Below are positions 1 through 40,000 of a stretch of DNA of 40,000 nt, piece after piece. The position numbers and the translations under genes were made by a program. This DNA is from an uncultured Actinomycetes bacterium (GTDB lineage: Bacteria; Actinomycetota; Actinomycetes; Streptosporangiales; Streptosporangiaceae), in contig CAVQFM010000014.1 in the NCBI GenBank assembly GCA_963711705.1, positions 315,296 to 355,295 of the forward strand, written 5' to 3'. Within the stretch, counting starts at the first letter, position 1; every line of letters starts with the position of its first letter. Below the pieces are notes generated by a model. The model searched no databases. It worked only from the letters and a program-made list of their open reading frames with translations, and had not been told where the DNA came from.

Positions 1-1080
1 GCGCCGGGCTTCCAGCGGCCGGCGGCGCACGACATCATCGGCCGGGAACACGCGGCGATCCGCGAGGCGGTCGGCGTGATCGACATGAGCCTGATGGCCA
101 AGTTCCTGGTCCAGGGCCCGGACGCGGGCCCGGTGCTCAGCCGGCTGTCCGCCAACGACGTGCTGCTCGGGCCGGGCCGGCTGGTCTACACCCAGTGGCT
201 GAACCAGGCGGGCGGCATCGTCGCCGACCTCACGGTGACCTGCCTGGAACCGGACCGGTTCCTGGTCATCGCCAGCGACATCATCCACCGCCGGGTCGAG
301 CCGCTGATCCGCCGGGCGGTGCGGCCCGGCGAGGTGGTCACCGTCGCCGACATCACCTCGGGCACCACCCTGTTCACCGTGCAGGGCCCGGCGTCGCGGG
401 ACCTGATCGGGCGGCTGACCGACGCCGACCTGTCCAACGACGCGTTCCCGTACCTCAGCGCGCGGCCGATCCACGTCGGCTACGCGCCGGTGCTCGCCAT
501 CCGGGTCACCTACGTGGGCGAGCTGGGCTGGGAACTGCACGTGCCCGCCGAGTACGCGGCCGGGGTGCACGACGACCTGTCCGCGGCCGGGGCGGACCTC
601 GGCTTCCGGCTGGTCGGCCTGTCCGCGATGTCCAGCCTGCGGCTGGAAAAGGGCTACCGCGACATGGGCGTGGACATCGACAACACCGATAATCCGCTGG
701 AAGCCGGCCTCGGCTTCGCGGTGGCCTGGGACAAGCCCGGCGGGTTCACCGGCCGCGACGCGCTGCTCGAAGCGCGGGCGGCCGGGCCGCCGCGGCACCG
801 GGTGGTCAGCCTGATCGCCGAGGACCCGGCGACCGACCTGTTCGGCAACGAGCCGGTGTTCCTCGGCGGCCAGTGGGTGGGGTACGTCCGGGCCGCCGCC
901 TACGGCTACACGGTGGGCGGCGCGGTCGGGCTGGCCCAGGTCGAGTGCGCCGACGGGGTGACCGGCGGCTGGCTGAAGAGCGGCGACTTCCGGGTGCACA
1001 CGCCAGCCGGCGACGTGCCGGTGCGGCTGCAGATCGCGCCGCTGTACGACCCGCAGCGGCTGCGCATCCTGGACCGGTAG
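1..1080 (+). CDS. Aminomethyltransferase (GcvT-like) folate-binding C-terminal module of a sarcosine/dimethylglycine-oxidase-family enzyme; 5' end outside window
   Basis: Frame 1 is open from base 1 (APGFQRPAAHDIIGREHAAIREAVGVIDMS...), so the listed ORF 76..1080 is only the part after an internal Met. The 'EH..R..VG..DMS' opening, 'VYTQWLN..GGI..DLTV' and 'YVGELGWELHVP' are hallmark GcvT-family segments. GC3 bias is strong. Confidence 0.8.
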   Translation, partial: APGFQRPAAHDIIGREHAAIREAVGVIDMSLMAKFLVQGPDAGPVLSRLSANDVLLGPGRLVYTQWLNQAGGIVADLTVTCLEPDRFLVIASDIIHRRVEPLIRRAVRPGEVVTVADITSGTTLFTVQGPASRDLIGRLTDADLSNDAFPYLSARPIHVGYAPVLAIRVTYVGELGWELHVPAEYAAGVHDDLSAAGADLGFRLVGLSAMSSLRLEKGYRDMGVDIDNTDNPLEAGLGFAVAWDKPGGFTGRDALLEARAAGPPRHRVVSLIAEDPATDLFGNEPVFLGGQWVGYVRAAAYGYTVGGAVGLAQVECADGVTGGWLKSGDFRVHTPAGDVPVRLQIAPLYDPQRLRILDR

Positions 1081-1154
1081 CTCTCGGCTCTGGCCCGGGT
1101 CCGGGTCCGGGGTCGCGGGGCGCGCGGGGCGCGGGGCGCGGGCGGCGCCGCGGC

Positions 1155-2246
1155 CTAGTGGTCCCCGCCCGCAGGCTTGTTCTTCCGGCCCTCCTGGTCG
1201 GCCTGGGCTTCTTGGGTAGCTGGGGCTTCCTGGCTGGCCTGGGCCTCCTGCGTGGTCTTGCTGGCCATCGCGGCGCGCAGGATTTCTTCGAGGCTGTCCC
1301 GCAGCGCCTGCCAGACTGTGCTCAGGCTGGCCGCGGTGGGCAGGTCGCCGGGGATCGTGCCCGGCTCCGCGACCTGGTCGCCGAGCACCTTGAGCGTGCC
1401 ATGCGCGACACGGAGGATTTCCGGGTCACTCGCGCTAATCGTGACCTGGCCGTCGGTTACCCGGATCTTCATGTGCCGCCGTCCCCGGTCCGCGGGCAGC
1501 TCGTCAGTGGTATCGGTGATGTCCGCGTTGCGCAGCGCTTCCCGGGCCTGGTCCAGGTCGATGCCCAGCCCGGTGAGAGCCCGGGCCGCCGCCGTGTCCG
1601 GATCGGCCAGCGTGGCCAGCAGTAGGTGATGCGAGCCGACCGGGCCGTTCCCGGCCAGCCGGGCGGCCCAGACCAGCCCAGCCTCAGCGGCGGGCGTGGT
1701 GGGCAGCTTCCCGGGCTCGTCCGGCTGGCTCAGGTCTCCCGGCTCGCCCGGGTCATCCGGGCCGGCCGCCTCGCGGCGTCGCAGCCAGCGGCGTCCGGGC
1801 GAGGCGGGCGTCCTGCTCTGCAGCAGTTCGATCAGGACGGTGCGGACCGCGGCGTAGTCAGCGCTGTGCGCGGTGAGAATCTGCGCCGCGACGCCCTCCC
1901 CTTCCCGCTCGATGCCGAGCAGGATGTGCTCGGTGCCGATGTAGTTGTGGTGCAGGGCGAGGGCCTCACGCAGCGCCAGCTCGAGGGTCTTCTTCGCGCG
2001 CGGGGTGAACGGGATGCGCCCGGCTGGCTGCTCGCTCCCGGTGCCCACCCGGGCCGTGACTTCCTCCCGCACCGACACGTAGGACATCCCGAACCGGGAG
2101 AGCGCCCGGCCGGCCAGCCCACTCTCCTCGGCGACTAGCCCGAGCAGCAGGTGCTCGGTACCGATGTAGTTGTGCTGCAGATTGCGGGCCTCTTCCTGGG
2201 CCAGGACAACGACCCGGCGGGCCCGGTCAGTGAATCGCTCGAACAT
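1155..2246 (-). CDS. Clp N-terminal (Clp R) repeat domain protein without an AAA+ module
   Basis: ORF 1155..2273. The internal Met at 2246 gives 'MFERFTDRARRVVVLAQEEARNLQHNYIGTEHLLLGLV', the canonical ClpC N-domain opening. A second repeat reads 'FTPRAKKTLELALREALALHHNYIGTEHILLGI', and a third is degenerate (GSHHLLLATLAD). No Walker motifs are present. The tail is rich in Q, E and A. Confidence 0.8.
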   Translation of the reverse strand: MFERFTDRARRVVVLAQEEARNLQHNYIGTEHLLLGLVAEESGLAGRALSRFGMSYVSVREEVTARVGTGSEQPAGRIPFTPRAKKTLELALREALALHHNYIGTEHILLGIEREGEGVAAQILTAHSADYAAVRTVLIELLQSRTPASPGRRWLRRREAAGPDDPGEPGDLSQPDEPGKLPTTPAAEAGLVWAARLAGNGPVGSHHLLLATLADPDTAAARALTGLGIDLDQAREALRNADITDTTDELPADRGRRHMKIRVTDGQVTISASDPEILRVAHGTLKVLGDQVAEPGTIPGDLPTAASLSTVWQALRDSLEEILRAAMASKTTQEAQASQEAPATQEAQADQEGRKNKPAGGDH

Positions 2247-2342
2247 GTGCACCACGGTGCCCACCATGCGCAAACCCTGTCAATACTATGCTATTAATAG
2301 GGTCAAGCAGCGGAACAGGCCGACGTGTGTGGAGGTGCCGTC

Positions 2343-2723
2343 GTGGACTGGGAAGACCGGCTCGACGCCTGGGAGCTGGAACTCGAGCTCAACGCCCAGC
2401 TCGAAGGCTCGGACTGGGTGACCCTGGAGCGGGCGGCCGCCGACACCGGCGCGTCCCGGGCCGCGCTGCGGAACTGGTACCGGACCGGGCAGATCCCGTC
2501 CCGGCTGGTGGACGGCCCGCACGGCCCGCAGCGGCTGGTCCCGCTCGACCTGGTCGCGACCCGGGCCGAAGCGTCGCCCCGGCTGCGCCGCACCACCGAA
2601 CGGCGGCTGGCCGAGCAGGCCGAGATGGAGATCCTCCGGCACCGGGTAGACCAGCTGGAACTGCGGCTAGCCGCGCTGGAGCGGCAGTCGCCCGCTGGCA
2701 GCCCAGCCAGCGGGGCCAGTTAG
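2343..2723 (+). CDS. Small helix-turn-helix (MerR/excisionase-like) DNA-binding protein with coiled-coil tail
   Basis: ORF 2325..2723. GGAGG at 2331-2335 lies 7 nt upstream of GTG 2343. 'WVTLERAAADTGASRAALRNWYRTGQIP' looks like an HTH. The C-terminal 'AEMEILRHRVDQLELRLAALE' is heptad-like. Family assignment is tentative. Confidence 0.5.
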   Translation: MDWEDRLDAWELELELNAQLEGSDWVTLERAAADTGASRAALRNWYRTGQIPSRLVDGPHGPQRLVPLDLVATRAEASPRLRRTTERRLAEQAEMEILRHRVDQLELRLAALERQSPAGSPASGAS

Positions 2724-2765
2724 CCCGGCCGGCCGCTTAGCCGGGCCTGGCCGCCCCGCACCCGT

Positions 2766-2815
2766 CGTGATCATGACATAGGGGCTAATAGATTCGACCC
2801 AAAGTCATGATCACG
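2766..2815. repeat. Perfect 12-bp inverted repeat (cgtgatcatgac / gtcatgatcacg) around a 26-nt AT-rich spacer
   Basis: Read directly: 2766-2777 is the reverse complement of 2804-2815, and pairing extends about 3 more bp outward. It sits between convergent gene ends (2723 and 2881). It could be a bidirectional terminator or a protein-binding palindrome. Confidence 0.6.
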
Positions 2816-2880
2816 ATGCGATGGTCCCCGGGGGCGGGATCGGCCGGCCTCCTGGGCGGGGTGGCGCAGGGCGGCCGGGA

Positions 2881-3621
2881 TCATGGGGTGGGGCTGGGTG
2901 GGGCGAGGGGATGCCGGGGGCGGCCAGTCTCGATGGTGACGGCCGGTGCGGACGGGGTGAGCACGGTGACCACCGGGACGTGGCAGCCTGCCGCGGTCAG
3001 CTCCTCCGCGACGGCCGAGATCAGCCGGGGCACGTCAGCTGGGGCCGAGGCGTGCAGCGCTTCGGCCACGATCAGCGCGCTCGCGGTCCCGTCCCGGACC
3101 GCGGAGCGGCCGCTCTGCCGGTTCGTCCAGCGCCGGGCGTGGGCTTGCCCAGCCCCGTCGGCGAAGATCACTTCGCCGGCCGCGGGATGCTCGACGTCGC
3201 CGGAGAACGTCAGGTACTCCTCGTCACCGGTCGCGTAGCGCACGGCCAGGTCTCCGGTGATCTGCGCGGCGTCGAACACCGCCACCGGGATGGCGAAGGC
3301 GAGCGAGGCGGCGTTGCACAGGTCCACGAGAGGGTGCACGCCAGGCAGCGCGCCTTCCTTGCGGAACCGGCGCAGCAGCGACTCCGCGGCGCACCGGTAC
3401 TGGGTGGGCTTGAGTCCCATCCGGGCGAAGGCCCGCCGCCACGCCTGGATTTCCGGCAGCTCGCTTTCGGTGGTGCCGGCCAGCCGGGACCGGGCCGCGT
3501 CGGTGAACTTCCCGGTGCGTGCTCCGGTCGGCAGGCCGGCGGTGATGCCTTCGGCGAACAGCACCCCGGGCACCAGGTCCGGGAAGTCCCGCCAGATCTC
3601 GGTGGCGTGCTGAAACTTCAT
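2881..3621 (-). CDS. B3/B4 (PheT-like) tRNA-binding-domain protein
   Basis: The internal ATG at 3621 is preceded by GAGGGG with a 5-nt spacer. 'MKFQHATEIWRDFPDL...ELPEIQAWRRAFARMGLKPTQYRCAAESLLRRFRKEG..VHPLVDLCNAASLAFAIPVAVFD' fits the stand-alone B3/4-domain family as I know it. Confidence 0.75.
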   Translation of the reverse strand: MKFQHATEIWRDFPDLVPGVLFAEGITAGLPTGARTGKFTDAARSRLAGTTESELPEIQAWRRAFARMGLKPTQYRCAAESLLRRFRKEGALPGVHPLVDLCNAASLAFAIPVAVFDAAQITGDLAVRYATGDEEYLTFSGDVEHPAAGEVIFADGAGQAHARRWTNRQSGRSAVRDGTASALIVAEALHASAPADVPRLISAVAEELTAAGCHVPVVTVLTPSAPAVTIETGRPRHPLAPPSPTP

Positions 3622-4635
3622 CCGGTCCCCTCGCGGTGTGCGGTGCGGCCCGGCCGTACCGGCCGGCGCCACGAGCCTACGCCTCCGGGGCCGGCCACCC
3701 GGCAGGCCGATGGCCAGGCCGGCCGCGACCACGGCGATGCCGGCCCAGACCAGCGGGGCGGGGGCCGGGCCGCCGAGCAGCACCCCGGTGACCGCGGCGG
3801 CGACCGGCACGATGCCGGTGAGCAGGCCGGCCCGGGCGGCGCCGAGCCGGGCGACGCTGGAGTACCACAAGACGAAAGCCACGGCCGTGACGGCGACCGC
3901 CAGATAGCCGATAGCCAGCCAGTCCGCCCGGTCCAGCCGGGTGATCGCGGCCGGTCCCTCGTGCGCCAGCCCGAGCCCGGCGAAGATCACCGCCGCCATC
4001 CAGGTGGTATGCACCGACACACCCCACGGGCCGTGCCGGCCCAGGACCGGGATGGCCAGCAGGGTGAAGCCGGTCTCGCAGCCCAGCACCACGGCAGCCC
4101 AGGCGATGCCCGCGGCGTCGGTGCGGCCCAGGCCCTGCACCAGGGCCGCACCACAGGTGACGGTGACGGCCGCCACGAGCACCGGCCGGCTCGGCCGTGA
4201 TCCGTCGATCAGCGGGCCGAGCACGGCCAGCAACGGCGGGACAGCGGCCACCGCCACGCCCAGGACGGCTGGCTCGGCATGCCGGGAGCCCACGACCAGG
4301 CCCACGTTGAACAGCACCAGCCCGGTCGTGGTGACACCGGTGAGCCAGAGCCATTCCACGCCGCGCGGCCAGGCCAGCCTCCGTCCCGCGGCCCGGGCGA
4401 AGCCAGCCAGCAGCAGGCAGGCCACGGCGTAGCGGAGTGCCTCGGCGGTGAACACCGGCGCACCGGCCAGCACCGAGGAGACCGCCACGCTGCCGCCGAC
4501 ACAGACCATGCCGCCCGCGCCCGCGGCGATCCCCCGGCCCGGGCTGGAGGCGGCCGGCCGCGGTGGGACGGGCCCGGGGCGGGTGAGGTCCCCGGTGACT
4601 GGATCCGGGCGGGTGAGGGCGCGGGTGTCGGGCAT
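3622..4635 (-). CDS. EamA/DMT-family transporter (10-TM type); no in-frame stop before the downstream B3/B4 gene
   Basis: This is the N-terminal ~340 aa of ORF 2881..4665. It shows repeated hydrophobic helices in the EamA pattern (e.g. 'LLAGFARAAGRRLAWPRG', 'AVAFVLWYSSVARLGAARAGLLTGIVPV'). The start is uncertain (ATG 4635 or 4665). The same reading frame runs straight into the MKFQ... gene. Confidence 0.75.
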
Positions 4636-4653
4636 GACGGTCACGTTAGGCGG

Positions 4654-4705
4654 CCAATGGTCCATTGAACAGGACCAATGGATTCGTTTTATGATGGACC
4701 AATGC
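4654..4705. promoter_or_regulatory. Candidate MocR operator: repeated CCAATGG-type motifs in the EamA/MocR divergent region
   Basis: 'ccaatgg' lies at 4654-4660 with its inverted partner 'ccattg' at 4662-4667, forming the near-palindrome caatggTccattg. 'gaccaatgg' lies at 4673-4681 and 'gaccaatgc' at 4697-4705. Spacing is roughly 21-24 bp, and the sequence is an AT-richer island. Confidence 0.4.
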
Positions 4706-6310
4706 GAGCTGGTGTGGTGCGCTTCCAGCGGGCCGGTGAGGGAGCGGACTTCCTGCAGCTGGACCCGGCCGGGGTACCGGTCCGCGGGCTGACCAGCTGG
4801 CTGGTTGATGCGCTGCGCGCCGGGATCGCGGACGGGCGGCTGGCCGCCGGGGTGGTGCTGCCCGCGAGCCGGGCACTGGCTGGGGACCTCGGCGTCTCGC
4901 GGGGGGTGATCGTCGAGGCCTATCAGCGGCTGCGGGAGGAAGGCCTGGTCAGTGCGCGGCAGGGCGCCGGGACGACGGTGCTCCCGGTGCGGCGGCCAGC
5001 CGGGCCGGACGCCAGCCTCCCGGCCGCCGGGCCGCCCCCGGCTGGATCGGGGCTGGCTGGACCGGGGCTGGCTGGACCGGGGCTGGCTGGACCGGGGCTC
5101 GCCGGACCGGGGCTCGCCTGGACCGGGGCTCGCCGGACGGGGGTCGGTCGGGCCGGGATCGGCTGGATTGGCATCGGTGACCGGACCGCTGCCCGGTCTG
5201 CTCCCGCTGCCCTGGCGAGCGCGGACGGAGATCGACCTGTCCCCGGGAGTGCCCGACCTGTCCGCGTTCCCCCGCGCCGCGTGGCTGCGCGCCGAGCGCG
5301 CCGCGCTGGCGCAAGCCGGCGCCGCCGACCTCGGCTACGGGGACCCACGCGGCAACGAGCGGCTGCGCACGGTGCTGGCGGGCTGGCTGGCGCGCACCCG
5401 CGGCCTGCGCGCCGCGCCCGGCGACATCGTCATCGTCACCGGGGTGGCCCAGGCGCTCGCCTTGCTCGGGCAGGTACTCCGGGCCCGCGGCACGATCCGG
5501 ATCGCGGTCGAGGATCCCGGTTCGCGGGGCGCCCGGCTCCAGCTCGCGCACTGGGGCCTGGAACCGGAGCCGGTCCCGGTTGACGAGCACGGACTGCGAG
5601 TCGATGCCCTGATCCGCAGCGGCCTGCCCGCCGCCGTGCTCACCCCCGCGCACCAGTTCCCGACCGGTGTCGTGCTGGCCCCGGACCGCCGCCGCGAGCT
5701 GGTGGACTGGGCCGGCGCCGGCGGCCTCGTCATCGAAGACGACTACGACGCCGAGCACCGGTACGACCGGCCCCCGGTCCCGGCGCTGCAAGCGTCCGCG
5801 CCCGACCGCATCGCCTACGCCGGCAGCACGTCCAAGACGCTGGCCCCGGGCCTGCGGCTGGGCTGGCTGATCCCGCCCCGGTGGCTGCACACCGATCTGG
5901 TCGCCGCGAAGCACAGCAGTGACCTGGGCAGCCCGGCGCTGCCGCAGCTGGTCCTGGCCCACCTGATCGCCAGCGGGGATCTCGAGCGGCACATCCGGCT
6001 GGTCCGCCAGCGGCAGCGGACCCGGCGCAATGCGCTGTTCGCCGCGCTGCGTGAGTTCCTCCCGCAGGCCCGGATCCAGGGCGTGGCGGCCGGCCTGCAC
6101 CTGCTGGTCACGTTCCCGGACCTGGCTGGCCAGCTGGATGACGAGGCGCTGGCCAGCCGGATCGAGGCCACCGGCGTCCTGGTCCACCCGCTGTCCATGC
6201 ACCGGATCGCTCCCGGGCCGCCTGGCCTGGTGCTGGGCTACGCCGCGCACCCGCCAGGTCAGCTGCGTGAGGCGGCCCGGCGCATCGCCAGCGCGGCCCG
6301 GCCGTCCTGA
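4678..6310 (+). pseudogene. MocR/GabR-type regulator (GntR wHTH + PLP aminotransferase-like domain), frame broken in the inter-domain linker
   Basis: The HTH lies in frame 1 ('LPASRALAGDLGVSRGVIVEAYQRLREEGLV'). The aminotransferase fold lies in frame 2 ('DLSPGVPDLSAFP...GYGDPRGNERLR...YAGSTSKTLAPGLRLGWLI'). Removing the T at about 5119 joins them as ...GLAGPGLAGRGSVGPGSAGLASVTGPLPG... Confidence 0.85.
5049..5139 (+). repeat. Six tandem 15-bp units (ggggctSgcYggacc) encoding (GLAGP)n; the fifth unit is 16 bp
   Basis: Read directly. The units occupy 5049-5063, 5064-5078, 5079-5093, 5094-5108, 5109-5124 (with an extra T at 5119) and 5125-5139. Confidence 0.9.
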
Positions 6311-6381
6311 GCCGGTCGCCCGTCAGCCCGGCGGCACGGCCGGCCGGGACTGGGTCGCGGCCGGCCCGGGGAGGGCAGGAG

Positions 6382-6711
6382 CTAGGACGCGTGCCTGGGT
6401 ACGGAGCGCTGGGCGAACTGGGTAGCGCCGCATTTGGGGCAGTGCCGGAACGTGTCGGCGGGCTGGTTCGCCGCCGAGATCGACGTGATCTCCCGGTTCA
6501 GCTCGGCCCGGTCCACGGTCTGGCCGCGTGGCGCGACCGAGATCATGGAGATCGACCGGATCCGCCGCCGGGCGGCTGACCGCGGAACCCGCCACTCGTA
6601 GCCGCACTCGGCGCAGGTTCGCAGGTACTCCCGGGGCTGCCCTGGCCACCGCACAACCAGCATCGTGCGGCTGCGGTGGGCTGGCGTCAAGGGCGCCAGG
6701 CCGGGCAGCAT
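6382..6711 (-). CDS. Small zinc-ribbon protein (two CxxC pairs)
   Basis: 'TCAECGYEW...' and '...HCPKCGATQF' give two CxxC pairs, and GC3 is high throughout. The start is ambiguous (6711 or ATG 6663). No family is recognised. Confidence 0.55.
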   Translation of the reverse strand: MLPGLAPLTPAHRSRTMLVVRWPGQPREYLRTCAECGYEWRVPRSAARRRIRSISMISVAPRGQTVDRAELNREITSISAANQPADTFRHCPKCGATQFAQRSVPRHAS

Positions 6712-6928
6712 CTCTACCGGAACCAGTTCCCTGGTGGGCCTTCGAGCTATGTGGAGGAGATCGTCCAGATCCGGTGCTAAGGTTGGGCGTAACCGGATGA
6801 ATCACTCCAATTACCATCAGTGCGCTGGCCGTGTAACCCCAAGCGGGCTGGCCGTGGTAAACCGCGGGCTGGCAGGCCGTGGACACCCGGCTGATGGCCG
6901 CCGTAACCCTGACTGAGGAGGAAAGATC

Positions 6929-7534
6929 ATGACGACCGGAACGAGCGGGGAGCAGCAGCCGGGCGGTGGCGTGGCCGCGCTGGCCCGGGACGGGGCGCTG
7001 GCCGGCCAGTGGCAGCTGGATCCGGAGCAGTCCACGGTGGAATTCCGGGTACCGCATTTCTGGCACATGATCACTGTGCGCGGCTGGTTCGACCGGCTGG
7101 CGGGCGAGGGCTCGGTGGCCCCCGATGGCACGGTCACCGGGCGGATCACGGTCGATGCCGCGTCGCTGAACACCAAGAACAAGCAGCGGGACAAGCACCT
7201 GCGGTCGGCCGACTTCTTCCACGCGGAGCAGCATCCGCAGGCCGTGCTCACGGTCAGCCGGGCGGCGCTGACGCCGGCCGGGCAGCTGGCGGGTGAGGGC
7301 ACGCTGGCGGCGGCCGGGACCGAGGAGCCGATCCAGTTCACCGCCGACATCCTGGACGCCAGCCCGGACACGGTCTCGCTGCGCGCCGAGATCACCGTGG
7401 ACCGGAGCCGGTTCGGGATGACCTGGAGCCCGATGCGGATAGCGTCCATGCAGGCAACCGGCTCGGTCACCGCCCGGTTCACCCGCTCCGCCGCGAATGG
7501 TGCGGCCCCGGCGGACCCGGACCCGGCCGGTTAG
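6929..7534 (+). CDS. YceI-family polyisoprenoid-binding-like protein
   Basis: GAGGAGG lies upstream of ATG 6929. 'WQLDPEQSTVEFRVPHFW..TVRGWF..L.G...........G.ITVDAASLNTKNKQRDKHLRSADFFHAEQHPQAV' is the typical YceI signature. Confidence 0.85.
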   Translation: MTTGTSGEQQPGGGVAALARDGALAGQWQLDPEQSTVEFRVPHFWHMITVRGWFDRLAGEGSVAPDGTVTGRITVDAASLNTKNKQRDKHLRSADFFHAEQHPQAVLTVSRAALTPAGQLAGEGTLAAAGTEEPIQFTADILDASPDTVSLRAEITVDRSRFGMTWSPMRIASMQATGSVTARFTRSAANGAAPADPDPAG

Positions 7535-8303
7535 CCGGCGGGCTGCTCCTGGCCGGGGTCAGCCCGGCTGGGCCCGCACGCACCCCGCCGTGGCCGGGGT
7601 CGCCTGGGCCGGTATGACCGGGTGGCCGGTGCAGCCGCAGCAGGGCCCGGTACATGGCGGCCGGCGTGGGCGGCGCCGGCAGCGGCGCCCGGCCGGCCGT
7701 GCTGAAGGCCTGGATCATGTACGCGGCAAAGCGCCGCCACGTGCCGGGTGCGGCATCGGCCGTGCCGTCCAGCACGCCGGCGTTGGCCATCAGCAGCATG
7801 GCCAGGTCCTCGGGCACGAAGTCGGCCCGGAGCCGGCCGCTGGCCTGGGCCGCGCGGGTGAGCTGGGTGAAGCCGTGGTAGGCACGGTCGCGTTCGGCCT
7901 GGAATTCAGCGGCCATCGGGAACGTCATGTTCAGGACGCAGGCAAAGCCCCGGTCCTCGGCCTGCATGGCGCACAGCCGCTCGATGAGGCCGCAGAAGCC
8001 CGCCCACGGATCAGGGTCGGCCAGCGCGCGGGTGACCGCGTCGGCGTACCCGGTGATCTTGTCCCCGAACGCCCCGGCGACCAGGTCACCGCGGGTGGGG
8101 AAGCGCCGGTACAGGGTGGCCACGCCGACCCCGGCGCACCGGGCGATGTCCTCCATCGGCACATCCAGGCCGCGCTCGGCGAACACCTGCCGGGCCGCGG
8201 CGATGATGCGCCGCCGGTTGCGCTCCGCGTCGGCCCGCAGCGCTGGCCGGGCCGGGCTGCCCCGGCCCGGCTGCGGCCCGGCGGGCGGCCCTGCGGATGA
8301 CAT
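7479..8303 (-). CDS. TetR-family transcriptional regulator
   Basis: 'RRIIAAARQVFAERGLDVPMEDIARCAGVGVATLYRRFPTRGDL' is a canonical TetR N-terminal HTH. The Pro/Gly-rich tail overlaps the convergent yceI-like gene end by 56 bp. Confidence 0.85.
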   Translation of the reverse strand: MSSAGPPAGPQPGRGSPARPALRADAERNRRRIIAAARQVFAERGLDVPMEDIARCAGVGVATLYRRFPTRGDLVAGAFGDKITGYADAVTRALADPDPWAGFCGLIERLCAMQAEDRGFACVLNMTFPMAAEFQAERDRAYHGFTQLTRAAQASGRLRADFVPEDLAMLLMANAGVLDGTADAAPGTWRRFAAYMIQAFSTAGRAPLPAPPTPAAMYRALLRLHRPPGHTGPGDPGHGGVRAGPAGLTPARSSPPANRPGPGPPGPHHSRRSG

Positions 8304-8312
8304 AGCGCCAGG

Positions 8313-9747
8313 TTACAAGGGAACTGGAATAGATCGTCCAGATAACTGCGGGGTGCTGGAGGTGGCTTTCGGGCCGGGCTGGGACAGGTAAGCACCGATC
8401 TCGTCCGGCCGCGGCGGCCACCGGGGTGCCGTCCGTGCTCACCACGGCCAGGCCGATGTTCGAGTTGAGGGCCAGCGAGCTGACCATGTACGGGAGGATC
8501 ACCAGGCCCGTGGTCTCCCGGCCGAACAGCCCGCGGCGCAGCAGGGCGTCCCGCAGCCCGGCGTAGCTGGTGATGCCCGGGTGTACCGGGACGCTGTGCA
8601 GGGCCACCGCCGAAACCGATTTCTGGTATCCCTGGCCGAAAAGGCTGATGCACATTTCGGCCAGCGAAGCACCCAGGCTGCGCCGCGGGTTGATTTCCAG
8701 CGGGAAGATAGCCCCGTCTGACGCCCGGTACAGGAAATCGATATTCAGCGGGCCCCGGTAACCGATGGACCCGGCGACCTGGCCGATAGCCTCGCCGGCC
8801 GACTGCACCTGGGCCGCGCAGTCGTCAGGCATGGCGCCTAGGCCGAGGTAGGAGCCCATGTAATATTTGCCGGCCTGCAGAATATGGCGCCCAGCGCACA
8901 GCGAGTACGTCGTGCCGTCGTCCTGGACCATGCCGTTGTAGGAAACCGAGAGGGCCTCGTCCCCGGTGCCCAGGAACTCCTCGATAAGCAGATCGCCGTC
9001 GTAGCCGACCGGGACGATCCGGCTGAGTTTCCTGCGGAGCAGCCACCGGCTGGTGACGATCCCCATGGCCTGGCCGCCCGCGCCGAAATCGGTCTTGACG
9101 ATGACCGGGCCGAGTGCCTTCAGTGCGTGCCGCACGTGCTTGCGCAGGTCAGGTCCGCCACCGACGGTCAGAGCCCGGGTGAGCCGCAGCGCTGCGCACC
9201 GTGGCCGGGCCGCCTCGAAATACTCTCGGGCCAGCACCTTGGAATCGAGGCGCCGGGAGGACTCCAGGTAACTGTCCGGGGTCATGCGGTCGATGACCGG
9301 GCGCCTGGAGTTCTTGCCGATGATAGTGACCAGGTGGCTGTACTGGGGAGTGGAGCCAAAGGCCTCGACCGTCACCGGCCCATCGGCTGGGCTGTTATCC
9401 AGCAGTTCGATCACATCGGAGAGCGCGCGTTCGTCAGCGGCCAGATCCGCGCAGATGGAATGGCCCGGCTGCCCGCTGGCCACGGTGCGGAATATCAGGT
9501 TTTCATAGCCCAGGATGGCGCTGATGTCGGCGATATGCGTGTCATCCATCGGATGCCTGGTCACCACAATCTTGCGGTCACCCGACCAGTACAGGGCCAT
9601 CTCTTCTTCTGGGAAGCGCTGGCTGCCCGGGAGCGCCGAGAATTGCGGCAGCGGCTGCCGTTCCGGCTGCTGCGCCCACTCGAGAATGTTGCTGAGGATA
9701 AGCCGGTCGAATCGTGGCTTAACTGGAGCATTCGGCCCAGGATGCAT
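8313..9747 (-). CDS. ATP-grasp enzyme, PGM1-like (pre-ATP-grasp + ATP-grasp peptide-ligase-type); 3' end uncertain
   Basis: 'PVIVKTDFGAGGQAMGIV', 'LLIEEFL', 'GPLNIDFLYRASDGAIFPLEINPRR' fit an ATP-grasp fold with a long N-terminal pre-domain. The raw ORF runs to 8086, 218 nt into the TetR gene, with poor codon usage after about 8410. An alternative frame ends at TAA 8313-8315, so a frame break near 8395-8420 is suspected. Confidence 0.7.
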
Positions 9748-9753
9748 CCGAGC

Positions 9754-9782
9754 ATGGTAGGGACGTGACTAACCCTTTGCAA
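9754..9782 (-). promoter_or_regulatory. Putative sigma-70-type promoter giving a leaderless ATP-grasp mRNA
   Basis: The minus strand reads TTGCAA (9782-9777), 17 nt, TACCAT (9759-9754), 6 nt, ATG (9747). The region is an AT-rich island carrying three 'ctttgc' repeats. This is pattern-based only. Confidence 0.3.
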
Positions 9783-9857
9783 CCGCTTTGCTTATATTTG
9801 GGCCCTTTGCCGCCGGCTGGCCCGGGAGCCGGGCGTCCTGAGTGACTAGGACACACC

Positions 9858-11021
9858 CTAAATCTGCGGCTGCGGCAGGGCGGCGCCTGAGCGGGGGAAG
9901 ATGTCCGCAGGCTCGAGGCGCATCAGATCATCGCGGCTCCACTGGCGGTCCATGTCGGAGGCCAGGCGGTGCGCGTGGCGGAGCCGGGCGTGCTCCAGTT
10001 CGTTGCGCACGCTGCGGGCGTTGGCGAATTCCGGCTCCCGCATTCGGCCGGCCAGGTAATCGCGGAAGGTGGCCTCCGCGTCCGCGGAGAGATAGTACGA
10101 GGCCTGCTCCAGCATTACCTGGCCGATGTTCACCAGTTCGGTCAGCTCGTAGGCGGCAAAGTCGAGATGGTGCGCGATCCGGGAACTCATCCCGGGATTC
10201 GAGGCGAAGAATTCATCCATCCGGTCCTTGTAGCCAGCCAGGATCACCACGAGCTTGTCGCGGTCGTTCTCCATGACCTGGAGCAGGATGTCGATGGCTT
10301 CCTGGCCGTAGTCCCGCGAGTCAGCGTCCCGGTACAGGTAGTAGGCCTCGTCGATGAACAGCACGCCGCCCATGGACCGGTCCAGCACCCGTTTCGTCCG
10401 CGGCGCGGTCTGCCCGATGAACTCGCCGACCAGGTCGTCGCGCATCGCGTGGACCAGATGCCCCTGGTCCAGGTAACCCAGCCGGTGCAGCAGTTCGGCC
10501 ATGCGCAGCGCCACCGTGGTCTTGCCGGTCCCCGGCGGGCCGGTGAAGCACATGTGCAGGTTAGGCCGGGGGGCCTCGAGGCCGAACCGGCGCCGCGCCT
10601 GGTCCACCAGCAGCAGTGCGCCGATCTCCTGCACCTTGCGTTTCACCGGGACGAGGCCGACCAGGTCGCGGTCCAGGCTGGTGAAGACATCGTTGACATT
10701 GGCCGCCGCGCGCTCGGCGGCAAACGTCACCGTGGCGTCCGGCGGCAGCAGGCCGTCGGGCGGCTGGGCTGGCCCGGCGCCGCGCTGGGCGGGCGCGCTG
10801 GGAACGGCCGCCCGCCGGGACCCGGCCGGCCGCCCCGACCCGGCCGGCCGCCCCGACCCGGCCGCCGGCCTCGGTGGCTCGTCCGCGGCCTGTATGGCCG
10901 CGGCCGCGGCTTCCGTCTCCGGTCTGGGCCGGAGGCTGCGCAGCGCCAATGTCATCAGAACGGCGAGGAGCGACACGGCCACCCCACCGACGAGCAGCGC
11001 GGAGGCGGTCAGCGAGTGCAT
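9858..11021 (-). CDS. Membrane-anchored AAA+ ATPase of the CbbX/SpoVK/EccA-C-terminal type
   Basis: An N-terminal TM helix is present (LTASALLVGGVAVSLLAVLMTLAL), followed by a Pro/Gly repeat (GSGRPAGSGRPAGS). Walker A is 'FTGPPGTGKTTVA' and Walker B is 'GVLFIDEAY'. 'LVVILAGYKDRMDEFFASNPGMSSRIAHHLDF' is typical of the CbbX/SpoVK subfamily. Confidence 0.85.
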   Translation of the reverse strand: MHSLTASALLVGGVAVSLLAVLMTLALRSLRPRPETEAAAAAIQAADEPPRPAAGSGRPAGSGRPAGSRRAAVPSAPAQRGAGPAQPPDGLLPPDATVTFAAERAAANVNDVFTSLDRDLVGLVPVKRKVQEIGALLLVDQARRRFGLEAPRPNLHMCFTGPPGTGKTTVALRMAELLHRLGYLDQGHLVHAMRDDLVGEFIGQTAPRTKRVLDRSMGGVLFIDEAYYLYRDADSRDYGQEAIDILLQVMENDRDKLVVILAGYKDRMDEFFASNPGMSSRIAHHLDFAAYELTELVNIGQVMLEQASYYLSADAEATFRDYLAGRMREPEFANARSVRNELEHARLRHAHRLASDMDRQWSRDDLMRLEPADIFPRSGAALPQPQI

Positions 11022-11179
11022 GAGCCGTTACCAGGCGGGATGCCTGATACCCCCTAACTCCACCCTGGTCGCACCGGCGTAGCTGGCGGCCAGTTCCAGT
11101 TCATGCTCACGGTATCAACCGCAGGCCGGAGTGGGCAGGGGGCACATCGGCGGCCGGGCGGCTCCCGTACGCTGAGACC

Positions 11180-11692
11180 GTGATGCAGACCTGGGAGGCG
11201 ATCACCTCCCGGCGTAATGTGCGCTCGTTTGCCGACCGCCCGATTCCCGCCGCCGACCTGGACCAGATCCTTGAGGCCGGGCGCCGGTCGCCGTCCTCAC
11301 AGAACTGGCAGCCGTGGGACTTCATCCTGGTCACGGACCGGGCCAAGCTGCGTGATCTGGCCCAGGTATGGCGGGCCGCCGGCCACGTGGCTGGCTCGGC
11401 GGCGACCATCGTGGTCATCGGCCCGGCCGCCGACAACGAGTTCCACCGGGCTCACTTCGATCTCGGCCAGGCCACGATGGCGATGATGCTGGCCGCGGCC
11501 GATCTTGGCATCGGCAGCAGCCATGCCGGTGTCGCTGACCTGCGGCTCGCCCGGGACCTGCTGGGCTTTCCCGAGGACCGGGACTGGGCCCTGCTGATCT
11601 CCCTGGGGTATCCGGCGGACCGGCCGCTGGCGCCGGTCAGGCACCCGGACCGGCGGCCGTTCGGCGAGGTCGTGCACCGCAGCCACTGGTAG
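11180..11692 (+). CDS. Nitroreductase-family protein
   Basis: 'ITSRRNVRSFADRPIPAADLDQILEAGRRSPSSQNWQPWDFILV' is the classical nitroreductase N-terminal signature. Confidence 0.85.
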   Translation: MMQTWEAITSRRNVRSFADRPIPAADLDQILEAGRRSPSSQNWQPWDFILVTDRAKLRDLAQVWRAAGHVAGSAATIVVIGPAADNEFHRAHFDLGQATMAMMLAAADLGIGSSHAGVADLRLARDLLGFPEDRDWALLISLGYPADRPLAPVRHPDRRPFGEVVHRSHW

Positions 11693-11763
11693 GTCCCGCC
11701 ACCCGGCAGGCCCGGGGGAGAACGCGCTGGCCGGCTCGCGCCGGCCGGGGAAGGTGAAGGAGC

Positions 11764-12789
11764 ATGGCCGCATCCCACCCGGCGGGCGGGCCGGTGGCGG
11801 TCTTTTCGCTGGGCGGCACCATCGCCATGACCGGCCCACCGGGTGAGCGGGGCGGGGTGGTCCCCACCCTGACCGGCCAGCAACTGCTCGCCGCGGTACC
11901 CGGCCTCGATGGCGCCGCGGCCGGCGTGACGGTGCATGACTTCCGCCGGGTGCCTGGGGCGTCGCTGACCATGGCCGACCTGACCGACCTGGCCGCGGCG
12001 ATCAGTGCGCAGGTCGCGGCGGGCGTGGCCGGCGTCGTGATCATCCAGGGCACGGACACCATCGAGGAGTCCGCGTTCGCGCTCGACCTGCTGTGCCCGG
12101 GCGAGGTGCCGGTCGTCGTCACCGGGGCCATGCGCAGCCCGGCACTGCCCGGCGCGGACGGGGCGGCCAACATCCTCGCCGCCATCCAGGCAGCAGGCAG
12201 CCCGCTGCTGCGCGGGCTGGGCTGCACCGTGGTGTTCGCCGATGAGATCCACGCCGCCTGTTACGTGCGCAAGACGCATACCACCAGCATCACCGCGTTC
12301 AGCTCACCGTCCGCCGGGCCGATCGGCCAGGTCGTCGAGGGTGAGGTGCGGCTGCTGACCCGCCCGGCGTACCGGTACCGGCTGCCCGTCGCCGGGGGCC
12401 CGCACGCCGCAGCGCGGACTGGGCTGGTGATGATCACCCTGGGGGATGACGGGGAACTGCTGCGCGCCGCGGCTGGGCGGTTCGACGGGCTGGTCGTCGC
12501 GGCGCTGGGTGCGGGCCACGTGCCCGCCAGCATCGTCCCGGTGCTGGCCGGCCTGGCCGGGCAGATTCCCGTGGTACTGGCCTCGCGCACCGGCGCCGGG
12601 CCGGTGCTGTCCGCCACCTACGGCTATCCCGGCTCCGAGACCGACCTGCTCGGCCGGGGCCTGATCAGCGCCGGGTTCCTCGACCCGGTCAAGGCCCGGA
12701 TCCTGCTGCACCTGCTGCTGGCCGCCGGGGCCGGCCGGGATCAGATTGCCACGGCGTTCGCGCCGGTCAGTGCCCCCGTGCGGCCGTGA
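11764..12789 (+). CDS. L-asparaginase (type I/II family)
   Basis: '[12 protein letters not shown]' contains the catalytic Thr motif. '[16 protein letters not shown]' (the HGTDT-like motif) and 'VVVTGAMR' are also present. Confidence 0.85.
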
Positions 12790-12805
12790 CCCGGAACTGG
12801 GGCAG

Positions 12806-12869
12806 GCACCACGCACCGTGCGTTAAGTAAATAGGTGTGTCCCTATCTTTAACGCACGGTGCGTGGTGC
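12806..12869. terminator. Long perfect hairpin between convergent genes (bidirectional terminator candidate)
   Basis: 12806-12826 (gcaccacgcaccgtgcgttaa) is the exact reverse complement of 12849-12869. The 22-nt AT-rich loop contains a further atagg/cctat pairing. Confidence 0.6.
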
Positions 12870-12897
12870 GGCCCAGCCGGTCACCGGAGCCGTGGTG

Positions 12898-13425
12898 CTA
12901 GCTGTGCTGCGCGGCGAGCGCGCGGGCCGGCAGCCGGGAGGCCCGGACGCCGAGGGCGGCGGTGCGGACCAGCACCATCGCGATGGCCATGAAGATCAGC
13001 CCGTCCACGATGGCCGCCTCGGTGACCTGGTTGGCGACGGCCCAGCTGACCACCGGGGTGGTGAACCAGTGGGCGGAACCGTAGGAGAAGGCGGCCCGGG
13101 CGCCGATCACGGCGATCCACAAGATCGCGTACGGCGGGCCGGCCTGGCTGACCGGCTTGCCGGTCTTCGGGCTGCGGTAGACCCTCATCAGGGCGGCGGC
13201 GGCCAGGCCGCCGAGCAGGCCCGCGACGACGCCGGCCAGTTCCACCACCAGGCTCGTGCCGTGGGTGGCCGGCCGCTGGATGAACACCGGGACGACCGCG
13301 ACCAGGATCAGCGGGCGCAGGATCCGCATGCGGCCGATCTTGCGCTCGGGGCCCAGGTCGGTGGCGAGCACGGTGGCGAGCACCGCGCCGTTGATGATCA
13401 TCGCTTCGGTGAGCTGGGAGAGCAT
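12898..13425 (-). CDS. Small integral membrane protein (about 4 TM), divergent from the sensor kinase
   Basis: This is the C-terminal 175 aa of the 648-aa ORF. ATG 13425 is preceded by AGGAGC. 'MLSQLTEAMIINGAVLATVLATDLGPERKIG..RILRPLILVAVVPVF...' is hydrophobic and helix-rich. The rest of the long ORF is antisense to the kinase. Confidence 0.7.
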   Translation of the reverse strand: MLSQLTEAMIINGAVLATVLATDLGPERKIGRMRILRPLILVAVVPVFIQRPATHGTSLVVELAGVVAGLLGGLAAAALMRVYRSPKTGKPVSQAGPPYAILWIAVIGARAAFSYGSAHWFTTPVVSWAVANQVTEAAIVDGLIFMAIAMVLVRTAALGVRASRLPARALAAQHS

Positions 13426-13713
13426 GGTGAGCTCCTGGTGAGTCGTTGCTTGCTGACGGATCCACTTTCGCCGGGCCCGGCCGATTGCGAATCGGAGCGC
13501 GGGCCGGCCTTCGGCATGAGCTGACCGGGGCGGTTCTGGTACCGCGAGGTACCAGGCGGGAGCGGGTGTTTCGGCCCGTGGGCTGACGCGGTGGTGCCAC
13601 GGCGGCCGGTAGCGTCGCGGTGGCCAGGACCGATGGCGGGCCTGGCGGGGCGGAGGGAGCGAGCCGTGAGCTGGACCGGCGCTGGCCTGGGCGGGGCGGG
13701 CGATACTGGGGAC

Positions 13714-14980
13714 ATGCTGCGCACGGTCAACTGGGTGGCCCGCGCCCTCGGCTTCGCCTGGCTCGGCGTGCTGGCCTTCCTGATCAGCCCGCCGCACGGG
13801 CCGTCCGCCGTCCCGGTGCAGATCGCCGGGTATGCCCTGCTCGGCCTGGGCCTGCTGGCCTGGGCGCTGATCGACCTGCACCCCGCCGCGCAGCGCCAGC
13901 ACACCCGGTGGCTGGCGATCATTCTCGGCGTGATCGCGGTCGCCACCGGGTTCGCGTCCGCCGCCGGGAGCGGCGGCGGCGCGCTGATCGTTTTCACGTT
14001 CGTCGCGGCCCTGACCGCCGGCGGGGAAACCACCCTGGCGGTGGGCGTGGCCGTGACCGGAGCGGGCGTCTTGGCCTTTGACGTCAGCGGGCTGGCTTAC
14101 GGCGCCAGCTACCTGGTGCTGCTCGGGGTGCCGGCCGTCCTGGTGGCCGGCCTGGTCATCGGGCGCAACCGGGGCGCCTACCGGATCCAGGCCGAGCAGT
14201 CGGCGATGCTGCTGGCCCAGCGGGAGCAGCTGGAGGCCGAGCAGCGCCGGGCCGATCTGCTCGACGAGCGGGCCCGGATCGCCCGGGAGATCCACGACGT
14301 GCTGGCGCACTCGCTCGGGGCGCTCGGCATCCAGATCCAGGCGGCCCGCGCCGTGCTCACCGACCACCACGACATCGGCAAGGCGAGCGAGATGCTGGCC
14401 GCGGCCCAGAAGATGGCGGGTGAGGGCCTGGTGGAGACGCGGCGGGCGGTTCACGCGCTGCGCGCTGACACGCTGCCGCTGGCGGAGGAACTGGCCCGGG
14501 TCAGTGACACGTATGCGGAGCGTTACCACGTGCCAGCCAGCTTCCAGACCGATGGGATTCCCGGGCCGCTGCCGCCGGAGGCCACCGTGGCGCTGCTGCG
14601 CGTGGCCCAGGAGTCCCTGGTCAACGCGGCTAAGCACGCTGCCGGGCAGCGGGTCGCGGTGCGGCTCGACTACGGGGACGCTGACGTGCGGCTGACCGTC
14701 CGCAATGACCTGGCTCCTGGTGACGGCGGGAGCGGCCCGGGCGGTGCCGGTTGACGGCGGCGGCCTGGCTGGTGCGGGTGACGGCAGCGCCGGCCTGGCT
14801 GGTGCGGGTGAGACCGCGAGCGCGGCGGGAGTGAGCACGGTCAACGGTGGTTATGGGCTGACTGGCATGCGGGAGCGGCTGCGGCTGCTGAACGGGACGC
14901 TTGAGGCCGGCCGCCGGGATGATCAGTGGGTGGTGACGGCCGAGCTGCCGCGGCCGGGGGTGCGGAGCGTGGCGTCATGA
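13714..14980 (+). pseudogene. NarL-class (HisKA_3) sensor histidine kinase, frame broken in the ATPase-domain loop
   Basis: TM helices are followed by the H-box 'RARIAREIHDVLAHSLGAL'. The HATPase N-box 'ESLVNAAKHA' lies in frame 1, which stops at 14752-14754. The G-box end 'NGGYGLTGMRERLRLLNGTLEA' lies in frame 2. The break falls within about 14700-14752. A 20-bp direct repeat lies at 14762-14781 and 14792-14811. Confidence 0.85.
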
Positions 14981-15739
14981 GCGTGGGAGGTTCGGCGGGC
15001 CCGGGTGCTGCCGGTGCTGGCGGTGGCGCGGGTGCTGCCGGTGGGGCGGGGAGTGCGGCGCTGCGCGTGGTTGTCGCTGATGACCAGGCCAGCGTGCGCG
15101 AGGGCCTGGTCCTGCTGCTCGGCGGGCTGCCCGACATCGACGTGGTGGGGGCGGCCGCCGACGGCGAGCAGGCGCTGCAGCTGGTGGCGGAGCACAAGCC
15201 GGACGCGATCCTGCTCGATCTGCGGATGCCGGTGCTGGACGGGATCGGCGTCATCCGCCGGCTGACGGTGGAGCATCCCGGTGTCGCCATTGTCGTGCTG
15301 ACCACGTACGCCGACGACAGCTCGGTGCTGGACGCGCTGCGGGCGGGGCGCACAGCTACCTGACCAAGGATGCCGACCGGACGGACATCGCCCGGGCGCT
15401 GCACGCGGCCGCGGGCGGGCTGGCGGTCCTGGACCCGCGGGTGCAGGCCACGCTGCTGGCCGCCACGGCGGACGCGCGGCAGGCCGATCCGGCTGGGGCG
15501 GGGCGGGCGGCGGGGCCGCGGGTGGGCCGGGCGGCGCGGCGCCGCCGGATGGCCTGACGCAGCGGGAGGTCGAGATCCTCGGCCTGATCGCCCAGGGACT
15601 GACCAACCCGGAGATCGCCGCGCGGCTGTTCCTGAGCAATCACACGATCAAGACCCACATCAACCGGATCTTCGCCAAGACCGGGTCACGGGACCGGGCA
15701 GCGGCCATCGGCTACGCGCACCGCCATCACATCGGCTGA
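14977..15739 (+). pseudogene. NarL/LuxR-family response regulator, two frame breaks
   Basis: An ATGA overlap joins it to the kinase stop (14977-14980). The receiver 'LRVVVADDQASVREGL...ILLDLRMPVLDG' lies in frame 1 and stops at 15361-15363. 'YLTKDADRTDIARALHAAAGGLAVLDPRV' lies in frame 3. The LuxR HTH 'LTQREVEILGLIAQGLTNPEIAARLFLSNHTIKTHINRIFAKTG' lies in frame 2 and ends at 15739. Confidence 0.85.
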
Positions 15740-15882
15740 CGGGCGGAGTCCGGGCTGACGGGCGGAGTCGGGCTGGCGGGCGTGGCCTGGGTCGGCGGGC
15801 GTGCATCTGCAGGGGCTGAGCGGCTCGAAGGGTTGAGCGGCCTCGCGCCGGTACGGGCTCGACCAGCAGGCGGTACCCGATC

Positions 15883-16224
15883 TCACCCGTCATCTGGCCC
15901 GGCTGTGCTGCCGTCATCCGCGCTGGCCAGCAGGTCCAGGAACGGGCCGATCCGCAGTCCTTCCTGGGCGGAGTGCCGGAACAGGCTGTCCGGATTCACC
16001 GTGTAGCGGGTGCGCCGTCCGATCCGGGTGCGGGTGAGGTAACCAGCGGCCTCCAGGTCAGCCACGATGGCCTGGGCGGTGCGTTCGGTGATGCCCGCGG
16101 CGGAGCTGATGTCCCGGATCCGGGCTTCCGGGTTGCGGGCGATCTCCACGAGCACGTGCCCGTGCCCGGTCAGCAGCGTCCAGCTGCCGCCGTGCCCGTC
16201 GGGAAAACTCATACCACCGATCAT
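15883..16224 (-). CDS. Winged-helix (MarR/ArsR-like) transcriptional regulator
   Basis: 'VLVEIARNPEARIRDISSAAGITERTAQAIVADLEAAGYLTRTRIGRRTRYTV' is a typical wHTH. The start is either ATG 16224 or 16212. Confidence 0.7.
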   Translation of the reverse strand: MIGGMSFPDGHGGSWTLLTGHGHVLVEIARNPEARIRDISSAAGITERTAQAIVADLEAAGYLTRTRIGRRTRYTVNPDSLFRHSAQEGLRIGPFLDLLASADDGSTAGPDDG

Positions 16225-16243
16225 AACCTCGCGAGAGGATCTT

Positions 16244-16275
16244 CACGAGGAAAAACACGCGTGATTTTTCTCGTG
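16244..16275. promoter_or_regulatory. AT-rich imperfect palindrome (candidate operator) in the wHTH/STAS divergent region
   Basis: 'cacgaggaaaaaCACGCGTGatttttctcgtg' has arms matching except for one missing c, and its centre cacgcgtg is self-complementary. A TTGACA follows at 16282-16287. Confidence 0.4.
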
Positions 16276-16497
16276 CTTCTATTGACAGGCTTCCGTCCGG
16301 AGCGGATCCTGATGGTGCCTTCGTTGGGGTCACAGCTGCGGATAAGGGGGGTGGCGGTGATGGGCGGCACTCGTGGCCGGGAGTCCGTTCTGTGGCTCCG
16401 GACAGCCTTCGGTGGGGCAGCCCGCTTTGGGTGGTGGCACCCCAGGGATCGCGGCGACGGAAGGACAGCAGCTCGCGCGGGGGGATCGGTGGTCCTG

Positions 16498-16845
16498 ATG
16501 GCTGTTCCAGGTCCGTATCTGGACGCCGACTGGCTGCGCGTCACCCCGCTGGCCGACCGGGTTGGGCTGCGGTTGAGCGGCGAAGCGGACTGGCACACGG
16601 TGGAGATCCTGCGGCAGGCCATCGCGGAGCTGCCGCCGGAGGCCGATGAGATTCACCTGCAGCTGGCCAGCCTGGAATTCATTGACGTGGCCGCCGCCCG
16701 CCAGCTGGTTGCCCTGGCCGAACGGCCAGCCCCGTCACGGGTCGTCTTGCATCAGCCGCCGTCCAGCCTGATGTGGCTGATCAGCCTGCTATGGCCGGAC
16801 TGCCTGGACCGCTTCTCCGTCTGCGCCGGGCGCGCAGCCCAGTAG
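16498..16845 (+). CDS. STAS-like (anti-sigma-factor-antagonist-like) small protein, tentative
   Basis: This is the last 115 aa of ORF 15973..16845. 'LRLSGEADWHTVEILRQAIAELPPEADEIHLQLASLEFIDVAAARQLVAL' resembles the STAS/SpoIIAA 'L.G.LD......L...L.......V.LDL..L.F.DS.G...L' pattern. An upstream start is possible. Confidence 0.5.
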   Translation: MAVPGPYLDADWLRVTPLADRVGLRLSGEADWHTVEILRQAIAELPPEADEIHLQLASLEFIDVAAARQLVALAERPAPSRVVLHQPPSSLMWLISLLWPDCLDRFSVCAGRAAQ

Positions 16846-17680
16846 CCGCCCGGGCCGGCCACCGGGCTGAGCGGGCTGGGTGACCTGGGTGACCTGGGGT
16901 GGGGGGAGGGTTCCAGCGGCAGCGACCGGAATGCGCGAGCGGGTCAGGCGGCCGGCGGCGTGCTGGAATGCGCGCCTCGTGACGCCGCGGGGCGGCGGGT
17001 CACCGGCCGGCTCCGGCCGGACACGGCGGCCGCATCATGAGCAGCGGGCTCGGGCCGACGACCACACCCCGCAGGAAGGGCACCGCATGAACCTCAGCGC
17101 CGAAGCCGGTCACGCACTAGGCCGGCCAGCGCCACCGGTGGTGGGCAGACCGTCCGATCCAGGCGCAGCAACTACGCCGCAGATGAAGCACTCAAGGACG
17201 TCCGGATACCCGGCCGCGCGGCATCGAGGCACCACGACGGCGCGGCCGCCGGGCCGCCGTCGACGGTGCTGATACTGACTACGCTACGAGATCGACGAGT
17301 TCGGCTATACCCCGGCCAGCACGCGGTGTCGCCGCGGCGTTCCCTGTTCAAGACAGCCGCAGCTGGTCAGCTGGTCGCGGCCAGCCGGACGATCACCGCT
17401 GGCCGCAGTCGCAGACCCCAGACGCCACGCAGCAGCCTGACCACGCCGGCTCGACGCGGCCCCGCAGTCCGGGCACCGTTCCTGAAGCGCCCACCCCGCC
17501 GTCCAGATACCGCAGTCTGCGCCAACCCGCGACGCACGACGTCGAGTACGTCCGGCACATCGCCGCAGGCCATCTCCAACAGGCCGACTTCGGCGACCAG
17601 TACAGCGACCTGCTCGGCGGCGACGCCGGGCACCAGGTCAAGATCCCACTGATGACTACATCCCCTGACAAGCCGGTCTT

Positions 17681-17709
17681 GCGGCCCGCCGCGCCCGGCG
17701 GCGGGCCGC
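17681..17709 (+). terminator. GC-rich stem-loop followed by CTTT (terminator-like)
   Basis: gcggcccgccg (17681-17691) pairs perfectly with cggcgggccgc (17699-17709) across a 7-nt loop. It lies at the end of a coding-like but start-less fragment. Confidence 0.3.
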
Positions 17710-18388
17710 CTTTACGCCATTGGGCGTCTGCGGGATAGCCGCACTGCGGCAGATCAGCGCGCCGGCTCGTGGCGCGGCAGCCCGGATTCCTCCGGACGCA
17801 ACCATCGGTGACACCGCCGCAGCCGGACGATCGTGGCCCGCTCGAATGGATTGCTTGATCTTGATGGTCCCTGACCGGACGGGCTCCTGAGCGTGGACTG
17901 GGAACCGGAAGCTGCCCGACTCGCCGCGCAGGTGACCGGGCCGGCCCTCCGCGCTGGCGCGGCGCCGGTCTCAGCCACGCCCGCCGTGGCGGCCAGGCGC
18001 CTGATCGCGGTGGCAGGCCGGGGGAGCAGCAAGAGGCATATATCTCGAACTGGCAACGTCTGGGTAACGGCGAGGCTAATGTGTCGGCTGAGAGTAAGGC
18101 CTCAGAGGGGGAAGGTGCCGTGCCGAACTGGGCAGATGATTCCGGCCGCCATCACTGGTACCAGGTCCCGTCGCCTCGGGCGCGTCGAGGGGTAGGCCTG
18201 GCTGGCGCCGTTAGCAGCCGTCCGGCCGGCCCGTGCCGGATCAGGCGTTCGCGCGATCGCTGACAGCAGCCGGATCCAATCTTGGCGCCCTTCGACAGAA
18301 GCTGAGCGACGCCTAGGCCAAGCCCCCCGCCCGCCCGTTCCCTCGGCTCGCTGCCGGGAGCCCCGCGCGGCCAGCCCTCGAGGAGAAA

Positions 18389-19543
18389 ATGATGTCCAGT
18401 CACCGGAAGACCAGGAAGACCAGGAAGAGGCTCGGCCTGGCCGCGGTGGCAGCCACGGCGGCGCTCGCCACGGCCTTCGCGCTCGCGCTGACGGCAGGCA
18501 CCACTCACCGCAGCAGCCCCCGGGCCGCACAGCAGCTCACGGCGCACCGGGCGCAGTGGCCGCCATCGCACTGGGTGGGCCGGCGGCATGCCCACCGCCA
18601 TCCGGCGGCGCACAGCCCGAGCCCGTCCGCCAGCCCGTCCCCGAGCATGACCGTCAAAGCCAGCGCGTCGCCGCCCCCGAGCTCGGCAGCCAGCACCGTC
18701 CCGCCGGTGGCCACGTCCGGTTTCCCCGATGCGTCGAACACCGGCGTCCCCGCACACACCGCGCTGACGAAGGTCGGCCCGGGTGGTCTGACCAGCGGCC
18801 CGGGCTGGGTGTACAACCCGCGCGGCTGGGTGGAGGTGACCGGCAGCAACGTCACGCTGCAGGGTCTCTACATCCCGTTCAACGTGGATATCACCTCCGC
18901 GAGCAATGTCACGGTGAAAAACGATGAGATCTACGGAGTCGGCGCCCAGTGGGGCATCAGCCTCCGCCACACCAAGAACGTCACGATCGAGAACGACAGC
19001 ATTTACGGCCCAGCCGGCTGCGCCGCTCAGATGTATGAGGGTGTCAGCGACATTTACGGCGACTCGACGGGAACGCAGATCATCGGCAATGACATCTGGA
19101 ACACCGCGGGGCCGGTGAGCGTCGGCAACGGCCTGATCGAGGGGAATTACCTGCACGGCCTCACTCAGTGCGGGTCGGAGCACAACGACGGGATCGGCGT
19201 CAACGCCGGCAGCACCAGCCTGGTCATTGACCACAACACGGTGCTGGACCCGCTCAACCAGACCTGCGCGATCTGCCTGTTCTCCGACTTCGGCCAGGTG
19301 CGGAACGTGACCATCAAGGACAACCTGCTGGCCGGCGGTGCCTACACCCTGTACGGCGGCCTGTCCGGCAACCAGGGCGCCTCATCGACTCCGGGAGTGA
19401 CGATCACCGGGAACAAGTTCTCGGCGATGTACTACCCGAACGGGGGAACCTACGGCCCCGCTGCCCATGTCTGGTCCGGGGACGTCTGGTCCGGGAACAC
19501 CTGGGCAGACGGCCCGCACGCCGGGCAGGCCATCGCCCACTGA
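18389..19543 (+). CDS. Secreted right-handed parallel beta-helix repeat protein (pectate-lyase-fold-like)
   Basis: GAGGAG lies upstream of the start. The basic n-region plus hydrophobic signal reads 'HRKTRKTRKRLGLAAVAATAALATAFALALTAG'. A Ser/Pro linker follows, then repeating 'NVT(L/V/I).(N/G)..I' rungs (NVTLQGLYI, NVTVKNDEIY, NVTIENDSIY, NVTIKDNLL). Confidence 0.8.
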   Translation: MMSSHRKTRKTRKRLGLAAVAATAALATAFALALTAGTTHRSSPRAAQQLTAHRAQWPPSHWVGRRHAHRHPAAHSPSPSASPSPSMTVKASASPPPSSAASTVPPVATSGFPDASNTGVPAHTALTKVGPGGLTSGPGWVYNPRGWVEVTGSNVTLQGLYIPFNVDITSASNVTVKNDEIYGVGAQWGISLRHTKNVTIENDSIYGPAGCAAQMYEGVSDIYGDSTGTQIIGNDIWNTAGPVSVGNGLIEGNYLHGLTQCGSEHNDGIGVNAGSTSLVIDHNTVLDPLNQTCAICLFSDFGQVRNVTIKDNLLAGGAYTLYGGLSGNQGASSTPGVTITGNKFSAMYYPNGGTYGPAAHVWSGDVWSGNTWADGPHAGQAIAH

Positions 19544-19548
19544 TCAGG

Positions 19549-19596
19549 ATGAAGAAACCGGGCCGGCGAGCTGCTTCGCCGGCCCGGTTTCTTCAT
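19549..19596 (+). terminator. Perfect 21-bp stem / 6-nt loop hairpin directly after the beta-helix gene
   Basis: atgaagaaaccgggccggcga (19549-19569) is the exact reverse complement of 19576-19596. It starts 6 nt after the stop codon at 19541-19543. Confidence 0.7.
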
Positions 19597-19613
19597 CTTC
19601 CCCGGACGTCTGA

Positions 19614-20048
19614 ACTGGGCGACCCACCCGGCACGCTACCTACGATGTGGTGCCCAGCGGCAGCTTCACCGACCCCGAATATGGCCGGGTCGGCCTCACC
19701 GAGACCGAGGCCGCCCAGCACCACGACGCAGTCGTCGGCATCGCCCGTTACGCGGACCTGCTGCGCCCCGTCGCCGACGGCCGGTCAGAGGGCTTCTGCA
19801 AGCTGATCGCGGACCGCCGGACCCGCATCATCCTCGGCGCGCACGTGCTCGGCGAGTACTCAGCCGAGACCGTGCAGACGGTCGCGGCCTGCATGGCCGC
19901 CGGGATGACCGTCGAGCAGATCGCCGAGCTCCAGCTCGCGTTCCCCACCTTCACCGAGGGCGTCAGCATGGCCGCGCAGAAGATCTGCCGGTCCCTCGGC
20001 GTCGGACGCTTCCCCCAGGTCTGGAGCTATCTCGGCGCCGAAGACTGA
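19614..20048 (+). pseudogene. Remnant: C-terminal dimerisation domain only of a pyridine-nucleotide-disulfide oxidoreductase
   Basis: 'YDVVPSGSFTDPEYGRVGLTE...GFCKLIADRRTRIILGAHVLGEYSAETVQTVAACMAAGMTVEQIAELQLAFPTFTEG' is the Pyr_redox_dim part. The frame opens only at 19614, after a TGA. The ~330-aa FAD/NAD part is absent. Confidence 0.8.
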
Positions 20049-20264
20049 CGGTCACCGGGCCACCGGGAGCAACAGGCGGCCGGCCGGGGCATCCGCCGAC
20101 TTTTCATACCTAACGAAGACCCATCCGGGCCATCCTTCCCCGCTGTACCGCGCCCCTGGGGGATCTGCCGGAGACGCCGAGCGGGCTGTGGACGCTGCGC
20201 ATGATCCGGCCGGTTACCGCCAACTGCAGCACTGAGCCGGGCGGAGCCCGGCGCCGGGTCAAGG

Positions 20265-21383
20265 TCAAGCCGGGCCGCTGGTCTTTTCAGGGTGGTTGTC
20301 CACTCCGGGCGGCACAGGCTGACGGCACCCATGGGCGGTCAATGCGTTCGCTATCTCTTGTGTGGTCTGTTCCCAGCCGCGCAGGGTTGACCGCCGCTGT
20401 CGTGCGGCGGCCCGTAGCCGGTGTCGGTGGCGCTCGTCACCCAGCCAGTCTCCGAGCGCGGCGGCGAGGGCAGCCGGATCGCCGGGAGGGACCAGTTGGC
20501 CGGGCCGGGTGCCGTCGGCGGTGGAGCCGAGCGCTTCGGGCAGCCCCCCGACGGCGGCGGCTATGACAGGCAGGCCGTGGGCGAGCGCTTCGGTGACGGC
20601 CATGCCGTAGGTCTCCGAGCGGGACGGCACGACGAGCAGGTCGGCGGTGGTATACGCGTGGCTGAGTGCCGCGCCGGTCAGGACGCCGCTGAGCCGGATG
20701 CGGTGGCCGTAGCCGAGGCGTTTGATACGGGTCTGCAGCTGTTCGACGAAGTCCGGGTCGCGGTCGAGCGGTCCGGCCAGCACGCAATGCCAGTCCCGCT
20801 CAGCGAGGCCGGCCAGCGCCTCGACGAGGAGGTCCTGCCCCTTGTGGCGGCCGAGGACCCCGACGCACATCAGGTGGCCGCGGACGGGCCGGGCCGGGGC
20901 ATCGACCCGATCGACGCCGGGCCGGGCGACGTGCACCCGGTGGGCCGGGATCGCGTATCGGGTCAGTACCTGCTGGCGGGTCCATTCGCTGGTAGCGACC
21001 ACGCCGGTGGCCGCGCGGAGCACGACCCGTTCGGAGCGCTGCGCGCTGGCATCATGGTGTGCGTCGAGGGCGGTGGCCAGTGGCATGTGCAGCAGGACTG
21101 TCATTCGTATCCGGCCGGTGTGTGGCAGCAGCTGCGCGGCGGCCGGCGAGGCGATGAGCCCGTCGATCAGGACGGTCTCACCGTCGGGGATCTCGGAAAC
21201 GATGCGGGCCAGGTCGGCGCGGGCGCCCGCGCCGGGTACCGGCCACGCCGCGGCGACGCTCGTGACCAGCACGTCCCATCCGGCCTCGGCCAGCCCGGCG
21301 CAGGCGCGCCGGTCATAGATGTTGCCGCCGGTAGGCTGGCCGGGATCGTCGAACCCCTCGGGGACTACTACGTGGACCCGCAC
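20265..21383 (-). CDS. GT4-family (GT-B, glycosyltransferase group 1) glycosyltransferase
   Basis: 'MRVHVVVPEGFDDPGQPTGGNIYDR' is a GT4 N-terminus. 'LLVVPSRSETYGMAVTEALAHGLPVIAAAVGGLPEAL' carries the E-x7-E region. Confidence 0.85.
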   Translation of the reverse strand: MRVHVVVPEGFDDPGQPTGGNIYDRRACAGLAEAGWDVLVTSVAAAWPVPGAGARADLARIVSEIPDGETVLIDGLIASPAAAQLLPHTGRIRMTVLLHMPLATALDAHHDASAQRSERVVLRAATGVVATSEWTRQQVLTRYAIPAHRVHVARPGVDRVDAPARPVRGHLMCVGVLGRHKGQDLLVEALAGLAERDWHCVLAGPLDRDPDFVEQLQTRIKRLGYGHRIRLSGVLTGAALSHAYTTADLLVVPSRSETYGMAVTEALAHGLPVIAAAVGGLPEALGSTADGTRPGQLVPPGDPAALAAALGDWLGDERHRHRLRAAARQRRSTLRGWEQTTQEIANALTAHGCRQPVPPGVDNHPEKTSGPA

Positions 21384-21622
21384 GATGTTCCGGCCCTTTC
21401 AGAGCGCCTGCCGTACCCGAGCCAGCCTCCCCCCTACGGCCGGGCTGAACCACACCCGCCGCCGATCCGTCATACCTGACGCAGGGTGGTACGTAGCAGC
21501 GGTGGACACGGTTCGACCCGAGACGACCGCCGCCGCTCGACCCGGGGGCGCGGCACGGCAGGTAGCCCTGCCGGGCCGGGTGGCAGCCGCTCCGCCGTGC
21601 CGGACACCGTGCGGGATCTGAC

Positions 21623-22384
21623 GTGAGACAGGATCAGCGAGCACCATCCTTGACGGCGCTAGAGCGGGCCCAAGCGAGCGCCTACCCCGCGGGCGAGTAT
21701 GTAGGCCAGGAGAGCTTCATGCGGGCGGGCGAGGTCCGGACGCTGGCTCACCAGGCCCGGGTCGGCCCCGGCGTCTCAGTGCTCGACCTGTGCTGCGGGG
21801 TGGCCGGCCCCGGCCGGATGATCACGGCCGAGTCGGGATGCCACTACCTGGGTGTCGATTACTCCGCTAGCGCACTGGCTACCGCCCAGGAGCGGGCCGG
21901 GAATCTCCCCTGCCGCTTCGAGCAAGCTCATCTCCCGCCGCTGCCCGAGGGCCGCTTCGAGGTGGTGCTCCTGCTGGAGACGATGCTGGCCTTCCCTGAC
22001 AAGGAGACCCTGGTGGGTGAGGTGGCGCGCGGGCTGGAGCCGGGCGGGCGTTTCGCTTTCACGGTCGAGGAAGGCCGGCCGCTCACCCAGCAGGAGCGGG
22101 CGCGGATGCCCGGCGCCGATACAGTCTGGCTCATCGAGTTGGCGGAGTTGACGGGCGTGCTGCGCGAGGCGGGGCTGACCGTGATCTGGCGGCAGGAGTA
22201 CAGCTCCTGTCATCACGCGATAGCGACGGCGCTGCTTCGCTGTTATCGAGCTGCTTCACCTCAGATCGCCGACCAGATCGGGACGCAGGACACCGCCGAG
22301 CTGATCACAGCCCATCAGCTGTGGAGTGACTGGCTCGGCAGCGGGCGGGTGCGCAAGTTCGCGATGGTGGCCGAGAAGCGATGA
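21623..22384 (+). CDS. Class I SAM-dependent methyltransferase (MT-1)
   Basis: Motif I is 'VLDLCCGVAGPG' and the post-I region is 'YLGVDYS'. An alternative ATG at 21719 has an AGGAGA RBS. The stop overlaps the MT-2 start (ATGA, 22381-22384). Confidence 0.8.
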   Translation: MRQDQRAPSLTALERAQASAYPAGEYVGQESFMRAGEVRTLAHQARVGPGVSVLDLCCGVAGPGRMITAESGCHYLGVDYSASALATAQERAGNLPCRFEQAHLPPLPEGRFEVVLLLETMLAFPDKETLVGEVARGLEPGGRFAFTVEEGRPLTQQERARMPGADTVWLIELAELTGVLREAGLTVIWRQEYSSCHHAIATALLRCYRAASPQIADQIGTQDTAELITAHQLWSDWLGSGRVRKFAMVAEKR

Positions 22385-23296
22385 CTTGCTTCGATGAAGC
22401 CTCGATGACCTTCGACTATGCCCGCTACCTGGCCGCGAAGACGACCGTAGATGACCGGGCGCTCAACCGGCATGTGCTGGCCGAGCTGCGCCGCCTGATG
22501 CCCGCGGCTGCGCCGCAGGTGCTGGAGGTCGGCGCCGGCCTGGGGACGATGGTGGCCCGTCTGGTGGACTGGGGCGCGGTCGGCGCCGGCGAGTACACGC
22601 TGCTGGATGCGGATCGGCAGCTGCTGGATTGTTCCCGGCGGTGGCTGTGCGATTGGGCGGCTGCGCGGGGCGTGCGCAGCGACCTGCTGCCGGATGGGCT
22701 GCGGGTAGGTGATCTCCGGGTGCGCCTGGTGCACGCCGAGCTCGGCAGTTACCTGGAGGCCGCTCAGCGGCGCGCCGGCCGATGTGCTGATCGCCAACGC
22801 CGTCCTGGACCTGGTGGACGTGCCGGCCGTCCTGCCCGGATTGCTGCGGTTGCTGGTCCCCGGCGGCGTCTACTGGTTCACGATCAACTACGACGGCGAG
22901 AGCATCTTCGCGCCCGGCCACCCCCACGACGACCAGATCATGCAGGCCTACCACCGCGACATGGATGAGCGCTTTCGCTACGGCCGGCCGGCCGGTGAAA
23001 GCCGAACGGGCCGCCGCCTGTTTCACTACCTGCGGGCTGCCGGGGCGCCCGCGCTGGCGGCGGGGTCGTCGGACTGGGTCGTGAGCGCCGGCCCGGATGG
23101 GAACTACCCGGCCGATGAGGCTTACTTCCTGCGCAGCATCCTTAACACGATCCAGAACGCGTTGCGGAATCGCCAGGACCGGGTGGAACCGGCGGACCTG
23201 GCCGACTGGCTGGCCGAGCGCGGCCGGCAACTGGCCGCGGGCGAGCTGGTCTACATCGCCCACCAGCTTGATTTCGTGGGCCGCTCGCCCGGCTAG
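22381..23296 (+). pseudogene. Class I SAM-dependent methyltransferase (MT-2), frame broken mid-gene
   Basis: Motif I 'VLEVGAGLGTMVARL' lies in frame 1. The continuation 'ADVLIANAVLDLVDVPAVLPGLLRLLVPGGVYWFTINYDG' lies in frame 2. The break falls at about 22760-22790 (ggcgcgccggcc). Confidence 0.8.
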
Positions 23297-23462
23297 CGCC
23301 CCGCCGGCCCAGCACCAGGCCGTACGACACAGCGATGATGATCGGCATGTGCAGGACGTAGAGCTGGGCTTCGATGGCGATCGGCCAGAACGCCCAGTTG
23401 GGGGCTGCCCACGGAGCAGGCGTCTTGCCCGAGCAAGCCGTACACGACGACGAACAGGGCGG

Positions 23463-24200
23463 CTAGGCCCCGGATCCCTTCCAGGCCGGCGACGCGGCGC
23501 GTTCAGGACCCCGCGAAAGCAGGTCATGCCCACCGCGCCGGGCCTTGGTGGCCAGGTAGGCGGCGTTGGTCCCGGTAAGGTGCAGCCCGGTGGGGACCTG
23601 CCGGGCGATCGTGATGCCCAGGCGGCCCAGCTGAGCGCCCTTGTCCGGGTTGTTGCTCAGCAGCCCGATGCGGTTGGCGCCGAGCGCGTGCAGCATCTGG
23701 GCCGCGCTGGTGTAGTCGCGCTCGTCGGCCCGGTGACCGAGCGCGAGATTCGCGTCGTACGTATCCAGACCACGATCTTGCAGCGCGTAGGCGTCGAGTT
23801 TGTCATACAGTCCGATGCCGCGCCCTTCCTGGCGCAGATACAGCACGTACCCGCCGTGCTTGGTGATCCGCTCGACGGCTTCGCGCAGTTGCGGCCCGCA
23901 GTCGCATCGCTGGCTGCCGAACACATCACCGGTGAGGCATTCACTGTGCAGGCGCACCAGCGGCAGCCCGGCCGCGGCGGGCCGGCCGAGTTCGAGGGCC
24001 ACGTGCTGCTGCGCGTCGGTCAGGCCGGTGAAGCTGACGACCGTGGCAGTGGTTGAGTAGTCGTCACCGAAACGCAGCGGGATGCGAATACGCCGGCGGA
24101 TCGCTGCTGCCCGGACCGCCCCGGTCACGGGACGAGCCGTTCGGCCTGGTACCAGCTTGAGGGCGCCGTCAGCGGCGTGCCGGGGCCGGTCACCGGGCAC
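23463..24200 (-). CDS. ribA: GTP cyclohydrolase II (RibA-family paralogue)
   Basis: '[24 protein letters not shown]' carries the Zn Cys triad. '[22 protein letters not shown]' and '[11 protein letters not shown]' align to E. coli RibA as I remember it. No DHBP-synthase domain is present. The start abuts the stop of the upstream membrane gene (24200 versus 24207). Confidence 0.9.
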
Positions 24201-24206
24201 GGCCGG

Positions 24207-25232
24207 TCAATCACGCACAGCCTCCAAGGCCCGCGGCGCCGGATCGGGTCGACTCGACTCGCCTGAGTGTCCCGGGTCGCGACGCCGGCGAACGGCGTCC
24301 CCCAGCAGCAGGCCAGCGCCCGGGGCAACCGCGGCCAGCATGAGCACCGCATAGAGAGTGGCGACCGTGACCCCGGTGGCTGCGCCGAGCCCGGCTGCGG
24401 CGAAGGCCCAGGCGGCAACGCCCTCCCGTGGCCCCCACCCGCCGATACTCAAGGGGATCACCACTGCGGTCTGGACCACCATCAGCAGGGCGACCAGTTC
24501 GCCCAGGGGTGCGGTGCAGCCGGCGACCCGGGCCGCGATGACGAACGTGGCCGTGTGCCCGGCCACGACCAGCACCGAAGACAGCGTGAGCTGTGGCCAC
24601 ACGTCTCGGGCCAGCAGGCCGTGACGAAGGTCAGCGGAAACGGCCCGGGCGGCGCTGGTCAGCCGCGACCGGCCGCGGCGAGCAGCGCCACGCACCACCA
24701 GCGCAGCACACGCGGCTACACCCGCCACACCGGCCAGAACATACGGCAGCGCGGGCCGGACCGGCGACGGCAGGCTCAGCAACACGACGGCCGTCACCAC
24801 GGCCTGGATGACCTGACCGCACAGCCGTTCCCACCCCACCGCGCGCATCCCCAACACCACGTCTCCAGCGCGCCGGCCGTGCGTGACCGCCCGGTGCACG
24901 TCGCCGAGAACCCCGCCGACGAGCACGGAGTTGAGGAACAGGGAACGGTAGTAGGCAGAGACCGCGCCTGGCAGGCCAATGCCGACGCCGAGTGCCCGGG
25001 CGACGACCCGCCACCGCCAGGCCGAAAACACCGTGGTCAGGGCAGTGAGCGTGACTGCGGCCACGACCGCCGGCCAGGTGACCGCGCGCAGCCCGTCCTT
25101 GAACGGCGCCGCGCCCACGTGCCGCCAGAGAAACCACAGCACGGTGGCGCCGGCGGCCAGGCGCAGCAACGACGGGCCGAAACGGCGGACGGCCGGAGCG
25201 ATCCTGGCCGGAACTGAGTACAAGCCAGCCAC
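24207..25232 (-). CDS. Flippase-like membrane protein (lysylphosphatidylglycerol-synthase TM-region / UPF0104 family)
   Basis: About 8 TM helices. 'FSAWRWRVVARALGVGIGLPGAVSAYYRSLFLNSVLVGGVLGDVHR' is the characteristic W-R-W...LP/GG.GD segment of the MprF-flippase-like family. Confidence 0.8.
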   Translation of the reverse strand: MAGLYSVPARIAPAVRRFGPSLLRLAAGATVLWFLWRHVGAAPFKDGLRAVTWPAVVAAVTLTALTTVFSAWRWRVVARALGVGIGLPGAVSAYYRSLFLNSVLVGGVLGDVHRAVTHGRRAGDVVLGMRAVGWERLCGQVIQAVVTAVVLLSLPSPVRPALPYVLAGVAGVAACAALVVRGAARRGRSRLTSAARAVSADLRHGLLARDVWPQLTLSSVLVVAGHTATFVIAARVAGCTAPLGELVALLMVVQTAVVIPLSIGGWGPREGVAAWAFAAAGLGAATGVTVATLYAVLMLAAVAPGAGLLLGDAVRRRRDPGHSGESSRPDPAPRALEAVRD

Positions 25233-25460
25233 ATGGGATTATACGGGCCGGCCGGGCACATAGTTCAACCGTCCGGCTGCGGCAGGATAGTGGGTCGGCG
25301 GCCGGTTGCGGTGAACCAGCGTGACCGACGGACCCGTTGTCCCCGTCAAGGATGGGGCAGATAGATACGGAGACGGAGGTGCGGTGCGCACGGTTCAGCC
25401 AGCGGATAAGGGCACGCGGCCTGTGACCCGGCTCGGCGGGCAAGGGCGTGCTGCCTGCGG

Positions 25461-33592: not shown

Positions 33593-33785
33593 AAACAAAT
33601 GCCAGCGTGGACTGGCTGGGAGCGACGGCTGTTGGACGCTGCCGTCCCCTGCCGACACCCCTGCCGTCCAGATCGATAGTCGAGTGATGGTCAAACGGCC
33701 CCGCGCCATGATCACCGCGATAATGAGGTCACGTCCAGCGGTGTGGTGTGTGAAGACGGCACCGCGTGATTCTCAGCTTGGACTT

Positions 33786-34017
33786 TAGGCGGTAATGGCG
33801 GTCAGTGTGACCTCCTCGCTGGTGTTTGCTGGGGTGGGGTTCATCCGGCTCTTCGCGAGGATGTCGAGGCCGATGTAGCGGCGCATTTCGGTCCACTCGT
33901 CGTGCTGTTCGGCCAGGACGGCGCCGACGAGGCGGATCAGGGCGTCGCGGGCGGGGAAGATGCCGACGACGTCGGTGCGGCGGCGGATCTCGCGGTTGAG
34001 CCGTTCCTTTATCCGGC
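33786..34017 (-). pseudogene. IS256-family (mutator-type) transposase, C-terminal fragment
   Basis: The minus-strand translation is '[53 protein letters not shown]...', ending at the TAA at 33786-33788. This is the canonical IS256 C-terminal motif block. Confidence 0.85.
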
Positions 34018-34052
34018 CCTCGTGGCTGGAGCAAGTCGAGGAAGGTGGGCTG

Positions 34053-34472
34053 TCAGCGGTTCAGCCGGTTGAGATGGTCGGTGAGAGCATCGGCGACGCG
34101 GTCGTGACGTGCGGCCTCGCTGTCCCAGCCGCGCGTTTCGGCGTCGGCTTGCAGGTGCCGGACGTCGGCGAGCTGGTCGCCGATGGCGTCGCGGAACTCG
34201 GGGCCGGTGACGAAGTTGTCGCAGGTCTCGCAGATGTTCGCGTAGGGGCACGGCCCGGCGGCCTCGTGCCGGGAGCAGTAGCCGTGGGCGACGCGGGTTT
34301 TGAGCATCTCGCTGTTCAGCCAGCTGACCTTGTCCGGGATGATCGGCTTGCCGGCCGGGGTGAGGGTGAACTGGCGGCGCATCTTGCCCATGGCCTCGTC
34401 ATAGGCCGTGCGCAGGGCCGGTGAGGCCAGGGTGGCGTAGCGGATCGTCATCTGCGGGGTGACGTGTTTTAT
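34053..34472 (-). pseudogene. Tyrosine recombinase X, C-terminal part (catalytic Tyr + Cys-rich tail), separated from its N-terminal part
   Basis: 'IKHVTPQMTIRYATLASPALRTAYDEAM...HGYCSRHEAAGPCPYANICETCDNFVTGPEF' parallels the C-terminus of the recombinase at 35594..37416 (MTMVYARI...NGYCARPVGLDCHFESICESCTFFQTT). Confidence 0.75.
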
Positions 34473-34505
34473 ATGCGGGTGATCCAGAGGCAGTGACATG
34501 ATCGC

Positions 34506-35597
34506 GTGCCGTGGTCTGTCACCGGCTGGAAGGGGAGCCACCCATTGGAGTTCATGCCATGCCTGGTCCGCTCGGCGGCAGACGGTGAGATCGGGAAGAT
34601 CACGCTCGGGCATCCGCTGCTGGACGACTACCTGGTGTTCGTGGCGGCGCGTGCACGGACCAACACCTGGCTTGCCGTGGCCTACGACTTGAAGGTGTTC
34701 TTCGAGGTCGTTGGCAAGGAGCCGGCCGTAGTGAGTGCTGCGGATGTATTCGCTTTCTTGTCCGCGCAGCGCGCCCCTCGCCGCGGGGAGCGGGTCGTGC
34801 GGCTGGAGGACGGCGAGGCGGGCCTGGCGGCACGGACGATCGCCCGGCGGTTGTCGAGCGTGCGGGGCCTGTATGCGTATCTGTGCGCCCGGGAGGACAC
34901 GGGCGTGCGCCGCAACCCGGTGCCGGCCAGCCTGGCTGCCCGCCGGCCGGGCGCACGGCGTGGCGGGGGCGGGATGCCACTGATCCGCACGCCCCGCACC
35001 CTGCCGCGGGTGCTCGCGTCTGCCGAGGTCGACGCGCTGCGGGCGGCGTTGCGGACCCACCGCGACCGGGCCATGGTGGATGCGATGGTGCTGGGCGGGC
35101 TGCGCCGCTGCGAAGTGCTCGGATTGCGGCTGGAGGACCTCAGCACCGGCGAGCGGCGGCTGTTCGTGGCCGAGGGCAAGGGCGGCCGTCAGCGTGTAGT
35201 GCCGGTCTCGGCGCGGTTCTTCGCCGCCGTGGGCGCCTACCTGGAATCCGAACGGCCCGCAGTGGCCGCGACCAGGCAGGTGTTCGTGGTGCTGAAAGGT
35301 GCCCGCCGCGGCGAGCCGCTGTCGGCGGCCGGGCTGGATGAGATCCTTGACGGGGCACGGAGCCGCGCCGGGCTGGCCCACGCGACCTGCCACCAGCTGC
35401 GCCATACCTGTTTCACCCGGCTGCGGGAAGCGGGCATGGCGCTGGAGGCCATCCAGGCCCAGGCCGGTCACGCCTCGATCGAGTCGACTCGCCTCTACCT
35501 GCACCTGGCGAACGGCTGGCTGGAGGAGGAGTACCTGCGGGCGGCGGAGGCAATCGAGGCGCAGGCCGTCCTGCCCGCCGGGGAGGCCGGCCGGTGA
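34506..35597 (+). CDS. Tyrosine recombinase (phage-integrase family), inner element gene 1
   Basis: Catalytic residues are visible: R in 'LGGLRRCEVLGL', 'HQLRHTCFT', and Y in 'IESTRLYLHL'. An N-terminal SAM-like core-binding domain is present (FLSAQRAP...ARTIARRLSSVRGLYAYL). The start may be ATG 34554. Confidence 0.85.
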   Translation: MPWSVTGWKGSHPLEFMPCLVRSAADGEIGKITLGHPLLDDYLVFVAARARTNTWLAVAYDLKVFFEVVGKEPAVVSAADVFAFLSAQRAPRRGERVVRLEDGEAGLAARTIARRLSSVRGLYAYLCAREDTGVRRNPVPASLAARRPGARRGGGGMPLIRTPRTLPRVLASAEVDALRAALRTHRDRAMVDAMVLGGLRRCEVLGLRLEDLSTGERRLFVAEGKGGRQRVVPVSARFFAAVGAYLESERPAVAATRQVFVVLKGARRGEPLSAAGLDEILDGARSRAGLAHATCHQLRHTCFTRLREAGMALEAIQAQAGHASIESTRLYLHLANGWLEEEYLRAAEAIEAQAVLPAGEAGR

Positions 35598-37416
35598 GCG
35601 GATCACCAGCCCGGCGCCCGGCCGTCGAGGACCTGGTCGACGCCTACCGCAACGACCTGCAGGCTGCCGGCATGTTCGCTGGTCATCCGGTTACCTCGGT
35701 GGCCCGCATGTTCTTCACCCGGGTTGGGCCCGAGGGATGGGCCTACCTGCCGCTGGCAGCCCAGTGCGCCCTGCCGCTCAAGGACCGGCGGGTGGTCGGC
35801 TGGCTGATCGTGACGGGGCGGCTGCGTCCCAGCCCCGACTACCTGGTGGCCTGCCGCCCCTACCTCGGTGAGTTCGCCGCCCGTCATCACCGTGCGTTCT
35901 ATGAGCGCTTCGCCGCCACCTCCGCCGAACTCGGCTTCGGCCCGATCGTGACCCGCCTGCAATGGTCGGCCCTGGCCAAGGTGACCGCAGTCGCCGGACT
36001 GGGACCCGGGCAGGTGACCCAGGCCGTCATCGACGAAGGCAGGCAGGCGCTGACCGCCGCCATCGGCCGTCACCACCCCGGCAGTCACGGCCCCAAGGCG
36101 CTCAGCGCGGCATTGTTCGGATTGCAGACCACCTTGTTCCACCTCGGTGTGCTCGGCGCCGCTCCCCGCAAGACCAGCCCTGACCGCTCGGCTGAACGGG
36201 CCGCGCAATGGGCATCGGCGCCGCCGCAGCTGGCGTCCACCCTGACCGGCTACATCGCCCAGGTGCGCCTGTCGCTGCGAGCCTCGACCATGGTGCGCGT
36301 CGAGGGCGTGCTCCGCGAGTTCGCCTGCTGGCTGGCCGGCAACGCCCCAGAGGTCGGCTGCGTCGCTGACCTTCGCCGCCGCCACATCGAGGCCTACAAA
36401 CTGCACCTGGCCGGCCATCGGCCCGCGGCGGGAACCTGTCCAAGATCAGCCTCGCCGAGCACCTCGGCGCGCTGCGCACCTGCTTCGAGCGGCTCACCGA
36501 GTGGGACGGCGACGACGTCCCCGCCGCGGTGCTGGTGTTCTCCGGCGACCTTCCGCTCCGCGACGAGCCGCTGCCCCGCTTCCTGGATGACGGCGCGTTC
36601 ACCAAGCTGCTGCAGGCCACCCGCGCCGACCCCGACCCGTTCGTCCGCCTGGCCGTGGAATTCCTGGCCCGCACTGGCCTGCGCAAAGGCGAGTTCCTCG
36701 ACCTCACCGTCGACTCCGTCGTGCAGATCGGCGCCGCCTACTGGCTCCACGTGCCGCTCGGCAAGCTCCGCACCGACCGCTATATCCCACTGCACCCCCA
36801 GCTCAAAGACCTCCTCGACGCCTGGCTCGCCGCACGGCCCGCCAGCCTGCGCACCCCCTACCTGTTCACCGAGCACGGCCAGCGGATCGGGCAGGGCCGC
36901 GTCGACCGGGCCGTCGCCAAAGCCGCCCGCGCCGCCGGGATCGGCCACGTCAGCCCGCACAGGCTCAGGCACACGCTGGCCACCCAGGCCATCAACCGGG
37001 GCATGAGCCTCGAGGCCATAGCTGCCCTTCTGGGCCATCGATCGATGCGGATGACCATGGTGTATGCCCGCATCGCCAACCGCACCGTGGCCGAGGAATA
37101 CTTCGCGGTGTCGGAGAAAGTCGAGGCCCTCTACGACGCCCCGAAGAACCTGCCCGCCGGCGCGGAGGGCACCGAGATGCGCAAGCTCCGCGCCGAAATG
37201 CACCAGCGGATGCTCGGCAATGGCTACTGCGCCCGCCCCGTCGGCCTGGACTGCCACTTCGAGTCCATCTGCGAATCCTGCACGTTCTTCCAGACCACCA
37301 TCGAGTTCCGCCCCACCCTCGAAAAGCAGCGCGACGATGCCGCCGCCAAGGGCCAGGCCGGGCGCAAGAAAATCTTCGACGGGCTGCTGTCCCGCCTCAG
37401 CGAGGCAGCCTCCTAG
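35594..37416 (+). pseudogene. Large tyrosine recombinase, inner element gene 2, one frame break
   Basis: A GTGA overlap joins it to gene 1. The N-terminal ~275 aa lie in frame 2 up to '...HIEAYKLHLAGHRPA'. The continuation 'NLSKISLAEHLGALRTCF...ARTGLRKGEF...HRLRHTLAT...MTMVYARI...' lies in frame 1. The break falls at about 36420-36436. Confidence 0.8.
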
Positions 37417-37446
37417 CATGATCAACTTGACAAGATCACCCGCATA

Positions 37447-38421
37447 ATGTCCCATCAGCTCCCGCAGCGCCAGCAGGTCAATGCCCGCCGCGGCGAGCTC
37501 GGTCCCGTAGGTATGCCGCAGCCGATGCGGGCGAACCCGGGCCGCCCCGGATGCCTCCCGGTGACGGCGGAACAGGCTCCGCAAGCCCGCCTCCGTGACC
37601 GCAGCGCCGGCAGTCGGGCCGCGCAGGACCACGAAGCACTCGGGGGTAGCCAGGCCAGGCGGACGTTCCAGCCGCAGGTAGGCGGACAGCTCGGCAAAGA
37701 ACGCCGGGTCGACCGGAACGTGGCGCTCCTTGCCGCCCTTACCGATCACCCGCAGGCGACGGCGGCCCATGTCAGCATCGGCGAGCTTCAGGCCGCGGAC
37801 CTCCGTGGAGCGCAGCCCGCCCAGCAGCATCGCCAGCGCCATGGCCCGGTCCCGGTGCGTGCGCAGCGACGACACGAACGCATCCACCTCGCTGGCGGGC
37901 AGGGACTCTGGCAGCCGACGGGGCTGGCGCACCAGCCGGCCCCCGCCACGGGAACGACCCGGGCCCAGGTGACCAAGCAAGCCGCGTGCCGCCGGCCGTA
38001 GTCCCTGACCCCGCCGCGGCGACGGCACCGGATTGCCGGTGAGGGTCCCGGTCATCACCAGGTACTCGAAGAACGCACGGACCGCCGCGACCCGGCGGTT
38101 CACCGTCGATGCCGCCGCGCTCCGCTGCCGCAGCGCCACGACCTTCCCACTTCCGGCCGGGCCGTCGCGGCGGGCACCCTGCCAGTTGACCCAGGCGAAG
38201 ACGTCCACCGGCGTCACCTCCGCCAGCCTGATGCCCTGCCCGGCAAGGAACCGGGCGAGGTTCACCACGTCGAACGCATAGGCCCGGGTCGTGGCCCGGC
38301 TGAACGCCCGCGCCTGAAGGTGCGCCAGGAACATGTTCGCCGCTGCGGCACCATCCCAGTCACCGGCGACCCGGTGCTCGCCGTTGACAAGGTGAACCTG
38401 AACCGTCATCGCCTGTCCCAT
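37447..38421 (-). pseudogene. Tyrosine recombinase X, N-terminal part (core-binding domain + R...HxxR)
   Basis: 'MGQAMTVQVHLVNGEH...STVNRRVAAVRAFFEYLV...LGGLRSTEVRGL...HRLRHTYGTELAAAGIDLLALRELMGH', after which homology is lost at the inner-element end. The remainder of the 765-aa ORF is read-through or antisense. Confidence 0.75.
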
Positions 38422-38519
38422 CTGCCGCAGGTATCCGGCAGCATCCACCCAGCCCGGACCGGGCGGGCGGACCTCAGGCGGCCAGACAGACCGTGTCGCC
38501 CGAGAGCCGGTTAACAGAT

Positions 38520-38767
38520 AGCGGGTTGTTGGACCAGATCTGCCGCCAGATCGCCTTCGGGAAGGCGGTGAAGGCCAGGATGTCAGCGCGGGCGGCGTCC
38601 AGGTGCGCGGCGACTTGGGGCAGCTTGTCTTCCAGGGCGTCCAGGACCCGGCCGAACTGGGCGTGCACCGAGGCGGCGTCGGGCTGGTCATAGACGCTGT
38701 GCAGCAAGGCGCGGACCCAGCCCCACGCGGACTTCGGTGTCACGCTCATCAAGTTCGCCGCGTAGTG
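38520..38767 (-). pseudogene. IS256-family transposase, middle fragment (N-terminal ~250 aa missing)
   Basis: 'HYAANLMSVTPKSAWGWVRALLHSVYDQPDAASVHAQFGRVLDALEDKLPQVAAHLDAARADILAFTAFPKAIWRQIWSNNPL' is the IS256 region just after the third catalytic residue. Upstream homology ends at about 38767. Confidence 0.8.
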
Positions 38768-38868
38768 AGCTTGTAAGGATTCAACCTGGCGTTTCGTGTT
38801 CTGTTTCGTTTGGGATGGATGCGATGAGTGTGGCTGCTGTCGCGTACTGCTGGGGGTGCTGGGACTGC

Positions 38869-39589
38869 GGTGTAGCCGTCAGCCTGGAGCAGTGGCTGGA
38901 CGTCGTCGATGGCATTGCGAATGGTGCCCCGGCTGACGCCGAACAGGTTGGCGAGGGTCTGCTGGCCGCATAGCCGCCGCTGGTCCAGCACGGTGGCCAG
39001 AATCCGGTCTGCGTCGGTGATTTTCTGGGCGAAGACGCCGCCGCGGGTTCCCGGGAGCCGGTCGCCGCCACGCTGGTGGTGGCGGCGCCGCTCGACGGCG
39101 GCTTGGTAGGGCACGGTGACCCGTCCGATCAGTGCCCGCAGGTCCTGGCGGGGCATGCCGGTCAGGCTGGGGTGGGTGAGTGTCTCGCAGAGCAGCATGC
39201 TGGGGGTGGCCGTGCCGTGGTCGCACCACTCGCGCAGGTCCTGGGCGCGGGAGAAGTAGTGCGGTGTCTGGGTGATGGTGACGTGCTGTTCGTTGATGAG
39301 GGCCCGGGTCTCTTTGATCGCCTGGCTGATGGTGACCGGGTTGGTGCCCAGCAGGTCAACCAGCACCTTCTGGGGGCAGAGGCGGCGCAGGTAGATGACG
39401 GTGACCAGGACTTTGTCGGCGGCGGGTCAGCAGCGGCCGGCCGTGGTCACCATGGGCTTTCCGGCGCGGCCCGCCGCGTTGCAGGTATTTGCGCTGCTCC
39501 GCCAGGGCGGCTTGGCCGGGAGCCAGTCGCTGGCATAGCGCCCGCAGCTCATCGCCTGTCATACCGGTCACCCCCGGGTCAGCCAGCAT
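38869..39589 (-). pseudogene. Two tandem truncated copies of the N-terminal HTH_Tnp_4-type region of a DDE_Tnp_4 (IS5/Harbinger-like) transposase; no DDE domain
   Basis: Copy 1 (about 39589-39245, with a frame break) reads 'LADPGVTGMTGDELRALCQRL...QRGGPRRK...ADKVLVTVIYLRRLCPQKVLVDLLGTNPVTISQAIKETRALI'. Copy 2 (about 39195-38869) reads 'LTHPSLTGMPRQDLRALIGRV...QRGGDRLPGTRGG...ITDADRILATVLDQRRLCGQQTLANLFGVSRGTIRNAIDDVQPLL'. Confidence 0.65.
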
Positions 39590-39649
39590 CGCCGAGATAG
39601 CCCGCGCCCTGGCCTGGTCCCGGTCACCCGCGGTGATGACGGGCCGGGC

Positions 39650-40000
39650 TGCTGAACCGGTAGGTGCGATGGTGTAGTTCCAGGTTCCCGTGGTACTGAT
39701 GAGGTGTGATCGGCAGTGACTGCAGATACTCGTGGCTCATCGGAGATCCCAGTCGGATAGTGTTGGTGTCCAGCTCGGCATGGATCCCGCAGCCCAGTAC
39801 GGGTGCGCGTGGCCGCGATGCGGTTCACCACGACCTCGCGGCTGACCAGGGGCCTGCCACGCCAGTTCTCGGTGATGTGGCAGAACAGCCGGTGCTCGAT
39901 CTTGTTCCACTTGCTGGTGCCCGGCGGGAAGTGGCAGACGGTCACGGTCAGCCCGACCTCGGTGGCGAACGCGGCGAGCTCGGATTTCCAGAGCCGGTAG
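39650..40000 (-). pseudogene. ISAzo13-type transposase, C-terminal part, multiply frameshifted; continues beyond window
   Basis: 'YRLWKSELAAFATEVGLTVTVCHFPPGTSKWNKIEHRLFCHITENWRGRPLVS' is clean. After '...TRTGL', the expected 'HAELDTNTYPTGI..SHEYLQSLPITPHQYHG.WNYTIAP' is spread over three frames between about 39680 and 39790. Confidence 0.75.

Follow-up and report, generated by a model that had tools for sequence, protein, structure and literature searches.

Nested two-recombinase elements within an IS256-family transposase gene and a possible actinobacterial family of parasites of mobile elements

Analysis of a 40,000-nucleotide stretch of DNA (the whole of which is called the window) points with good confidence to a three-level nest in which every level is defective. 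In this nest an inner element, E1, lies in an outer element, E2, which lies in an IS256-family transposase gene; E2 has suffered a 1.63-kb deletion, and both elements would have arrived by the excision and targeting mechanism set out below. The Russian-doll order proposed in an earlier note on this DNA is upheld. The IS256 gene is truncated, E2 is deleted and E1 is frameshifted. On a wider scale, we lean towards regarding E1 and E2 as members of a family, widespread in Actinobacteria, whose elements carry two recombinases and no cargo and live as obligate parasites of other mobile elements. Its lineages would have been retargeted repeatedly to codons that specify conserved and probably catalytic motifs in the transposases of IS256, IS3 and ISL3 elements and in tyrosine recombinases, including those encoded by sister lineages, giving nests three deep. 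The features of the nest are as follows.

33791 to 34008, minus strand: IS256-family transposase gene, 3' fragment (Pfam Transposase_mut 338-378)
34009 to 34022, minus strand: E2 right arm CGAGGGCCGGATAA
34053 to 34464, minus strand: E2 tnpB' C-terminal fragment, about residues 509-645 of the intact protein (homology and DNA alignment to relative L001 from its position 8591)
34465 to 34484, plus strand: E1 left end, spacer TGTTTTA (34465-34471) and arm TATGCGGGTGATC (34472-34484); spacer constant in 9 insertion sites
34506 to 35597, plus strand: E1 tnpA, short tyrosine recombinase (Pfam Phage_integrase and SAM-like domain; 93-96% identical homologues)
35594 to 37416, plus strand: E1 tnpB, long tyrosine recombinase of about 607 aa (alignment to an intact 608-aa copy in L007)
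37434 to 37447, plus strand: E1 right arm GATCACCCGCATA plus a constant A
37448 to 38409, minus strand: E2 tnpA', short tyrosine recombinase, residues 1 to about 321 (88% identical to L001 tnpA residues 1-321)
38501 to 38514, minus strand: E2 left arm TTAACCGGCTCTCG, conserved in all E2 loci at the same distance upstream of tnpA
38515 to 38520, minus strand: E2 left-end spacer TATCTG (same position compared across 16 E2 copies)
38521 to 38767, minus strand: IS256-family (Mutator-type) transposase gene, middle fragment (Pfam Transposase_mut 262-337; homology to L001 begins at 38767)

Outer insertion

The middle fragment of the IS256 gene, which lacks the 5' two-thirds of the gene, has IWSNNP as its last codons followed by C, the first base of a Gln codon. 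The 3' fragment opens with AG GAA CGG CTC, which is the remainder of the Gln codon followed by ERL. Transposase_mut positions 262-337 and 338-378 flank the insert, giving a contiguous Pfam profile match across the healed junction; these minus-strand fragments on both flanks confirm that the insert sits in an IS256-type transposase gene. The healed gene reads NNP-Q-ERLN (C^AG GAA). The leucine of the motif as first read (NPLERLN) is derived from element bases, the healed motif being NNPQERLN, and the ends of the outer insert (34018-38519, 4,502 bp) are redefined to give E2 as 34009-38520 (4512 bp). Insertion occurred between the first and second bases of the codon before the Glu of NNPxERLN with nothing duplicated or lost, in agreement with the earlier claim that there is no target duplication. 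The terminal inverted repeats had been called imperfect, and the arms TTAACCGGCTCTCG (38514-38501) and TTATCCGGCCCTCG (34009-34022) indeed match at 12 of 14 positions. The spacer TATCTG is lineage-constant and lies outside the IS256 host gene; TATCTG, TATCCG, TATCGG, GATCGG or TGTCTG occurs at this position among the 16 copies.

Gene content of E2 and the 1.63-kb deletion

The outer element had been read as a one-recombinase element whose single gene, recombinase X, was split by the inner insertion. Comparison with relatives revealed instead that E2 is an ordinary two-gene element, X being the N part of tnpA' joined to the C part of tnpB'. Elements of the E2 type are about 3.1 kb long, carry no cargo and encode a short (about 354 aa) and a long (about 646 aa) tyrosine recombinase; gene order in the intact relatives L001 and L002 is IS256-N, tnpA (354 aa), tnpB (616/646 aa), IS256-C. 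In the window, tnpA' ends with LRELMGH and the catalytic Tyr is absent, its homologues being 350-354 aa long. The tnpB' fragment runs from HVTPQMTIRY through a Cys-rich tail to a stop and is 74-80% identical to the tnpB C-termini of L002 and M. xenopi. Alignment with L001 pairs window positions 38767-37446 with 5643-6964 and 34466-33727 with 8591-9341. The window lacks L001 positions 6965-8590 (1626 bp), which hold the end of tnpA' and the first approximately 500 codons of tnpB'. The missing segment is bounded by the GH codons of tnpA' and tnpB', and its absence creates the illusion of a single split gene.

We judge very unlikely the reading in which recombinase X is the 464-aa product of one gene of the outer element and a 2974-bp insertion has cut that gene cleanly in two. 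The joined halves do give one continuous Pfam Phage_integrase match, and a 460-aa single-gene A/B hybrid with E2-type ends (P0026) is present in two other loci (L003 and L004). However, X is just 58% identical to P0026, which changes from A-like to B-like about 15 residues ahead of GH and so represents an independent event. The N part of X is 84-88% identical to tnpA (its best homologues, 354 aa long and 84% identical, span just 75% of reconstructed X), its C part is 74-80% identical to the tnpB tail, and the proposed join, GH-IK-HVTPQ, carries three surplus residues; the 1626 bp of L001 are absent besides.

In relatives (M. xenopi and other genomes) E1 interrupts only the tnpB of E2, at the LLG^H codon and without loss. 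Among several conceivable routes to the deletion, we tentatively favour recombination of the E1 junction in tnpB' with the similar LMGH site in tnpA', which has the same orientation; another possible route is recombination between two copies of E1, one of them in tnpA' and the other in tnpB'.

Inner element E1

E1 occupies 34465-37447 (2983 bp, +/-2 nt), runs antiparallel to its host E2 and interrupts a tyrosine recombinase gene precisely where the LxGH box has its His codon. As the earlier note had stated, both insertions fall in highly conserved motifs of mobile-element enzymes. The perfect 13-bp inverted repeat reported for the inner insert is present (TATGCGGGTGATC at 34472-34484 and 37434-37446); the length of 2,974 bp is revised, since the sequence shared by all copies extends beyond the arms, by 7 nt on the left and 1 nt on the right. 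The TGTTTTA spacer is constant at 9 distinct sites of the E1 lineage, and the flanks diverge immediately outside it.

E1 has the same two-gene architecture as E2, with approximately 40% identity between the two tnpA products. Its tnpA ORF opens with GTG at 34506; homologues (347-350 aa) instead conserve an ATG start, which lies at 34554 here, M17 being nearly invariant. The GTG start of tnpB overlaps the tnpA stop (GTGA, 35594-35597), consistent with the two joined plus-strand tyrosine recombinase genes first described, although the second gene is frameshifted by the deletion of AGCC (4 bp) near 36412, possibly a sequencing error. Pfam Phage_integrase matches both recombinases, in both of which the HxLRHT and GH..Y boxes of the catalytic R..HxxR..H..Y signature are visible; NCBIfam profiles gave just sub-threshold Xer-type matches. 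Intact relatives encode adjacent ordinary and large tyrosine recombinases (pairs of 347-354 aa and 608-646 aa), and the elements stop about 30 bp past the tnpB stop, leaving no space for a third ORF such as tnpC.

Copies, relatives and target sites

The earlier note had called for other copies and for empty-site or intact relatives; both elements were found in many genomes, and L001 and L002 carry E2 without E1. A survey of the E1 family covered 80 genome loci representing approximately 51 distinct sites, about 45 of which are precise, duplication-free and heal in frame. The targets were tyrosine recombinases at LLGH (about 20), IS3/rve-type transposases at W-[YF]-N..R.H (about 18) and ISL3 transposases at IDE..Y.KG (five) or LGHRG (two); for about six sites no gene family was assigned to the host. 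Phage_integrase, rve and DDE_Tnp_ISL3 matches are contiguous over the healed junctions (Pfam). Copies of E1 itself, about 95% identical end to end, occur in at least 8 different tyrosine recombinase genes, all at ..L-G^H..T..Y. All 17 E2 loci (the window and 16 further copies) are in Transposase_mut genes at NNPx^ERLN, with host identity of 45%-85% and tnpA identity of approximately 72-88%; E2 occurs without E1 at 12 or more loci. One copy (L103) is in the inverse orientation and its breakpoint is displaced by exactly 6 nt, which indicates a 6-bp central region. No convincing similarity was found between the element arms and the target sequences.

The E2::E1 nest occurs without the deletion in M. 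xenopi AP022314.1 (L011), which is a complete genome, twice in Mycobacterium sp. SM1 (L028 and L029) and in a MAG locus (L032). The two 5.4-kb [E2::E1] blocks of strain SM1 are 99.8% identical, the composite having been duplicated as a unit, so not every nest is independent. L001 and L002 carry identical E2 copies with IS256 flanks that are approximately 100% identical for about 190 bp and then fall to about 70% identity; some of the spread of E2 may accordingly be gene conversion, not site-specific insertion. These observations, together with the sharing of the same nest by several mycobacteria, would suit an explanation in which there is no targeting, the nest having formed once and then spread as a composite, whether by vertical descent, by transposition of IS256 in trans, or because IS copies underwent homologous recombination or gene conversion with one another. 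We consider this explanation improbable, since near-identical E1 copies lie in unrelated recombinase genes, at least 8 of them, at one motif with in-frame healing, and sister lineages of E1 do the same in IS3 and ISL3 genes. E2 likewise occupies IS256 hosts that are just 45% identical to one another, includes one reversed copy with the 6-nt offset, and lacks E1 at the loci counted above. Sequence-specific targeting of mobile-element genes, one of the two possibilities raised in the earlier note, gains support from these many independent insertions in other genomes.

An assembly chimera between repeated recombinase genes would be another source of such a nest, such repeats being known to break short-read assemblies, and many of the relatives are on contigs of approximately 3 kb. 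Both inner junctions are, however, canonical E1 ends known from more than 50 other sites, and the nest recurs in AP022314.1, a complete genome, as well as in numerous independent assemblies; a chimera is hardly conceivable.

Relation to known elements

Van Houdt et al. 2012 named actinobacterial Tn554-related tnpA/tnpB pairs without tnpC (Famint36/41; pREL1, pRHL2, pSCP1, pBD2) (PMC3414803). The class was defined by protein clusters alone, and ends, core site and targets were not given; the similarity to Tn554 was 'data not shown', and Famint41 was termed 'less related' (PMC3414803). Those pairs resemble E1 and E2 in having adjacent, co-oriented, overlapping genes for a short (about 350 aa) and a long (more than 600 aa) tyrosine recombinase, in lacking both a third gene and cargo, and in occurring in Actinobacteria in multiple copies on plasmids and chromosomes. 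The pREL1 copy (NC_007491) comprises two overlapping genes (341 and 611 aa) and shares 63.6% identity with E1 tnpA and 77% with the tnpB tail of the E1 lineage (L007). Homology to this listed member, the two-gene layout and the lack of tnpC place E1 in the class as judged from sequence. The elements together appear to belong to the actinobacterial Tn554-like tnpA/tnpB class, the homology to a listed member being shown for E1; E2 is, by its tnpA, just about 40% identical to that of E1, a separate branch. The suggestion of a 'previously undescribed' two-gene transposon does not hold, the class having been named in 2012 (PMC3414803) with a listed pREL1 copy 64% identical to the inner tnpA. Our literature search found no published description of the targets of this class, and none was found of the target logic, namely codons of conserved motifs of other mobile elements' enzymes.

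Tn554 of Staphylococcus aureus encodes TnpA (361 aa), TnpB (630 aa) and TnpC, the last of which has no counterpart in E1 and E2. Its insertion is site-specific, largely orientation-specific and without target duplication (PMC10214605); the approximately 45 E1-family and 17 E2 sites are likewise site-specific, with healed hosts in frame without gain or loss. The junction central region is 6 bp in Tn554 (PMC10214605), the length also predicted here from E2. Unlike Tn554, E1 and E2 have clear 13-14 bp inverted arms, no resistance cargo and targets in other mobile elements' genes, and the 6-7 nt by the left arm are fixed and heritable rather than a footprint from the previous site. No donor-copied 6-bp footprint was seen, the nucleotides adjacent to the left arm being lineage-constant over at least 9 targets and not matching the central sequences of those targets. 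When 72,556 plasmids were searched by tblastn with the C-terminal tail of TnpB, 59 matches appeared, nearly all in Actinomycetota and none in staphylococcal plasmids.

The comparison with 'recombinase in trio' (RIT) elements was not borne out, E1 and E2 being two separate two-gene elements, each found alone elsewhere. RIT units hold three co-oriented genes, ritA-B-C, and repeats of approximately 34 bp (PMC3414803, PMC10214605). Here two independent, antiparallel two-gene units have their own arms of 13 bp (E1) or 14 bp (E2), and the window holds two complete plus-strand genes and two minus-strand gene fragments. The two kinds are alike in having several slightly overlapping genes for Xer-like tyrosine recombinases, in ending in inverted repeats, in lacking cargo and in being located often inside other mobile DNA. 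Xer-exploiting elements (CTX phage at dif) and Cre/lox cores have inverted recombinase-binding arms around a central region of 6-8 bp, a layout predicted for the joined ends of E1 and E2, and the junction pattern here would fit the one-border exchange without central homology of the Xer-exploiting elements. These differ in depending on host XerCD and targeting dif, whereas E1 and E2 encode their own recombinases and target a protein-coding motif. SEs are alike by description in having few specific targets, among them insJ of IS3, and in lacking genes for mobilisation (PMC10214605); they differ in needing four proteins, carrying cargo and leaving a donor-derived 6-bp footprint.

Proposed mechanism

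From these static junctions we infer every step of the following scheme of excision, circle formation and integration. TnpA and TnpB would excise the element as a circle, whose joined ends would form a lox/dif-like core in which inverted arms of 13-14 bp enclose a central region of 6-8 bp. The core is predicted to be GATCACCCGCATA-A-TGTTTTA-TATGCGGGTGATC for E1 and CGAGGGCCGGATAA-TATCTG-TTAACCGGCTCTCG for E2. Its recombination partner would be a target within the codons for a motif, conserved and probably catalytic, in the enzyme of some other mobile element. In every case the central region of the element stays beside the left arm and that of the target is on the other side, a pattern that would be expected if, as with Xer-dependent integrating elements, exchange took place at a single border of the central region.

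Because the insertions are exact and leave no scar, excision would restore the reading frames, as in a programmed reversible interruption of the type known from the skin element of sigK and from the nifD element, here an excisable switch silencing the IS256 transposase and the E2 recombinase. Such a role seems most improbable: a host developmental context is absent, the elements are multi-copy, strain-variable and found on plasmids, and the copies in the window are dead by the three defects given at the outset.

Significance

Parasitism on mobile elements, the reading preferred here, would make the catalytic-motif codons of other transposons the habitat of this family. Selfish elements that prey on others of their kind would thereby have a clear example among prokaryotes, and one whose effect can be measured, in that every insertion inactivates a transposase or recombinase. 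It would account for many of the gene pairs called 'XerC/XerD-like', and for many split transposase pseudogenes, in the genomes and plasmids of Actinobacteria. Ends, targets and a predicted core site are now supplied for a class of tyrosine-recombinase transposons whose mechanism was never resolved. Related recombinase pairs with different, well-defined targets of approximately 30-40 bp provide a natural series for the study of specificity change and, if the reading is true, a naturally occurring, evolvable collection of site-specific integrases with the ability to disable transposons.

The interrupted IS256 gene and the outer element

The host of the outer element, E2, is an IS256/Mutator-type transposase gene, found in the window as two fragments:

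38767-38521, minus strand: fragment ending ...IWSNNP, Pfam Transposase_mut positions 262-337
34008-33791, minus strand: fragment starting (Q)..., Pfam Transposase_mut positions 338-378

Since the Transposase_mut profile positions are contiguous across the insert, nothing was lost or duplicated in the IS256 host at insertion of E2; the earlier note had likewise proposed an insertion without target duplication. This IS256 copy is 5'-truncated at approximately 38767. Beside it on the minus strand are an ORF of 205 aa weakly similar to HTH_Tnp_4 and a fragment of an ISAzo13-type DDE transposase (38749-39366 and 39568-39945); the nest is located in an insertion-sequence graveyard. A 34-nt direct repeat (33508-33541 and 33693-33726, 88% identical, 185 bp spacing) abuts the IS256 right end with its second copy. 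Between the repeat copies, positions 33560-33590 resemble a tRNA 3' end on the minus strand (tggagctgaggggatttgaacccct), and ARAGORN identified no tRNA over the window.

The outer element had been read as encoding one recombinase, X, split by the inner insertion. Nearly all matches to the reconstructed 464-aa X were 350-354 aa long, with at most 84% identity, spanning only the first 75% of X, and alignment revealed that they part from X directly after ...LRELMGH. One genome with two copies (L001 and L002) showed the order IS256-N (353 aa), short recombinase (354 aa), long recombinase (616/646 aa) and IS256-C. DNA alignment to L001 placed window 38767-37446 on 5643-6964 (86%) and window 34466-33727 on 8591-9341 (83%); the 1626 bp of L001 between these blocks is missing in the window. 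The breakpoints fall at homologous codons of paralogous genes (tnpA CTG ATG GGT CAT|TCC; tnpB CTG CTC GGG|CAC GTC). These four results together identify E2 as an ordinary two-gene element with a short tnpA' and a long tnpB' on the minus strand. X thus consists of parts of two genes, and a one-recombinase outer element is not upheld. In the window, E2 has lost the tnpA' 3' end together with ~500 codons from the start of tnpB'.

Recurrence of the nest

The complete Mycobacterium xenopi genome (AP022314.1, L011) carries IS256-N, a complete tnpA', tnpB' 13-510, an inner two-gene element oriented opposite to the surrounding E2, tnpB' 507-645 and IS256-C. After removal of the inner element, its tnpB' forms an uninterrupted, stop-free reading frame of 659 residues. 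Mycobacterium sp. SM1 (two loci) and the MAG locus L032 show the same build, and L025 and L037 show it in part. The nested insertion is thus real and recurrent, and the window is a derivative of the undeleted M. xenopi-type arrangement. In Mycobacterium sp. SM1 the block of E2 with its nested E1 has been duplicated as a unit.

The inner element

Analysis of the inner element, E1, confirmed the perfect 13-bp inverted repeat TATGCGGGTGATC (34472-34484 and 37434-37446) and, between its arms, two tyrosine recombinase genes on the plus strand with a GTGA overlap. E1 copies are ~95% identical across all 2983 bp, yet their flanks are completely different. The sequence 5'-TGTTTTA-TATGCGGGTGATC ... GATCACCCGCATA-A-3' is constant across copies, and E1 therefore extends from 34465 to 37447, with an uncertainty of ~2 nt because a dinucleotide is common to element and target. 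The insert first measured at 2,974 bp is correctly bounded by the 13-bp repeat, but constant bases outside the arms bring the element to 2983 bp. An inverted 3-kb segment between the repeats was rejected as an explanation, since flipping it restores neither gene.

Compared with the intact 608-aa copy in L007, tnpB of E1 has lost 4 bp (AGCC) near 36412, shifting its frame. The N-terminal 277 aa of TnpB (window 35594-36424) were predicted by AlphaFold as all-helical with high confidence (pLDDT 91.8), and a Foldseek search with this model gave no significant PDB match; the region is lineage-specific and a candidate module for recognition of the target. In the database, many TnpB proteins of E1 type (among P0243-P0342) stop at 464-482 residues, about at the LLGH box. 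Nesting of E1 in E1 was considered for these and set aside, the single context checked (L106) having an ISL3 transposase gene next instead. Within tnpA' of E2, positions 37744-37756 (codons LRVIGKGG) match the E1 right arm at 11 of 13 bases (GATCACCCGCAGG, two mismatches), and the match is kept in the M. xenopi copy (L011 9829-9841); it may be a coincidence or a secondary binding site.

Target sites of the two families

A search of species-representative genomes with the tnpA alignment identified 80 E1-family loci, 65-93% identical and nearly all from Actinomycetota. The 13-bp arms are conserved throughout. The 7 nt beyond the left arm differ from lineage to lineage, as does the host gene. Hosts were healed by taking out the element with its spacer, arms and trailing A, which restored the frame at ~45 of ~51 distinct sites; ~6 sites are without an assigned gene family.

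Targets of the E1 family, with number of sites among ~51 distinct sites
Tyrosine recombinase genes, LLG^H: ~20
IS3/rve-type transposase genes, ...W^[WFY][YF]N..R.H: ~18
ISL3 transposase genes, IGIDE..^Y.KG: 5
ISL3 genes, ..LG^HRG.K.DPLY: 2

In nine healed hosts, Pfam matches to Phage_integrase, rve/rve_3 and DDE_Tnp_ISL3 span the junction. Eight E1 loci each lie in a different tyrosine recombinase gene, always antiparallel and cut at ...L-x-G^H-x-x-x-x-T-x-x-Y. The ISL3 LGHRG insertions carry the spacer of the tyrosine-recombinase-targeting lineage, which suggests that a DNA sequence (roughly CTN GGN CAY) rather than a protein family is recognised.

All 17 E2 loci (window, L001/2, L011, L019/20, L032, L101-104, L107-112) lie in Transposase_mut genes, always broken within the codon preceding Glu, behind its first base (NNP Q/L/I ^ E R L/V N). 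This Glu is probably the E of the DDE triad in IS256/Mutator transposases. Host transposases are 45-85% identical to the reference and tnpA 72-88%. The constant ends TATCNG-TTAACCGGCTCTCG ... CGAGGGCCGGATAA place E2 in the window at 34009-38520, with a healed host reading NNPQERLN; these ends replace those given before, and the position inside the IS256 gene without duplication stands. At L103, E2 is reversed and the host breakpoint is displaced by exactly six bases (AGGAAC^GG), as would be expected for a 6-bp staggered central region.

As evidence that E2 had inserted independently, the L001/L002 pair (4700-9300) was downgraded: the two E2 copies do not differ, and the IS256 flanks are ~100% identical for ~190 bp, then ~70%, a profile of converted or conserved flanks. 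Such a gradient is typical of gene conversion, which the pair may reflect. Possible gene conversion at L001/L002 and block duplication in SM1 do not account for the many unrelated hosts of E1, and likewise fail for the very divergent hosts and the reversed copy of E2. Sequence-specific targeting of mobile-element genes, proposed from the window, is well supported by the comparative data. Comparison of arms and spacers with target sequences found as the only consistent likeness the crossover dinucleotide in E1 lineages, and none in E2.

Two E2 relatives differ in structure. In L019 (Rhodococcus plasmid pRB98, 4679-8264) the same IS256 segment (residues 270-353) flanks E2 on each side, as an inverted pair, which suggests an inversion, or recombination of two copies that had inserted in opposite orientations. 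L003 (455-1975; also L004) holds a 1.5-kb element with E2-type ends and a single 460-aa tnpA/tnpB hybrid recombinase (P0026), switching from A to B ~15 residues upstream of GH. It lies in an ISL3 transposase gene, not IS256, and may represent a minimal derivative or one mobilised in trans.

Proposed recombination and the 1.63-kb deletion

Joining of the ends would give arm-spacer-arm sites, GATCACCCGCATA-A-TGTTTTA-TATGCGGGTGATC for E1 and CGAGGGCCGGATAA-TATCTG-TTAACCGGCTCTCG for E2, a layout resembling that of the lox, FRT and dif cores. Circle junctions would then read ...GATCACCCGCATAA|TGTTT(T/G)ATATGCGGGTGATC... for E1 and ...CGAGGGCCGGATAA|TATC(T/C/G)GTTAACCGGCTCTCG... for E2. At every insertion the element spacer remains beside the left arm and the corresponding target bases on the right-arm side. 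In E1 lineages, spacer and target also begin with the same two bases (TG, GT or CT) on either side of the crossover. Both features fit a circular form that would recombine with the target by exchange at a single border of the central region. Tn554 and SE elements, by contrast, carry along a 6-bp footprint from their donor site (PMC10214605).

At the 1.63-kb deletion in the window, the E1 end is fused to the tnpA' LMGH site, whose orientation matches that of LLGH in tnpB'. The simplest route would be recombination of the E1 junction with this second look-alike site; two E1 copies recombining with each other would serve as well. The composition of P0026 indicates that tnpA/tnpB hybrids can arise by routes other than this deletion.

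Relationship to known elements

The suggested analogy to RIT elements does not hold: gene number, orientation and repeat length all disagree. In NCBIfam, the matches to Xer, integron and invertase families all stayed below threshold and hence gave no family name, and tblastn with the TnpB tail against 72,556 plasmids found no direct link to staphylococcal Tn554. A 2023 overview (PMC10214605) divides tyrosine-recombinase transposons into five groups, and the relatives of Tn554 that it reports come solely from Staphylococcus and Enterococcus. Among Tn554-related tnpA/tnpB pairs of actinobacteria, Van Houdt et al. 2012 (PMC3414803) described a TnpC-less subgroup on pREL1, pRHL2, pSCP1 and pBD2, with targets not given. 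The pREL1 copy shows 64% identity to E1 tnpA; for the tnpB tail the figure is 77%, measured against L007, a copy of the E1 lineage. These identities assign E1 to this class. No account of the ends or targets of these elements was found in the full-text literature, whose coverage is without most subscription journals, so that earlier work is possible. All three levels in the window are fossil, with IS256 5'-truncated, E2 gutted and E1 tnpB frameshifted. Overall, the class is known, and what appears new is the logic of its targets and the architecture of its core site.
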